Assembly (NCBI GenBank): GCA_964421955.1
Contig: CAYQYU010000001.1
Span: 64,001 to 128,000, forward strand
Direction of reading: 5' to 3'
Origin: an uncultured archaeon
GTDB lineage: Archaea > Nanohalarchaeota > Nanosalinia > Nanosalinales > Nanosalinaceae
DNA: 64,000 nucleotides
Part shown: positions 1 through 64,000 of the stretch, in pieces
How positions within the stretch are numbered: position 1 is the stretch's first letter
Layout of the letters: every line of letters begins with the position of its first letter
Made by a program: the position numbers and the translations under genes
Notes under the pieces: model-generated
Seen by the model: the letters and a program-made list of their open reading frames with translations, nothing else
The model's database searches: none
What the model was told of the DNA's origin: nothing

Positions 1-3000
1 GGAGTCTTGCCTTCAGGAATACTTCTCTTCCACGACCCACGAGTGATTTCTCTGAGTCAAAGTTGAGCGTGAAGGTCTTCGCGTAGACATCTATGTCCCT
101 GGATTCTGTGGTATTGACCAGGCCCTTCGAGGTGTTCGCCTGGAACCTCAGGAAGTACCGGCCGACCTGCTGCGGTGTAACGTTCCAGGTCACTTTACAG
201 GTCTCTCCGCTGGCCATGTTGCCGCACTGGTATGGGTTAGATGTGGTGAAAAGTGTGCCTGAAGGCTCCATGTCCTGCCATCCCGAGCTCGAACTCTTGT
301 ACTCTACGCTGCTGCTCATGAAATCCGGTGTCCTGTTCGAAATCTCCGTGGACATGTCGACCCTGTACTGGATGTATCTACTGTCAGGGGCGAATACTGT
401 CGAGTCATTCGACTGAAGGAACCAGGAGCTCCATGTAACGTTGTCGTCGGATGTCCTGGAGTATACATCGAGAGAGGTATTCTGGGGTACCCCTGCGTCC
501 CAGTAAATGTCTTCATACTCTGTGCTCGACTGGTTTGTATCGAAGACACTCGATACGTATCGGCCGGACGGCTTGAAGCTTATCTCCTGCTCGGATCCAG
601 ATCCGACCTGTGGTTCGCTGGAGACGTACTTCCTTATCCTTACATCACTGAAGGTCGCGTTCGCGTCCTCAAGGCTGTCCCCGTCTTCTGGCCCCTCATT
701 TGAAGCGTCATCTTCTGCTGGCAGGTGGAGGTGCGTCATCGGATCCTGGCTGAAGTCTTCCAGTACTGTGTTAACATCCTGCCAGGTGTTCAGGTTCCCC
801 GCATTGTATGGTTGATCTCCGAAATAGGTCGGCCAGTTCTGGGCTCCACACCATTCATAGTGGAAATCTTGATCGATGGAGGCTTCATCCTGTAGACCTG
901 TAGATATTATATCTCCACAGTCATCCACGAGGAGGTTCATCTCGAGTATCTGGGAGCCGTCCGCATTCACATCGAACGAGCCAAAGTCTTCATGGACGAA
1001 CCATGAGTTACCCCAGGCCCTGAACGAGGTGCCGTTTTCAAGTATCTTGTAGTTGCCATTGAGGTTCTGACTGTTTCCGCCGTTTATCGTGGTCTCGGAG
1101 AAGTTGAAGTAGATACTGAAGACGCTGTCCGCGTCTCCCTCGTAATCTGCGTCATCGTTACCGTAGTACATCTGTACCCTGGTGTTTACACCGGATTCGA
1201 GCTCGGGCATCTTCACCCAGACCGTGGCGTTCTCGCCTGTTGAATTCCACTCCTCTATCCAGTAGTCCAGCTCCACGTTTTCGCTCGCACTACTGTTGTA
1301 CCAGCCGAACCTGATCTCGCTCCTGTCCTCTGACCATTCGAAGTTGCTGCCGACATTACTCGAGTTCAGTACAAAGTCGACGGTGTAGTTCGTGAGGTTG
1401 GTGCCCGATGGATTCGAGACGTTGAAGTCCTTCCTGAACTTCCACTCGGTGTTCCACCAGGGAGAGCCCTGGACATCTGTCTCGAGAGTTAGCGAATCTC
1501 CCGGGATCGATACATTAGTCGAACTGTTGTAATCCGAGAAACTTTCTTTGGTATCCTCTCTCCATATCTCCGTAGGCGTTGTCTGGGTCTCGTACTGCGC
1601 GGAAACGTTGACCTCGCCGCAGCTCCCGGTACATTCTACAGATCCGTTCATCAGGAACTCGTCCCCGCGCGTTTTCTGCGTGAAGTCTTGAGGTTCGTCG
1701 ATGTCGACACTCAGCGAGGTCAGGCTCTGTTCTCCAAGACCGTTGCTTGAGAGCTGTGGAGACACGTACTTTCTAAGGAAAACCCAGTCCACCCTGTCGT
1801 AGTTCGAGGTATCGTCTGTATCTCCCGCGAGGTGGAAGTAGAAAGGATCTTTAAGGGATCCTGAGGCGTTCTGGTACTGCCCTGTCTCTGAATCGTAGTA
1901 GGAGATTTCCGAAGAAGTGTGTATCAGTGAGTGTCTCTCGAAGTCTCTTGAATTAACGTCTTCGACTGTTACAGCACTTGATGTAGAAGTGTTCGAAGGC
2001 AACTGTATTCCTTTTCCATCACCTAAATTGTTTCCTCCGCCTGAGCCCTCCGCATCGAAATTTGTCCAAGTTTCACCTGACTGCAGCCAGTCGGCCGTCT
2101 GAGATCCGGCGAAACCGGTGCCGAAGTCTCCGTCACCCGAATCAGGGTTCCTTGCCCTTATTCCCGCAACTTTTGGAGCGGAAAAGTTTTCCTGCGTGGC
2201 GAAGTAAGTCCCGTCGGAGTTCCAGCCGCCTGTGAGTTCCAGGTTACCTCCGGTTTCCACCGCCTGAGAGCCCGCGTTTGTGGTCCATTTTGAAGAGTCT
2301 ATGCTTGAGTCACTGAAGTTGTCGAATAGCTCCATCGTGGCCTCCCCCTTCGACTCTGGTTCCGCTCCGCTGTTCCCATAGTAGTGGTATATCCTGGCGA
2401 CTCCGTTACCCATACCTATATCTTTCGATGAAGCCGGTATCTCGGTGACGTTGACCCAGATGGTCGCGTTCTCGCCACCTGAATTCCAGTCCTCTATCCA
2501 GTAGTTCAGTTCGGTCTCGTTGTCGATCTCCGGCTCGTAGATGGTGAAACGGGTGGCGTTCCTGTCCCTGGTCCAGTTGAAGCCCGGGCCTACACTGCCC
2601 GAGTCAAGTTCTATCTTCACCTGGAAGTTGCTGAGTTCTTGGTCCGCGGTGTTGTTAATATTGTAAGGCTTCCTGTAGAGCCAGGACTCGTTGTACCATG
2701 AATTAAATGCGGGCGGAATATCGATCTCTTCTTCGTCCTCCAAGACTGCGGCGCTGTCGTAAACTGTCTGTACCTCGGACTGGGATAGCGCCCGATCATA
2801 AACTCTTACACCATCAATTCTTCCGTCTATAAAGTTGACGCTGCTTCCGTCGAATGCCCACCATCCAACGTTGAAGTTCATGTCGTTTCCGGTGTTGACC
2901 GTACAGGATGGAAGCGTTGAGTCCACCAGCTCTGAGCCGTTACCGTAGACCCTGAGGTGTGATCCGTTCCAGGTCATCGCCATGTGGAGCCACTGGCCGC

Positions 3001-6000
3001 TGCTGCCGAACGTGAAGTCCTGGTCGCAGCTGCCTCCCCAGAGCTGGGTTCTCCAATCTCCCTCGCTTTGAAGCTCTCTGAGCGAGAAGTCCTGCCCGTC
3101 CGACCCTGTAGATCCTACGCTCCAGATACCTCCGTCGTCCCATGTCCCTCTCGGGTAGACCCAGGCCATAATAGTCTTCGGCTTGTTCCCGTCGATATTG
3201 AGTTCGGAGGCTGTTAGACCCGGTGTCACGTAGTCGTTGCTGCCATCGAAGCTGTACGCATCCCCTGTCCTGCTCGAAGCTTCCTGTGTCACTCCTCCCG
3301 CGAGAGTTCCGTGCCTTCCTTTAATGTGATCCCAGGCGAAGCTTCCGTTCTCGTCAAAGGTGTAGTAGAGCTTGAGATCCTCTGGAGGATTCGAACAGCT
3401 CGAGTAGTTCGAGGGCTGTGTCTGGAAACTGCAGTACTCCGTTGACCTGTTCGCGACCTGGGTGACGTTCCATCCTTCCCCGGTTAAATTGCCCTGATGG
3501 TACGCGTAGAGATCTTCCCCGTTCGCGCCGTTCAGTGTGCCGTAGATCCAGTGATCCATCGGGTCAAAATTCTCGTTCACCGGATCAGTGCCGTTCAGCG
3601 CCGCAACGATCTCAGAGTCCGTCGACGAGTTTATCAGGTGGCGGTACTGCATCGACTTGTTGAACCAGTCGTCGATAGTCACCTCGAAAGATCTTCTGTC
3701 CGTTACTTCCCAGTTGCCGGCCTTGTCAACACCCCATATCCTGTATCCGAGCGTTCCGTTGAAAGATGCGTTGTCCCAGTTGAAGTCCGCGACCTCCCAC
3801 CGGTCAACCGCTCCTCCGAGGTCCTCAGGCGAGCCGTATACAGACTTGTTCTCGAAGCTTCCTGTCTCGTTGGTGGCCAGGTATGCGTCCTGTATTCCGG
3901 AGACATTATCGAGGAACTCAACGGTTATCGCGGCCTGGCTGCCCTGTATGATCGAGCCTCCGGTATCATCGTCGAGCCTTCTCCACTCAGGCTTAAGGTC
4001 GTCCTTTTCAACCACCTCGAAGCTGGCGGTATTATTTTTGCTGTAACCTAGCGTGTTGTTGGCGTATACTGTAGCGGTCCATGTGCCTGGATTGCCTGCC
4101 TCGTCCGGAATCGTGTACTCGGACCAGTACTGGCTGAAGAACTCTGAGCCGTTGTTCATCCTTATATTCGTCAGCTCAGGACTGTCTTCGTCATCCGTAA
4201 GGTTCAGGAGCACCGCATCAACCTCGTCTCCCAGATCCGTCACGTTTACGGTTATATTGACTGTCGCTGTCTCCTCCACAGGGTCCGGATCAGCTTTCGG
4301 GGCCTCAACCTTCAGGGGGTTGTCCGGCTTCTCTTCTTCTGCCCCGAGAGGCGAGTCCTTCGACTGTATAGCCTTGATCTCGGCCTGGCTGAGAGCGCGG
4401 TCGTACACCCTTGCGCCGTCGATACGGGCGTCGATATAGCCCCCGTCCCACTCACCGAAGTTCAGTGTATCCGTATCTGCGGTATTGAGAGATTCAGCGT
4501 TACAGGCTATCTCTGTACCGTTCGCATATACGCAGAGCGTACTCCCGTCATAGGTCATGGCAAGATGGTGCCACTGGTCGTTGCCACCGAAAGTGAAGTC
4601 GACATCGGCGCCGCCCCAGAGCTGGGCTCTCCACTGTCCTTCTCCACCGCCTTCACCGGGTCCGAGCTGCCTCATGGAGAAATCCTCTCCTGCTGTTCCA
4701 GTACCACCTGTACTCCAGACTCCAGCGTTATCCGCCCACGATCTCGGGTAGACCCAGGCCATGATGGTCTTGGGCTTCGAACCGGAGGTGTTGAAAGCTG
4801 AAGCGGTGAGTCCTGTGTCCACCTCCTCGTTTCCACCCGCTAACGAGTAGCTCTGCCCCTGTATACCTGTCGCGCCCTGTGTGACCCCTCCAGCCAGAGT
4901 TCCATGCCGGCCTTTGATTTGATCCCACGCCACTGGTCCCTGTTGATCAAATGTCCAGAAGCCCTGAAGGTCTTGAGGCGGGCGCGGACACCTTGTATTG
5001 TTCTCGGGAAGCGTCTGAATCTGGCATAGTTCCTCGGTCTCGTTCTTTATACGAGTGGCGTTCCAGCCTCCCCCATTCGAATCCTGATGGTAAGCGTATG
5101 TCGGATCTGTCTCATTCCCCACTGTCCCGTATATCCAGTGGTCCATCGGATCGAAACCTTCTTGTATAGCGCTTCTACCCGATATAGAGCCAAAGCTCAG
5201 GTTGCCTGTAAGGTTATGCCTGTATTTGAAGCTGACGTCGAACCAGTCCGGTTCGAGCGAGTAGAAGCTCGTGGAGTTTGTATCTTCTACCCCGACAGAG
5301 TTGTTCGCAGCGATGTCCGCGGTCCAGAGACCTTTCGAGCTGTCATCGATATCCATGGTATGGGCGTAGTAGTACTGTTCCGGTATCTTCGAGTCGTTTA
5401 TCATGACCGCGTTTTGGAGCTCCAGTGTTCCCGAATCATCTGTAAGGTTGAGAAGTACCGTATCCAGTTCTCCGGGAGTGGAAACATTTACCGTTACATT
5501 GAACTCTCTACCTACTACCGGTCTTTCCTCTATTTCCGGCTCGTTCACCTGGACAGGAACTGACTTCTCGAAGCCCCAGTAGGTGTAAAGAGCGTTGTCT
5601 ATCCTTATATCCGCAGTTGCAGAACTTGTGGTGTTCGACCAGTCAAGCCCGAACCCGGTCCTGTTCAGCTCGGTCAAGGTGGCCCGCTCTTCACCTATGA
5701 TGTTACCGTCAACATCAGTGTAGAGAAGCCTGAATGCACTCTCATTCGATGATCCCGAGGCGTGGCCATCTACCGAGCTTGAGTGTGATGAGAACCCTAT
5801 CGACTGCTGGGACGAGACGTTTCCCGCTCCGGTCATCCATCCCCAGTGACCCTCCGGGTTGTTGTCGCCCGAGTAGCCTTCCTGTGCCGTACTGTTAACT
5901 GTGTTCGAGGCGAGGAAGGATACCGATTCGAGGTACTTGTCAGTATTTTTGAACTCTGTCGTGGCCGATGCAGGAGTTGTGCCTGTACCTATATCAGGTT

Positions 6001-7468
6001 CCGCGGACGAGTTGACCGCCCAGTAGGTCACTAGGAACTGGGATCCCTCAGCGGTGTCGGGGTTGACATTCGTATAGTCAAGATTGAAGCCCGTGGAGTC
6101 GAAAGATTCGAGCTCAGCCTGGAGTCTTCCATCTATATTACCTGAGTCAGCCTTCCATAGAGTGTGTATTATCTCTGAGTCGTTGGCGGCCCAGACGTGT
6201 GAGTCGATACTCGATGACTCCAGGGTGGTGGACATCGTCATCTGTTCCAGCTTGCCGCTGTGGTTCGCCGCGAATCCGTGGGTCCAGCCGTGATCTGTAC
6301 TGTCCTGTGCCGAGAACCCGAGGTTCTGAATATCTGGAGAGGTTACGACCCGGAGGAAGTTCGGCTTAAATCCTGTACTGATTGATTGAGTTCCTGTCGA
6401 AGACCGGGTCTGGAAGCTCCCAACATCGACCTCTGTGTCGTCAGGAAAGTTATAGGCAGTGTAGGTTACGTATTCCTGTTGCTGGGTCTCTTCGAACTCA
6501 ACGTTAAAGCCTGAACTGTAGGTACCGGTTACAGTACCGTTTATGTATCCATTAAAAGTTCCTCCGGCATCAGTTGTGAATACCTGTAAAACGCTGGAGC
6601 TACCGCTTGAGGCGGAATAATGGGCATCGGTCGATGCGGAGCCCGAGCCTGTAGACTGCGCCACCTCTGTACAGCTTCCTTCCTGGCATTTTGCGAAGCC
6701 GTATCCCCATCCAAACTCCTGGCTGCCCTCAACCGTCGTGGTGTTGAACTGGTCGTTTGTGGCTGTTAACCTGAAAGTTACGAGGTCAGGCTCGAAGCCG
6801 ACCGAGGTCACGTTGACGTTTCCAGGAGAGGCCGGAGACAGGAATCTGCCGTTCCTTACCTTCATCTGCTTCTTGAGTCCGGCGACTCCCGAGAAATGGT
6901 CGATTTTCACGACAGTTTTTCCGCCCACAGTCTCGTAGTAAGGTCTCTCACCGGTGTTCTTCCCTATATCGTAACATCTCGGATTTTCCGGGGAGCCCTC
7001 ACATTTCTGGACTTTCGAGTATTCTCCTGGCAGGATGACCCGTGCGGTGTAGTTTTCTGTCAGGTTCTGCATCTCGACCCATGCCATATCCTGCAGACCG
7101 TCAAACCTTTCGAGTACTGAGACGTCTGCAGTACCGTTCCAGTTTATATCCGATGCTGTTATCTCAATACCGACCTCTTCTTCCGCGTAACGGAGTCTTG
7201 TCAGATTATTCTGCGTGTTCTCCCAGACCTCGACACCCTCGACCTTCTGTTTCTTCACCCATTCCTGGCTCTGAGCCTCAAGCTCCCTGGCTCCTAGCTG
7301 TCGCCAGTTCTCTTCCTGCGGCATCGAGCTGAACACCTGCTCGAAGTCATCGGTCTCTGCGGGCGCGTGGAACATCCCGGTCATCCCGGGGCTGAAAACG
7401 AGGAAGGCTGCGGCTACCGAGATGAGTAATGTTGCCGTCGCCGCCTTCGATCTCCTGCTCCTTATCAT
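1..7468 (-). CDS. Giant secreted surface protein (>2489 aa, C-terminus beyond left edge); two LamG/ConA-like and two DUF2341-like domains plus Ig-like repeats
   Basis: Manual translation from ATG at 7468 (MIRSRRSKAATATLLISVAAAFLVFSPG, signal-peptide-like). The same frame is open at the window start (...FLKARL). LamG motifs GFWTFD...TIMAWVYP...WHHLAMTYDG...IDGARVYDRALSQAEI at ~4370-4970 and ~2770-3390; DUF2341-like LNYWIEDW...ATIWV...YYGN at ~2330-2700 and ~1110-1460. Not in the ORF track, presumably because no stop lies in the window. Confidence 0.88.
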   Translation of the reverse strand, partial: MIRSRRSKAATATLLISVAAAFLVFSPGMTGMFHAPAETDDFEQVFSSMPQEENWRQLGARELEAQSQEWVKKQKVEGVEVWENTQNNLTRLRYAEEEVGIEITASDINWNGTADVSVLERFDGLQDMAWVEMQNLTENYTARVILPGEYSKVQKCEGSPENPRCYDIGKNTGERPYYETVGGKTVVKIDHFSGVAGLKKQMKVRNGRFLSPASPGNVNVTSVGFEPDLVTFRLTATNDQFNTTTVEGSQEFGWGYGFAKCQEGSCTEVAQSTGSGSASTDAHYSASSGSSSVLQVFTTDAGGTFNGYINGTVTGTYSSGFNVEFEETQQQEYVTYTAYNFPDDTEVDVGSFQTRSSTGTQSISTGFKPNFLRVVTSPDIQNLGFSAQDSTDHGWTHGFAANHSGKLEQMTMSTTLESSSIDSHVWAANDSEIIHTLWKADSGNIDGRLQAELESFDSTGFNLDYTNVNPDTAEGSQFLVTYWAVNSSAEPDIGTGTTPASATTEFKNTDKYLESVSFLASNTVNSTAQEGYSGDNNPEGHWGWMTGAGNVSSQQSIGFSSHSSSVDGHASGSSNESAFRLLYTDVDGNIIGEERATLTELNRTGFGLDWSNTTSSATADIRIDNALYTYWGFEKSVPVQVNEPEIEERPVVGREFNVTVNVSTPGELDTVLLNLTDDSGTLELQNAVMINDSKIPEQYYYAHTMDIDDSSKGLWTADIAANNSVGVEDTNSTSFYSLEPDWFDVSFKYRHNLTGNLSFGSISGRSAIQEGFDPMDHWIYGTVGNETDPTYAYHQDSNGGGWNATRIKNETEELCQIQTLPENNTRCPRPPQDLQGFWTFDQQGPVAWDQIKGRHGTLAGGVTQGATGIQGQSYSLAGGNEEVDTGLTASAFNTSGSKPKTIMAWVYPRSWADNAGVWSTGGTGTAGEDFSMRQLGPGEGGGEGQWRAQLWGGADVDFTFGGNDQWHHLAMTYDGSTLCVYANGTEIACNAESLNTADTDTLNFGEWDGGYIDARIDGARVYDRALSQAEIKAIQSKDSPLGAEEEKPDNPLKVEAPKADPDPVEETATVNITVNVTDLGDEVDAVLLNLTDDEDSPELTNIRMNNGSEFFSQYWSEYTIPDEAGNPGTWTATVYANNTLGYSKNNTASFEVVEKDDLKPEWRRLDDDTGGSIIQGSQAAITVEFLDNVSGIQDAYLATNETGSFENKSVYGSPEDLGGAVDRWEVADFNWDNASFNGTLGYRIWGVDKAGNWEVTDRRSFEVTIDDWFNKSMQYRHLINSSTDSEIVAALNGTDPVNENFDPMDHWIYGTLNGANGEDLYAYHQGNLTGEGWNVTQVANRSTEYCSFQTQPSNYSSCSNPPEDLKLYYTFDENGSFAWDHIKGRHGTLAGGVTQEASSRTGDAYSFDGSNDYVTPGLTASELNIDGNKPKTIMAWVYPRGTWDDGGIWSVGSTGSDGQDFSLRELQSEGDWRTQLWGGSCDQDFTFGSSGQWLHMAMTWNGSHLRVYGNGSELVDSTLPSCTVNTGNDMNFNVGWWAFDGSSVNFIDGRIDGVRVYDRALSQSEVQTVYDSAAVLEDEEEIDIPPAFNSWYNESWLYRKPYNINNTADQELSNFQVKIELDSGSVGPGFNWTRDRNATRFTIYEPEIDNETELNYWIEDWNSGGENATIWVNVTEIPASSKDIGMGNGVARIYHYYGNSGAEPESKGEATMELFDNFSDSSIDSSKWTTNAGSQAVETGGNLELTGGWNSDGTYFATQENFSAPKVAGIRARNPDSGDGDFGTGFAGSQTADWLQSGETWTNFDAEGSGGGNNLGDGKGIQLPSNTSTSSAVTVEDVNSRDFERHSLIHTSSEISYYDSETGQYQNASGSLKDPFYFHLAGDTDDTSNYDRVDWVFLRKYVSPQLSSNGLGEQSLTSLSVDIDEPQDFTQKTRGDEFLMNGSVECTGSCGEVNVSAQYETQTTPTEIWREDTKESFSDYNSSTNVSIPGDSLTLETDVQGSPWWNTEWKFRKDFNVSNPSGTNLTNYTVDFVLNSSNVGSNFEWSEDRSEIRFGWYNSSASENVELDYWIEEWNSTGENATVWVKMPELESGVNTRVQMYYGNDDADYEGDADSVFSIYFNFSETTINGGNSQNLNGNYKILENGTSFRAWGNSWFVHEDFGSFDVNADGSQILEMNLLVDDCGDIISTGLQDEASIDQDFHYEWCGAQNWPTYFGDQPYNAGNLNTWQDVNTVLEDFSQDPMTHLHLPAEDDASNEGPEDGDSLEDANATFSDVRIRKYVSSEPQVGSGSEQEISFKPSGRYVSSVFDTNQSSTEYEDIYWDAGVPQNTSLDVYSRTSDDNVTWSSWFLQSNDSTVFAPDSRYIQYRVDMSTEISNRTPDFMSSSVEYKSSSSGWQDMEPSGTLFTTSNPYQCGNMASGETCKVTWNVTPQQVGRYFLRFQANTSKGLVNTTESRDIDVYAKTFTLNFDSEKSLVGRGREVFLKARL

Positions 7469-7469
7469 T

Positions 7470-10400
7470 CTATCCCGTCGCGTTCACCTTGAAGAACAGC
7501 GTTCCGTTGTAATCGGAGGATTTTATGCCGGTCGGTACGTCGATCCAGTAGAATGTCGTGAGATTGGTGTTCGAACTCACATCCGGCTGGAGCAGATCGT
7601 AGGTTCCGGAAAGGTCTGTCTCATTCGAAATATCATTTTCAAGACCGTAACTGACGTTTTCAGCATCTATAGAGTAGTCTCCCCATCCATCAGTCGCCAG
7701 GTCCGTCGACCTTATCCATGTATCTGCGGTCGCACATCCGCCGACCGACAGGTTGTACTCATGGTTGGAGTTGCCCGCGGCCGAGATGTTTCTCTCTCCA
7801 GGATCAAGAACTCCGAAGTCGACCCTGTCCGCCTGGAAATTCGTGTAAAGTGCCTTCCTCAGGGAAATCAGGGCGTCGTCTGAATTATTCGGCTGCATTC
7901 CCTCTCTCATCGAGGAGGCGTTTACGTCAAGCAGGTAGTCCCTGATGCTTCCGGTGGCGTTGACAGACCAGTTGATGTAGAAGCTATCGCCTTCCTTCAT
8001 CGAGTTGTTCCCGAGCCTGGTGTTCGGACCCAGTGTGTGGAAAGGTGTTCCCGAGTTCTCGGGTATCAGCGTTTCCGCAGAACCGCTCTCGTTGTACCGC
8101 GTCGAGGCATAGACATCGCCACATAGACCGTCCCTGCAGTTGACTGTGGCGTTGACCGTGAAGTCGTCGTTTTTACAGACCGTGGTCGACGAGGGGGGCT
8201 CAGTCAGTTCGACGTCAAGAAAGCCGAGCTTGGTGACGTTGAGGAGGTGGTAGTCCTCGCTTCCTGTAGCCGATGAGGTGTCGTTGACTTTGAACTGCTG
8301 GCTGTAGCTGTTTGATACAGTATCAGTTATGTTGACGATGTACTTGGCGTACATCGTGTTGTTGTTCTCGATCGTCTGGAGCACTCCGCCGTTCGATGTG
8401 TCCCAGTTGACCCTGCCGGAGCTGGTGCTTCCACCGTCAAAGTCCCCGGAGATGTTGTACCATATCTTCGTGACCGGCCATCCTGTATTCAGGCCGTCAT
8501 GGAAAAGTTCGTCCGAGTTCTCTATGTCCCAGTCGCCGTCTCCCTGGTTCCTTATCCTGAACTCGAACCTGTACTGGTCTCCCTCGTTGTGGCCGATATC
8601 AAGTGTGGTGTTCAGTCCTGTGTCGACCAGTCTTCCGCCCGTCTCCTTGTCCACAAGATCTGTAACCTCGTAGATCCTGATATCGGTCACGTTCGGAAGT
8701 GTCGCTCCCTTTCCAACTCCGAAGGCATCGAATCGATCAACTTCAAACCAGATATGGGTGGAGTTTTGCTTTGCACCGTATTCCGAGGTCGAGTTGACCT
8801 GCCAACTATTACACGACGCGGCGCCAAAGTCCCAGTCGGTACAGTGAAGAACCACGTTCGGATCAGTCCCGAGCTTCGGCAGCACCAGTTTCGCACCACT
8901 GTAATCGAGACCGGTATCATCCAGGGCGTAGACTGTAGTAACATTTGTAACTCCGGCAGGCGTTGAACCGGTGTAGTTCCTGACTACCTGGGGCTCCACC
9001 TCCTTTGCGGAGTCAACTGTAATATCCTTCAGAGTCGCGATGAAGAACGATGAAAAGACTGGCGCGGTATTCCTTACAGTATAGTTCAGGTCGCGGGCCA
9101 GGCCTTTCTCAAGGTAGTTTTCTGTGGACGTGTCTGCCGAGGCAACCGTGTTGCCGAAAGAGTCCAAGAACTCGAGTCTGGCATCGCTATATATGCTCCC
9201 TGAACTGTCCTTAAGAGTGGTGTTGAAGCTGTAGGTCAGGGATTCCGAGTGGAGTTCTAACTCGTTTATGATCGGCGTTTTCTCTGGTGTTGATGCCGTA
9301 AAGTTCACGTTGACGAATGCCTGGCCCCCGTTCTGGGTAAAGTTCAGTGTGTAGTTCCTTCTCTGCGTGCCTGAAAGCTTGACAGTCTGGGTCTCTCCGT
9401 TTGTTGTCTCGACCTCGATCCAGCTCTGGTTTCCGCTACTCGCGGCGTTCTCGTAATCCACCAGCATCCTAGTCAGTCTCCCTGAGTCCGGAACATCGAC
9501 GGTCTGGTTGTAGTCGCCGTTGAAGACTCCATCTTTTCCACCGAAGTAAAGCTGGTCGATCTCTCCCTGGTCAAGACTTTTGTTGAACAGCATCGCCTCG
9601 TCAACTCCTCCGCTGAAGTAGAAGTTAGTGGTTTTCGAGGCACCGATCCAGAGTTTGTCATAAAGGTTCTCGTAGTCACCCGAAGCGGTCGCGACCTGGT
9701 TTCCGTCAACATACATAGCAAGGTCGACATTGCTGCTCGAGGTCCTGTCCTGTGTCAGGGTTACGTGGTGCCACCCGGAGAGACCGGATACGTCGTAGCT
9801 CATGACCTGGCCCGCGGCGTCACCTCTCCAGTGCTTCAGCTGCCCGTTCTCTATACCCAGGTCGAGAGGTTTGCTGGAAACGTCCTCCGAGAAGCTGAGG
9901 AATTCTTCCCGGGCCCCGTTGTTCCAGCTATCAGGTTTTATCCAGACTGATACCGTCCAGTCAGGCTTCGCGACCTCGGAGATATCAGCATCGACGTAAC
10001 CCGAGCCGCTGAAGTAGAAATGATCTGTGCTGAAGACCCCTCCCGAGGTTCTTGTCGCGCCCGCGACAGCTCCGTTGAAACCGTTTCCGGAGTAGTCCTT
10101 CGCAGCACCTGAATCAGTATCGAGCCTCCAGAAACCGATCGGTGCCAGCGTATAATTCATGTAACCGATTCCGAGGTTGCCCGAGTTATCCTGTCTAGTC
10201 ACGCTCGTGTAGTTGAAGACTCCAGTCCAGGCTGATAGATCCGAGATGTCGCTGGACTGTACATTGGTCTGTTCCTCTACAAGGAAGCTGTTTTCTGGCG
10301 TCGAGTTCCAGTTGCCTGCTGCGTCCCGGAACCAGACCCGGTATCCGAGAACTCCGCTAAATCCGATATTGTCCCAGGTGAAGTCCACCAGCCTTTTCGA

Positions 10401-12554
10401 TGTCGTGTTCTGGAAGATCTCCGGAGAACCGTACGTGCCTGAGTAGTTCTGCCATGTCCCAGTTTCGTTAGTCGATAGATAGGCTCTGTAAAGCCCGGAA
10501 TCCGCGTCCTGGAGCTCTGCGGTTATATTTACCTCCTGGCCCTCTGTTACCGCGCCCGAGGAGTTGTCCCCGAAGCTGTTCCAGTTCGGCGTCCTGTTAT
10601 CGACGTAGAAATAGACCTGGTCAAAGTTCCAGTTGTCAGCAGTGTCGTTGCCCCAGACGATGATTTCGTGCTGGCCGGTTTCGAGAGGCCCCAGCGTTAT
10701 GTTCGGCTGGAAACTTAAGTTCCCCGAAGAGTCAAGATTGTAGCTCCAGATGCTTATGTCCTCATCAGAGGTTACGTTCAGCCACGGCGTGAAATCACTA
10801 AGAGTCGTGTTGAGAGGTTTCGTGATGGTTATCTCAGGTTTTATGGTGTCAACGCTCCCGACGCTGAAAGTCTGAGTATCGGTAGAGTTGTACTCTCCCT
10901 CCGAGCCCCTGTACCATATCTTCCAGGCAACCGTATTTCCGGATACAGAGGTGTTCTGCCAGGTGAAGTTGGTCCATGTCCAGGCATCCTCCGCATTCAC
11001 AGTCGCCGGAGAGCCGTAGAATCCGGTCTTATTCTGCCAGGCGCCGGTTTCATTCGTGGCGAGAGTCGCCTCGGTCAGGTTCACCAGGTCATATCCCTGT
11101 GCGTAGAGTTCGACCGATCCTGTCTCAGGAATACTATCAGTTTCCTGGCCCTGATCTCTCCAGTTCGGCGCCTCCGTATTAACCGTGAAGTACCTGATCG
11201 TCGAGTTCCAGTAGCCGTCAGTGCTCTCCGCCCAGACCTTTATGGAATGGAATCCGTCTCCAAGCGGATTAAGGGTCTCGTTTGGCGTAAAGCTCTCGTT
11301 GGCTCCTCCGTCCAGGCTGTACTTCCACTCCTGCACGCTGTCTGGCGAAGTGACGTTCAGCCACGGTGTATTGTCGGAGACTGTGTCATTGACCGGGCTG
11401 TGAACGTTTATGATCGGGGCAAGGCTTTCGGTCCAGACCTTGAAGCTGTCGATAACCGGAGTCAGCACCGGCGTGTCTGCGGTCATGTTAAAGTATACCT
11501 CAAGTTCGCCACCTCTGCCGTTAAAGTCGAGAGAGTAGTTCCTGGTTGTGCTTCCCGCATCAAGTTTGAATGTCTGGTTGTCTTCGCCGTAGAAGACCTG
11601 GGCCCAGCTCTGGTTACCGGATAAATTGATGTTCGAGGATGTAACCGTGAGGTTTGTCGGGGTCTCTCCTGCCGGAAGATTCAAGCTGCGGTTGTAGTCG
11701 CCGTTGAAGACCCCATCTGTTCCGTGGAAGTAGAGCTCACGGATTTCCGAGTCGGATAGCGCTCGGTGATAGAATCTGACCTCATCGATACCCCCGTCCC
11801 AGTTCTGGTCATTGTTGCTCGCCGACCCTACAGTAATGTTCTCCGAGTTCGAGTTGATGTCTGTAAATCCTGCGGAAACAGTATCCTGTAGAACACCGTC
11901 TATGTAAAGTCTGGCTTCCTGGGCGTTCCTGTCCCAAACACCTGTTACCAGAGTCCATTCTCCTGCGGCAGGTGCGGAAGCAGTAGGATTTATCCAGGTG
12001 GAGTCGGCCGAATCCCTGATGTAGAACTCGACCGTCCCAACATTATACCTCATTATGGTGACTCCCGGATTGCCTGTCCTGTCCTTCGAGAAAACTCTCC
12101 TTCTGCCTGAAAGAGCATCTGGTTTGACCCACGCCGATACAGTCAGGGAAGTGTCAGAAGGTATAGAGTCGATGCCAGTGGTTACTCTTCCATCGGTTCC
12201 ATCGAAGTTGAACGCCTCTGTTCCGAATACTCCTTCCACACCTGTTGTGACTCCGCCTCTAACTGTCCCATCTCTGTCTTCGCCGGAATAGCCCTTTGAA
12301 AGTCCCTGGTCGAACCGCCAGAATCCTTTCAGTGAGTCGCCCGATGTCCCATTCAGGTAGCCGATGCCGAGATCGCCCGAGTTGTCGACCCTGTCAGCGG
12401 AGGTGGCGTTGAAATCAGCCGGGCTCCAGTCGGCCTGGGACGAAACTTCAGAAGTGGCGTTTGCAAGGCCTAGAAGAACTGTGACCGTGAAAAGTAGAGC
12501 TACAACTGTCTTGATACCAGTTGCTCTTTCCGTCCATGTTCTTCCCGGCTCCAT
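7470..12554 (-). CDS. Large secreted surface glycoprotein/adhesin (1694 aa), two LamG-like domains and repeated Ig-like modules
   Basis: N-terminal hydrophobic signal; LamG motifs GFWRFD...TVSAWVKP...IDEVRFYHRALS and GFWRLD...VDEAMLFNKSL; duplicated TPWLNVTS...W.Y.LD module; many N-x-S/T sequons. Confidence 0.9.
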   Translation of the reverse strand: MEPGRTWTERATGIKTVVALLFTVTVLLGLANATSEVSSQADWSPADFNATSADRVDNSGDLGIGYLNGTSGDSLKGFWRFDQGLSKGYSGEDRDGTVRGGVTTGVEGVFGTEAFNFDGTDGRVTTGIDSIPSDTSLTVSAWVKPDALSGRRRVFSKDRTGNPGVTIMRYNVGTVEFYIRDSADSTWINPTASAPAAGEWTLVTGVWDRNAQEARLYIDGVLQDTVSAGFTDINSNSENITVGSASNNDQNWDGGIDEVRFYHRALSDSEIRELYFHGTDGVFNGDYNRSLNLPAGETPTNLTVTSSNINLSGNQSWAQVFYGEDNQTFKLDAGSTTRNYSLDFNGRGGELEVYFNMTADTPVLTPVIDSFKVWTESLAPIINVHSPVNDTVSDNTPWLNVTSPDSVQEWKYSLDGGANESFTPNETLNPLGDGFHSIKVWAESTDGYWNSTIRYFTVNTEAPNWRDQGQETDSIPETGSVELYAQGYDLVNLTEATLATNETGAWQNKTGFYGSPATVNAEDAWTWTNFTWQNTSVSGNTVAWKIWYRGSEGEYNSTDTQTFSVGSVDTIKPEITITKPLNTTLSDFTPWLNVTSDEDISIWSYNLDSSGNLSFQPNITLGPLETGQHEIIVWGNDTADNWNFDQVYFYVDNRTPNWNSFGDNSSGAVTEGQEVNITAELQDADSGLYRAYLSTNETGTWQNYSGTYGSPEIFQNTTSKRLVDFTWDNIGFSGVLGYRVWFRDAAGNWNSTPENSFLVEEQTNVQSSDISDLSAWTGVFNYTSVTRQDNSGNLGIGYMNYTLAPIGFWRLDTDSGAAKDYSGNGFNGAVAGATRTSGGVFSTDHFYFSGSGYVDADISEVAKPDWTVSVWIKPDSWNNGAREEFLSFSEDVSSKPLDLGIENGQLKHWRGDAAGQVMSYDVSGLSGWHHVTLTQDRTSSSNVDLAMYVDGNQVATASGDYENLYDKLWIGASKTTNFYFSGGVDEAMLFNKSLDQGEIDQLYFGGKDGVFNGDYNQTVDVPDSGRLTRMLVDYENAASSGNQSWIEVETTNGETQTVKLSGTQRRNYTLNFTQNGGQAFVNVNFTASTPEKTPIINELELHSESLTYSFNTTLKDSSGSIYSDARLEFLDSFGNTVASADTSTENYLEKGLARDLNYTVRNTAPVFSSFFIATLKDITVDSAKEVEPQVVRNYTGSTPAGVTNVTTVYALDDTGLDYSGAKLVLPKLGTDPNVVLHCTDWDFGAASCNSWQVNSTSEYGAKQNSTHIWFEVDRFDAFGVGKGATLPNVTDIRIYEVTDLVDKETGGRLVDTGLNTTLDIGHNEGDQYRFEFRIRNQGDGDWDIENSDELFHDGLNTGWPVTKIWYNISGDFDGGSTSSGRVNWDTSNGGVLQTIENNNTMYAKYIVNITDTVSNSYSQQFKVNDTSSATGSEDYHLLNVTKLGFLDVELTEPPSSTTVCKNDDFTVNATVNCRDGLCGDVYASTRYNESGSAETLIPENSGTPFHTLGPNTRLGNNSMKEGDSFYINWSVNATGSIRDYLLDVNASSMREGMQPNNSDDALISLRKALYTNFQADRVDFGVLDPGERNISAAGNSNHEYNLSVGGCATADTWIRSTDLATDGWGDYSIDAENVSYGLENDISNETDLSGTYDLLQPDVSSNTNLTTFYWIDVPTGIKSSDYNGTLFFKVNATG

Positions 12555-12558
12555 TATT

Positions 12559-12783
12559 CTATTCAGCCTCTGTAAAGTTCTCCAGAGATTCCTGCTTCAG
12601 GTAGTGTAATTTGGCTCTTCCTACGGCTCTCTGCTCGATTTTTTCCTCCGCCTTCAGAATCTCAAGGTACTTGGCTGCAGTGGCCCGGCTGATGTCCAGG
12701 TCGTCCGAGATATCACTGATCGTGGAACCGCGAGGATGGTTTGCAAGGTACTCCAGAATTCTTTCTCTTGTTCCGGTGTTCAA
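12559..12783 (-). CDS. Small winged-HTH transcriptional regulator
   Basis: TISDISDDLDISRATAAKYLEIL HTH with wing GRAKLHY; TTG start preceded by GGGAGGG. Confidence 0.8.
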   Translation of the reverse strand: MNTGTRERILEYLANHPRGSTISDISDDLDISRATAAKYLEILKAEEKIEQRAVGRAKLHYLKQESLENFTEAE

Positions 12784-12918
12784 TTCCCTCCCCCGTTGGT
12801 TATCATTAATGCTAACTCCTTATGATAGACAATAATGATTCCCCGTTTATAATTCCTTCGAAAAATTAGGGCCTAAAATACGGTTATCACGGGTTAGAGA
12901 CGTTTTCGCCCGTGAAAA

Positions 12919-13365
12919 CTATATGTAGACAACGGCGACTCCGGCGACCTCACCCAGCAGTGCTACAAGAACCAGCCACTGGTAAAGCTCCGCGTTATCT
13001 TCCAGCCGGTCCTGCGCATTATCCGAAAGCCGGAGGGATTTGCCCGCCTGCTGGAAGGCGGTCGCGGCCTGGGCAAAGCTCGCCGCCACACCAGTAGTCG
13101 TAGTTCCCTTCGCGGTACTTAACGCTTCAACACTGTCGTTAAAGCTGGGACTGCTTATGATAGCCTCCGCCCGGTCAAAGTTCATGTTGGTCTGCCGCAC
13201 ATCCTTTGCCGACGACTGGAACACCAGCGTGGCGTGGACTGACACGATTAGAAGTGCCGTTGAGGCTATCACCATTACCTTCCCGAGTTCTCGCTGGTCG
13301 ATCATGTACTCGTTGTGGAGTTCAGAAATCTTTGCCCGGATATTTCCCGTTTCGGGTAGCTTCAT
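12919..13365 (-). CDS. Hypothetical membrane protein (2 TM)
   Basis: Two hydrophobic stretches; fills the gap between neighbours; true start may be the second Met. Confidence 0.65.
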   Translation of the reverse strand: MKLPETGNIRAKISELHNEYMIDQRELGKVMVIASTALLIVSVHATLVFQSSAKDVRQTNMNFDRAEAIISSPSFNDSVEALSTAKGTTTTGVAASFAQAATAFQQAGKSLRLSDNAQDRLEDNAELYQWLVLVALLGEVAGVAVVYI

Positions 13366-13397
13366 ATCCTATAATCTTCTGCGACCGTTTAAATTGG

Positions 13398-13772
13398 TTA
13401 ACAGGGCTCTAGTTCAATCCCGTATTCCCGATTCCATGTCCTGCAGTTCTGGCCGTAGACCCGTGTCTTCTCCGCCCATGAAGTTCCGATCGAACGATTA
13501 TTGAGGCCACAGATCCTCTCTCCCAGGTCAGCACATTTTGCGGATATGTTCGCTACAATACCACACTGCGACTTTTGAACGAAGCTCTCTCGGAAGGACT
13601 CGTAGCCCAGGCAGCTGTCACCTGCGGGAATACCGTGGCAGAGCTTGGTCTCGGTGTAACAGGTCGAGTCCGCGGTGAAAACAGGGACGCCGTGAACCAC
13701 CGCCAGGCCCGCGACGAGAATTAGAGCAGTAGCGGCGTAGAGGTGTTTTTTCCCAAAATCCGGCATCTCCAT
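13398..13772 (-). CDS. Membrane-anchored Cys-rich hypothetical protein (probable paralog of 22586..23026)
   Basis: N-terminal TM then C.GI.AG..CLG.E and G..WA...GQ...W...I.L.PC motifs. Confidence 0.7.
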   Translation of the reverse strand: MEMPDFGKKHLYAATALILVAGLAVVHGVPVFTADSTCYTETKLCHGIPAGDSCLGYESFRESFVQKSQCGIVANISAKCADLGERICGLNNRSIGTSWAEKTRVYGQNCRTWNREYGIELEPC

Positions 13773-13826
13773 GTTGGTTTACTTACCTGCGTTATAAGTT
13801 TAAAACTACGCTTCTAGCAACAGGCT

Positions 13827-14231
13827 ATGAGTCTCGATGTCTGGATGGTATTCGAAGCTGTGGCGCCTGACAGGGCCTCACTCGAGGACGCTCTCGAAGA
13901 CCATGTAGAGATGCTTGAGAGCGAGAATGGTATAGAAATCTCAGAGAAGGAAACAGATGAAATCTCGGAGATGGAGAACCCTCACCCCGGGCTTGACAAG
14001 GGTTTTTCGAGCCTGACAGAGATAAGGGCTGAAGTAGAGGACTTTGCAAGACTGATGGAGTTAGTCATCAACTACGGACCTACCTACGTCCAGCTTGAGG
14101 GTCCGGACAGCTACGAACTTGGCCTCCGTGAGGGCCAGGAAGCTCTCCAGAACGTCGCGAACACGATGCACCAGTACGCTCAGAAGGGAGCAGGAGGAGT
14201 GCTTATTTCAAGAGCATCAGAAGAAAACTAA
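13827..14231 (+). CDS. Acidic hypothetical protein
   Basis: TTTAAAA box ~25 nt upstream of ATG; acidic composition typical of real genes here. Confidence 0.75.
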   Translation: MSLDVWMVFEAVAPDRASLEDALEDHVEMLESENGIEISEKETDEISEMENPHPGLDKGFSSLTEIRAEVEDFARLMELVINYGPTYVQLEGPDSYELGLREGQEALQNVANTMHQYAQKGAGGVLISRASEEN

Positions 14232-14265
14232 GCTATTTAACACTCAGCTAGACAGAAAAGACATA

Positions 14266-15153
14266 ATGAGGAAACTGCTCGCCGCCGCTCTTGTCGTGAT
14301 GTTTGTCTGCACGGCAGCGGCCACCACGGTTCAAAAAGAGAAGGTGAAGGTCGATCTCTCGACCTCAACTGTGAAGGTCGACATGGAGATCAAAGACCTC
14401 ACCTCGAACCAGTTCACTTACCTCACAAACTATCCTGCCCGGAACATACGCGCAAATATAGATGGTTCTCCTGTAGAATGTAGCATCGAGGACCGCACGA
14501 TCGGGTCTGAGATCACCTGTGAACCGCCGGAAACGGAAAGCTTTGATGTCAACATGACTTTCAACGGCGCCGGATTTACCGACTCCCTTCAGGATGTCAA
14601 GGTCTTCCGGTACAGGCAGTCCTTCTACCGGCCGACCCAGAACTACAGTATGAAAGTTATTCTGCCCAGGAGCTCGGGTATACTCAACGATCAGAACATG
14701 TCGATACCTGTGGTTTCTCCAGGAAACGCGGATATAGGAAGTGATGGTCGCAGAATCTTCGTCAGATGGAGGATGAATCCCGGTCTGGGTGACAGTACAG
14801 AATTCCAGGTCGCCTACGAGGAGTTCTCAAGCCCTGTCCGGCCACTCCAGTTCGTGGGTATAGCGTTGCTTGCGTTTGTGATGGCAGTTGGAGCTTACCT
14901 CGGGTACGTAAGACTGAACCAGGAGAGCATAGAGAACACGTATGAAGAGCTATCCGAAGATGGCATAGAGGTCGTCGAAATCCTGCGAGAAAACGGGGGA
15001 GAGATGCTGCAGAAAGACGTTGTCAATACACTCGATTACTCCAAATCGAAGATTTCCGGTATCGTGTCAGAACTCGAGGAGAAAGAGATAGTTGTGAAGG
15101 AGAAAGAGGGCAGAAGCAACAAACTTTCGATTTCCCGGTACTACAGGGGCTAA
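14266..15153 (+). CDS. Membrane-anchored protein with extracellular domain and C-terminal MarR-like HTH
   Basis: Likely start ATG 14266 (MRKLLAAALVV signal); TM near residue 200; C-terminal GGEMLQKDVV...SKSKISGIVSELEEKEIVVKEKEGRSN wHTH. Confidence 0.8.
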   Translation: MRKLLAAALVVMFVCTAAATTVQKEKVKVDLSTSTVKVDMEIKDLTSNQFTYLTNYPARNIRANIDGSPVECSIEDRTIGSEITCEPPETESFDVNMTFNGAGFTDSLQDVKVFRYRQSFYRPTQNYSMKVILPRSSGILNDQNMSIPVVSPGNADIGSDGRRIFVRWRMNPGLGDSTEFQVAYEEFSSPVRPLQFVGIALLAFVMAVGAYLGYVRLNQESIENTYEELSEDGIEVVEILRENGGEMLQKDVVNTLDYSKSKISGIVSELEEKEIVVKEKEGRSNKLSISRYYRG

Positions 15154-15456
15154 CTACTTTGGCACCGTAATTGCAAATGTTCTATTCATGCCTCGATAAC
15201 TATGTACGCAGAAACACCTGGCCTCTGTTCTGTTCTGGACTTCCTCTGACAAATTGAGACTTGCACGGTCGGCGGAGAAGCATGAAATCGTACCGTTAAA
15301 GCTCTTTTCCTGCCTGACCTGGTCTTCTATGTTCTTACAGAAAAGGTCTTCCTCTTCGTCTTCCTGACCGTTAAACTCTGCGGTGTATGCCATTAAACCC
15401 ACGAAAAGCCCCGCGATAACTGTGGCGGCGATTATTTTCCAGTTTTCCATTTTCAT
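15154..15456 (-). CDS. Small membrane-anchored hypothetical protein with four Cys
   Basis: N-terminal TM; overlaps upstream gene by 4 nt. Confidence 0.65.
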   Translation of the reverse strand: MKMENWKIIAATVIAGLFVGLMAYTAEFNGQEDEEEDLFCKNIEDQVRQEKSFNGTISCFSADRASLNLSEEVQNRTEARCFCVHSYRGMNRTFAITVPK

Positions 15457-16127
15457 TCACCGGAGGCGCTTACAGTAAGCCGGTCCTCTATGGATCTTCG
15501 GGAGTGAACGCCTTCCATCGTCCGGTTACCGTTTATGACTATAGTCGGCGTTTCAGTCACGTTGAACTGGTTTGACAGTATATCCACCATGCCGTCATCC
15601 ATCCGTGTCGGTATCGAGAATACCAGTAGATCGTTGCCGTATCTTCTTTTCAGGAGCGTTAGCTGGCGGCCCATGTTTTCACAACCGGAGCAGTCTTCTT
15701 TTTCAAGTGTGGTTGTGAAGAAAAGTATGGTATCGGGGCTATAGTTACATCTTTCCCTGACCTCCTCAGCGAATATCCAGTATCTTATGCCTGAGAGTAT
15801 GTACTGGCGCTTGATGTTCTGGAACTCCTGAGAGCTGAAGAAGCTGTCCTGCTGGTACTCCTGCACCAGATCCAGCCTCTGGTTGTATCCCGAGACGATA
15901 TCTGTGAGCGCGATCCTGAGAACGCCGCAGGACTGGGTGTCGTCGGACCGGAGATAGGAGAGCTGCAGCTGGTTGCTTTCAAGTTCTATGAGGTCTTGCT
16001 GTATACCGGCATCCAGGGACTCGGACCGGGTCTGGTCCATCAGGTTGCTGAACATAACTCCCATTAGAAAGACCATGACCGTGAGAACGAGTGCGGCGCC
16101 GTACCTGTATTTCTGGACTTTTCTCAT
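15453..16127 (-). CDS. Membrane-anchored thioredoxin-fold protein
   Basis: N-terminal TM, CSGC motif, TPTIVING cis-Pro-like motif. Confidence 0.7.
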   Translation of the reverse strand: MRKVQKYRYGAALVLTVMVFLMGVMFSNLMDQTRSESLDAGIQQDLIELESNQLQLSYLRSDDTQSCGVLRIALTDIVSGYNQRLDLVQEYQQDSFFSSQEFQNIKRQYILSGIRYWIFAEEVRERCNYSPDTILFFTTTLEKEDCSGCENMGRQLTLLKRRYGNDLLVFSIPTRMDDGMVDILSNQFNVTETPTIVINGNRTMEGVHSRRSIEDRLTVSASGE

Positions 16128-16133
16128 TTTTCA

Positions 16134-17522
16134 TTACCTGCTGTAGATCACGTAGTTACACGTATCTCCCCTGATTTCAAAAGACTTTCCGTACCTCTGG
16201 TTGAGCCGGTTCTCGAACTCTTCTATACTGCTTAGGCATTCCCTGTTACCTCTGCAGTCCCAGTAGCACTGGTTAATGGCCCAGTGATCTATCTCTCCTC
16301 TTTCCTCCTCGAAGATCTCGGAAAGCTCAGGCGGCGGTAACTCCTGGTATGAAAAATCGGCGTAAAGATTGGTTGCAGGATCATTAGTGGCTATCCTGCC
16401 CTCGAGAGTGGAGACCTCCCCGAGAAACTTTCGGCGGTCAGGATTCTCCCATGTCACCGCGTTGAAGGTCGTCATGAAGCTGTAAGACATGACCGCGATT
16501 ATGGCTGCAAGGAGCAGCCACTCGATCCGAATCTTTTCCAGATCGATCCGCTCCTTTAACTCCAAAAGCCCTCTCGCAGAGAACACGGCCATAACCGGGA
16601 GGAATGGCAGGATGTAACGCTCCAGTTTCAGGGGAAACACCCCGAAGAAAACGTAGAAAACTACAAGTCCGGAGAAGAACGCACCATAGTTCCAGTCCCT
16701 GTCACTGAAGACCGCGTAAAGTCCGACCGGGAGGAATATCTGGAGAGGATTCGACCTGACCGCCCCGACAAGGTAGTATGCGAAAGCAGTGTAGTCAGCG
16801 CCCGCAGCAGCTGTGTTGCCAGCGCTTACCAGGAACGGTTTCAGCATCGACCCCTCAAAGAACTGGAGGAAGAGCATGTACGGGACGACTATTAACGCTA
16901 CAGCCGTTGCAAACCTGGAAATACTGTTTATTGAACTCCTCAGGTCACCTCTCTTGATTCCCCTGGCAAGTATGAAAACAACCGCAGCTACCCCCACGAG
17001 CGCGGCAGGATACCTGAACAGGAAGGCCGAGGCCGCCAGAACCCCTGCCGGAAAGTATTTTTCCCGGGTGACCATGTAGAGAGACGCGAAGATCAGTATT
17101 GAGGAGGGTATTCCGGTCAGTATTTCAGGTGTGAAAAAGTAGTAGACATGTGATGCCGCTACTATTCCCGCGGTCGCGATCGCCTCCGTCCTGCCAAACA
17201 ACCGGTCCGTCAGAGTGTAAAATATTCCGATTCCGATCGCTGATACTCCCAGACCTACCAGTCTCGGGTAGCCCAGCATCGGCATTCCCAGTTTCCAGAA
17301 GAGTCCTATAATCATCGGTACTCCCGGACCTCTCAAAGCGGACCAGAATCCGTATTCGCCCATGGAGTAGATGTATTTGCCGGTGGCGATGTAGATACTT
17401 GAGTCCCAGAGCAGCGGTTTCTGCCATATTGCTGCGATCAGCACCAGCTGGCCGAGTATAAAAGCGGCTATTATAACGCTAAGCATCCAGTTCTGCTCCA
17501 GCCATTCTCTGAATTTTACCAT
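16134..17522 (-). CDS. Multi-TM GT-C glycosyltransferase (ArnT/PMT-like)
   Basis: WDSSIY motif after first TM, many TM helices, ERYILPFLP motif. Confidence 0.78.
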   Translation of the reverse strand: MVKFREWLEQNWMLSVIIAAFILGQLVLIAAIWQKPLLWDSSIYIATGKYIYSMGEYGFWSALRGPGVPMIIGLFWKLGMPMLGYPRLVGLGVSAIGIGIFYTLTDRLFGRTEAIATAGIVAASHVYYFFTPEILTGIPSSILIFASLYMVTREKYFPAGVLAASAFLFRYPAALVGVAAVVFILARGIKRGDLRSSINSISRFATAVALIVVPYMLFLQFFEGSMLKPFLVSAGNTAAAGADYTAFAYYLVGAVRSNPLQIFLPVGLYAVFSDRDWNYGAFFSGLVVFYVFFGVFPLKLERYILPFLPVMAVFSARGLLELKERIDLEKIRIEWLLLAAIIAVMSYSFMTTFNAVTWENPDRRKFLGEVSTLEGRIATNDPATNLYADFSYQELPPPELSEIFEEERGEIDHWAINQCYWDCRGNRECLSSIEEFENRLNQRYGKSFEIRGDTCNYVIYSR

Positions 17523-18772
17523 CTTCCCTCTCTCCGCAGCAGGAAGTCAACCGTGACTTTGGCCCACATAAGTCCTATGAATAGGAAATACCAGAATACA
17601 TAAATTATGACAGGAATGTATCCATGTTCGAAGAGTTTTTCCTCAGTGTGGATCGCAGAAAGGTAGGAGACAAATATTGACAGGAAGAATAGCGATCCCA
17701 GCAGCATCCAGGTGACCACGTCAAAGCTGATAACTGACCAGTAGAATCCGGAGAAAATACCCTCCACCGTTATCTCATCCAGGTTCAATGTTATAGCGTC
17801 CAGACCCACTGCGAGAAAGTCCAAGACAAAGCTGTACAAGGGCTTGAGGAGAAGGTAGGAAAGTAGCGACAGTCCCGCAATTGAGAGAAATCCCTGCGCC
17901 AGCTTCGACGGTACCGCAAATATTCCGAAGTCACCGTACTCCGGGTTCATCATCATGTGCTTGTACTTGAGTATGTTTTCGAGCGAGCCCCGGTACCACC
18001 TGTACCTCTGGTTGTAGAGCTCCTTCAAAGTTGCCGGAGCCACTGTGTGAACTTCTCCCTTCCGGGAGTGTCCGACCTCCCAGTGCTGTTCCTGGAACCG
18101 GAAACATATCTCCTGGTCCTCCACAAGAGAATCCTCGTCAAAACCTCCCACATCTTCCAAGATTTCCCTCCTGTAGATGCTGAGCGGTCCAGGAGTGACA
18201 TGTATGGAGTCTATCAACCCCATGACGTTCCGGAGGAATATTCCAACCATGTATTCTACCCACTGTAGCCTCTGAAGCAGATTGCCTGGTTGATAAACTT
18301 TCATCGCGGAGGCTATTCCTGCCTTCTTGTCGTCCATGTCCGCCACTATATTCTTCACGGAGTGCTTGTCCAGCCGCGAATCGGCGTCGACACACGCCAC
18401 CAGGTCTCCCTCGGCCTCTGCAAGACCTGTATTTAGTGCGGCACCCTTGCCCTGGTTCTCTTGGTTGATCACAGTTATATCGTGCTCTTCACTGTATTCC
18501 TCGACTATCTCCCTTGTCTGGTCCTCGCTGCCGTCGTTGACCACAATAATGTCATACTTCTCTTCAGGGTACTCTATACCGTCCACGGACTCTATGGTCA
18601 TGCCGATGGTGTCTTCCTCGTTATAGGCCGGTATTATCAGGCTGACTGATGGCCATTTCTCGGGCCAGTCTGGGTCCTGCCTGAGCCGTCCTTCTTCAAG
18701 GAAAACCAGGAGCAGGAAGAACGAGATATACAGGATTACCGCGTAGATAACCCATATCAGCTGCCTGAGCAT
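17516..18772 (-). CDS. Processive-type GT2 glycosyltransferase (PgaC/IcaA/cellulose-synthase-like)
   Basis: IIPAYNEE, NDGSED, VDADS, VED and QRYRW (D,D,D,QxxRW) motifs; flanking TM helices. Confidence 0.88.
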   Translation of the reverse strand: MLRQLIWVIYAVILYISFFLLLVFLEEGRLRQDPDWPEKWPSVSLIIPAYNEEDTIGMTIESVDGIEYPEEKYDIIVVNDGSEDQTREIVEEYSEEHDITVINQENQGKGAALNTGLAEAEGDLVACVDADSRLDKHSVKNIVADMDDKKAGIASAMKVYQPGNLLQRLQWVEYMVGIFLRNVMGLIDSIHVTPGPLSIYRREILEDVGGFDEDSLVEDQEICFRFQEQHWEVGHSRKGEVHTVAPATLKELYNQRYRWYRGSLENILKYKHMMMNPEYGDFGIFAVPSKLAQGFLSIAGLSLLSYLLLKPLYSFVLDFLAVGLDAITLNLDEITVEGIFSGFYWSVISFDVVTWMLLGSLFFLSIFVSYLSAIHTEEKLFEHGYIPVIIYVFWYFLFIGLMWAKVTVDFLLRREGRW

Positions 18773-18811
18773 GAATTGAGTGAATCTCTAAGAAGTTAAA
18801 TAAACTTGGAA

Positions 18812-19960
18812 TCAGTTCTTCATGATCTCCCGGAGGAAAACAGTCGCGTAACAGCCCTTTGGAAGGTCGAACTTGACCTTCATCTTGTTCTTGGTCATGT
18901 TGAGATCGTCCTCGTCAATATCGACAACCTCAAAGTTCCTGAAGTCCGCGAATGCACGCCTGTAGCTGCCTTCACTCCTCAGCTCTGGGAAGTCCTGTAA
19001 TCTGAAGTCTTCCTGGTCGACCCCCTCTTCCTCCAGGATTTCTTCCAGGATGTTCTCGGGCTTATTGTCCTTCAACTCCGTCTTGTACCCAACCAGAGGG
19101 ATCTCATAGTCCTCATCGTACCAGTCTTCCTCGAGCAGCCTTGAGAGCACCCGGTTGTAGACCCAGGACTGGTACGCGTGGATAAACAGTTGCTGGAGTC
19201 CTTCCGGCAGCCGCTTGATCGCGCCCTTGTAGTCCTCCTCGTTCTTCGTGAGGTGGTAGAGAAGAGCTTTCTCGTATCGATAATGTTTCGGGAACTTCTC
19301 GGCCATGTCCTCTACCTGTCGCGTCTCCCAGAGTTCCTCCCGGACTTTCCGGATCGATTTATATTCCTCGTCGTAAGGCTTTGCGATGTATGTCCAGACC
19401 GCCTCCTCAAACTCTCCCCTGAGAATGTGTCTACCGACCTGATGTGTGATCGGCCTTGTTGAGCCGAATCTCTGGTCCCCGAAATAGTTGGGGAACTTGC
19501 CGTCAAGCTCGTCCACAACCTTCAGGGCCCGGTTCCTTATATCCTCTATAGGCATGTTCAGATCGCGGACTGTAATCTCGAACCTGTTTGCATCAAGATT
19601 CCCGAGACCTATGTAACCATTTTTGCCGACAACCTCAAGGTCAAACTCATCTGTAAATATCTGGTTGACATCTTCCTCCGTGACGCCCTCGATAGAAATA
19701 TACTGCTCTGTAACCGCTCTTTTGTCTTTGTTTCCAGCGTATCCAACGCGCTTCTTCGAGATGTGGAGTATATTCGATAGAGTGTCGATTGCCTCCATCG
19801 TGGTCATGTTCTGCTTTCTCAGCTTCACTATCAGGTGGTCTCCTTCGCCCGTATCGTGGGATGCAAGTTCCTTGACTATGAAGTCGTTAACCTGCTCCTT
19901 TGTCTGTCCCTTTATGCCAGGGAGATCAGAATAGTAGGACCACTCAGGTAGTTCTTCCAT
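18812..19960 (-). CDS. truD: tRNA pseudouridine(13) synthase
   Basis: GYAGNKDKRAVTEQY, PNYFGDQRFG, FDLPKGCYATVFLRE motifs. Confidence 0.95.
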   Translation of the reverse strand: MEELPEWSYYSDLPGIKGQTKEQVNDFIVKELASHDTGEGDHLIVKLRKQNMTTMEAIDTLSNILHISKKRVGYAGNKDKRAVTEQYISIEGVTEEDVNQIFTDEFDLEVVGKNGYIGLGNLDANRFEITVRDLNMPIEDIRNRALKVVDELDGKFPNYFGDQRFGSTRPITHQVGRHILRGEFEEAVWTYIAKPYDEEYKSIRKVREELWETRQVEDMAEKFPKHYRYEKALLYHLTKNEEDYKGAIKRLPEGLQQLFIHAYQSWVYNRVLSRLLEEDWYDEDYEIPLVGYKTELKDNKPENILEEILEEEGVDQEDFRLQDFPELRSEGSYRRAFADFRNFEVVDIDEDDLNMTKNKMKVKFDLPKGCYATVFLREIMKN

Positions 19961-19990
19961 TTTTCTAAAACACCTCTTTTCTAATCTCCT

Positions 19991-20338
19991 TCATTCTATC
20001 AATTTTAGCTCTCCTGTTATTGAATCGATTTTTGACTCTTCACCAGGCCCTATCCCGAGGGCGGTTTTTGTCCCCGGCTCAAGCTCGGTCATACCCGCAT
20101 CGGTGACCAGTGCCGATGGAAGGCCTATGTCTTTGGACCTGTGGTGCAGCGTCTCCAGTTTCTCTCCTCCCAATCCCAGGGCAACTTTCTTCGCACCGGT
20201 CTCCTCCCAGTTCCGCTTTTTCTCACCTGAGGCCTTCTTGTAGGCCTTAAGGGAGGCGTGGCAGGCCTGGGCAATCATCTTACCGGTTGACATCCCCAGA
20301 TCCTCTCTCAATACAATAACCTGCTTATAACTGGTCAT
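19991..20338 (-). CDS. pth2: Peptidyl-tRNA hydrolase Pth2
   Basis: KQVIVLREDLGMSTGKMIAQACHA, DAGMTELEPGTKTALGIGP. Confidence 0.95.
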   Translation of the reverse strand: MTSYKQVIVLREDLGMSTGKMIAQACHASLKAYKKASGEKKRNWEETGAKKVALGLGGEKLETLHHRSKDIGLPSALVTDAGMTELEPGTKTALGIGPGEESKIDSITGELKLIE

Positions 20339-20445
20339 AAACTGATTGTTCCTCGTCCAGCTTTAAGGTTGTTATCAACAACAGATTACCTCTGGAGTTT
20401 TAAGTACCTGTCGGTAACAACGAATGCTGGTCGAGCGTAACCAGT

Positions 20446-20591
20446 TGGGTCCGCCCAGATTCGAACTGGGGATCTTCGCCTCGCCTGCCAGGATCAGGCG
20501 GCACTCCGGACGGGTTCAAGGGAACCCGACATCAGATACCAACAAAATCCTGCTGTAAGGGCGACGTCATAACCAGCTAGACCACGGACCC
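20446..20591 (-). tRNA. tRNA-Val(TAC) with 72-nt intron at 37/38 (intron 20482..20553)
   Basis: GGGTCCG/CGGACCC acceptor, TCGCC/GGCGA anticodon stem, loop CT-TAC-A|A, TTCGAAT T-loop; no encoded CCA. Confidence 0.92.
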
Positions 20592-20630
20592 GCAAATAGG
20601 TTAGCGACGGTAATTTTCTTTAAACCTTCT

Positions 20631-22496
20631 TCACCCAACTTCCTCTTCAAGTATAGGATCATAAACTTTGTCTTTGTGCGAGTAGTAGGGGTAGTAAACC
20701 TCTTTCACCGACGCTTCGGGGAGTTCCTTCTCGGCCTCCACCGCATCGATCTCGTAGTCGATGAGTTTGTCTGCTTCCACCTTTTCCTCCTGAATATCGA
20801 TCTGGAAGACCGAATCCTCGATATCCAGCGAGTCCTGTGTCACCCTTCCTTTCTGCCTGAGACTATCGATCAGCGAGGTGACCTTCGCAAGCCCCATACC
20901 TGTCCGGTCCACGAGCTCACTCTTTGAAGCTCCCTGGCTCACAAGATCCAGAATTTCAGCCTCCTCACCTGAAACTTCTGGTTGCTCGGCCTTGATGTCA
21001 CCCGAGGTGCCGTCAATGAGCACCTTCTTCTTGCCGTTATCCAGCAGGTAGAGAGGGTAATAAGCCACAGAGTACTTCTCTCCTGTCTCGGCCTCCCGCT
21101 GTCTCAACTCCGTTGTTGGCGGGAAGAGCTCTATATTCTCCTTTTCGACGTACTCCTGCGATGTCTGGGTCTCACCACCGTGCTTTGAACGGCGAGTTCT
21201 GACGTCAGTCATCACAGGATACTCGTTGCCGAGCACGAACGCAACGCCTGGTGGAAGCGACTTGATCATTGACTCTACTTCAGAGGTGACTCCTTCAAAA
21301 GACTTCGATATAGCACTGAGATCGTTAGGATTCGTCACGCGTAGAATAAACTGGGTATTGCATTGTGAAAGCACGTTTTTGTCGATTCTCGCAGGCCTCT
21401 GGGACACTACACCGAGACCGAGGCCAAACTTCCGTCCCTCCGACGCAATCTTACGCAGAATCTTGTTGCTCAGCGCCTGTTCAAATCCCTTCTCCGGAGC
21501 AAAGTTGTGTGCCTCCTCGATCACCATCAGGAACGGCGGTATCTCGTTCCGCTTCCTGAGATCGAACAAACGCTTCGCGAGCATGTACATGGTCATCTCC
21601 GCAGTCTCAGGTTCAACCGCCTTCAGGTTGACGATGGTGGCCTCGCCGGGTTCAACCATGTTCTCCAGATCGATCGGGTTCTCGCTCATCAGTCCGGACT
21701 CCTCTATCTGCTCCAGCGAGTTCAGGAGGTTCCACTTCGCAGTCGACTCCTCCTGGGACACCGCGTCCATGATGTCCATCAGGTTGTAGTCTTCGTCTTT
21801 TTCTCTGAGACGCTTCAGCGCGTTGTAGAGCACCCCCATCTGGGAGTTGGTCAGCGAGTCAGGGATGATATCCATAAGCTCCTTCTTCTCAAGGTTGACC
21901 GACGAGAACGAGATCGGCAGCGCATCAGAGTTAATATCCGTGTTCGGCGACAGCTCCGTCGCCTTGTATCCCTCGCCTTCCTCCGACTCAGGATTGGGGT
22001 GTCTCAGAGACGAGTATTCTCCATGCGGATCAATTATGAGCACAGGATAGTCTTCCTCGAGCAGCTCCTCGATGAGAACGCCCGTGAGATAGGATTTTCC
22101 GGCACCGGTCTGCGCGAGAACCGCAAAGTGCTTGTAGAAGTCCTCCCCGTCCACCATGATATCTATATCCGGGTTGGTCTCTAGGTTGCCTATCTTCAGT
22201 CCGGCCTCGTTGAGGCCAAGTGTATCCGAAATTAGCTCTTGATCGGCACGGTAGACAATCGAGTCCGGTTCAATAACCCGGCGAGGCGCTTTTGTGAGAC
22301 CCTTGTCGCGGTACCCGATGATATTTGCGTTTGCGATTGTCTCACCGTCCGGGTGTTTGGTGACCTCTTCGACCTGGCCGAGGATCCAGGTTTCGTTGCT
22401 CTTCACGGAGATGAAGTCGAACTTCTTTACCTCCTCTGTGGCACGAAATTCGAATGAAGAAGTGTCGACATCTCCCTGGATGGTTCCTAGCTGCAT
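20631..22496 (-). CDS. HerA/DUF87-family ATPase with N-terminal HAS-barrel-like region and C-terminal HTH-like extension
   Basis: HFAVLAQTGAGKS Walker A, IIDPHGEY, IEEAHNF Walker B, EGRKFGLGLGVVSQRP. Confidence 0.9.
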   Translation of the reverse strand: MQLGTIQGDVDTSSFEFRATEEVKKFDFISVKSNETWILGQVEEVTKHPDGETIANANIIGYRDKGLTKAPRRVIEPDSIVYRADQELISDTLGLNEAGLKIGNLETNPDIDIMVDGEDFYKHFAVLAQTGAGKSYLTGVLIEELLEEDYPVLIIDPHGEYSSLRHPNPESEEGEGYKATELSPNTDINSDALPISFSSVNLEKKELMDIIPDSLTNSQMGVLYNALKRLREKDEDYNLMDIMDAVSQEESTAKWNLLNSLEQIEESGLMSENPIDLENMVEPGEATIVNLKAVEPETAEMTMYMLAKRLFDLRKRNEIPPFLMVIEEAHNFAPEKGFEQALSNKILRKIASEGRKFGLGLGVVSQRPARIDKNVLSQCNTQFILRVTNPNDLSAISKSFEGVTSEVESMIKSLPPGVAFVLGNEYPVMTDVRTRRSKHGGETQTSQEYVEKENIELFPPTTELRQREAETGEKYSVAYYPLYLLDNGKKKVLIDGTSGDIKAEQPEVSGEEAEILDLVSQGASKSELVDRTGMGLAKVTSLIDSLRQKGRVTQDSLDIEDSVFQIDIQEEKVEADKLIDYEIDAVEAEKELPEASVKEVYYPYYSHKDKVYDPILEEEVG

Positions 22497-22585
22497 CAGT
22501 AATTTTTGAGTCAGTTACTCAGATTCATAAATTCGTTGGCACTCCAGGGAACTGCTTTTAAGAGTCCGCTACCAGACGTTGATAC

Positions 22586-23026
22586 ATGAATCTCAAACTC
22601 TCCGAGAGCTTCCAGAAGGACCTGATGTTCCTTGGAGGCATCCTGCTCTTCATCGTTCTGGCCGCGGGAGCCAGTAATCTCATGACCTCCGACGACCCGG
22701 TACGTGTCGGAATGGTCGAGATCGAGACCTACTGTGCTGGTATTGACGCGGGAGTATGCCTCGGACTCGAGAGGAAGAAACACGTGACCTACAATTACGA
22801 TAACTACGAGGATGCAGAACCGGGTACGCCGAACTACTACAGGAAGGTCGAATCCGAGTTAATGGCCCGCGCCTACAACACCTGCTCGGAAGATGTTACA
22901 GGCATGGAGTGGGCCTCAGAGGTCGAGTACGACGGACAGACCGCGGAGGAATGGTTACAGAACGACAACATACAGCTTCTGCCGTGCGAGCAAACTTTCT
23001 ACCGCAACCTGACAGCCAATCCATAA
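22586..23026 (+). CDS. Membrane-anchored Cys-containing hypothetical protein (probable paralog of 13398..13772)
   Basis: TTTTAA box upstream; TM then CAGIDAGVCLGLE. Confidence 0.75.
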   Translation: MNLKLSESFQKDLMFLGGILLFIVLAAGASNLMTSDDPVRVGMVEIETYCAGIDAGVCLGLERKKHVTYNYDNYEDAEPGTPNYYRKVESELMARAYNTCSEDVTGMEWASEVEYDGQTAEEWLQNDNIQLLPCEQTFYRNLTANP

Positions 23027-23068
23027 ATTAAAAAGCTTTCCGCGAATCTAACGGTAAGGCGACCCAAA

Positions 23069-23566
23069 ATGCCAGAGGACTCAGATTACGTTGAGACGAC
23101 TTTTGTAGCACTGAAGCCTGATGCGGTTAAACGCGGAATAGTTGGTGAAATAGTATCCACAATAGAGAACGCGGGTTTCAAGATCTCCGGCATGAAGATG
23201 GTCCAGGCCACTGACCAGCTTCTTGAAAAGCACTACGAGGAGCACGTCGACAAGCCTTTCTACGACGGTCTCGCAGAATACATGCAGCAAGGACCAATAG
23301 TGGCACTCGCGATCGAGGGAGTCCACGCGGTCGAGAACATGAGGAAACTGGTTGGTGACACAAGCGCGAAGGACGCCGACCCATCAACGATCAGGGGTCG
23401 TTTCGCCCACATGTCGATGGAGCACGCAGATGAAGCCGGAAGGCACTACAAGAACATCATCCACGCAGCGGAAGACCTTGAAGCTGCGGAGCGAGAGCTT
23501 GAAATCTGGTTCTCGGACGACGAGCTTCACGATTACAGGCACGCCCACGAGGAGGAGGTAAGATAA
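23069..23566 (+). CDS. ndk: Nucleoside diphosphate kinase
   Basis: TFVALKPDAVKRG, HYEEHVDKPFY, STIRG, NIIH catalytic His. Confidence 0.95.
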   Translation: MPEDSDYVETTFVALKPDAVKRGIVGEIVSTIENAGFKISGMKMVQATDQLLEKHYEEHVDKPFYDGLAEYMQQGPIVALAIEGVHAVENMRKLVGDTSAKDADPSTIRGRFAHMSMEHADEAGRHYKNIIHAAEDLEAAERELEIWFSDDELHDYRHAHEEEVR

Positions 23567-23778
23567 TGACAGAGAAACGGCTCTACAGGTCGGAGACCGA
23601 TAGAATCCTCGGCGGAGTCTGTGGAGGTATAGCAGAGGTATACGATTTCGATCCCGCACTGGTCAGAATAATCGCGCTTCTGCTGATTTTCAGCGGGATT
23701 TCACCACTGGTCTACCTTATTGCGTGGCTGATTATACCTACGGAGAGCAAGGTCAAGAGCCGAGGAAATGAAGAGTAG
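23566..23778 (+). CDS. pspC: PspC-domain membrane protein
   Basis: KRLYRSETDRILGGVCGGIAE...YLIAWLIIP. Confidence 0.9.
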   Translation: MTEKRLYRSETDRILGGVCGGIAEVYDFDPALVRIIALLLIFSGISPLVYLIAWLIIPTESKVKSRGNEE

Positions 23779-23790
23779 TGATCTTCAGGG

Positions 23791-23919
23791 ATGGATGATA
23801 TCGACGTAAAAAAGGCTGCAAAAATCGGGTTCGGTTTCGGAATAGGCTTTTTCGCAGCAGGTATTCTTGTATCGATAATCGGTTTCTTGCTCTACATCCC
23901 TGTAATGCTAGGCCTGTAA
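23791..23919 (+). CDS. Small 42-aa membrane protein (not in ORF track)
   Basis: MDDIDVKKAAKIGFGFGIGFFAAGILVSIIGFLLYIPVMLGL*, directly after pspC. Confidence 0.6.
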   Translation: MDDIDVKKAAKIGFGFGIGFFAAGILVSIIGFLLYIPVMLGL

Positions 23920-23953
23920 AACCGGTATAGGACTAAAATTGAACGCTGACGCA

Positions 23954-25603
23954 CTAATCCCTGACTAGATTCAGGAGTTTCTGCACATCGATCTCGAAGC
24001 CCGCAACCTTTCTGTCGAGCCCCCAGTTTTCCACCACACTGTTAGAGAACTCGCCTATGACTCCTACATGTTCCCCTTCGAACATGATATCTCCGGAGCG
24101 ATCCTGGCGGAAACATTCTTTCCCGGAAGATTCAATCTCAAATTCGACTCCGAGTTCACGCCCCAGAACCTGTAAAACCTGCCGTACATCAGTGTAGCCC
24201 ACTCCATTGTCCGAGTGAACATATGCTAGCTTCCTCTTGTTCGAAACACCTACCGCAGAGTTGTCGAGTTCGGAAACATCCGCGACCTCGAAGAACTTCT
24301 GCGGGTAGCTCCTGTGCCTATTCCGGCCGAGCACCTCCATAAGCGACGGCAGTAGCCAGTTCCTCACAGCGGTATAATCCTCAGTTAGGGGGTTCGACAT
24401 AGAGGCGATGTCTTCCTCCTCTAAGCCCATCTTTTCGAACAGCTTCTCCCTGTTTGAAAGGATGTAGGTATGAGCCTCCAGAGCCCCGGTTCCCTGGAAA
24501 ATATCTCTCAACAGCCGTGTATAATTCTCGACCGGTTTCTCGTTACCGATCTGGTCGGCCTCCGGCAGCTCTGGCTCTATATTATCGTATCCATGGGCTA
24601 TCACCACGTCCTCTATAACATCATACTGGTGCATCACATCGTTCCTGTAGGCGGGCACCTCAACAATGATCTTCCTCTTTTTCTTCTTCGCGCCGAACTT
24701 CATCCTCTCCAGCCGCTCGACAATCTCCTTCCCGTCGAGTTCAAGTCCGGAGACCTTCTGGAAGTACTCGATATCAAGCTCCCGCTCCTCCGGTTCGAGA
24801 TCCGGCATTACAGTGCCGTCGACACCCACTGCCTCTATCTTTCCTCCTCTCTCCGCCAGCGCAGTCGCAAGGATATTCAGGGCCTTCATAACTGTTTCAC
24901 GATCCTTTCCTGTAACATCGATGAAGATGTCCTGGGTTCCTGCAGAAACTTCTGTGAGCTGGTTGTTAATGATAGGCGGGAATGAGAGTACACGGTCTTC
25001 CGCATCCACAATTATAGGGTAGCGGTCCTCGTCCTCCAGTATCCAGGCGTACTCCTGTCCTTTCTCGTGCTCTTCGAGAATCTCCCCGAGCTGCATCTCT
25101 CTGTCATACTCAAGCGGTTTGAAAGATACTTTCTCGGGTTCGACCGCCCTGTATGTGAAAGGAGGCTCAACAGCGTCAAGGTCATGGAGGCCGATAGCGA
25201 GCTTGTCACGCCTTCTACCCATCGATTCATGGAGCTTCTCCTGTAGCTGTATCAGTCCGTTGATCATCCTCTCTGAAAGCTCCAGATCACGGACAACCGC
25301 ACCGCCGATGTAAGGTCTTACGTCTTCAACCGAATCTTCAATCCTGATCTCCGTGCTGCCGTCCCGGATCCTGTATTCGTCCAGACCCTGCTCCAGCCCG
25401 AAGAATCCTCGATACGCGCGGGCAAGACCCTCCACTGACAGAAGGTCGGGACGGTTAGGATAGACCTCCACGTCCCACTTTTCGCCTTCTACGTGGTTCC
25501 AGTGCGCGCCCAGGAAAGACGCCTTTTCGTGGAGAAGCCGCTCATCAACCTCATTCTCCATTAGACTGTCGAACTCCTTCTTGTTTATTTTGATATGTGA
25601 AAT
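23954..25603 (-). CDS. pheT: Phenylalanine-tRNA ligase beta subunit (probable ATT start at 25603)
   Basis: PNRPDLLSVEGLARA, LQEKLH, IGLHD, SFPPIIN, YRNDVMHQYDVIEDV; in-frame upstream extension SHIKINKKEFDSL. Confidence 0.95.
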   Translation of the reverse strand: MSHIKINKKEFDSLMENEVDERLLHEKASFLGAHWNHVEGEKWDVEVYPNRPDLLSVEGLARAYRGFFGLEQGLDEYRIRDGSTEIRIEDSVEDVRPYIGGAVVRDLELSERMINGLIQLQEKLHESMGRRRDKLAIGLHDLDAVEPPFTYRAVEPEKVSFKPLEYDREMQLGEILEEHEKGQEYAWILEDEDRYPIIVDAEDRVLSFPPIINNQLTEVSAGTQDIFIDVTGKDRETVMKALNILATALAERGGKIEAVGVDGTVMPDLEPEERELDIEYFQKVSGLELDGKEIVERLERMKFGAKKKKRKIIVEVPAYRNDVMHQYDVIEDVVIAHGYDNIEPELPEADQIGNEKPVENYTRLLRDIFQGTGALEAHTYILSNREKLFEKMGLEEEDIASMSNPLTEDYTAVRNWLLPSLMEVLGRNRHRSYPQKFFEVADVSELDNSAVGVSNKRKLAYVHSDNGVGYTDVRQVLQVLGRELGVEFEIESSGKECFRQDRSGDIMFEGEHVGVIGEFSNSVVENWGLDRKVAGFEIDVQKLLNLVRD

Positions 25604-27009
25604 TACGCATCACCTCCCGTCTTGTCCGGCCTCCATGCTGGCGTCTGTTCAAGTATTTCGATGTCGTTCCTGTAGAGTTCACGGATATCTTCAAGTCCTG
25701 CAGACTTCATCGCTATTCTCGGTATCCCTAGGCCCCAGGCGAGAACCGTAGCCTCGAATCCCAGCATCGGTTTCACCACTTCCGGCCGGAACATTCCCGC
25801 GCCGCCGAGCCCCACCCATTCCTGGTCTTTCTCATCCCACACATGCACCTCGACACTCATCTCGGTGTAGGGGAAGTAGCTCGGGACTAAACGGAACTCC
25901 TCGAACCCCATTTTGCTGAAGAACTCGCTGATGTAACCCTTCAGGTTCGTGAACGACAGGTCTTTCCCGACGACTATGCCGTCGGTCTGGTAGAACTCTG
26001 CGAGATGGAAGCGGTCGACTGTCTCGTTCCGGAAGTTCCTGGATACTGTAAAGAACTTCTTCGGCAGCTCCTCTTCATTTACATCGATCTCATGTATCCT
26101 CTGTATAGAGACCGCAGTAGTATGTGTCCTAAGAACATTCTTCTTTGCCTCCTCCAGCGACCAGTCGTATCCCCAGCCTCTTGAGCCTGTTTCCCAGCCG
26201 TTTTCATGCGTCTGCTTCACGTGATCGACCTTGTCTCCATAGCTTGAAAGGTCCGCTTCCGCAGGATCTTCCATGAAGAATGTGTCATGCATCTCCCTTG
26301 CAGGGTGGTCCTGGGGGGTATAGAGCGCGTCGAAGTTCAGGAAGCTCGATACTATGAAGTCGCCAGACATCTCCTGGAAGCCCATTTCCAGCCACTTCAT
26401 CCTTGCCTGATCTATTATGTCCTTGTAGAAATGTTTCTTGCCGATACGCGGGGTCTTCACCGATGCCTCGACATTAAAGTCCTCGTCGATTTCGCCCAGT
26501 TCTACCGACTCACCCTCCGCAGTGATCTCGATGACTCTCTCCGTTTTTTCCCGGGTTCTTACCAGCCCGCGTTCTTCAAGGTCGGTATCGTAGTTCCGGG
26601 ACTCCAGCTTCTGCCGGACAGGATCGCTGTCAAGATTCTCCCTGCCTTTCCTGGTGAGCGATGCCTCGCCGTCCTCGAGCCTCACCCACGATTTTTCTCT
26701 CGCTTTCCCTAAAGCTACGTCGAGATCAAGGTCTTGGAGATCAGAAAGTTCTCTGGATTCATCTTCGAGCCTCTGCACCAGCTGGTATTCCGGGGAACCG
26801 TGCTCCAGAACATCTCTGCCCGCGTCGGTAAGTTCGTGCGTTAGTTCATCCTCTTCCTGTATCTTCGCGAGCCCTTTCTCTTCAAGTTCCAGCCCGGCCC
26901 TGTGAACCATCGACTGGTCGTATCCCTCTTTCTCGAGATCCTCAATCTTCAGGGAACTCTTCTGCTTGAGCTCCTCCAGAATCTGGATTGCCTGGCTTGA
27001 AAGCTTCAC
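25603..27009 (-). CDS. pheS: Phenylalanine-tRNA ligase alpha subunit
   Basis: NFDALYTPQDHPAREMHDTF, LRTHTT, FRNETVDRFHLAEF, SYFPYTE, GAGMFRPEV; GTG start. Confidence 0.96.
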   Translation of the reverse strand: MKLSSQAIQILEELKQKSSLKIEDLEKEGYDQSMVHRAGLELEEKGLAKIQEEDELTHELTDAGRDVLEHGSPEYQLVQRLEDESRELSDLQDLDLDVALGKAREKSWVRLEDGEASLTRKGRENLDSDPVRQKLESRNYDTDLEERGLVRTREKTERVIEITAEGESVELGEIDEDFNVEASVKTPRIGKKHFYKDIIDQARMKWLEMGFQEMSGDFIVSSFLNFDALYTPQDHPAREMHDTFFMEDPAEADLSSYGDKVDHVKQTHENGWETGSRGWGYDWSLEEAKKNVLRTHTTAVSIQRIHEIDVNEEELPKKFFTVSRNFRNETVDRFHLAEFYQTDGIVVGKDLSFTNLKGYISEFFSKMGFEEFRLVPSYFPYTEMSVEVHVWDEKDQEWVGLGGAGMFRPEVVKPMLGFEATVLAWGLGIPRIAMKSAGLEDIRELYRNDIEILEQTPAWRPDKTGGDA

Positions 27010-27040
27010 GTCTGGAGTAAAACAGTGAATTCTTTAATAA

Positions 27041-27736
27041 TTACGCAGTCTCAAGTACTGCGGCAGCCACTATCAGCACAACTCCCAGTGCAACCAGTTT
27101 CAGCAGGTCGAGCCATGTATCCTTCTCGAAATGTTCCCTGTACATCGCGGCAGACATCATCGTGCCCGCGATCCCGGCAATGATAAATCCCAGCATCTCC
27201 AGCGATGCGTGTGGAACGTACGCGAGCGGTAGCACCGGGGTCTGCTGGAAGATATCCGCGAGAAATACTCCGAGAACCGAGGCGTTCCAGGTCAGTATGA
27301 AAGATCCCGCGGAACCAACTACAACTGCTACCGTAAGTATCCCGAGGAAAACTATGATGTTGTTCAGGAATATCGAGCCGAAGGAAACAGGGTTTACAGC
27401 GTTACCGGTCGCGCCTATTATCTGGTTCTGTAGCTGGAAAACGTCGCTGAAATAGAGAGCCATTATGAAGAATGCGACGACCTCTCCAAGGAAAACCGAT
27501 CCGTAAACCATGATCTCAGGTATGTGAGGTGCGGAGTTGTTTTCGCGTTCCAGGAAGTAACTTGTAAGAGGATAGATCAGCGGTATTGCGGCGAACATGA
27601 CCCCGACTATGTCGGCCTCCGAGGGGAAAAGCCACCTCGCGGCCGCAAAGCCCGCGAGTCCGGAGAGAAGGCCTAGACCCACGAGAAGGGCAAAGTTCTC
27701 CTCTTCCTCCTCTCTCAGTATAAGCTCCGGGAGCAT
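27041..27736 (-). CDS. SpoIIM-like (DUF95) multi-pass membrane protein
   Basis: IFLNN...ILTWNASVLG...PHASLEMLGFIIAG motif; ATG 27736 lies ~25 nt after a TTTAAA box. Confidence 0.75.
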   Translation of the reverse strand: MLPELILREEEEENFALLVGLGLLSGLAGFAAARWLFPSEADIVGVMFAAIPLIYPLTSYFLERENNSAPHIPEIMVYGSVFLGEVVAFFIMALYFSDVFQLQNQIIGATGNAVNPVSFGSIFLNNIIVFLGILTVAVVVGSAGSFILTWNASVLGVFLADIFQQTPVLPLAYVPHASLEMLGFIIAGIAGTMMSAAMYREHFEKDTWLDLLKLVALGVVLIVAAAVLETA

Positions 27737-27802
27737 GTCAAGGGCTTGACATTGCCAGTTTAAAGCATTTATCAAACAGGCAAGAACACCCTCCCTGAGG
27801 AC

Positions 27803-28117
27803 TCAGTCCAGGTTCTCCCAGTCCTGGAGCCAGTGTTCTACACGCTCTCTTTCACCGTTCCGAGCCCCGGTCAGGTCACAGTAGTAGTCGACCAGCGCTT
27901 CCTCCTCTGCAGGGTCCACAGTTGCGCCGCTGGGACGGTAAAGACGTGCCGTGCTCACGTCCTCCAGGATAACTATTGCACCCGTTTCACCAGCCCAGTG
28001 GATCTTGGAACCGGGCTCAACCGGCCTATAGTCCGGGTTCTCAAGCTCTGTTAGTTCTCCAGGAGCCTCTGCATCCGGATTCTCGAGATAACCCTCAAGA
28101 CAGCGGTATCCATTCAT
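27803..28117 (-). CDS. Hypothetical acidic protein
   Basis: GGAGGTGA SD 6 nt before ATG, TTTAAA box upstream. Confidence 0.75.
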   Translation of the reverse strand: MNGYRCLEGYLENPDAEAPGELTELENPDYRPVEPGSKIHWAGETGAIVILEDVSTARLYRPSGATVDPAEEEALVDYYCDLTGARNGERERVEHWLQDWENLD

Positions 28118-28174
28118 TGATTCTCACCTCCTTTCTTACCTCTAAAGGTTTTAAACCAGTCGGAAACAGAAGAT

Positions 28175-28349
28175 AGGCATTAGTCACTTGGGAGCCCACA
28201 TCGGAGCTCCCTGGATAAATTGGCGGTTGACCACCCTGTCTGAAAATCTGAATACACGTACGCGAGACGTGCTAAGAGCCGTCCCGGCACCAGCCGGGAT
28301 TACCAGGCAAATTGGCGGTAAAACCCTTCGGCAATTTTAGCTCTCATAC
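28175..28349 (-). ncRNA. Putative structured non-coding RNA of unknown family
   Basis: TATA-like TTTTTTAA at 28373-28380; several helices whose wobble pairs are G-U only on the minus strand; internal 11-nt repeat; no ORF covers it. Confidence 0.6.
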
Positions 28350-28397
28350 TAGGATTCTGGAGCAACTCAGGCTTAAAAAAGGTTCGGAACTCTGGTC

Positions 28398-29492
28398 TCA
28401 AATGTCGTTCTCCTCAACGTACTGTTCGACCTTTTCCCGGGCATCTTTTCTCTTCTGCTGGTGCTCGACAAGGAACTCTTCTATGCGGTCCTTCGCTATC
28501 TGTTTGAGTTCCCCGGAAAGCATCTCGCCGGACTTGTATTCCTGCTTGATGCGTCCCAGTTCATCATCGTCCCGGATCAGGTGGAACGCGAGCAGCTCGA
28601 AAACCATGTCCTCTTCAATCTTCGCACCCTTCTCTCTGTGCTCCTCCAGAGTATCGCGGCCGCCAGTCTTGGCCTCGTCTATCTTTTTCTTCGCCGCCTC
28701 GACCGAGTCAGTCAGTGCGATGTACGACTTCGGATTGCTCGAAGACATCTTCCCACCCTGTAGTCCGCGCATGAACTTGTTGTAGGTCGACGCGGGCTTG
28801 TAGAAGTCGAGGTCGCGGAACTTTCTAGCGACCTCACGGGTCAGTCTTATGTGAGGATCCTGGTCGACACCTACAGGAACCACTGTCGGTTTCTTGCCTC
28901 CTTTCTCCGGGAACTGCGGCCTCAGAATATCGGCGTACTGGGTCAGCGCAGACGCAATCTTTCCAGGCTCCGCGCTTCCATAGGTTGCCTCAACTTCGTT
29001 CTGGGTTAAATAGCGGGAGAACATTTTGCTCCTCACAAGGTGGTCGTTACCCGCCTTTGACTGGAAGTAGAAGTCCATTTTGTCAAGATCTATTCCCAGC
29101 GCTATGTAGTTCGTTAAGTACTCCTTTATCGCGGTCTCTCTGGCATCCTCGAGAGGTATTTCCCTTGTAGCGTATGACTCTATATCCGCGACGGTTAAGG
29201 TCAGGCGGGCGCCCATGTCCTGGTACATCTTCATCTGGTCGACCACAATTTTGTGACCGAAATGGGCGTCTCCCGACGGCATTATACCTGTTATAGCCGC
29301 CACTTCTTCTCCGTCTTCCCTGGAATCGAGAAATTCTTTCATGCCGCGGTGGCCGAAGATTATGCCTCTGGTTATGTACCGGTGGTCAGGCATCCTGTCC
29401 GCGATCTCATCTATAGGCGAGATACCGAACTCTTCCATCTTCTGCTTATAGTCTCCAAGTTCAACGTCTCCCCATGGGTCTATCTCTGGCAT
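28398..29492 (-). CDS. trpS: Tryptophan-tRNA ligase
   Basis: TGIMPSGDAHFGH (HIGH), VGVDQDPHIRLTR, KMSSS. Confidence 0.96.
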   Translation of the reverse strand: MPEIDPWGDVELGDYKQKMEEFGISPIDEIADRMPDHRYITRGIIFGHRGMKEFLDSREDGEEVAAITGIMPSGDAHFGHKIVVDQMKMYQDMGARLTLTVADIESYATREIPLEDARETAIKEYLTNYIALGIDLDKMDFYFQSKAGNDHLVRSKMFSRYLTQNEVEATYGSAEPGKIASALTQYADILRPQFPEKGGKKPTVVPVGVDQDPHIRLTREVARKFRDLDFYKPASTYNKFMRGLQGGKMSSSNPKSYIALTDSVEAAKKKIDEAKTGGRDTLEEHREKGAKIEEDMVFELLAFHLIRDDDELGRIKQEYKSGEMLSGELKQIAKDRIEEFLVEHQQKRKDAREKVEQYVEENDI

Positions 29493-29522
29493 ATGTAGGT
29501 AAGCGGCTAGAAGAATTTTAAA

Positions 29523-30296
29523 TCAGAGGTTGGAGGGAATCTCTATACTCTTCGCCTTCAGGCCGATTATATCCTCGTAGCCGTTGGTCGACATCAGGAC
29601 GGGATAGAAACTCTCACCCGCCCGTAACTCTTCGCCATCTTTTCTCGCAAAGACTTCTCCCTTTTCAACCAGTTCAAAGTTCCTGCCTAGGAACTCGTAT
29701 CCCTTTCCGGGAACATCTTCGATGTACTCGTAGAATTCTGGATCCGACCTCTCGAACTCCGCATCTATAACTCCCTCGGATGCAAGAAAATTGACCAAGA
29801 TTTCATAGGCCATCTCGGCCGCCTCCTCAGTTCCCTGCGGACCCACCTCGACTATGACTCCTTCCGCACAGGTTCTAGTTGTTCCAGAACTCTCGGGAAA
29901 ACGCACCGCATTCGGGACACCAGTGGATCTCACCATCGAAATCACCGTGTCATCGAGCTCCGAAAAGTTTGTGAACGGTACTGGCTGGGAACGTGTGGAG
30001 TGAATGTCCAGCAGTTTCGTGCCTTTTATCTCCGCGTTTATCTCGGCTGCCAGACGCTCCTCATATAAACCACTTTCTGGATTGCCTGGAAAAGACCGGT
30101 TGAGATCTGTATCTATGAAACGTGTGTCTTTTTCGAGTGCTTTCTCGTTCGCGATAACGAACTTTACAGGGATTTTGACGTTCCAGCCCTTAGAAAGAAA
30201 CCGCTCGATAGCCTTCTTTCCACAGGGCTCGTCGCCGTGTACCGAGCCCACAACACAGTACTCGGCTTCTCCATCTCCAAGTTTCTCTACCTTCAT
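29523..30296 (-). CDS. Succinylglutamate desuccinylase/aspartoacylase-family (M14-like) zinc hydrolase
   Basis: HGDE, DLNRSFPG, LDIHST motifs. Confidence 0.88.
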   Translation of the reverse strand: MKVEKLGDGEAEYCVVGSVHGDEPCGKKAIERFLSKGWNVKIPVKFVIANEKALEKDTRFIDTDLNRSFPGNPESGLYEERLAAEINAEIKGTKLLDIHSTRSQPVPFTNFSELDDTVISMVRSTGVPNAVRFPESSGTTRTCAEGVIVEVGPQGTEEAAEMAYEILVNFLASEGVIDAEFERSDPEFYEYIEDVPGKGYEFLGRNFELVEKGEVFARKDGEELRAGESFYPVLMSTNGYEDIIGLKAKSIEIPSNL

Positions 30297-30332
30297 AAAG
30301 TCTCACTTTGAGCGCAGGCGGGATTTAAATTT

Positions 30333-31505
30333 TTACGAGTATTTCTCCAGGGCTTCCAGAACGGGCAGTGGCTCCCCCGACATGTATCTGACGAATGCTC
30401 CTCCTGCTATCGAGACATGAGAGAAGTCGTCAAGACTGTGGTCGAAACGCTGTACCAGTGACGATGTATGGCCTCCACCCAGTACCGTGAAACTGTCGCT
30501 TGAGGCTATAGCATCTACTATTGCCCTAGTGCCCTCCGGGTAATCCTCGAAGGCTCCCATGGGGCCCTTCATAACTATTGAATCGGCTTCTCTCATCTCC
30601 TCCACAAATCTTTCCTGCGTCTTCTTCCCAATATCCCAGGTCATCTCGTCTTCCGGGACCTCTTCTACACTGTAGTTTCCAGAGTCGGTCCTGACGTCTT
30701 CCGGGAGGACAATCTTGTCACCGTGCTGCTCTATCAGCTCCATCAACTCTTTTTCGTTGCCGTCGAAGCCCTGTTCCTCTATCCACTCTGCCTTTTTCCC
30801 CAGATCATTCCCCTCAAGCTTCAGGGCCAGTTCTCCCGGTATTCCCCCGAGAAGCACTTTTTCCGCTCTATCAATCATCTGCTCCATCATGCCGATCAGA
30901 TCCGAAGGTTTCTCTCCGCCGAGGACAAGCAGCGGTGATTCCAGCTCGTCTCTTATCTTCCTGCAGCTCTCGGTCTCCCTTCGCAGAACAGGACCTGCAT
31001 AAGAGTCCAGCAGAGGGATAAAACCAACGAGAGAGCCATGTGACCGATGTGCTGCGGAGAAGGCATCGTTAACATAGATATCGAAGTAGGAGGACATGTT
31101 CTCGACAAAGTAGTCGTGGGAGTGCCTCTTTGCGCTCAGGGTCTGGAGCTCCTCCGAAAGAAAGCGGACGTTTTCGAGAAGCACCACCTCACCGTCTTCC
31201 ATCGACGCGACCGCTTCTCCCAGTTCCTGTCCAAAAAAGCACCTGACAAAGCCGATCGGTTGATCGAGTTCTTCCGACATCAGTTCGGCATGTCCCTCAA
31301 GCGACATGAAGTCCTTTCTCGCCGGCCTTCCCTGATGCGCAACCACTAGCGTCCGGGCGCCGCGGTCGCTCAGTTCCTCAATAGTTTCGAGGTAGCGCCT
31401 GAATCTCACTGTCTTCAGGGGAGCTCCGTTCTCAATCGGGAGATTCAGATCAGTCCGGAGCACCACTTTTTTTCCTGCTAGTTCTGTTCCGTTGAGCTTC
31501 TGCAT
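30333..31505 (-). CDS. pgk: Phosphoglycerate kinase
   Basis: RTDLNLP, HQGRP, LLENVRF, NDAFSAAHRSH, GGGHT, HVSIAGGA. Confidence 0.96.
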   Translation of the reverse strand: MQKLNGTELAGKKVVLRTDLNLPIENGAPLKTVRFRRYLETIEELSDRGARTLVVAHQGRPARKDFMSLEGHAELMSEELDQPIGFVRCFFGQELGEAVASMEDGEVVLLENVRFLSEELQTLSAKRHSHDYFVENMSSYFDIYVNDAFSAAHRSHGSLVGFIPLLDSYAGPVLRRETESCRKIRDELESPLLVLGGEKPSDLIGMMEQMIDRAEKVLLGGIPGELALKLEGNDLGKKAEWIEEQGFDGNEKELMELIEQHGDKIVLPEDVRTDSGNYSVEEVPEDEMTWDIGKKTQERFVEEMREADSIVMKGPMGAFEDYPEGTRAIVDAIASSDSFTVLGGGHTSSLVQRFDHSLDDFSHVSIAGGAFVRYMSGEPLPVLEALEKYS

Positions 31506-31712
31506 CAGATCACCAAAAATTCTATATTACGAAGTAATACTTGCTCATTTTTAAGCTTTCCATAGAGACCGGGAAGCTATAAAAGAATGGTAAACTCGAC
31601 CTTATACTACGTGATTGACATGCCAACTAAGGGTGGACGTTTTGGATGTGCCTCGATCAACTGAAGTTCTAAACCCTCACTCTAGACCTACTTCTCCAGG
31701 GATGCACCAGAG

Positions 31713-33446
31713 ATGAGCGATAATACTGTAGGGAAACTGAAGGAGCTGGCGAAGCGGCGCGGGTTCTTCCTTCCCTCAAACGAAGTCTACGGGGGAACCG
31801 CAGGATTCTACACCTTTGGACCTAACGGTGCCGCTCTGAAGAGAAATATAGAGGACGCCTGGCGCGAGAGGTTCACCTATGGCGAGGGTCACCGCGAAAT
31901 CGAATCCCCCACCGTAATGCCCGAGGCAGTTTTCGAGGCCTCCGGACACCTTGAAGGCTTCGACGATATGATAATAGATTGCGAGGAGTGCCAGACCTCG
32001 CACCGGGCCGATCATCTAATAGAGGACAATACCGATATTGAGGAGGCTGAGTCGCTTCCTGTTGAAAAAGTCGCGGAACTCATTTCGGAAAACAACATCC
32101 AATGTCCGAACTGTGGTTCAGAACTCGCTGGAGCAGAGGTAGAGGACTTCAACCTGATGTTTGAGACCAACATAGGTCCCGGATCATCGAGCCCGGGCTA
32201 CCTGAGACCGGAGACCGCGCAGGGAATATTCGTTGAATTCCCGCAGCTGAAAGAATATGCGCGCAACCAGCTGCCGTTCGGAATAACACAGATCGGGAAG
32301 GCCTACAGGAACGAGATTTCGCCGAGAAAATCCATCATCCGCGTAAGAGAGTTCACACAGGCAGAGCTCGAGCACTTCATCGACCCTGAAGAGGACGAGC
32401 CAGAACTTGGGCACGTAGAGGAGGTGGAAGTAGAACTCTACCCGATCTCCGAGCAGGAGAAAGAAGACGGCGAAATCATAACTACAACTATTGGAGATGC
32501 TGTGGAGGACGGTATTATCGAGAGTGATTGGATCGGCTACTATCTCGGCATCACGAAGAAATGGTACGAATCGCTTGGCGTCAACATGGAAAAGTTCCGG
32601 TTCCGGCAGCACCTTGAAGGTGAGCGGGCGCATTACTCAGAGGACTGCTGGGATGCTGAAGCCTTCGTCGCGAACGACTGGGTGGAGCTTGCAGGCTTCT
32701 CTTACAGGGGATGCTATGATGTCAGCAAGCACCAGGAACACTCCTGCGAAGATTTCACTGTCTTCAAACCCTACGACGAGCCGAAAACCGTCGAGAAGGT
32801 AACTGTAAGTCCGGACATGGGCTTCCTGGGCCCGGAGTTTGGCGACCAGGCTGGAGAGATTGCGGAAGAGCTTGAAAGACTCGCAGAAGAGGAACCCAAG
32901 AGGTTTGAAGAAAACGACGAGATAGAGATGGAGATCGACGGCGATAATGTGGAAGTTCCGGTTGAGAAGATCGGATTCGCGAGGGAAGACGTTGAAGAAG
33001 CAGGCGAACACGTACTGCCCCACGTCGTCGAACCCTCCTTCGGTGTTGACAGGCTTCTCTACACGGTCTTGGAACACAGCTACGACGAGGATGAGGTCGA
33101 CGACGAGGCAAGGAAAGTTCTCAGGATCAAGCCGGATATCGCGCCTCTAGATGTCGCGGTGTTCCCGTTAATGGACAGGGAGGGCATGGGAGAGAAAGCC
33201 AGAGAACTCGCCGGAGAACTCAGGAACCGGGGTTTCTCGGTGAAGTACGACGACTCCGGTGCGATCGGCCGGAGGTACAGGCGGCAGGACGAGATCGGGA
33301 CTCCAGTATGTGTCACGGTTGACCACCAGAGCCTGGAAGACGGTACAGTTACCCTGAGAGACAGGGACTCAACCCACCAGGTCCGGGTAGATATCGAGAA
33401 TCTCGAGAGCAGACTTCGAGAGTTCCTGGAGACCGGAGAATTCTAG
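31713..33446 (+). CDS. glyS: Glycine-tRNA ligase (alpha2 type)
   Basis: YLRPETAQGIF, YRNEISPR, REFTQAE, PHVVEPSFGVDR, IGRRYRRQDEIG. Confidence 0.96.
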   Translation: MSDNTVGKLKELAKRRGFFLPSNEVYGGTAGFYTFGPNGAALKRNIEDAWRERFTYGEGHREIESPTVMPEAVFEASGHLEGFDDMIIDCEECQTSHRADHLIEDNTDIEEAESLPVEKVAELISENNIQCPNCGSELAGAEVEDFNLMFETNIGPGSSSPGYLRPETAQGIFVEFPQLKEYARNQLPFGITQIGKAYRNEISPRKSIIRVREFTQAELEHFIDPEEDEPELGHVEEVEVELYPISEQEKEDGEIITTTIGDAVEDGIIESDWIGYYLGITKKWYESLGVNMEKFRFRQHLEGERAHYSEDCWDAEAFVANDWVELAGFSYRGCYDVSKHQEHSCEDFTVFKPYDEPKTVEKVTVSPDMGFLGPEFGDQAGEIAEELERLAEEEPKRFEENDEIEMEIDGDNVEVPVEKIGFAREDVEEAGEHVLPHVVEPSFGVDRLLYTVLEHSYDEDEVDDEARKVLRIKPDIAPLDVAVFPLMDREGMGEKARELAGELRNRGFSVKYDDSGAIGRRYRRQDEIGTPVCVTVDHQSLEDGTVTLRDRDSTHQVRVDIENLESRLREFLETGEF

Positions 33447-33511
33447 GCTGGTAAAAGCCTCTGTACTCTAACGAAACTAGTTTGATAAAACCTCTCTCCG
33501 CAACATTTTCC

Positions 33512-34408
33512 ATGGCCGAATGTTCAAAGTGCGGGAAGGAGTCTATGTCTTTCACCTGCCGCTACTGCGGCAAGAAGTTCTGTTCCTCGCACCGATTACC
33601 TGAAAACCACGATTGCGAGAAGATGGAGGAAGAGGTTGAGAGACAGCGCGAGGAGACGGATAGATGGTTCCAAGAAAAAGATGTGCGCGACGATTTAAAG
33701 CCCAATGAGCCCAGAAAGCCATCAGCGCTTGAAGACATGGCAAAAACTCTAACCGGTAGCGCCACACTCGGCATAATAACCATTACTGTGCTGGCCTTCC
33801 TGGTCCAGGGCTACTCTTCCGGCTTCACAGATCTTATGCTCTTGAACCCTTCACTTGACGCAATCCTTTCCCGACCATGGACCCTAGTAACAGTAATGAT
33901 TGTTCACGCAGGCTTCTTCCATATCTTCGCGAACATGGTGACTTTCTACTTCTTTGGAACACCGCTTGAGCGTATAGTAGGGCGCCGCGACCTCCTCGTG
34001 TTCTACATCGGTTCCGGAGTACTGGCCTCGATAGGCTACGTTGTCTTCAGGAATATTCTTCTCCAGTTCTACGGCTCGACTCTCGGAGGAGTACCAACAC
34101 TCGGAGTTGCCGTGGGAGCATCCGGTGCAGTAGTCGCCGTCTTTGCCGCCATCGCGGTGCTTTATCCCGAGGCGGAGGTGCTGCTCTACTTCTTCATCCC
34201 GATGAAGATCAGGACCGCGCTCTACCTTTTCGCAGGAGTTGAAGGCATCAACCTCCTTACAAAGACGGTCGGGATCACGCTGCCCCTGATAGGGAACTTC
34301 GCCTCCTCCGCACACCTCACAGGTCTCTTAGTAGGAGTCTGGTACGGCCGGAGGCTCAGGCAGAAGTACAACACGAAGACAGGAGTGCTGGATCTTCTGG
34401 GTTACTGA
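33512..34408 (+). CDS. Rhomboid intramembrane protease with N-terminal AN1 zinc finger
   Basis: CSKC...CRYCGKKFCSSHRLPENHDC; HIFANM, GASG, AHLTG; likely start ATG 33512. Confidence 0.92.
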   Translation: MAECSKCGKESMSFTCRYCGKKFCSSHRLPENHDCEKMEEEVERQREETDRWFQEKDVRDDLKPNEPRKPSALEDMAKTLTGSATLGIITITVLAFLVQGYSSGFTDLMLLNPSLDAILSRPWTLVTVMIVHAGFFHIFANMVTFYFFGTPLERIVGRRDLLVFYIGSGVLASIGYVVFRNILLQFYGSTLGGVPTLGVAVGASGAVVAVFAAIAVLYPEAEVLLYFFIPMKIRTALYLFAGVEGINLLTKTVGITLPLIGNFASSAHLTGLLVGVWYGRRLRQKYNTKTGVLDLLGY

Positions 34409-35353
34409 CTACTCAAGCTCTATGTTGTAGATACCGTTTCTCACTTCTTCATCCGCTATCAAACTTACCGTTTCATCAAGGTCATCAAGTGAGTCCTCGT
34501 ATACAGGCTCTCCGTTCTCGTATACTACCAGCTTTCCATCGCTATATTCGGCGTCGAGAGAATCCAGTTCCAGGAAAGTAGTGTCCAGAAGTACGGTGCA
34601 GCCTTCTCTAGTTTCTGTCACGTCCGCAAAAATCGGGCTGAACTCTCCAGCCTCCTCTAGCTCGTTTTCGTCTCGTACGTATTCGTTCATATCCATCTCT
34701 GGGTTAGCAACTATCTCATCTGAGGGAGTTCTAAGACTTGCTGCAGGAATTTTCCTAGGTATCTCTCTGTTGGCGTAAACCGGGACCAGGAAGTTGTTTA
34801 GGATTGCCTGATCCTCAACAGCGTCCAAGTAGTCCTGCCTCGCCTCTTCTATTTCCTCCTCCAACTGCTCTTCATCTATCGAATCCTCCTGGATAAATCT
34901 TTGTGAGACCACCTGCATATTCTCAAGACGATCCAGCAGTTCAGTGTGCGTTTTCAGAGTTACAGGATACATATGAGGGTCCTCTGTGAACCGCATAAAC
35001 GCCGCAACTCTATCATCGCCTCCAAGAAGCTCAAGAAGTTCCTCGTTCACAAAGACAGGATTCTCCTCATCCTTCTCGGCCAGCTCCTCCTTGAAACGAA
35101 GAGCAGCCTCCCAAGCTTTTCTTTCAGCATCTTCGATAGTGTCGCTGAGAATTATTGAAGTAGTGATATCTTTTGCCAGCACATAGGCTCCGGTCGTAAC
35201 TGCGTCAAGCGGAGGATCATCATAACGTCGGAATTCAGCATTAACAGCTGTCTCGCCGCTCAAAGGCTCATCAAGAAAGTCCGGCTCTCCAAGAGGTTCA
35301 AGCTCATCCTCTCCAACTATATTGTCCAAAGTAGCACGGTCCCGTGCACTCAT
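34409..35353 (-). CDS. Hypothetical acidic protein, possible degenerate C-terminal Hsp20-like domain
   Basis: Long acidic ORF; C-terminus FADVTET...EVRNGIYNIELE. Confidence 0.7.
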   Translation of the reverse strand: MSARDRATLDNIVGEDELEPLGEPDFLDEPLSGETAVNAEFRRYDDPPLDAVTTGAYVLAKDITTSIILSDTIEDAERKAWEAALRFKEELAEKDEENPVFVNEELLELLGGDDRVAAFMRFTEDPHMYPVTLKTHTELLDRLENMQVVSQRFIQEDSIDEEQLEEEIEEARQDYLDAVEDQAILNNFLVPVYANREIPRKIPAASLRTPSDEIVANPEMDMNEYVRDENELEEAGEFSPIFADVTETREGCTVLLDTTFLELDSLDAEYSDGKLVVYENGEPVYEDSLDDLDETVSLIADEEVRNGIYNIELE

Positions 35354-35388
35354 CTACACATGTTATTGCCGAAGAGAAGTTAAAAATT

Positions 35389-35928
35389 CTACGGAGTAAC
35401 CCGTTCGACTTCATAGTAGGTGACGCCTCCTTCTGAATCCACGACACCCCATAGCATCTTTGCGCGGATGTTGTGCGCGAGTCTTACAGCGCGGGACATT
35501 TCCTGGAAGCTGAGTGTGTGGTTCTCGGGAACAGCGTGGACCACCCACTTTGTGTGCTCCTTCTGCTTCTTGGGCCCCTCCTTGTACGGGTTGACGCCTC
35601 TCGGGTAAACGCGAAAGTGGGTGCCGAACTTGAAGCCGCTCTTCACTATGTAGCCCCTGTCTCTTAGATCGTCGTAGACCTTGTACGTGTGGTCGAACTC
35701 GTCGTCGATCAACGAGAAACGGGAGTAAAGCTCGTCCCGGGAAAGTTCCTCCCCGTTCTCCTTGACCTCGAGTTCTTCACGGTCGACAAGGTGCATCGCC
35801 TCCACGGGCGAAAGTTCGAGGACATCGTCGTTCTGGTATTTGCCGTAGTAGAACTCCTCATATACTTCCTCCGCATCTTTTTCATCCTCTACGCGGACGC
35901 GGGATTCCACAAGTTTTCCGGCTGTCAT
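35389..35928 (-). CDS. endA: tRNA-intron splicing endonuclease
   Basis: LELSPVEAMHL, YKVYDDLRDRGYIVKSGFKFGTHFRVY, EH, RLAHNIR; likely start ATG 35928. Confidence 0.93.
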   Translation of the reverse strand: MTAGKLVESRVRVEDEKDAEEVYEEFYYGKYQNDDVLELSPVEAMHLVDREELEVKENGEELSRDELYSRFSLIDDEFDHTYKVYDDLRDRGYIVKSGFKFGTHFRVYPRGVNPYKEGPKKQKEHTKWVVHAVPENHTLSFQEMSRAVRLAHNIRAKMLWGVVDSEGGVTYYEVERVTP

Positions 35929-35963
35929 ACTACTAGCGGAGCATATGAAACTTTTAAAGCTGG

Positions 35964-36545
35964 CTAGAACCAACTAGAGCCTTCTCTTTGAAGTTCAAAA
36001 TTATCATCCTTGGTCTCTTCAAAGTAGTCTGACACCGTGTCGCCTCTAAGCACAGCCGCGGCCATCTCATCGAAGGCAGTTGAATAGACTAGTACATTGT
36101 CTTCCGACCCTGCAAAGCCAAAGGTGTAGGTATTAATCCCCTCCTTGTTGCCCGATACCTCTGCTAGATGCTCCGCCATCGATCCCAGAAAGTCTTCTCC
36201 AGCCTCTGAAACATATCCTCTAGTATCAAGTACGGCCTCAACATCTTCTCCAGAGAAATCATCTCGCACAGGTACTCTATAATCTATCTCAGTGACCTCA
36301 TAAGAGCCCCCTAAATTACTACCGCTAACGTTAACGGACCAAGTCAACTCTTCAGCCACTAGTTCTTCAAATTCAAGATCTTCAATATCTCTTCTTACTC
36401 TCTCAGCTGGCTCAGCAATATCTTTTTCCAACTGATTCTCGTTCTTTTCCCTGCCTAGATGTGACGGGACTAGAACAATACCTCCAATACCCAGACCCAA
36501 GCCTCCAGCCACTCCCAAAGTACCAATAAGCTTTCTGCGCCTCAT
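35964..36545 (-). CDS. Hypothetical exported protein with RR-type N-terminus
   Basis: MRRRKLIG plus hydrophobic/Gly stretch (Tat-like); acidic body. Confidence 0.7.
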   Translation of the reverse strand: MRRRKLIGTLGVAGGLGLGIGGIVLVPSHLGREKNENQLEKDIAEPAERVRRDIEDLEFEELVAEELTWSVNVSGSNLGGSYEVTEIDYRVPVRDDFSGEDVEAVLDTRGYVSEAGEDFLGSMAEHLAEVSGNKEGINTYTFGFAGSEDNVLVYSTAFDEMAAAVLRGDTVSDYFEETKDDNFELQREGSSWF

Positions 36546-36569
36546 GTGATCTTTTACTACCGTAAGATA

Positions 36570-37232
36570 TTAAAAACTATCAAGATCGCTCTGCTCAGAT
36601 TCCTCTATTATGCGCTGGCAGGTCTTCCACGACCTTCTGGCCTCTTCAGGAAGATCGCCGAACTCTTCCAGGTACTGCTTCAGGAACTCTGTAACCTCTT
36701 CATCGTGCGCGTAACCCGACTTGAAGTCGAAGCCGTACTTTTGCTTCAGCTCCTCAACGTGCTTCTCGCGGGCGCTCTTCGCCACGATTGACGCCGCGGA
36801 CACGACAGGATACTCGTCGTCCGCACCGTGCTCCGCGATGAAATCCGCCTCTTCAAACCGGGGTGGAAGCTCTTTTTTCAGCTTCTTGATAAAACGGTCG
36901 CCGTCCGGCTCGGGGAGATCCACGATGACACGATCAGCGCCGGATTCCTCGATTACATTTGCAAAGGCCTGTACTTCTATCTCGTTGAGATTCATGACCT
37001 GCCTGAGTTCATCGATCTCGGAGGCGGTGATCTCCTTCAGGAAGAAGTCGTCGATCTCATCCAGTTCTTCACGTATAGATTCTCTTTTCTTATCGGACAG
37101 CTTCTTCGAATCCTTGACCCCTAACTCTCTCAACTTCTCTACCCGGGATTCGTCGACCAGAAACCCCGCGACGAACATGGAGCCTATTGCGGGGCCTCTT
37201 CCTGCCTCGTCAACTCCGAGAATTTTAGCCAT
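36570..37232 (-). CDS. rnhB: Ribonuclease HII
   Basis: GVDEAGRGP, DSKKL, VSAASIVAK. Confidence 0.96.
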   Translation of the reverse strand: MAKILGVDEAGRGPAIGSMFVAGFLVDESRVEKLRELGVKDSKKLSDKKRESIREELDEIDDFFLKEITASEIDELRQVMNLNEIEVQAFANVIEESGADRVIVDLPEPDGDRFIKKLKKELPPRFEEADFIAEHGADDEYPVVSAASIVAKSAREKHVEELKQKYGFDFKSGYAHDEEVTEFLKQYLEEFGDLPEEARRSWKTCQRIIEESEQSDLDSF

Positions 37233-37256
37233 AAATCTTCTTTGTCCACTAGATTA

Positions 37257-38162
37257 TTATTCCTGATCTTCAACCACCAGGTAGAAATTCCGGGGGTTCT
37301 CCTTCACACCATAAGTTCCTTTACTGCTCTTCAGGCTGCCCTCATACGTCCTTATGTTCTCACCGTTCTCGTCGATAAAGTTTACAGAACCTTCTTCCTC
37401 TTCAATTCTAACTATGTCGTAATCCGACCAAGGATAGACCTCTACCATCATTATCCCCTCGTCCTCGGCCGCCTCTACGACTGCACCATCTACCAATATC
37501 CTGTCTTTCTCAAGCATGGTCTCCCGGATGCCCTCATATTCCATCCCAGTCTCCATCCCCTCTCTTACTTCAGAACCCATGCCGCTGTGGATCTCTCCCT
37601 GTTTCCGGGGAGTCATTATGGCCTGGTCGCTGCCGACTAGAATTGTCCTTCTTGAAGACCAATTCCTGTCATCGTATTCGCGTGAAGGCACCGCCAGCAT
37701 CCTGCCGTCGTCAAAGATCCGATCATCTATGTGTTCGTAAAGCTCGTCGAACCGTTTGGATTCCAGGACCATTTTCAGGCCCTCTGGTCTCCATGCCTTG
37801 GCCAGGTATCTTCCTGGCTCGCCCTCAATACAGAGCTTCGCCGGCCAGTAACCCTCATCGATTTCAGCAAACTCCTCGAGAACATCCTCGGGAGGGAAAA
37901 TACCGAAGTCGGCTCCGTTCGTAAAATCCCGGAGATCATAGAGAAGCTTTTCCTCCTCCATCTCTTTCCCAAAACTGCCAACAGCACTCCAGTAATGAAC
38001 GGATTCTCCTCCAACTCCTTTGATAGCGTCACCTTCTTCCAAGGACTCGAATACCTGGATATCCTCGTCTCCCCATGTACGCTTCAGTTCAAACTCGTTG
38101 AGTTCTTTAATCAGTTCATCTATTTCTTCAGATTCAGTTTCAGAGCTTGTGTCAGTGTCCAT
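37257..38162 (-). CDS. Hypothetical acidic protein
   Basis: 301-aa acidic ORF filling the gap; no recognised motif. Confidence 0.7.
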   Translation of the reverse strand: MDTDTSSETESEEIDELIKELNEFELKRTWGDEDIQVFESLEEGDAIKGVGGESVHYWSAVGSFGKEMEEEKLLYDLRDFTNGADFGIFPPEDVLEEFAEIDEGYWPAKLCIEGEPGRYLAKAWRPEGLKMVLESKRFDELYEHIDDRIFDDGRMLAVPSREYDDRNWSSRRTILVGSDQAIMTPRKQGEIHSGMGSEVREGMETGMEYEGIRETMLEKDRILVDGAVVEAAEDEGIMMVEVYPWSDYDIVRIEEEEGSVNFIDENGENIRTYEGSLKSSKGTYGVKENPRNFYLVVEDQE

Positions 38163-38267
38163 CCGTCTATATCAGTATCTTTTAATCGATATAAATCTGC
38201 TGACCCGGAGGATTAATGGTTTAAAAGAGTGCACTCCGGTTTCGTTTTATACAACCAGCGTTTCTAT

Positions 38268-38342
38268 AGCGGGGTAGAGCAGCCAGGAGTGCTCGTCGGG
38301 CTCATAACCCGGAGGTCCGTGGTTCAAATCCACGCCCCGCTA
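38268..38342 (+). tRNA. Initiator tRNA-Met(CAT)
   Basis: A1-U72 pair, GGG/CCC anticodon stem, CT-CAT-AA loop, TTCAAAT T-loop; TTTTATA box ~20 nt upstream. Confidence 0.95.
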
Positions 38343-38421
38343 AAACTTCTGAAAGTTTTATCATCATAAACCATTCAATGACTGGCTTTCAGCGCTTGAT
38401 CGAACTTAGCGCCTGAAGTTC

Positions 38422-38446
38422 GGTTCACTAATCCACGCCCCGCTAA
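38422..38446 (+). repeat. Direct repeat of tRNA-iMet 3' end
   Basis: GGTTCA(CT)AATCCACGCCCCGCTAA versus 38321..38343. Confidence 0.85.
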
Positions 38447-38571
38447 CGAACTTCTAGATTCGAAGACAGCGAGGTTTTCTGTAACCAGCAACCATTAGTT
38501 GCGGAAGTTTCGATCACTTTCAAATCATAGACCGGCGCCGTTTTAAATTCGAGTTTTTAGAATTTCTGGAC

Positions 38572-39003
38572 ATGATATCAGTATCTCATTTAATTTTTGG
38601 GCTTGCTCTGGCATATATTTTCGATAGGAGGCTTGTTACAGCGTCTATTTTCTCTATCGTGCCTGATTTCGATGTCACTTTTGACTTCCTTTATCCTTTT
38701 GTCCACCGAGGAATCATGCATTCGATGCTCGCCGCCGGTTTTTTCAGCCTCCTGACCTATATAGGGACTGAGGACCAGTTCTCGGCAGAAAGCTGCGCTA
38801 TAGGCTACATATCCCATCTTGCGCTCGACACTCTTACTCCTTCAGGCGTCCCGCTTCTCTTCCCTCTATCAAACAGTTTCTCGCTCTCCTTAACCTATGC
38901 AAACAGCCTAAAGTTTAATTCAGCGATAATAGCCCTTTCAGTAGGACTTATGCTTGTAAAGAAGAATACTGAGGTCTTCAGACCGTTTTTAAAAATTCTA
39001 TGA
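38572..39003 (+). CDS. YdjM/DUF457-like membrane-bound metal-dependent hydrolase
   Basis: SH...PDFD...HRGIMHS...SHLALD.LT..GVPLLFP. Confidence 0.85.
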   Translation: MISVSHLIFGLALAYIFDRRLVTASIFSIVPDFDVTFDFLYPFVHRGIMHSMLAAGFFSLLTYIGTEDQFSAESCAIGYISHLALDTLTPSGVPLLFPLSNSFSLSLTYANSLKFNSAIIALSVGLMLVKKNTEVFRPFLKIL

Positions 39004-39163
39004 GCTTTTCGAGGTTGTCTGGAACCCGATCCGTTAACTTAAATAAAGGTTGTGAAGAAGGAAATTGGTAAGGCGCAGCATCGAGACACTCGATGTTGCT
39101 AAAAGCAATATTTCTCGAGAGAGAAATTTGCGGGGGAAGGGACCAGATAGAGGGTCTCAATTA

Positions 39164-39517
39164 ATGGAGAAAATAGGAAACGTCATAATTCGGACGATGG
39201 AAGATCTGTCAGGCATAGCAACGAATGGCTCAGCCCATATAAGGATCAACAAGGATATATGCGAACCCGAGAAGTTCCGGCACCTCTTCAACCATTTCTC
39301 CCGCGGAACAATTCTTGAACGCCTGGACCTCAATGTCGAGCCTCTTGAAACACGGCTTAAATGCGGCTGCGGTCATGAAGAAGCAGTCAACGATGACCAT
39401 TCCGGATACAAGAAATGCCCTTCATGCGGCCGCTTCGCGGAAGTCCAGGACAACACCTACGAACTCGTGAGGCCGGATCCCTCCAAAGTAGGGAAGAGAA
39501 GAAGCATCCGGTTCTAG
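39164..39517 (+). CDS. HypA-like zinc-ribbon protein lacking the MHE motif
   Basis: F...SRGTILE...L.VE......CGCG...CPSCG pattern; likely start ATG 39164. Confidence 0.6.
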   Translation: MEKIGNVIIRTMEDLSGIATNGSAHIRINKDICEPEKFRHLFNHFSRGTILERLDLNVEPLETRLKCGCGHEEAVNDDHSGYKKCPSCGRFAEVQDNTYELVRPDPSKVGKRRSIRF

Positions 39518-39601
39518 AGCACACTTAAAAAATTCTCGCATCCTCCTCACTATATCCCATGTCGGTTAGCTCTGCTAACCGTCTCTTTGCTCAAAGTTTG
39601 T

Positions 39602-39735
39602 GGGCCGGTAGCTCAGTCTGGCAGAGCGCGAGGCTCTTAAACACCTCAAGTCTCCGCAGGAGACGAGGACCCAGAAAATCTCCGATTTTCGATAGAGATA
39701 CCTCGTCGTCGTGGGTTCAAATCCCATCCGGCCCG
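39602..39735 (+). tRNA. tRNA-Lys(CTT) with 60-nt intron at 37/38 (39640..39699)
   Basis: GGGCCGG/CCGGCCC acceptor, CGAGG/CCTCG stem, CT-CTT-A|A; CTCT pairs with intron AGAG (BHB central helix). Confidence 0.93.
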
Positions 39736-39749
39736 AGATTTGATATCCT

Positions 39750-39796
39750 CCAGAAAATCTTCGATTTTCGTCTGGGTTCAAATCCCATCCGGCCCG
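39750..39796 (+). repeat. Copy of tRNA-Lys intron hairpin plus tRNA 3' end
   Basis: 39750..39770 matches 39671..39691 at 20/21; 39773..39796 is identical to 39712..39735. Confidence 0.92.
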
Positions 39797-39831
39797 CATC
39801 TCTTTTACCATTTGATACCTAAATTCTGGTT

Positions 39832-40314
39832 ATGGCCGAGCTATTCACCTTGATCGCGGCGGCCCTAATGATTCTTGCGGTCGTCGGAAGCTTTGTACCC
39901 ATGATGCCCGGAGCGCTGCTTTCCATACTTGGTATCCTGGTCTACTGGTATGGCACAGGGTTCACACGTCCAAGCACATTTTTCCTGGTCGCCTTCATAC
40001 TAACCAGTATCTTTGCGGTGGCGATGGACTATTTTTCCGGCGTGATAGCAGCGAAGGCCGGAGGAGCATCCGCCCGGACATCTATCATAGCAGGAGCTGT
40101 TGGATTCCTGCTCTTCTTCGTGCTCGGCCCTCTCGGTATCCTGTTAGGAGTGGTGGGAACCGTGTTCATCCGGCAATACCTCCTCACCGGAGAGAAAGAC
40201 CGGAGTCTCAGGACCGCGGCCTATTCTGCCGCCGGCGTACTTGGATCCGCAATAATCCAGTTCCTGGTGACCGTATCGCTCCTGGTGGCTTTCCTGATTA
40301 CTCTCGTAGTCTAG
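39832..40314 (+). CDS. DUF456-family membrane protein
   Basis: GSFVPMMPG...DYFSG...AKAGGAS...GPLGILLG pattern. Confidence 0.85.
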   Translation: MAELFTLIAAALMILAVVGSFVPMMPGALLSILGILVYWYGTGFTRPSTFFLVAFILTSIFAVAMDYFSGVIAAKAGGASARTSIIAGAVGFLLFFVLGPLGILLGVVGTVFIRQYLLTGEKDRSLRTAAYSAAGVLGSAIIQFLVTVSLLVAFLITLVV

Positions 40315-40351
40315 AGAAAAACTATTATCTTACAGCCGGGAAAAATGATCT

Positions 40352-40843
40352 ATGGAGACCCCGGAATCAGAATTCGAGGCAGTTGCCACTCTCTGTTACA
40401 TCATAGAAGACGGCCGAGTGCTCTTAATCTACAAGAAACGCGGAATTGGAGAAGGACTGTATAACGGGCCTGGCGGCAAAGTAGAGCAACATGATGATTC
40501 CCCGAGAGAGGCAGCGAAAAGAGAGGTGAAAGAAGAGGTCAGGGTTGAGGTCGAAGATCTGGAGAAGGTCGGGGAACTCGAGTTCTACTTTGGAGACAGA
40601 CCATTCATGTATGGACATATTTTCAAGACCTCTGAATACGAAGGTGAACCAGAAGAAACTGAAGAGGCGCGGCCGGAATGGTTCGAGATTGGATCACTAC
40701 CCTACGACCAGATGTGGGAAGACGACCGCTACTGGATGCCCAAGATGTTCAACGGCAAGAAAATCAAAGCGAAGTTCCAGTTTGACGAAGACGGTGACGA
40801 ATTTTACTGGGAGAAATCCGCCATCGGAAAGGCCAGCTTCTAG
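40352..40843 (+). CDS. Nudix hydrolase, 8-oxo-dGTPase (MTH1-like)
   Basis: KKRGIGEGLYNGPGGK, AAKREVKEE Nudix box, PYDQMWEDDRYW. Confidence 0.9.
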   Translation: METPESEFEAVATLCYIIEDGRVLLIYKKRGIGEGLYNGPGGKVEQHDDSPREAAKREVKEEVRVEVEDLEKVGELEFYFGDRPFMYGHIFKTSEYEGEPEETEEARPEWFEIGSLPYDQMWEDDRYWMPKMFNGKKIKAKFQFDEDGDEFYWEKSAIGKASF

Positions 40844-42771
40844 ACCATTTTCTCCGGGAAACCATTTACCTTTGTCTCGTATTCGCCGCCTTCGCCCGCG
40901 GCATTGAAACCGTATTCACGGGAGAGATCGATCAATTCCTCCACAGACTCCTCATCAAGGACTCTTCTCTCCCAGCTTTCTTCCAGTCCGCGTGCCGCGA
41001 CCGAGGTAATCTCGACTTCAAAGCCTTCTCTCACAAGCCACCTCATGTAGTGTTCCTGATCTTCCTGCCAGAGCGGTGCGAAGACCTTCAGGCCAATTTT
41101 TTCCGCAACTTTCTCGACCCGGTCCCTCTGGTAGGTCGATGCGAGAGCTCCTGCAACAACTCCTTCGACATCGTATTCCTCTCTGGCCTTTCTCAGGACT
41201 TTTTCCAGGTCTTCCAGCTCTTCTTCTTTCTCTCCCTCCGTTTCCTGGACTACTAGAGGGATACCCAGTTCCCCCGCCTGTCTCTCGAGTTCTGAAAGTT
41301 GTTTCTTCGAGTCGAACATGTAGCTGTCCCTGTTCTCCGACCGGAGTGTCACCAGGCAGGCGATCTCATTGTTGCGGCGGCGCATCCTGTAAAGTGCGGC
41401 ATTCGAATCTTTGCCCCCAGAGGTCAACACAGCTAAACGGTGATTTGGCTCCTCTCTCAGCGAGTTGAGATACCCCTGCTTGGAATCGAAGCCATTATCT
41501 TTTGCGAGCCTCTCGACCGCCTTGTCGAAGTTGCTTCCATACTGGGCTGCGGTCTTCTCCCTCCAGGCCACGTCTTCAGGCACCCCCAGCTCCTCAGCCG
41601 CCTTCCTCAAAACGTATTTCCGGTAGCCCTCCTTCATCTTGTAATCCTCCGGAACCATAAGTGCGTGCTCCACCAGGTCGTGGTCAAGGAATAGAACCCT
41701 GAGTTCGTAGCTGTTCCTCATAGACACGACATCGTCCCTGTAAAGGTCGCGATGGAAAAGCGACCTCAGTCCCGAGAGACATTCGCGGTTCAGGTAGTTC
41801 TCCATTCTCGAGTACCCGGCGTAGAGCTGCTCCGACCCCAGGCCAGACATCACAACTTTCTCGTCGCCGTTCAAGGCCAGGTGGAACGGTAGCGCCACTC
41901 CCAGCTTCACTACCGATGTTGAAGAGATCCAGTCCGCAAGTCTAGGTAGCACAGTCTCGACCTCTTCAAGCGAGGCATCGTAACTCCTGAGTTCCAATTC
42001 CATCTCTTCAGCAACTTTCTCCGCCCATTCTGTATCTCTGGGCGCATCAACATTACCGTGTTGTATTCCGGCAGTGTAGCAGGTGAAATCTCTCTCGAGT
42101 TCCTTTAGTGCGGCCGCAACCATAGTGGAGTCCACTCCGCCTGAGAACAATAATGCAAGTTCTCCATCTGGAACTCGTTTCTCAACTGCCTCCAGGAATT
42201 TTTCCTTTATCTCCTCGGCAGCCTCTTCTATACTTTTACCTTCTTTGACATCTGTCTCGAAGAACTCTCGCTTCCGGAAGCTTAATTCTCCTGACTCTAT
42301 ATCGTACCTGAGTACCAGTCGTGGATGTAGCTCCTGGGCCTCCAGGCCTTCCTTTTCCAGCGCCTGTTTCTCGGAGGCGAAGGCAAAAGGCTTCCTGGAA
42401 TACCAGACAGGTTTCACCCCCAGGAGGTCACGGGCCAGTATAACCTCTCCATTATTAAAATAGGCGAAAGCATAGACACCATCAAGCAACTCAAGCGCAT
42501 CTTTACCCCTGGCTTCGAGCAGCTCCAGGAGGAGTTCAGCGTCATTTCTTACATCCAGGCTGTATTCTTCCGCTAGCTCCTGCCAGTTGTATATCTCGCA
42601 GTTCGCCACCAGCGTTCCTTCTCTCTGGAGAGGCTGTTCGACATCTCCCACAACAGGATGAAGCACATGACCCAGCGGAAATTCGCCGCCATCAATTTTG
42701 CTGGAGCCACCCCTGTGTTTGAGGTGCTTCGCCAGTTTCTCTGCCTTTTCGCCACCCGTTATGCCGCACAT
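40840..42771 (-). CDS. Fusion of AsnB-like asparagine synthetase and diphthine-ammonia ligase (Dph6)
   Basis: MCGI N-terminal Cys, ANCEIYN, LFSGGVDS; C-terminal SGGKDS, SYMF, PLW, GEGGEYET. Confidence 0.88.
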   Translation of the reverse strand: MCGITGGEKAEKLAKHLKHRGGSSKIDGGEFPLGHVLHPVVGDVEQPLQREGTLVANCEIYNWQELAEEYSLDVRNDAELLLELLEARGKDALELLDGVYAFAYFNNGEVILARDLLGVKPVWYSRKPFAFASEKQALEKEGLEAQELHPRLVLRYDIESGELSFRKREFFETDVKEGKSIEEAAEEIKEKFLEAVEKRVPDGELALLFSGGVDSTMVAAALKELERDFTCYTAGIQHGNVDAPRDTEWAEKVAEEMELELRSYDASLEEVETVLPRLADWISSTSVVKLGVALPFHLALNGDEKVVMSGLGSEQLYAGYSRMENYLNRECLSGLRSLFHRDLYRDDVVSMRNSYELRVLFLDHDLVEHALMVPEDYKMKEGYRKYVLRKAAEELGVPEDVAWREKTAAQYGSNFDKAVERLAKDNGFDSKQGYLNSLREEPNHRLAVLTSGGKDSNAALYRMRRRNNEIACLVTLRSENRDSYMFDSKKQLSELERQAGELGIPLVVQETEGEKEEELEDLEKVLRKAREEYDVEGVVAGALASTYQRDRVEKVAEKIGLKVFAPLWQEDQEHYMRWLVREGFEVEITSVAARGLEESWERRVLDEESVEELIDLSREYGFNAAGEGGEYETKVNGFPEKMV

Positions 42772-42806
42772 GATCTAGAAAAAGGGTTGAAGCTTTTTGT
42801 AGCAAA

Positions 42807-43595
42807 TCACTCCGCACTATAATCTGGACCGAAGTCGCTGATCTCTCGCTGGGACCTGTCGAGAGCCTCGTAACTTGCGATCACGTCCTCCATCTCGACC
42901 TCGACAAATTCGAGATCGCGGTCCTCAAGATATGCGAGCACTTTTTCAGTCATCTTCGGCGCAACCAGAATGCCACGGATGTCTCCCCGGAACTCCTCTT
43001 CTATCTCATCCACGTAGCGCTGGAGCTGGAGGACGGTGTTGTAGTCAGGGTTTCTCTTGACCTCTATTACAACGTAGTTGTCGCTCTCGTCGCGGGCGAA
43101 AACATCTATGAAGCCAGCAGGTGTCTCTCGCTCCCTCTCGATCACTTTCAGGCCATCCTCGACTATCTCCGGTTTCTCCTCTATTGACTCATGGATATCC
43201 ACTTCGTGGCCACGAATCTTCAGCTCAGACCTGTCGACCATTTTGTCGACAGAGAGAAAATCAATCTCCTCAAACCTTATCTCGACAAGTTCCTCGGGAC
43301 TGGAACGCCGGGCCTCAACTACAAGCTCGCCGTATTCCTCATCCACCTTTACATTCCAGGAGTCGACCTCGGGCTGCCAGTTCTTCGGCTGGTAGTTGTC
43401 AGGGCCATGGACGAGTAACGCAGAGTCCTGCTTCTTGATGACGATGCGTTCTCCTCTATCCAGTTTCGACTTCGCGCGGCCCTGGTAGTTCACTGAGCAT
43501 AGACCGTTGACCTGGACCGTGTACTTGCGGGAGAGGTATTCTTGCAGCATCCGCTGGGCCTCCTCAAAATCTGGCTCTCGAGCGAACTCTTCCAT
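42807..43595 (-). CDS. nucS: Mismatch endonuclease NucS/EndoMS
   Basis: CSVNYQGRAKS, PKNWQP, GFIDVFARD...VIEVKR, QLQRY. Confidence 0.93.
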   Translation of the reverse strand: MEEFAREPDFEEAQRMLQEYLSRKYTVQVNGLCSVNYQGRAKSKLDRGERIVIKKQDSALLVHGPDNYQPKNWQPEVDSWNVKVDEEYGELVVEARRSSPEELVEIRFEEIDFLSVDKMVDRSELKIRGHEVDIHESIEEKPEIVEDGLKVIERERETPAGFIDVFARDESDNYVVIEVKRNPDYNTVLQLQRYVDEIEEEFRGDIRGILVAPKMTEKVLAYLEDRDLEFVEVEMEDVIASYEALDRSQREISDFGPDYSAE

Positions 43596-43664
43596 GCCTC
43601 TGGGATGCCGGGGGAATTTTTTAGCTGTAACCTTTAACTTTCCAGGAGATCAAAACCACAATTT

Positions 43665-44336
43665 ATGGATTACAGGATCAAAGACCTACCTCAGGAAGAG
43701 CGGCCAAGAGAAAAACTGGAGAAACACGGCGCATCTTCACTTACAGAGGTTGAGCTTCTCTCAATCGTGTTAAGAACGGGAATTCCCGGCAAAAATGTGA
43801 AGGAGCTGGCTGGCGAGATACTGAACAGTTACTCCCTGCAGAATCTGGCAAACCGATCGCTTGAGGACCTGAAGGGCTTCGAAGGCGTATCAAAAGTGAA
43901 GGCCGGACAGCTCAAAGCAGTGGGAGAACTCGCGAGAAGAATGCAGGTCGAGAAAAGGGAGAGGATTGAGTCCTTCTCAGACGTGAAAGCCAGAGTGGAG
44001 GATATGAAGTATCTCGAAGAGGAGCGGCTGCGTGTCTTCTACCTATCCTCAGGGAATGAGATTTTATCTGAAGAGAATTTCGAAGGCGGCATTGATTCGG
44101 TCAACATCGACTTCCGGAAACTGTTCCGGGAGGCCATAGGCTCAGGTGCATCCGCGGTAGTCTTGACACATAACCACCCCTCCGGAAACCCGGACCCAAC
44201 CCCACAGGATATCGAGGTCACAGAAGAGCTGATCGAGGCCGGAAACAGGCTCGGAATAAAGGTGCTGGATCACGTAATTATCGGAGAAACCGCCTCAAGC
44301 ATGAAGGCCTCTGGAGCCGCAGATTTCACGTCCTAG
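43665..44336 (+). CDS. radC: RadC-family JAB domain protein
   Basis: ERPREKL...ELLSIVLRTG, HNHPSGNPDPTPQD, LDHVII. Confidence 0.93.
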   Translation: MDYRIKDLPQEERPREKLEKHGASSLTEVELLSIVLRTGIPGKNVKELAGEILNSYSLQNLANRSLEDLKGFEGVSKVKAGQLKAVGELARRMQVEKRERIESFSDVKARVEDMKYLEEERLRVFYLSSGNEILSEENFEGGIDSVNIDFRKLFREAIGSGASAVVLTHNHPSGNPDPTPQDIEVTEELIEAGNRLGIKVLDHVIIGETASSMKASGAADFTS

Positions 44337-44435
44337 ACACCCCCTTTAATACCTTTCGGTTAGACGTCACCACCTATTTAAAGATTACCCGTGTCTTGGT
44401 AGTTGTAGCTTTCTCAGGGAGGGATTCAAAAATAG

Positions 44436-44672
44436 ATGGCCATGGACATAACCGACCACGAAGCAGTTCCGGAACACAGGAAACTTGATGAAGAAGAAAC
44501 CGAGGAAGTGCTTGAGAAGTACGGTGCGTCCCGAGACGACCTCCCAAAGATTCAGAGGACAGATGCCGCACTGAAGCAGATGGATGCCGAGGTCGGCGAC
44601 ATTATAGAGATCCAGAGATCAAGTCCAACAGCGGGAGAAACCACCTATTATAGAGTGGTTGTAGAAGGGTGA
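44436..44672 (+). CDS. rpoH: RNA polymerase subunit Rpo5 (H)
   Basis: H.AVPEH, LPKI..TD, SPTAG..YYRVV. Confidence 0.95.
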   Translation: MAMDITDHEAVPEHRKLDEEETEEVLEKYGASRDDLPKIQRTDAALKQMDAEVGDIIEIQRSSPTAGETTYYRVVVEG

Positions 44673-44679
44673 ATAAAGA

Positions 44680-46137
44680 ATGCAAGAAGAATTCCTCTCA
44701 CAGCTTATAGAACAGAATCTCGTAAAACATCAGATTGATTCTTACAACCGGTTTGTAGAAGAGCGGATCCAGTCAATTCTTAACGAGGTCGGAGAAATCA
44801 AGCCTGACCTTCCCGAGGGAGAGGAGCTTGTAATAAAGATAGTTGATGTCGATGTCAAGCGACCACATATTAACGAGGCCGACGGATCGGTAAGAAGGAT
44901 CACGCCTAAAGAGGCGAGGATGCGTGACCTGACCTATTCTTCCGAGATCAAGGTTACGATGACCCCAATTTTCGAGGGGGTGCAGCAGGAGAGCGAGGAA
45001 GTTACCATCGGACGTATTCCGGTGATGGTCGGAAGCGACCTGTGCTGGACTGCCGACATGACAGAGGAAGAACTGAGGGAAGCGGGCGAAGACCCCGATG
45101 ATCCCGAGGGATATTTCATAATTAACGGTTCCGAGAAGACAATTATCGCGATGGAAGAGTTCGCGAACAATAAGCCGGTTTACCAGCAGGACGATGATGA
45201 GCAGATCTGCCGCATCAATTCGGAGCAGAGCGGTTACGTACAGCGACATGTTCTGAGGCGAGACGACGACATTGTCAACATTTCATTCGCGAACGTCAAG
45301 AAGACGCCGGCGGTTGCACTTGTCAGAGCTCTTGGCTACGAGACCGACCAGGAGATCGTCGAGGCGATCGGTGAAGAGTACGCCAGCGATATCTATCTGA
45401 ATATGTATGAAACTGATGCCAGCAACCAGGAAGAGGCCTACGAGTACGTTGCGAACAAGGCAGGGATCACCTCGGATATTGAAGAGCGGGTCGAAAGCAT
45501 TCTCGACGAGTACCTTCTGCCGCACCTGGGACAGGATCCGGAGTTCCGGGACGAGAAAGCGCAGTTCCTCGCGAACCTGATAAGAAATACTATAGCGCTC
45601 GGAAAGGGTGACATCGAGCAGGACGACATGGACCACTACGCTAACAAGAGGCTGAACCTTGCAGGAGAGCTACTCGAGATGCAGTTCAGGAGCGTCTTCC
45701 TCGGGAAATGGGGTCTGCTCGCACGCATGAAGTATAACTTCCGTAAATCTGCTAAGCGAGGTAGACTGCCTTCACTCCAGTCCACGATTGTCGCGGACAC
45801 ACTTACGAAGCAGATAATGGGTGCGATGGCGACAGGTAACTGGGTCGGGGGCCGCACAGGAATCTGCCAGAGACTCGACCGCGGAAACAGGATCAAGACC
45901 CTTTCCCACATGAGGAATATTGTGTCGCCGCTGTCAAGCGAAAGACAGCACTTTGAGGCACGTGATCTCCACCCGACACAGTGGGGGCGTGTCTGCCCTA
46001 TCAAGACACCGGAAGGTATGAACATCGGACTAAGAACCTACCTTGCTATGAGTGCCAACGTCTCCACGGGAATGAGCGAGATGGAGCGAAACTCCCTTAG
46101 AGCAAAACTGGAAGAAGAGGGTCTCGAAGCCCGGTAA
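44680..46137 (+). CDS. rpoB2: RNA polymerase subunit B'' (Rpo2N)
   Basis: QIDSYNRF, EARMRDLTYS, GYFIING, DHYANKRL, ARDLHPTQWGRVCP.KTPEG. Confidence 0.95.
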   Translation: MQEEFLSQLIEQNLVKHQIDSYNRFVEERIQSILNEVGEIKPDLPEGEELVIKIVDVDVKRPHINEADGSVRRITPKEARMRDLTYSSEIKVTMTPIFEGVQQESEEVTIGRIPVMVGSDLCWTADMTEEELREAGEDPDDPEGYFIINGSEKTIIAMEEFANNKPVYQQDDDEQICRINSEQSGYVQRHVLRRDDDIVNISFANVKKTPAVALVRALGYETDQEIVEAIGEEYASDIYLNMYETDASNQEEAYEYVANKAGITSDIEERVESILDEYLLPHLGQDPEFRDEKAQFLANLIRNTIALGKGDIEQDDMDHYANKRLNLAGELLEMQFRSVFLGKWGLLARMKYNFRKSAKRGRLPSLQSTIVADTLTKQIMGAMATGNWVGGRTGICQRLDRGNRIKTLSHMRNIVSPLSSERQHFEARDLHPTQWGRVCPIKTPEGMNIGLRTYLAMSANVSTGMSEMERNSLRAKLEEEGLEAR

Positions 46138-46232
46138 ACTGATACTATGATAATGAACCCAAACCTCGAAACAAAGGTCACTTCGCCGCAGGCGAATGTG
46201 GCACAGATGATGAAACTCTCTAGGTGAGTTTC

Positions 46233-48035
46233 ATGACGAATGTATTCCTTGACGGCGAGCTTATCGACGAAATCGAATCTCCCGACGAGATCAGAGATGC
46301 AATTATAGAGAGACGGCGTGAGGGCGAACTAGAGAAAGAAATATCCGTCTATTACGCAGAGGACAAGGACGAGCTCCGAATCAATACGGACTCGGGAAGG
46401 GTCCTGAGACCTGTAGTTATCGTTGAAGACGGAGAGCCGAGGCTCACAGACGAGCAGCGCGAGCAGCTTGAAGCAGGAGAAATAAGTCTCGAGGATCTTG
46501 AAGAGGAGGGAATAATTGAATACCTCGATGCAGAAGAAGAGGAAAATGCGTATGTGGCAATGAACGACGAGGAAGTGACTGAAGATCATACACACATGGA
46601 GATCGATCCCGCGATTACACACGGCCTCTCGGCTTCGCTTGTAGTATACCCGGAACACAACAGAGGGGACCGTGTCAACTTCGGCGCAAAGATGAGCGGC
46701 CAGGGAATCGGGATGTACTCCCGGGAGTTCCACCAGAGATTCGATACTAACGCAAATATCCTGACATACGGCCAGCAGCCTATCGTGGGAACGCAGACCT
46801 ACGATACACTGGTCGGGAAGCACCCGATCGGCCAGAACATGGTCGTCGCGCTCGCATCTTTCGACGGCTACAATATCGAGGACGCAGTAATTATGAACAA
46901 GGCGTCAATCGAGCGGGGTATCGCAAGATCCACCTATATCCGTACCTACAAGACCGAGGCACAGAGGTTCTGGGGCGGACAGAAGGACGAGATCGAGACT
47001 CCTGACAAGGACGTCCGTGGATACAGAAACGAGGAAGCGTACCAGCACCTCGATGAAGACGGAATTATCAACCCCGAGACCGACGTTGACTCAGACGCCG
47101 TACTTGTAGGAAAGACCTCTCCCCCAAAGTTCCTAGGATCGGGAGGAGGCGAAGAAGTCAAGATGGGTCTCGCGGAGAGAAGAGAGACCTCTCTGACGGT
47201 AAGGCACGGGGAAAAAGGCAAGGTCGACAAGATAATGGTATCGGAGACCGGAGATGGCGACAAACTGATCAAGATGAAGCTCCGTGAATACAGGATTCCG
47301 GAACTCGGCGACAAGTTCGCGACACGGCACGGCCAGAAAGGAGTTATCGGAATGATCGCTCCCGAGGAGAACATGCCGTTCACAAAACAGGGAATAACAC
47401 CCGACATAATTCTATCGACACATGCCATCCCGAGCCGTATGACCGTGTCACAGCTGATCGAGATACTCGCCGGCAAGGTGGGTGCTATGAGGGGCGACCC
47501 TGTAGACGGTACCGCCTTCCACAGCGAGGACAAGGAAGATCTCAAGGAAGAGCTGGAAGAACTCGGCTTCGAGAGCACCGGAAAGGAGACAATGTACGAC
47601 GGAGTAACAGGACAGGAGCTTGAAGCAGAAATAATGATCGGGCCAGGATACTACCTCAAACTCGACCACCAGGTCGGAGACAAGATTCACGCTAGGGCGC
47701 GCGGACCCGTGACGCTGCTCACAAAGCAGCCTACAGAAGGCCGTTCGCAGGAAGGTGGACTGAGACTCGGAGAGATGGAAAAGGACGTCTTCGTGGGCCA
47801 CGGCGCATCACTGCTTCTAAAGGAGAGATTCGGAGCAGACTCCACCGGCATCAATGTCTGTGAGAACTGTGGAGAGATAGGTGTCGAAGATCGTGAAGAG
47901 AACCGCACCTACTGCCCTAGCTGTGAAGCGGGAGACCTGGAGGAGGCGGAAGTTCCGCACGCATTCCTGCTCCTGCTTAACGAGCTAAAATCCATGATGA
48001 TGGACGTCGAGATCGGACTTGAAGAGGAGGCGTAA
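46233..48035 (+). CDS. rpoB1: RNA polymerase subunit B' (Rpo2C)
   Basis: GDKFATRHGQKG, PSRMT, GGLRLGEMEKD; AGGTGA SD 5 nt before ATG 46233. Confidence 0.96.
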   Translation: MTNVFLDGELIDEIESPDEIRDAIIERRREGELEKEISVYYAEDKDELRINTDSGRVLRPVVIVEDGEPRLTDEQREQLEAGEISLEDLEEEGIIEYLDAEEEENAYVAMNDEEVTEDHTHMEIDPAITHGLSASLVVYPEHNRGDRVNFGAKMSGQGIGMYSREFHQRFDTNANILTYGQQPIVGTQTYDTLVGKHPIGQNMVVALASFDGYNIEDAVIMNKASIERGIARSTYIRTYKTEAQRFWGGQKDEIETPDKDVRGYRNEEAYQHLDEDGIINPETDVDSDAVLVGKTSPPKFLGSGGGEEVKMGLAERRETSLTVRHGEKGKVDKIMVSETGDGDKLIKMKLREYRIPELGDKFATRHGQKGVIGMIAPEENMPFTKQGITPDIILSTHAIPSRMTVSQLIEILAGKVGAMRGDPVDGTAFHSEDKEDLKEELEELGFESTGKETMYDGVTGQELEAEIMIGPGYYLKLDHQVGDKIHARARGPVTLLTKQPTEGRSQEGGLRLGEMEKDVFVGHGASLLLKERFGADSTGINVCENCGEIGVEDREENRTYCPSCEAGDLEEAEVPHAFLLLLNELKSMMMDVEIGLEEEA

Positions 48036-48038
48036 GAG

Positions 48039-50504
48039 ATGAGAAACATAGAGAAATTGGATTTCGGAATCATGAGCAACCAAAAGCTGCGGGAGATCGC
48101 TGTCAAGGAAATTACACAGGCAGAGGTCTACGATGCGGACGGTTTCCCTGTAGAGGACGGGGTCATGGATCCTGCACTGGGAGTTATCGACCCCGGTATG
48201 ACCTGCCAGACATGCGGCGGGAGGATAAGAGAATGCAAGGGCCACTTCGGACTAATTGAACTTTCAAGGCCAGTTGCACACGTACTCTACACCAAGAAGA
48301 TCAGGAACCTTCTCCGGTTCACGTGTACCGAGTGCCAGTCCCTGCTCGTAAAGGACGAGGACAAGTCACTCAGGAAATCAAACCTGATGACGGAATGTCC
48401 AGAATGTGAGGCAGACCAGGAAGATGTCAAGCTCGACAAGCCGTACTCATTCTACGAGGGCAGCGACGAGCTGAAGCCCGACCAGATCCGCGAGCGGCTT
48501 TCAAAGATCCCGGATGAAGTTGCGGCATCACTCGGAGTCTCAGGAGGACGACCTGAGGATCTTATAATGACACACATTCCCGTACCTCCAGTAACCATGA
48601 GGCCCTCGATCACACTGGAGACCGGTGAAAGAAGTGAGGACGATATTACACATAAGCTGGTCGACGTGATCCGGATTAACCGGAGACTGCAGAACAATAT
48701 TGAGATTGAGGCTCCCGACTTCATTATCGATGACCTCTGGGAGCTGCTACAGTACCACGTATCAACGCTATTCTACAACGACCTCTCCGGTGTGCCGCCC
48801 GCCCGGCATAGATCAGGCAGATCACTGAAATCCCTGATCGAGCGTGTCCAGGGCAAGCAGGGCCGGTTCCGCCAGAACCTCATAGGAAAGAGGGTCAACT
48901 TTTCAGCACGAACCGTCATCTCGCCCGACCCGAATATCGGCATCAACGAGGTCGGAATACCGAAGATGGTGGCGGAGAAGCTCACCGTCCAGAAAAAAGT
49001 TACAGAAAGAAATTACGAGGAATCGATAGAGGCGATCGAGAACGGTCCAGACCAGCATCCGGGAGCGAACTACGTTTTCCATCCCGATGGAAGAAGGCGG
49101 AAGATAACTGAGGAAAACAAGGAAGAGATAATCGAAGTTATTGAAGCGGATGCAGGATGGAAGGTCGAGAGACACCTTGAGGACGGCGATATCGTACTTT
49201 TCAACAGGCAGCCCTCGCTCCACAGGATGTCAATAATGGCCCACAAAGTTCGCGTACTTCCATACAGGACCTTCCGGATCAACCCGAACGTGTGTGCACC
49301 CTACAACGCAGACTTCGACGGTGACGAGATGAACGTTCACGTGCCGCAGACAGAGGAGGCTCGGGCAGAAGCCGAAGAGCTGATGCAGGTCCAGGAGCAC
49401 GTCAAGTCCCCGAAGATGGGAGGACCGATCGTGGGCATGCTTCAGGACTACGTGTCCGGGCTGTACCTTTTAACCCGGGGCGATACTGAACTCTCAAGAG
49501 AGGAAGCATTCAACCTTCTTGCGGAGGCAGGGGAGCACGACAAATCACTGCCTGAAGGAGAGGAAACAATAACAGGAGAACAGCTGGTATCTCTCTTCAT
49601 CCCTGAAGATATCTCCCTGACTATCAACGAGGGAGAGGAAAGCGAGGTAGTGATCGAGGACGGGAAACTCGAGAAGGGTGTGCTCGACGAGGACGCACTA
49701 GGAGACTACGGGGGAGAGATCATCCAGCAGCTAAATATTGAATACGGGCCTGAAAAGGTTACAGAGTTCCTCAACCGGGTCTCAAGAATCGGTTCCGTCT
49801 ACCTTACCCGGAGAGGATTCTCGATCAGTCTGGACGACCTAGAAATTCCAGACGACGCAACAGAAGAAATCCGGGATCTAGTAGAGGAGACAGTCGAGAA
49901 CGCGGAAGAAGTTATCGAAGAATACAAGTCAGGAGAAATGGAACCCATCACAGGAAAGACCCTGGAAGAAACCCGGGAAATCGAGATCACAAAGACACTG
50001 AACCAGGTCTTCACCGAGATCGGTGACATCATCGAAGACAACGTAGAAGAAGATTCCAGCGCCCTGGTCATGGCAGACTCAGGTGCAAGAGGATCAATGG
50101 AAAACGTTACAACAATGGCCGGACTTCTAGGCCAGAACTCCGTGAGAGACCAGAGGATCAACAGGGGATACAAGGGCCGCACCACCTCACATTTCCAGAA
50201 GGGCGAGATGAGTCCAAAGGCCCACGGATTCGTGTCCTCCAGCATTCTCGGAGGACTCGACGCGCAGGAAATATTCTTCCACCAGATGAGCCAGAGAAAG
50301 GCGCTGATGGACAAGTCGCTGAGAACCAAGACTTCCGGATACATGTACCGCCGGGTGTCGAACTCGCTGCAGGACCTGACTGTAGGATACGACCAGACCG
50401 TGAGGAACGCGCAGGGAGACATTATCCAGTTCCGTGCGGGGGAGGACGGGGTTGACCCACAAAAATCCGACAGAGGAATAGTATCGACCGAGATCGATCT
50501 CTGA
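48039..50504 (+). CDS. rpoA1: RNA polymerase subunit A' (Rpo1N)
   Basis: NADFDGDEMN catalytic motif, NRQPSLH, CKGHFG. Confidence 0.97.
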   Translation: MRNIEKLDFGIMSNQKLREIAVKEITQAEVYDADGFPVEDGVMDPALGVIDPGMTCQTCGGRIRECKGHFGLIELSRPVAHVLYTKKIRNLLRFTCTECQSLLVKDEDKSLRKSNLMTECPECEADQEDVKLDKPYSFYEGSDELKPDQIRERLSKIPDEVAASLGVSGGRPEDLIMTHIPVPPVTMRPSITLETGERSEDDITHKLVDVIRINRRLQNNIEIEAPDFIIDDLWELLQYHVSTLFYNDLSGVPPARHRSGRSLKSLIERVQGKQGRFRQNLIGKRVNFSARTVISPDPNIGINEVGIPKMVAEKLTVQKKVTERNYEESIEAIENGPDQHPGANYVFHPDGRRRKITEENKEEIIEVIEADAGWKVERHLEDGDIVLFNRQPSLHRMSIMAHKVRVLPYRTFRINPNVCAPYNADFDGDEMNVHVPQTEEARAEAEELMQVQEHVKSPKMGGPIVGMLQDYVSGLYLLTRGDTELSREEAFNLLAEAGEHDKSLPEGEETITGEQLVSLFIPEDISLTINEGEESEVVIEDGKLEKGVLDEDALGDYGGEIIQQLNIEYGPEKVTEFLNRVSRIGSVYLTRRGFSISLDDLEIPDDATEEIRDLVEETVENAEEVIEEYKSGEMEPITGKTLEETREIEITKTLNQVFTEIGDIIEDNVEEDSSALVMADSGARGSMENVTTMAGLLGQNSVRDQRINRGYKGRTTSHFQKGEMSPKAHGFVSSSILGGLDAQEIFFHQMSQRKALMDKSLRTKTSGYMYRRVSNSLQDLTVGYDQTVRNAQGDIIQFRAGEDGVDPQKSDRGIVSTEIDL

Positions 50505-50514
50505 GGTAATTTAA

Positions 50515-51624
50515 ATGAGCAAGATTGACTGGAAAGAACGCGCGAACGAACTCCCACCACGCTACAGGGATCTGGGAGTCAACAAGGATACACAGGAAAA
50601 AATTGAGGAGCGGTACGAGAAGATGCAGTACGAGCCCGGTGAGGCAATTGGACTGGTTGCGGCACAGTCAATTTCTGAACCAGCCACACAGCTGACGATG
50701 GAAACATACCACGCCGCAGGAGCCGCACAGGTTTCGCTGACCGCGGGGCTTCCAAGACTAATCGAAATTGTAGACGCCCGGCGCAACCCGGACACTCCAT
50801 CCATGGACGTCTACCTCCACGATGACTACGACAACGAGGAGGACGCGAAAAAAGTTGCGAGGAAGCTGAGAGAAGTGACGCTCGGCGACCTTATCAGCAA
50901 GGACACTATGGATATAATGCAGCTCTATGTCGAATACGAGCTGAACGAGGAGCTTCTCGAGGACTACGATGTCGACATGGAGGACATCAAGTCCCGGATC
51001 AAGGAAAACACCAAGAAGGCCAAGGTAGAGATAGAGGGCGACAATAAGCTGAAGCTGGAGTCCTCTGAAGAAGATTACGATCTCAGGGACCTACAGGATA
51101 TCAAGACCGATGCCGAAGAGGCCCGGATTAAGGGTCTGAAGGGGATCGACCAGGTAGTCATACAGGAGGAAGAAGATGGTTGGCGGCTCCAGACCGCAGG
51201 AACATCTCTGAGGAAGACACTGAAGCTGAAGGAGGTAGACGAGACACGCACAATTTCCAACGACCTATACGAGGTCGCGAAGGTTCTCGGGGTCGAGGGC
51301 CTGAGACAGCGGATCGTCGAGGAAGTTAACGAAACGCTAGCTGCGCAGGGAATCGGGATAGACGATCGTCACATAATGCTTCTCGCGGACATGATGACAA
51401 AAGAGGGAGAGCTCAACGGAACGACACGCTACGGGATAGTCGGTAACAAGAAGTCGATCCTGGCAAGAGCTGCCTTTGAAGAGACGAAAAAGCACCTGAG
51501 AGAGGGAACTCTCCAGGGCGAGACAGACGACCTCGACGGAATTATAGAGAACATCATTGTCGGCCAGTCCGTGCCTGTAGGAACCGGAATTATCGATCTG
51601 AAGGCCGGGTTCGGCGGAGATTGA
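50515..51624 (+). CDS. rpoA2: RNA polymerase subunit A'' (Rpo1C)
   Basis: [38 protein letters not shown]. Confidence 0.96.
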
Positions 51625-51696
51625 AGATGAGACCACAAATCCTTTATAAAAGCTGGGCTCTCAGGCTTTAACACAGGTTCAGAGGGTAAGTATACT

Positions 51697-52122
51697 ATGT
51701 CGAATGTAACCTACGACACCGAAATGCTCCGGGCAATCAACATTTTCGAGAACGTCACCGGGGTCGAGGCCAGGGAATGCGTTATCAAGGAAGACGAGGC
51801 CTACTTCGTCGTTCCTGAAGGAAAGGCAGGGATGGCAATCGGCAAGGGCGGCAAAGTCGTCCAGAAGGTGCAGAAGAAGCTGAACAAGGACATCAAGGTC
51901 TATGAGTACAGTGACAACATCGGCAAGTTCCTCAACAACATCGTTCCAGCGGATATAAGAGGCGTCGACATCGAAGAGAACGGTAGCGGCGAGAAAGAGG
52001 TCGAGATTTCCGTTTCACGTGAAAACAAGGGCCGCGTTGTGGGAAAGAACGGTAACAAGATCGACTCCATCCGTGAGATTCTGGAGCGGACACACAACGT
52101 CCAGGAAGTCACAGTTGAGTAA
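51697..52122 (+). CDS. nusA: Archaeal NusA (KH domains)
   Basis: GMAIGKGG, GRVVGKNG; position after rpoA2. Confidence 0.92.
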   Translation: MSNVTYDTEMLRAINIFENVTGVEARECVIKEDEAYFVVPEGKAGMAIGKGGKVVQKVQKKLNKDIKVYEYSDNIGKFLNNIVPADIRGVDIEENGSGEKEVEISVSRENKGRVVGKNGNKIDSIREILERTHNVQEVTVE

Positions 52123-52153
52123 GACTTTTCACATTCTCCAGCTAAAAGGTTTT

Positions 52154-52462
52154 ATGGAAGAAGAGATACGTTTCTGCCCCAACTGCGGGTCCACCAATGT
52201 CGAGCCCGACACTTCCAATGCGGCGTATGTGGGTGAAGCCGGGGGCAACCCCAACACCTGGCGCTGCAACGACTGCGAATACACTGGTATAATGCCGCAG
52301 AATTCTCAATCCGGGGAGGACTTTGACGAAGAAATAGATTTCGAACCCCCAGAGAAATACCCCCGGGAAGATATTGGGTTCGGAAAGGCCTACCTCAAGT
52401 ACCTGCTTTACATTGCGCTACCTTTACTGCTGATATACCTCCTCTACATTACACTTATTTGA
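52154..52462 (+). CDS. Zinc-ribbon protein with C-terminal TM anchor
   Basis: CPNC...CNDC; hydrophobic C-terminus; likely start ATG 52154. Confidence 0.7.
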   Translation: MEEEIRFCPNCGSTNVEPDTSNAAYVGEAGGNPNTWRCNDCEYTGIMPQNSQSGEDFDEEIDFEPPEKYPREDIGFGKAYLKYLLYIALPLLLIYLLYITLI

Positions 52463-52483
52463 GGCTGGAAACAACTGGATTCT

Positions 52484-52725
52484 ATGAACGGCCTAAAACG
52501 GGAGATAGAAGATATCGAGCGCTTCGAAGAAATTCTCCACATCCTCTTCGACCAGGGCTTCAGGGCACTACTTGACAGGCTTGATCTACTGCATCATATC
52601 CCTGTGGCGGAACGGCTCAGGAAGCCCGGGAAAAAGACGACCAGACCTGGTATCCCGGGAAGCAGCTGTTCGCTCTTGGAATCGCCGAGCTGGTTTTAGC
52701 TGCGATCATGGTCAGGCACAGCTAG
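52484..52725 (+). pseudogene. Probable internally deleted AarF/UbiB(ABC1)-family remnant
   Basis: N-terminal [16 protein letters not shown] resembles the UbiB start; hydrophobic tail [25 protein letters not shown] follows in a different frame. Confidence 0.5.
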
Positions 52726-52769
52726 CCAAGGTCCACGTATATAAAAAGTTTAACCTGAATCTTCCGGGT

Positions 52770-53192
52770 ATGGGTCTATACAACGCACGCAAGCTGAGAA
52801 AAAAGAGGCAGGAGTTCCGCTGGAGCGATATCGACTACAAGCGGAGAATGGAGAACCTGAAGGAGAAAGCAGACCCTCTAGAAGGTTCACCGCAGGGCCG
52901 TGGAATCGTTCTAGAAAAGCGGGTTATCGAGGCGAAGCAGCCCAACTCCGCGCTGAGAAAATGTGTGCGTGTACAGTTGATCAAGAATGGCAAACAGCTG
53001 ACCGCATTCGTCCCAGGAGACGGCGCGATCGACTACATCGACGAGCACGACGAAGTTCTAATTGAAGGTATCGGTGGTGCAAAAGGAGGACCGAAAGGAG
53101 ATATTCCAACGGTCCGGTACCAGGTAGTAAAAGTCAACGGCGTCTCACTCGAAGAACTTGTAGAGGGTCGCGCGGAGAAACCAACGAGGTAA
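52770..53192 (+). CDS. rps12: 30S ribosomal protein uS12
   Basis: [26 protein letters not shown]; true start ATG 52770. Confidence 0.97.
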
Positions 53193-53198
53193 GACAGG

Positions 53199-53825
53199 AT
53201 GAGCGACGCAGCAAAGATAGAGGTACAGGACGAACTTCTGACGATGGGACGATGGGACGCCTCCGAGGTCAACATCGAGGACGAGGGACTTCTCCGTTAC
53301 ATCAACCTGGAAAATATTCTTGCGCCCAGATCCAAAGGCCGGCACGTCGAAAAACAGTTCTACAAGGCAGATGTGCCGGTAGTCGAGCGCCTCCTGAACA
53401 GAATGTACGTCGCCGGTCACAGGGGAAACAAGCACATGATCACCTCCGGAAGAAACACAGGATCGTCCAGGAAACTCTGGAGAACAATCGAAGAGGCTTT
53501 CGAAACAATAGAGGAAGAAACCTCGGAGAACCCCATCCAGGTACTTGTCGATGCGATTGAGAACTCCGCACCAAAAGAAGAGGTAGTCACATACCAGAGA
53601 GGAGGAGTACGCGCCAGGAAAGCAGTACTGGTCTCTCCACAGAGGAGGGTAGATCTTGCTCTGAGACTTCTGGTGCAGGGAGCATATGAAGACCGGCTCT
53701 CCGCCTCGAACGATGCGGTAGAAACTCTTGCAAGCGAGATCATCGAGGCCGCGAACGGCAGCTCGGAAGTAAGAGCCGTCCGCGAAAAAGAAAGAAGAGA
53801 GCGGGAAGCAGAAGGCGCACGGTAG
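53199..53825 (+). CDS. rps7: 30S ribosomal protein uS7
   Basis: VVERLLNRM, NPIQVLVDAIENSAP.EE, SPQRRVDLALR. Confidence 0.97.
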   Translation: MSDAAKIEVQDELLTMGRWDASEVNIEDEGLLRYINLENILAPRSKGRHVEKQFYKADVPVVERLLNRMYVAGHRGNKHMITSGRNTGSSRKLWRTIEEAFETIEEETSENPIQVLVDAIENSAPKEEVVTYQRGGVRARKAVLVSPQRRVDLALRLLVQGAYEDRLSASNDAVETLASEIIEAANGSSEVRAVREKERREREAEGAR

Positions 53826-53918
53826 TAACTATACTGCCCAGTTCCGGAACACCCGTTTCCACTATCCATTTTTAAAACTTAGAACTGCTTTCAAGCATAT
53901 AATCGAGGTAACTAAATA

Positions 53919-56105
53919 ATGTCCGACAAAGAGCTTGACGCAATAAAGGGAGTAATTGAAGATCCTGAACACATCAGAAATATTGCCATCGCCGCACACA
54001 TCGACCACGGGAAAACAACGCTTACAGATAATTTACTTGCGAGAGCGGGCATGATATCGGAGAAGCTGGCGGGAGATCAGCGTTTCATGGATTTCGACGA
54101 GCAGGAAGCCGAGCGAGGGATAACGATTTACAGCGCAAACATTTCGATGGTCCACGAGTTCGACGGCGATGACTACCTGATCAACCTTATCGACACGCCA
54201 GGCCACGTTGACTTCGGAGGAGACGTCACACGGGCAATGCGTGCAGTTGACGGTGTAGTGGTTCTCGTGGACGCAGTTGACGGCGTCATGCCACAGACAG
54301 AGACCGTCATGAAACAGGCTCTCCAGGAAGGCGTCAAGCCAGTACTATTCATCAACAAGGTTGACCGCCTTATAGAAGAAATGCAGCTGACCCCCGAGGA
54401 GATGCAGGAGCGTTTCACCAAGATCATCAGGGAAGTCAACACCGCGCTGAGAAAGTACGCTGACGAGGAGACCGCTGAAGAATGGAAGATGACAGTAAAC
54501 AACGGAACTGTCGCGTTCGGTTCTGCGCTGAAGAACTGGGCGATCAGCGTACCTTACATGCAGGAAACAGGAATCAGCTTTGGAGACATAATTGACTACG
54601 TAAATGACGGCGATCACGAAGGTCTGAGAGATGAGGCGCCGATCGAAGAGGTAGTCCTCGACATGGTCGTACAACACCTGGTCAACCCTCAAGAAGCCGC
54701 ACAGGACAGGATCAAGCACGTCTGGCCGGGCGACCCTGACTCGGATGTCGGGACTGCGATGCAGAAACAGGATCAGGACGGACCTCTCGTGGGTGTTGTC
54801 ACGAACGTCGAGGATGACGAACATGCGGGAACCATTGTAACAGCACGGCTATTCTCGGGAACGGTAAATGAGGGAGATGAACTCTACGGAATCGGCTCCC
54901 AGAAAACCGAGCGGGCGCAGCAGGTCGGAATTTACTCTGGACCAAGAAAACTCACAGTTGATTCAGTTCCGGCGGGCAACATCGCCGCGATCACAGGCCC
55001 TGACTTTTCCACGGGCGAAACATTCATCCTGGAAGGCCAGGAGGAGATCCAGCCGTTCGAGCAGATCGAGCACGTCTTCGAACCTGTTGTCACAAAGTCA
55101 ATCGAGCCGAAGAGAACCTCGGATCTTCCAAAACTTATCGAGACGCTGAGGAAGAGGGCTAAGGAAGACAATACTATCAAGGTAGATATTGACGAAGAGA
55201 CTGGAGAAACGCTTGTATCCGGACTTGGAGAGCTCCACATCGAGGCCAAGATTGAGAGACACCTCGAGGAGAAAGGAATCGACATCAACGTTTCAGAGCC
55301 TATCGTCGTTTTCCGTGAAGGAGTCTCGAAATCCTCGCCACACATGACAGGAAAGTCGCCGAACAGGCACAACAACCTCGAAATTTCGGTAGAGCCCATC
55401 TCTGATGAACTCAGGACATTCCTGAAGGAGGACTACGAGGACGTCCAGAGACAGGCAGACGACGACACCGAGGTAAGGGACGCACTCGTCGAGGCAGGAA
55501 TGGACAAGGATGACGCGGACAACATCATGGACGTGTACGAAGAAAACCTGTTCATCAACGATTCGAGAGGAATCAAGAATCTAAGGGAAATCAAGGAGTA
55601 CCTCGTTGACGCTTTCCACGAGTTCTGCGATGAGGGGCCTCTCGCCAACGAGCCTGTAATCGGCTTCATGGTGAGGCTTCACGATGCGAAGCTCCACGAG
55701 GACGCGATCCACAGAGGTCCTGCGCAGATGATCCCTGCCACAAAAGATGCGATGAAAAACGGCTTCCTGGAGGCAGATCCACAGCTCATCGAGCCGAAAC
55801 AGATCATCCGGATCGACACCCCGACAAGCCAGATGGGAGACGCCATGACAGAGGTCTCTAACAGGAGGGGCGATGTCGAGAACATGGAGGAGGAAGGCGA
55901 CGCTGCAATCCTGACATGCAAGCTACCTGTAGAGGAACTGTTCGGATTCGAGGCCGCACTCAAATCGGCTACGGGTGGAAAAGGATTCTTCAACCCGAAG
56001 GAGCTGATCTTTGAGCCGCTTCCGATGAATCTCCAGGAAGAGAAGATCATGGAGATCCGGGAGCGGAAGGGCATGAAGAAAGAGATGCCGAAGGTCGAGG
56101 AGTAG
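53919..56105 (+). CDS. fusA: Elongation factor aEF-2
   Basis: AHIDHGKTT, DTPGHVDF, NKVD, HEDAIHRGPAQ diphthamide loop. Confidence 0.98.
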   Translation: MSDKELDAIKGVIEDPEHIRNIAIAAHIDHGKTTLTDNLLARAGMISEKLAGDQRFMDFDEQEAERGITIYSANISMVHEFDGDDYLINLIDTPGHVDFGGDVTRAMRAVDGVVVLVDAVDGVMPQTETVMKQALQEGVKPVLFINKVDRLIEEMQLTPEEMQERFTKIIREVNTALRKYADEETAEEWKMTVNNGTVAFGSALKNWAISVPYMQETGISFGDIIDYVNDGDHEGLRDEAPIEEVVLDMVVQHLVNPQEAAQDRIKHVWPGDPDSDVGTAMQKQDQDGPLVGVVTNVEDDEHAGTIVTARLFSGTVNEGDELYGIGSQKTERAQQVGIYSGPRKLTVDSVPAGNIAAITGPDFSTGETFILEGQEEIQPFEQIEHVFEPVVTKSIEPKRTSDLPKLIETLRKRAKEDNTIKVDIDEETGETLVSGLGELHIEAKIERHLEEKGIDINVSEPIVVFREGVSKSSPHMTGKSPNRHNNLEISVEPISDELRTFLKEDYEDVQRQADDDTEVRDALVEAGMDKDDADNIMDVYEENLFINDSRGIKNLREIKEYLVDAFHEFCDEGPLANEPVIGFMVRLHDAKLHEDAIHRGPAQMIPATKDAMKNGFLEADPQLIEPKQIIRIDTPTSQMGDAMTEVSNRRGDVENMEEEGDAAILTCKLPVEELFGFEAALKSATGGKGFFNPKELIFEPLPMNLQEEKIMEIRERKGMKKEMPKVEE

Positions 56106-56107
56106 AA

Positions 56108-56443
56108 TCAGTAATCCTCTGGCTCGAACCCCAGCAGTAGATACTCCTCAACAGTCTCCATTAACTCTTCAAATCTGTATACTGCTTCCAGCTCCTCCTC
56201 TGACTCATCGTAGAGAGGATTTTCCAGGATCGCTGTAGCAGTACGATAATGCGCATTTGCTCTCTCAAGAACTGTCCAGAACCCGGGACCAGCAAGAGGT
56301 TGTCCCACACGGTAGAACTCATTTGCCGCCTGGATCCGTTCGTTATCATCTCTAAGATTTTCAATAGTGGACTCCATTACCGGATCAAAACCTTCCTCTA
56401 TGTCGTCAACGCCCACAGACAGCCGTTTCTCTGCAATAAACAA
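56108..56443 (-). CDS. Hypothetical acidic protein, antisense between fusA and tuf
   Basis: Acidic ORF fills the gap; start codon uncertain (TTG). Confidence 0.55.
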   Translation of the reverse strand: MFIAEKRLSVGVDDIEEGFDPVMESTIENLRDDNERIQAANEFYRVGQPLAGPGFWTVLERANAHYRTATAILENPLYDESEEELEAVYRFEELMETVEEYLLLGFEPEDY

Positions 56444-56525
56444 AAAACCTTCCCGAGGAAATCATGACACCCTTTTTAAAGTTTAACCGGTTAATTCGAG
56501 AATATACGCATCAGGTGACAAAATA

Positions 56526-57794
56526 ATGGCTGACAAACCACACATTAACCTAGTATTCATCGGTCACGTCGACCACGGAAAGTCCACCACTATCGGACGG
56601 CTACTGTGGGAGACCGAAAACCTACCACAAGAGGAAATGAGGAAGCTAGAGGAAGCAGCGGAAGAAGCAGGTAAAGAGACCTTCTCATTCGCGTTCGCAA
56701 TGGACAACCTGGAAGAAGAACGTGAAAGAGGAGTCACAATCGACCTTGCACACCAGGATTTCACAACTGACAACTACTACTTCACGATCATCGACGCACC
56801 TGGACACCGCGACTTCATTAAAAACATGATTACAGGTGCTTCACAGGCTGACGCCGCAGTTCTAGTTGTCGCGGCAGACGACGGAATTCAGCCACAGACC
56901 AAGGAGCACGCCTACCTCGCAAAGACTCTGGGCATCGACCAGCTCATCGTGGCGGTCAACAAGATGGACCTGGAGGACTACGACGAGGGAGCTTACAACG
57001 ACCTGAAAGACGAAGTATCCGAGATGCTCCAGGGCGTAGGATTTGACACATCCAAGATTCCATTCGTACCTGTCTCTTCATTCGAGGGAGAAGGCGTAGT
57101 GGAAGAAAGCGACGAGACAGGATGGTACGACGGACCAACTCTGTACGACGCACTCGACGACCTTGAGGAGCCAGAGAAGGCAGTTGATCTGCCACTCAGG
57201 ATTCCTGTACAGGACGTCTACAAGATTTCCGGTATCGGAGCAGTCTCTGTCGGACGTGTCGAAACCGGAGAGATTTCCCAGGGAGACGACGTAACCTTCA
57301 AGCCCGCGGATGTCGGTGGCGAAGTCAAGACCATCGAGATGCACCACGAGGAAGTTGACTCCGCGGAACCAGGGGATAACATCGGATGGAACACAAGAGG
57401 AGTAGGATCTGACGACATCAAGAAAGGAGACGTCGCAGGACCAGCAGACAACCCTCCAACAGTTGTCGACTCCTTCGAGGCGCAGGTCATCGTCCTCAAC
57501 CACCCGAACGTCATCTCGGAAGGTTACACACCGGTATTCCACGTCAACACGGCTCAGGTCTCATGCACATTCACAGACCTGAAGAAGACCATGAACCCGA
57601 AGACAGGTGAAACGATCGAGGAAGAACCTGACTACATTAAACAGGGGCAAGCAGCGATCGTAGAGATTACACCGCAGCAGCCGCTCGTCATCGAGGAGAA
57701 CGACGACATTCCACAGATGGCACGGTTCGCAATCAGGGACATGGGACAGACTGTCGGCGCAGGAATGGCCCTCAGCGTCGAAGAGAAGGAATAA
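56526..57794 (+). CDS. tuf: Elongation factor aEF-1alpha
   Basis: [31 protein letters not shown]. Confidence 0.98.
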
Positions 57795-57796
57795 AC

Positions 57797-57840
57797 CTCT
57801 TCTCATCCTTATTTCTTACTTTCTCTTTTCCCTCTATCCT
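57797..57840 (+). terminator. Pyrimidine/T-rich tract after tuf, probable terminator
   Basis: Near-pure C/T run immediately after the stop codon. Confidence 0.5.
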
Positions 57841-57876
57841 AAACCATTTATAAGAGTTAATTTTCATCGTTAGGCT

Positions 57877-58185
57877 ATGCAGAAGGCGCGTGTAAAACTC
57901 CGGAGCACTGACCAGGAGAAGATCGCTGAACTGGCGGATGAAATTGTGGATATCGGGAAGGAGTACAACGCCAAGGTTTCAGGTCCGGTACCTCTCCCTA
58001 CACAGACGCTCAAGATTCCGACCCGGAAAGCTCCTGATGGGGAAGGCTCAGAAACGATCGAGCGGTACGAAATGCATGTTCACAACCGGCTCATCGACAT
58101 CAAGGAAAGCGAGCGAGCGCTTCGACAGGTTATGCGTGTCCACGTCCCAGAGGGCGTCGACATCGAAATCGAGCTTACAGAATAA
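57877..58185 (+). CDS. rps10: 30S ribosomal protein uS10
   Basis: GPVPLPT, RKAPDGEG, H.RLIDI; TTTATAA box ~25 nt upstream suggests a leaderless mRNA. Confidence 0.97.
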   Translation: MQKARVKLRSTDQEKIAELADEIVDIGKEYNAKVSGPVPLPTQTLKIPTRKAPDGEGSETIERYEMHVHNRLIDIKESERALRQVMRVHVPEGVDIEIELTE

Positions 58186-58236
58186 TTTTCTCTGCTGAAC
58201 CCAATTTTTCTAACAAGTCATAGATGATAGTTGAAT

Positions 58237-58259
58237 CGCCGGGACTGGGATTTGAACCC
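58237..58259 (-). repeat. Direct repeat of tRNA-Ser 3' end
   Basis: 23 nt identical to 58311..58333. Confidence 0.92.
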
Positions 58260-58310
58260 GAAGCTCGCAGAACTGGAGCTTCTACTCTCAAATCCCGACT
58301 AGGCGTGAAA

Positions 58311-58399
58311 CGCCGGGACTGGGATTTGAACCCAGGAGGGCCGTCACGGCCCACCGGTTCTCAAGACCGGCACTTTTAGCCAGACTCAGTCATCCCGGC
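58311..58399 (-). tRNA. tRNA-Ser(TGA)
   Basis: GCCGGGA/TCCCGGC acceptor, CCGGT-CT-TGA-GA-ACCGG, long variable arm, G discriminator. Confidence 0.94.
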
Positions 58400-58553
58400 A
58401 GATTGTAAATCTGCTGTGGATACAGAAACTCTTCAGAGTTTCGCATCCCGGCAGTAATAGAGCGCTCGGACTATAGAATTTAGCCTGTGGAAAGTTTAAA
58501 TTAGGGAAGGTATAGCCAAGAAATTTAGACTTCTAGAACAAAAAAAAATTAAC

Positions 58554-58790
58554 ATGGCAGGACCACATCCATCGAAGATTGAACTCGAGAACGCGAAGGT
58601 CTACATCCACAAGAAGGACGAGGACTCTGGCTCCCAGAACATCCACATCGACGTAGAGCATCCTGAACTCAACGAAGTAATAGAGCCTGGAGAGAATACC
58701 TTTGTCGGCGGGAAGAAAGATGGAGTCTTCATCGGCCTCAAGAACGAGATGATCGACAGAGCGAAAAACTGGATTGAGAAACACGAATGA
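58554..58790 (+). CDS. Small hypothetical protein
   Basis: 78-aa ORF with genome-typical codon usage. Confidence 0.7.
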   Translation: MAGPHPSKIELENAKVYIHKKDEDSGSQNIHIDVEHPELNEVIEPGENTFVGGKKDGVFIGLKNEMIDRAKNWIEKHE

Positions 58791-58884
58791 AACTGGTTTT
58801 TCGTGAGTTACAGAAACTTCAAGCTTCAAATGGAGCCGAGAACGCCGGGAAAACGAATAAAACACGCGGGGAGAATCCCGAGAC

Positions 58885-59472
58885 ATGGGCAGCTATATCG
58901 AGGAGCTCCAGGAAGACCGGGAAAAGAAGTCGGAGATCGTCGTGACTGTCGACGGACCTTCGGCCGCCGGAAAAGGAACACTCGCAGAGTTTATAGCAGA
59001 GGAGCTCGGAGTCAAACAGTTCTCCGCCAGCGACGTGTTTTACTCTATCGCAGAGGAACGAGGTCTGAAAGATGTGGAGTTCTCAAGCGAGGCTGAGAAA
59101 GAAGTCGATCTAGAGGTTGACCGGAAGACTCTGGAACGCGGTCTCAAGAAATCTTGCGTGATCGATGCCCGGATAGCATCCTGGGTGCTTGGAGATTACG
59201 CGGACTTCACGATTCACCTGACCGCAGATCTCGAAGAACGCACAAGGAGGCTCGCGGAGAGGGAGGGACACGATATCGAAGAGGCCCGGAAAATTTTGGA
59301 GGAGCGTGACCAGGAGGACTCCCGACGGTACCAGAACTACTATGGAATCGATACTGACGACCTTGAGATATACGATCTGATTGTGGACAACACTGATTTG
59401 AACATCGAGAAGCAAAACCGTCTCGTGAAGAAGGTCCTGAAACAGGCCTTCCCAGAAAGATTCGAGGATTGA
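58885..59472 (+). CDS. cmk: Cytidylate kinase (archaeal type)
   Basis: GPSAAGKGT P-loop, DARIASW, RYQNYYGID...YDLIVD. Confidence 0.9.
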   Translation: MGSYIEELQEDREKKSEIVVTVDGPSAAGKGTLAEFIAEELGVKQFSASDVFYSIAEERGLKDVEFSSEAEKEVDLEVDRKTLERGLKKSCVIDARIASWVLGDYADFTIHLTADLEERTRRLAEREGHDIEEARKILEERDQEDSRRYQNYYGIDTDDLEIYDLIVDNTDLNIEKQNRLVKKVLKQAFPERFED

Positions 59473-59473
59473 A

Positions 59474-59887
59474 ATGCCGTACGAGATACTTGACCACACC
59501 GCCGACGCAAAGTTCCAGGCCACAGGTCACGATCTGGAAGAAGCATTCTCAGAATCAGTCGAGGCATTCTCAGAAGTTGTTGGCGACGGCGAGGTAGGCA
59601 GCGTCAAGCATGAAATCGAGGTCGAATCCGAGAACCTGGAGGCACTGCTGTTCGACTTCATGGACGAGCTCATCTACCTCCAGGACGTCAATAATGTTAT
59701 AGTCGGGAGGGCAGAGAACCTGAAAATTGAGGAACTCAAACCAGGTTACCGGATTACCGCGGACATCTACGTTGACAATATAAGCCCGGGCTGCTCGTAC
59801 CTCGATATCAAGGGGCCGACCTACAACGAGATGAAGATCGAGCACGGCGATCACGAGTGGGTGCTTGAAGTGGTGCTCGACATATAG
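59474..59887 (+). CDS. Archease
   Basis: YEILDHTAD, IKGPTY, C-terminal LDI; adjacent to rtcB. Confidence 0.93.
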   Translation: MPYEILDHTADAKFQATGHDLEEAFSESVEAFSEVVGDGEVGSVKHEIEVESENLEALLFDFMDELIYLQDVNNVIVGRAENLKIEELKPGYRITADIYVDNISPGCSYLDIKGPTYNEMKIEHGDHEWVLEVVLDI

Positions 59888-59978
59888 CGTATTACAAAAA
59901 TATCATTTAAAGCCCTATTAATAGATTTTGTATTACAAAATCCAAGTCTTTACAAGTTTTCGGCTCCAGATATAGAAC

Positions 59979-61397
59979 ATGGAACTGAAACAGGTCGACG
60001 ACAACATCTACGAAATTCCGCAGGAAGGACAGATGAAAGTGCCTGCCAGAATATACGCATCCGAGAGGCTTCTGGAAGAGATACAGCAGGATAGGACGCT
60101 TGAGCAGGTCAAGAATGTCGCGACGCTTCCAGGCATACAGAAATACTCGATAGTGCTGCCTGACGGCCACCAGGGATACGGATTCCCTATTGGCGGGGTC
60201 GCGGCAGTGGACACGGAAACGGGCGTCATAAGCCCTGGAGGTATCGGATACGACATCAACTGCGGTGTCCGCGTCCTGAAGACCAGCCTGAAGCTTGAAG
60301 ATATAAAAGGAAGAGAGCAGCAGCTCGCCAACATCATGTTCAGCAAGGTTCCAACCGGACTCGGGAAAGGAGGATACATCGATATTGACAGGAACGATCT
60401 CCGGGAGATACTTGAGAAAGGAATGGAATGGATGCTGGAAAACGGTCACGCCCGGGAAAGCGATCTCGAGCACTGCGAGGAGAAAGGCCGCCTTGAAGGC
60501 GACGCAGGAAAGGTCCCGGACGAGGCGATTGACCGAGGACTCAACCAGCTGGGCTCACTCGGATCGGGAAACCACTTCCTCGAGGTCCAGACAGTATCAG
60601 ATATCTACAGCCAGAACAAGGCGGAGGCTTATGGCCTGGAGGAAGACCAGGTGGTCGTTATGATTCATTCCGGCTCCAGAGGTCTCGGGCACCAGACCTG
60701 CACCCATTACCTCAGGAAGTTCGAGAAAAACTACCCGGAAATAGTTGAAGAAATACCTGACAAGGAGCTGATCTACGCCCCTCTAGAAGACGAACTGGCA
60801 CAGGATTACTGGAATGCCATGAATGCGGCCGCAAACTTCGCCTGGGCTAACAGGCAGGCGATGACCCAGGCGGTCCGGGAGGCCCTGGACACTTTATTTG
60901 GCGATGTCAAGGTTGACCTGGTCTATGATGTCTGCCATAACATCGCGAAAAAGGAGATGCATGAAGTCAACGGAGAGCAGAAAGAGCTTCTGGTACACAG
61001 GAAAGGAGCAACGAGAGCTATGCCTGCAGGGAGACCAGAAGTGCCTGAAGCCTACCAAGACGTGGGACAGCCAGTACTAATTCCAGGCACCATGGGAACC
61101 TCATCCTACATTCTCTCGGGTGGTGAAAACTCCCTGGAAATCTCGTTCGGCTCTACTGCTCACGGCGCAGGAAGACTCAAGTCGAGAACACAGGCCAAGA
61201 AAGAGTACCGCGGCGAAAGGTTACAGAAAGATCTACAGCAGGAAGGAGTGTGCGTCAAGGCAGCCTCAGGCGAGACAGTCGCTGAGGAGGCTCCCGGCGC
61301 CTACAAGGATGTCGACGAGGTCATCCGCGTCTCCGACGAACTCGGGATCGGAAAAAAGGTGGCGAGAATGACTCCGATCGCAAACATTAAGGGCTAG
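59979..61397 (+). CDS. rtcB: RNA-splicing ligase RtcB
   Basis: PDGHQGYGFPIG, DINCG, GNHFLE, HSGSRG, HNIA, HGAGR. Confidence 0.97.
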   Translation: MELKQVDDNIYEIPQEGQMKVPARIYASERLLEEIQQDRTLEQVKNVATLPGIQKYSIVLPDGHQGYGFPIGGVAAVDTETGVISPGGIGYDINCGVRVLKTSLKLEDIKGREQQLANIMFSKVPTGLGKGGYIDIDRNDLREILEKGMEWMLENGHARESDLEHCEEKGRLEGDAGKVPDEAIDRGLNQLGSLGSGNHFLEVQTVSDIYSQNKAEAYGLEEDQVVVMIHSGSRGLGHQTCTHYLRKFEKNYPEIVEEIPDKELIYAPLEDELAQDYWNAMNAAANFAWANRQAMTQAVREALDTLFGDVKVDLVYDVCHNIAKKEMHEVNGEQKELLVHRKGATRAMPAGRPEVPEAYQDVGQPVLIPGTMGTSSYILSGGENSLEISFGSTAHGAGRLKSRTQAKKEYRGERLQKDLQQEGVCVKAASGETVAEEAPGAYKDVDEVIRVSDELGIGKKVARMTPIANIKG

Positions 61398-61428
61398 ATC
61401 TATAACTTTCTAGCTACAATACACGCCC

Positions 61429-62040
61429 ATGGACAACAACCAACTTAGATACGTGGTCCGGCAGCTTGGCCAGATGCAAGAAGATTCAGCACTGGAGTTT
61501 AGCTACGGCAGTATAAAGAGAGAAACTACAAAAAACGAAGAACTTGCAGAATACGATCCAGATGAAATAGCAGCAACTATAGTCCCTTCCGATGAAGAAG
61601 AGTACCTTTCAATAGGAGGACCTAGCCTCCAGGCTAACTTCTATATTACGACAACTCCAAATCCCGTGTTTGAATACAAACTAATCGCGAATGGAAGGAA
61701 AGCTGTAGAAGAGACTGTAGAAGACATAGAATGGAATGCTAAATGCCTTATGGAAGATAGAGAGCTAGGAGAATCTACCATCGCCTGGGATTATGATTTC
61801 GACACAACTGTAGATCAAAGAGAGCACTTTAAACCCGGGGATAACTCTCAACCTGTCAAGTTCAGAACTGATCCTGTATACCACTTAGATCACCTAACTG
61901 AGATAGCAGACAGAGCATACCGCGCCAGGGAGAGAGTAAGAGAGGAGTTAGACCCCCTAACCCGAGACATCAGCCATATTCTGGATGAACACAGTCAGAA
62001 CGTTCCCGGCAGATTCCAAGAACCAGAATCCTGGTGTTAA
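61429..62040 (+). CDS. Hypothetical acidic protein
   Basis: 203-aa ORF, visibly more A/T-ending codons than neighbours. Confidence 0.65.
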   Translation: MDNNQLRYVVRQLGQMQEDSALEFSYGSIKRETTKNEELAEYDPDEIAATIVPSDEEEYLSIGGPSLQANFYITTTPNPVFEYKLIANGRKAVEETVEDIEWNAKCLMEDRELGESTIAWDYDFDTTVDQREHFKPGDNSQPVKFRTDPVYHLDHLTEIADRAYRARERVREELDPLTRDISHILDEHSQNVPGRFQEPESWC

Positions 62041-62083
62041 CTAGCACTTCCCTGACAAAACCTGGACTTACCCCATCGCTCTA

Positions 62084-62251
62084 TTTATAAAACTTGGTTG
62101 TGACTGTTGAATTACTCTCAGGCACACTGGAACCACTGGTTCCGGGTTCGCAGAAGCTCCGTCAAGGAGTTTCGAGCGGTTCTTGGGAGACAAGCCTTCG
62201 CTTGTGGTGAAGGCCTCTGGAGCGAGTCAACCGAACAAGAGGTGACTATCT
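62084..62251 (+). promoter_or_regulatory. TATA box and structured 5' leader of the rpl3 operon
   Basis: TTTATAAA 62084-62091; several hairpins; GAGGTGA SD 62239-62245. Confidence 0.6.
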
Positions 62252-63223
62252 ATTTCCGACGTAAACAGACCACGCAGTGGATCGCTAGGGTTCAAGCCCA
62301 AGGTACGCGCACAGAGGATCTATCCAGAGATAGATAACTGGAAGGACGAGGAAGAGATGAAGCCGCTGGGATACGCCGGCTACAAGGTCGGCATGACACG
62401 AATCCTGATGATCGACGATACCGAAGGAGCGACAAGCGGTCAGGAAGTTGCGACACCAGTAACAGTACTTGAAGCACCACCTCTCCGGATATACGGCGCC
62501 CGTTTTTACACCGAAGACCCTAATTCCGGTAAGCAAGTCTTCACTGAAGCGTGGACTGAATCGCCTTCTCCAGAGCTACAAAGAGCGACCGACATCCCGA
62601 AGGAAGGCAACATGGACAACTTTGACGCGGCAAAGGAGATTTCCGACGATCTGATTGACGTGAGGCTCCTGGTCCATACCCAGCCATCACAGGCCGGCAT
62701 TAGCAGGAAGAAGCCGGAGAACTTCGAGATCGGTCTCGGAGGAACAGTTGACGAAAAAATTGAATACGCGGAAGAGATGATTGGAAAGGAGATAGAGTTC
62801 TCCGACGTTTTCGAGCCAGGAGAGTACTCCGATGTTGTCGCAGTGACCAAAGGACGTGGTACTGAGGGTCCGATCAAGAGATACGGCATCAAGAGGTTGA
62901 CCCACAAGACCCAGAAGAAACGACGCAAGGCAGGAAACGTTGGCCCATGGCATCCTGACAAGCTATCGTGGAAAGTTCCACTTCCAGGGCAGCAGGGCTA
63001 CAATAACCGGACGGAGCTGAACAAGAGAATCATCGGATACGGAGAGGAGCCTGAAGAAGTACAGCGCGACGGAGGATTCAAGGGCTACGGCGAGGTCAGG
63101 TCGAACTACATACTCATTAAGGGATCAGTTCCCGGCTCTGAGGAGAGACTTGTAAGGCTGAGAACCGCGCTGAGAAAAGACGAAAAACCAGGAGAACCAG
63201 AGATAACACACGTTGACAGGTGA
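62252..63223 (+). CDS. rpl3: 50S ribosomal protein uL3 (probable ATT start at 62252)
   Basis: GYKVGMT, VTKGRG, GPWHP, GQQGY..RTE.NK; in-frame upstream RPRSGSLGFKPKVRA is the conserved uL3 N-terminus. Confidence 0.97.
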   Translation: MSDVNRPRSGSLGFKPKVRAQRIYPEIDNWKDEEEMKPLGYAGYKVGMTRILMIDDTEGATSGQEVATPVTVLEAPPLRIYGARFYTEDPNSGKQVFTEAWTESPSPELQRATDIPKEGNMDNFDAAKEISDDLIDVRLLVHTQPSQAGISRKKPENFEIGLGGTVDEKIEYAEEMIGKEIEFSDVFEPGEYSDVVAVTKGRGTEGPIKRYGIKRLTHKTQKKRRKAGNVGPWHPDKLSWKVPLPGQQGYNNRTELNKRIIGYGEEPEEVQRDGGFKGYGEVRSNYILIKGSVPGSEERLVRLRTALRKDEKPGEPEITHVDR

Positions 63224-63232
63224 GAACTAAAA

Positions 63233-63991
63233 ATGACCGATCTACCAGACCAGTTCAATGAACGAGTGAGGCCGGACATTATCAAGCGCGCGGTTCTTTC
63301 AATCCAGTCGAAGAACCGCCAGAGCTACGGAAGCGATAGAGAAGCTGGTCTGAAACACATGACCTACTGGAAGAAGAGAAATAACGCATTTAGAAGCCAG
63401 AAAGGAAGAGGACAGTCACGGACGCCCCGGAAGATTGTTAGAAGACAGGGCAGCCAGCTCGTAGGAATAGGTGCAGAGGCTCCGAACACCCGAGGCGGTA
63501 GAAGGGCACATCCTCCAAAGGTAGAAAAGGATTTCGACGAGGAGATCAACGACAAGGAGCGCAGGAAAGCAATCCGTTCCGGAATCGCGGCCTCCAACGA
63601 TATCGATCTAGTCAGCGAAAAGCACAGTTACGAGGGCGATCTTCCGCTTGTAGAAGATATCGAGGACATCGAAAAGACCTCGGAGCTTGAGAAGACGCTA
63701 GAAGACCTCGGACTCGAGGAAGAGCTTGAAAGAGTCAGGGAAAAGAATGTTAGAGCCGGCAGAGGAACATCCCGCGGAAGAAAATACCGCAGAAAGGTGG
63801 GGCCTCTGCTCGTAGTTGCTAAAGACGGCGGTATCTTCGACGCCGCATCAAATCTTCCGGGAGTCGATATCTCCCGGGTCGAAAACCTTAACGCAGAGCT
63901 TCTCGCACCCGGCACAAAGCCAGGAAGACTGGTAGTCTGGAGCGAGGAAGCACTGGAAAAACTTGGAGACGAGCAGCTTTTCGTGGATTGA
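63233..63991 (+). CDS. rpl4: 50S ribosomal protein uL4
   Basis: VRPDIIKRAV, GRGQSRTPR, GGRRAHPP, LAPGTKPGRL. Confidence 0.97.
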   Translation: MTDLPDQFNERVRPDIIKRAVLSIQSKNRQSYGSDREAGLKHMTYWKKRNNAFRSQKGRGQSRTPRKIVRRQGSQLVGIGAEAPNTRGGRRAHPPKVEKDFDEEINDKERRKAIRSGIAASNDIDLVSEKHSYEGDLPLVEDIEDIEKTSELEKTLEDLGLEEELERVREKNVRAGRGTSRGRKYRRKVGPLLVVAKDGGIFDAASNLPGVDISRVENLNAELLAPGTKPGRLVVWSEEALEKLGDEQLFVD

Positions 63992-64000
63992 TAAGACATG

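What the first reader, a model, noticed from the sequence alone, without database searches (positions are those of the whole stretch)
62239..62359. rpl3 appears to start at ATT (AUU) behind a perfect Shine-Dalgarno
Seen: the first in-frame ATG (62357) removes 35 codons. The upstream frame reads GAGGTGA-CTATCT-ATT TCC GAC GTA AAC AGA CCA CGC AGT GGA TCG CTA GGG TTC = (I/M)SDVNRPRSGSLGFKPKVRAQRIYPEIDNW. An in-frame TGA lies three codons before the ATT, and no ATG/GTG/TTG occurs between that stop and 62357. Established: PRxGSLxFxPxxR is the conserved N-terminal extension of archaeal/eukaryotic uL3, and AUU initiation is known as a regulatory device for bacterial infC. Inference: this essential gene initiates at AUU. 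With the identical arrangement at pheT, this suggests SD-directed AUU initiation as a lineage trait, or a regulatory circuit sensing initiation fidelity.
Basis: partly seen in the sequence, partly recalled or inferred. Interest (0 to 1): 0.85.

Follow-up and report, generated by a model that had tools for sequence, protein, structure and literature searches.

The report
uL3 gene starts at AUU
In this nanohaloarchaeal genome the essential ribosomal protein uL3 gene carries ATT where every relative examined has a normal start codon, and related genomes show that ATT/ATC starts behind a strong ribosome-binding site recur in this lineage and are missed by gene finders.

Summary
GAGGTGA, then 6 nt, then ATT (62252-62254) opens the uL3 frame. 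An in-frame TGA lies 3 codons upstream, and no ATG/GTG/TTG occurs before 62357. The ATT aligns exactly with the start codon of uL3 in 29 of 29 relatives (27 ATG, 1 GTG, 1 TTG) and in 24 of 24 named Nanohaloarchaea records. The 35 codons after it encode the conserved archaeal N-terminus.

ATT here is unique to this genome. Independent reads could not confirm it. The mechanism is nonetheless established for the lineage:
- Whole-genome comparison with two relatives finds ATT/ATC starts behind GGTG[A/G]+6-7 nt in different genes of all three genomes.
- Some are shared across genera (a Zn-finger protein, lipoamide dehydrogenase).
- The MetRS gene has ATT or ATC in 17 of 22 family members.

The initiator tRNA (CAU), aIF1 and the 16S anti-SD all look ordinary.

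Best reading: SD-directed initiation at AUU by Met-tRNAi, as a lineage habit. Public annotation truncates these genes (uL3 to 288 aa, pheT to 535 aa). A regulatory role is untested for uL3 but plausible for MetRS. There is no direct protein or ribosome evidence.

The parts
62084..62092 (+). TTTATAAAA, a TATA-box-like element about 160 nt upstream of the ATT; the same motif stands at the matching place in several relatives
   Evidence: Sequence. Aligned UUUAUAAAA in L011, L013, L015 and L019. Its role as a promoter is inferred; no transcript data.
62194..62214 (+). Conserved hairpin in the rpl3 5' leader (GCCTTCGCT-TGT-GGTGAAGGC), followed by CCTCTGG
   Evidence: The MFE fold of the G000 leader and RNAalifold on 22 family loci pick the same stem. 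The arms change together (GCCUUC/GAAGGC, GCCUCU/AGAGGC, ACCUCC/GGAGGU, GCCCUUU/AAAGGGC). No Rfam family matched at gathering score.
62239..62245 (+). Shine-Dalgarno GAGGTGA, 7 nt complementary to the 16S rRNA 3' end, 6 nt before the ATT
   Evidence: The 16S 3' end ...GGATCACCTCC was found on G000 contig C16. GGTG-to-start spacing of 7 nt is the commonest for canonical starts in this genome (25 cases).
62243..62245 (+). In-frame TGA (part of the SD) that closes the frame three codons upstream of the ATT
   Evidence: TGA is also the stop of uL3 itself at 63221-63223.
62252..62254 (+). ATT, the proposed initiation codon of uL3
   Evidence: It aligns with ATG (27), GTG (1) or TTG (1) in 29 of 29 relatives and with ATG in 24 of 24 genome-contig loci. 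Residue 5 from it matches position 1 of TIGR03626 and residue 3 matches position 3 of NF003261.
62252..63223 (+). uL3 (rpl3) coding sequence read from the ATT, 323 codons plus TGA
   Evidence: NF003261 gives 379.2 bits (cut-off 341) and TIGR03626 gives 373.3 bits (cut-off 308.7). Solved archaeal L3 chains align from chain residue 3-5.
62357..62359 (+). First canonical in-frame ATG (codon 36), the start used in the public annotation. This Met is found only in this genome (relatives have Q, L, V, T, K, E or R there). GAGG lies 5 nt upstream.
   Evidence: The 288-aa product is on record from NCBI.
63233..63991 (+). uL4 (rpl4), the next gene of the operon, with ATG behind AGGTGA
   Evidence: TIGR03672 rpl4p_arch, E 1e-75, 254.4 bits (curated cut-off 269.75, so just below it). 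Sequence.
25610..25617 (-). SD GGAGGTGA ahead of pheT, lying inside the 3' end of pheS
25601..25603 (-). ATT, the proposed start of pheT. It shares its A with the TAA stop of pheS (TAATT).
   Evidence: It aligns with ATG (23) or GTG (4) in 27 of 29 relatives' loci. TIGR00471 matches from residue 3.
23954..25603 (-). pheT coding sequence from the ATT (549 codons plus stop)
25603..27009 (-). pheS, upstream of pheT and overlapping it by one base
   Evidence: NF003210 gives 439.4 bits.
38267..38343 (+). tRNA-Met with anticodon CAT, A1 with U72, and GGG/CCC next to the anticodon loop. These are initiator-type features (the criteria are recalled).
   Evidence: The G016 copy differs at one base of the tRNA body as printed.

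Best explanation
The uL3 mRNA of this nanohaloarchaeon is leadered. Its GAGGUGA pairs with the 3' end of 16S rRNA (…GGAUCACCUCC) and places the AUU at 62252, six nucleotides downstream, in the P site. Initiator Met-tRNA (anticodon CAU) pairs with the first two bases and tolerates the U:C mismatch at the third. Full-length uL3, with its conserved N-terminal extension, is therefore made, probably with Met as the first residue. This is not peculiar to uL3. In this family, AUU and AUC (rarely AUA) serve as start codons of genes with a strong SD at 6-7 nt. That accounts for roughly 4-5 genes per ~1-Mb genome, against 54-73 SD-led canonical starts. Individual genes switch between AUG/GUG and AUU/AUC over evolutionary time. 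uL3 and pheT of this genome are recent switches. Shown: the sequence anatomy, the homology of the start position, the recurrence and inheritance of such starts, and the presence of normal tRNAi, aIF1 and anti-SD. Inferred: that initiation really occurs at the AUU, with Met, and how efficiently.
For: (1) Position. The ATT aligns with the start codon in 29 of 29 relatives' loci (27 ATG, 1 GTG, 1 TTG; 10 further matches got no locus and were not examined). It aligns with ATG in 24 of 24 genome-contig loci (the two sets partly overlap).
(2) The 35 codons after it are coding. Against the nearest N-terminus (L273), codons 2-28 show 9 synonymous changes and 1 conservative change. NCBIfam archaeal L3 models and solved L3 chains align from residue 3-5.
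(3) The SD is a 7-nt perfect match to the anti-SD found in the genome, at the modal spacing.
(4) Recurrence. In ortholog comparisons of whole genomes G000, G016 and G017, I tallied the codons standing 5-9 nt behind GGTG in N-termini that are conserved at least 8 codons upstream of any ATG/GTG/TTG. These were ATT 3 + ATC 2 of 15 (G000), ATT 3 + ATC 2 of 14 (G016), and ATC 3 + ATA 1 of 8 (G017). No other codon exceeded 2. That is 13 ATT/ATC of 37 against a 3.3% background, binomial P about 1e-10. Orthologs shared between genomes make this an overstatement.
(5) Inheritance across independent assemblies. The Zn-finger protein has ATC in G000 and ATT in G016 and G010, with ATG in 7 of 9 informative relatives. 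Lipoamide dehydrogenase has ATC in G000 and ATT in G016, with ATG/GTG/TTG in 27 of 29 relatives. MetRS has ATT in 9 and ATC in 8 of 22 family loci, each 6-8 nt behind GGTG[A/G].
(6) Where one genome has ATT/ATC, the other often has ATG/GTG at the same codon behind the same SD: the RFC subunit, a membrane protein at G016:173371, and a FlaJ-like membrane protein at G000 C12:13043.
(7) The second codons are Ser, Ala or Thr, as at ordinary N-termini.
(8) The independent Logan assembly of run X1 agrees with the window at all 16,740 listed positions, so the window shows no general sign of base errors.
Against: The ATT at uL3 (and at pheT) is seen only in this one metagenome-assembled genome, at about 7x depth. 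The contig pieces listed by read laying stop at 62116 and resume at 62425, so the site is not shown as covered. X1 may in any case be the source sample. There is no RNA, ribosome-profiling or N-terminal peptide evidence. In Sulfolobus, aIF1 rejects AUU in vitro (review PMC4705826, passages read), and aIF1 is present here, so efficiency may be low. This genome alone has an ATG at codon 36 with GAGG 5 nt upstream, so a truncated product is conceivable. In G000 and G016 the MetRS codon at the SD+6 position is GTC and TTC. Simple single-mismatch pairing with CAU does not explain these, so the rule is not fully understood. The pattern SD+ATT on its own is not enriched.
Confidence: 0.72

Rival explanations
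1. Base-call, consensus or minor-allele artefact: the organism's uL3 really starts with ATG, and the T at 62254 is an error or a rare variant picked up by the assembly.
For: Depth is only about 7x. The ATT is unique among 29 + 24 relatives. The site is not within any listed contig piece, and 9 variant rows and 376 pieces were not shown.
Against: A second G000-specific ATG/GTG-to-ATT change sits at pheT, and an ATC at the C12 membrane protein, all behind an SD. Random errors would rarely hit three start codons and give ATT/ATC each time. The listed X1 contigs match the window at 16,740 of 16,740 positions. No variant row was listed at 62252-62254. ATT/ATC starts are demonstrably real in independent assemblies of relatives.
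Confidence: 0.1
2. The start codon was lost, and uL3 is now made from the internal ATG at 62357 (as annotated). This would give a protein without the archaeal N-terminal extension, resembling the bacterial uL3 N-terminus.
For: ATG at codon 36 is unique to this genome, and a GAGG lies 5 nt upstream. Gene callers chose it.
Against: The 35 upstream codons are intact and show a purifying-selection signature (9 synonymous against 1 conservative change in codons 2-28). The extension is present in all relatives and in the solved archaeal and eukaryotic uL3 sequences. GAGG at 5 nt is 3-5 nt closer than the spacing used by SD-led genes here. A perfect 7-nt SD stands at the right distance from the ATT. 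The timing of the mutation is unknown, so recent loss cannot be excluded.
Confidence: 0.06
3. The AUU is reached by termination-reinitiation rather than by primary SD-directed initiation. A ribosome finishing an upstream reading frame at the TGA (62243) restarts 6 nt downstream, as it could at pheT after pheS.
For: For pheT the ATT overlaps the pheS stop (TAATT). For uL3 an in-frame GTG-GTG at 62204-62209 opens a 13-codon frame ending at the TGA. The Soppa-lab paper PMC10666635 on coupling was seen only in a search listing and abstract.
Against: The uL3 leader frame lies inside the conserved hairpin. It has no SD of its own and is not conserved as a reading frame in relatives. Several ATT/ATC starts in relatives have no in-frame upstream ORF.
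Confidence: 0.05
4. TGA is read as a sense codon, so uL3 starts at the upstream GTG (62204 or 62207) and the ATT is internal.
For: The frame upstream of the TGA is open back to at least 62150 and contains GTG GTG.
Against: uL3 itself ends at TGA 63221-63223, exactly where the family profiles end, with uL4 starting 10 nt later. The upstream translation is not conserved in relatives, where TAA or TAG often stands just upstream of the start. The stretch forms a conserved RNA hairpin.
Confidence: 0.01

Closest known systems
AUU start codon of bacterial infC (IF3)
   Same: Both are an essential translation-related gene with AUU behind an SD. The codon is read by initiator tRNA and is discriminated against by a fidelity factor (IF3 in bacteria; aIF1 rejects AUU in Sulfolobus in vitro). 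Source: review PMC4705826, passages read.
   Different: The infC AUU is conserved and autoregulatory. The uL3 AUU is confined to one genome and concerns a protein that is not an initiation factor. Here aIF1 itself starts with ATG. MetRS is the better analogue within this lineage, with AUU/AUC in 17 of 22 family members, but no feedback has been shown.
GUG/UUG alternative start codons of archaea and bacteria
   Same: Both are near-cognate codons decoded by the initiator tRNA and used interchangeably with AUG at homologous genes. Relatives show GTG or TTG at the same uL3, pheT and lpd positions.
   Different: The mismatch is at the third codon position rather than the first. Gene finders do not consider these codons, so the genes are annotated truncated.
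Near-cognate initiation sites seen by ribosome profiling in Haloferax volcanii (Gelsinger et al. 2020, PMC7261190)
   Same: About 30% of putative alternative start sites were near-cognates of AUG in a haloarchaeon whose transcriptome is mostly leaderless (passage read). The genome here is also mostly leaderless.
   Different: Those sites were set aside as possible false positives and were alternative sites. Here the AUU/AUC is the only possible start of conserved, essential full-length proteins, and it is supported by phylogenetic conservation.
AUU/AUC/AUA initiation in animal mitochondria (recalled from general knowledge; no call)
   Same: Both relax the third position of the start codon (AUN), with Met inserted.
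   Different: Mitochondria have no SD and use a single modified tRNA-Met. Here the SD appears obligatory, and the tRNA modification state is unknown.

Membership tests
Archaeal ribosomal protein uL3 (NCBIfam TIGR03626 / NF003261) | Whole-protein score above the curated cut-off | tested here: met
   NF003261 scored 379.2 bits against a cut-off of 341. TIGR03626 scored 373.3 bits against 308.7.
Archaeal ribosomal protein uL3 (NCBIfam TIGR03626 / NF003261) | N-terminal extension (PRxGSLxFxPxxRA) present and aligned to the start of the profile | tested here: met
   Query residues 3-322 match profile positions 3-335 (NF003261). Query residue 5 matches profile position 1 (TIGR03626). Solved L3 chains align from chain residue 3-5. 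This holds only if translation begins at the ATT.
Archaeal ribosomal protein uL3 (NCBIfam TIGR03626 / NF003261) | Operon context with uL4 directly downstream | tested here: met
   ORF 63233-63991 matches TIGR03672 rpl4p_arch at E 1e-75. Its 254.4 bits are just under the cut-off of 269.75.
SD-directed initiation at a near-cognate AUU (infC type) | AUU at the position homologous to the start codon of orthologs, with no canonical start available | tested here: met
SD-directed initiation at a near-cognate AUU (infC type) | Shine-Dalgarno sequence complementary to the organism's own 16S 3' end at a functional spacing | tested here: met
   GAGGTGA plus 6 nt, against the anti-SD GGATCACCTCC on C16.
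SD-directed initiation at a near-cognate AUU (infC type) | Conservation of the non-AUG codon among orthologs (the hallmark of a regulatory start) | tested here: not met
   For uL3, 0 of 29 and 0 of 24 relatives have it. For pheT, 0 of 27 informative relatives have it. The feature is met for MetRS (17 of 22) and partly for the Zn-finger protein and Lpd.
SD-directed initiation at a near-cognate AUU (infC type) | Protein N-terminus or initiating ribosome mapped to the AUU | not testable with these tools
   No RNA run was listed. No proteomic data are available.
SD-directed initiation at a near-cognate AUU (infC type) | Dependence on the level of a fidelity factor (autoregulation) | not testable with these tools
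   Only the presence of aIF1 could be tested: PF01253 is found in 36 of 41 genomes and in 21 of 21 high-quality ones.

The most novel reading that the evidence does not exclude
Nanohaloarchaea may have a relaxed third-position rule for SD-led initiation (N-U-Y codons: AUU and AUC, and even GUC and UUC/UUU at MetRS). This could arise from a change in initiator-tRNA C34 modification or in aIF1. The MetRS gene may be deliberately held on a weak AUY start across at least 17 genera, as a feedback device coupling MetRS synthesis to initiator-tRNA charging or to initiation stringency. That would be an archaeal counterpart of the infC AUU circuit. The uL3 and pheT switches in this genome would then be by-products of that permissive machinery.
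Probability: 0.2. Interest if true: 0.8.

Novelty: new variant of a known kind. Interest (0 to 1): 0.6.

Why it matters
Start-codon choice in archaea is usually taken to be AUG, GUG or UUG, and all common gene finders assume so. The comparative evidence here shows that a whole archaeal family uses AUU/AUC for a small but steady share of its SD-led genes. These include essential ones (uL3, PheRS beta, MetRS, an RFC subunit, lipoamide dehydrogenase). This matters in three ways. First, public annotations of these genomes carry N-terminally truncated essential proteins (uL3 at 288 instead of 323 aa, pheT at 535 instead of 549 aa). Such truncations can distort protein alignments, phylogenies and judgements of gene integrity for these genomes. 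Second, it gives a natural system for asking how aIF1/aIF2-based initiation tolerates a third-position mismatch when an SD is present. Third, the near-universal AUY start of MetRS suggests a testable translational control point. In six full-text searches I found no paper reporting AUU/AUC starts in Nanohaloarchaea or DPANN. Supplements were closed and subscription journals are not covered.

Tried and rejected
Pattern statistics alone led nowhere. GGTGA-N4-8-ATT gives 8 matches in the window against 8.73 expected. Genome-wide tallies of codons behind GGTGA, without a homology filter, show no ATT excess, because most hits lie inside genes or in non-coding frames.

A codon-usage score for the region upstream of the first canonical start ranked uL3 only moderately. 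It mainly served to list candidates.

Reads. The look-up of sequencing runs listed 3 DNA runs of one study and no RNA holder. Read laying served only Logan contigs, and the listed X1 pieces end at 62116 and restart at 62425. The site could therefore be neither confirmed nor refuted.

TGA as a sense codon was rejected (see rivals).

A frameshift or an alternative-frame ATG was considered for several candidates. It explains some of them as ordinary: G000 C4:25373, C3:64488, C3:24364 and C1:137545 have an SD+ATG short ORF in another frame, followed by a canonical start. It does not explain uL3.

Many 'startless' N-termini of 8-17 codons in the ortholog screen turned out to be conserved promoter DNA (TTTAAA/TTTATA about 25 nt before a leaderless ATG). 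They were discarded by eye. The census still contains two doubtful calls (G000 C11:18634 and G016:358573).

Rfam found nothing in the rpl3 leader.

aIF1 loss was considered as the cause and rejected, because aIF1 is present. An unusual initiator-tRNA anticodon was also rejected, because it is CAT.

Not used: the search for homologous proteins, the search of protein representatives, structure prediction, fold search, complex prediction, the protein-atlas search and search_dna_similar.
Full report
OBSERVATION. The window is G000:C1:64001-128000 of a 922,649-bp, 27-contig assembly. At 62239-62245 stands GAGGTGA, followed by CTATCT and ATT (62252-62254). The TGA inside the SD (62243-62245) is in frame with the ATT. 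No ATG, GTG or TTG occurs in frame until ATG 62357, 35 codons downstream. Read from the ATT, the frame gives ISDVNRPRSGSLGFKPKVRAQRIYPEIDNW... and runs to TGA 63221-63223. The pattern SD-N4-8-ATT is not itself unusual: 8 matches in the window against 8.73 expected.

WHAT THE GENE IS. Read from the ATT, the protein matches the archaeal L3 equivalogs above their cut-offs (NF003261 379.2 against 341; TIGR03626 373.3 against 308.7). The profile N-termini align to residues 3-5. Chains of solved ribosomes named L3/uL3 align from chain residue 3-5. uL4 follows 10 nt downstream.

HOMOLOGY OF THE START. The genome search found uL3 in 40 of 41 genomes of the family and order and returned 30 loci. In the 29 relatives' loci, the codon aligned with the ATT is ATG in 27, GTG in 1 (L026) and TTG in 1 (L030). 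GGTG(A) usually stands 6-11 nt upstream. A second, partly overlapping set of 24 named records all have ATG there. The ATT is thus at the ancestral start position and is unique to this genome. Against the most similar N-terminus (L273), codons 2-28 differ by 9 synonymous changes and 1 conservative change. Six more replacements cluster in the acidic linker at codons 29-36. The segment has therefore been under protein-level constraint for most of the divergence. The date of the ATG-to-ATT change cannot be set.

IS IT AN ASSEMBLY ERROR? Only Logan contigs of three DNA runs from one study were served, and X1 may be the source sample. X1 covers the bin at about 6.8x. Its eight listed pieces match the window at all 16,740 positions, but they stop at 62116 and restart at 62425. 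Another 376 pieces and 9 variant rows were not shown. The site is therefore neither confirmed nor contradicted. The argument against error is indirect. The same genome has a second private ATT at pheT and a private ATC at a FlaJ-like membrane protein, each behind an SD. In addition, ATT/ATC starts are present in independently assembled relatives (see below).

pheT. GGAGGTGA-TGCGTA-ATT (25603-25601, minus strand) precedes 14 conserved codons before the first ATG. Of 29 relatives' loci, 23 have ATG and 4 have GTG at the aligned codon. One has ATA with a GTG three codons upstream, and one locus is partial. Unlike uL3, this ATT shares its A with the TAA stop of pheS (TAATT), so translational coupling may help.

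GENOME-WIDE AND LINEAGE-WIDE PICTURE. I fetched the complete contigs of the closest relative G016 (1,027,595 bp) and of a more distant family member G017 (1,046,959 bp). I compared stop-to-stop translations with G000. Most genes are leaderless: a conserved TTTAAA/TTTATA lies about 25 nt before the ATG. SD-led canonical starts number 54, 63 and 73 among 548, 548 and 480 ORFs with orthologs. I then took N-termini that are conserved at least 8 codons upstream of any canonical start and tallied the codons 5-9 nt behind GGTG. These were ATT 3 and ATC 2 of 15 in G000, ATT 3 and ATC 2 of 14 in G016, and ATC 3 and ATA 1 of 8 in G017. No other codon exceeded 2. That is 13 of 37 against a 3.3% background (P about 1e-10). 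The P-value is overstated by shared orthologs, and two calls are doubtful.

The genes concerned are as follows:
- G000: uL3, pheT, a C2H2 Zn-finger protein (C13:18716), and a FlaJ-like membrane protein (C12:13043). Lipoamide dehydrogenase (C4:27991, ATC at spacing 4) was missed by the filter.
- G016: lipoamide dehydrogenase, an RFC subunit, a membrane protein (173371), and the Zn-finger protein.
- G017: the E2 lipoyl protein (41925), a membrane transporter (824739), and MetRS. A glycosyltransferase with ATA (851042) was seen.
Where one genome has ATT/ATC, another often has ATG/GTG behind the same SD.

INHERITED CASES. Across 40 relatives:
- The Zn-finger protein has ATC (G000) and ATT (G016, G010), and ATG in the 7 other informative loci.
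- Lipoamide dehydrogenase has ATC (G000), ATT (G016) and ATA (L189, with a GTG three codons upstream). It has ATG in 23, GTG in 2 and TTG in 2 of 29 relatives.
- MetRS is the most striking. Of 22 family-f1 loci, 9 have ATT and 8 have ATC, always 6-8 nt behind GGTG[A/G]. In most of them no canonical codon occurs before or inside the HIGH motif. Two loci have ATG and one possibly GTG. G000 has GTC and G016 has TTC at the same SD+6 position.
ATT and ATC alternate among genera while G is avoided. This argues that AUY is a working start, possibly a selected one, in this family.

MACHINERY. The genome's 16S rRNA ends ...GGATCACCTCC, so GAGGTGA pairs over 7 nt. A tRNA-Met with anticodon CAT and initiator-type features lies in the window (38267-38343). 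aIF1 (PF01253) is present in G000 and in 36 of 41 genomes, and in 21 of 21 high-quality ones. It starts with ATG. The review PMC4705826 (passages read) reports that Sulfolobus aIF1 rejects AUU in vitro and that bacterial infC uses AUU for autoregulation. Gelsinger et al. (PMC7261190, passages read) found about 30% near-cognate codons among putative alternative start sites in Haloferax but set them aside. PMC10783764 (passages read) lists GGAGGUGA as the nanohaloarchaeal SD and did not try alternative starts.

MECHANISM. Shown: the anatomy, the homology, the recurrence, and normal components. Inferred: SD/anti-SD pairing fixes the AUU in the P site, and Met-tRNAi accepts the third-position mismatch. 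The yield is probably lower than from AUG, which may be tolerable in a small-genome symbiont or offset by the strong SD. For uL3 and pheT the change looks like a recent, tolerated switch rather than a conserved regulator. For MetRS a regulatory role is plausible but untested.

COMPARISON AND NOVELTY. This works like the known near-cognate starts (infC AUU; GUG/UUG). It fails the conservation criterion of a regulatory start at uL3. Six full-text searches found no report of AUU/AUC starts in Nanohaloarchaea or DPANN. Supplements were closed. I rate it a new variant of a known kind. The public annotation holds the truncated uL3 (288 aa) and pheT (535 aa).

VERDICT. AUU initiation at uL3 is the best reading (0.72). 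Assembly error is about 0.10, an internal ATG start about 0.06, reinitiation about 0.05, and TGA read-through about 0.01. Interest is 0.6.

Noticed in passing
G000:C8:20126 (L148/L114) and L149-L177: MetRS lacks a canonical start in most family members. ATT (9) or ATC (8) of 22 loci stand 6-8 nt behind GGTG[A/G]. G000 has GTC and G016 has TTC at that position. Three loci of another family (L172-L174) have TTC/TTT behind AGGTG[A/T]TCAGCC. This could be a conserved weak start acting as a control point. GTC, TTC and TTT are not explained by single-mismatch pairing.
   Followed up: partly
window 62115-62251 (hairpin 62194-62214): The rpl3 operon leader carries a hairpin conserved across 22 family loci, with compensatory arm changes. 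ACAAG precedes it and CCU(A/C)UGG follows it. It lies about 25 nt before the SD and matches no Rfam family. It may be an r-protein autoregulatory site.
   Followed up: partly
G000:C3, about 40 nt upstream of 59668 (L212:1391-1430); also L215: The aIF1 gene is preceded by GATCACC-aga-GGTGATC. This is a perfect inverted repeat in which an anti-SD mimic could sequester the SD of the initiation-fidelity factor's own mRNA.
   Followed up: no
window 62342-62359: The ATG at uL3 codon 36 is unique to this genome (relatives have Q, L, V, T, K, E or R there). It lies in a patch of six replacements that creates GACGAGGAAGAG-ATG. This may be coincidence or a secondary start.
   Followed up: partly
G000:C1:10289 (L117): A TraB-like protein has no ATG, GTG or TTG for about 70 conserved codons. 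CTG ATA stands where G016 has ATG CCA, behind GGGGAG plus 6 nt.
   Followed up: no
G000:C3:64488, C4:25373, C3:24364, C1:137545: Short ORFs of 16-26 codons, each with a strong SD and ATG, sit just upstream of and out of frame with ordinary genes. One example is MSKNQRFSALAENTGGVFE* before the S8-like gene. They could be leader peptides or remnants.
   Followed up: no
window 39602-39735: Rfam reports a 134-nt tRNA match (51.2 bits) that ARAGORN did not list. It is probably an intron-containing tRNA.
   Followed up: no
L286 (record title): A record titled as a Colwellia polaris MAG carries a uL3 locus 77% identical to this nanohaloarchaeal protein. It is probably a mis-binned or mislabelled contig.
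   Followed up: no
G017:C1:1019948 (minus strand): A 421-codon membrane protein is conserved about 129 codons upstream of its first canonical start, with no recognisable SD. Its start is unexplained.
   Followed up: no
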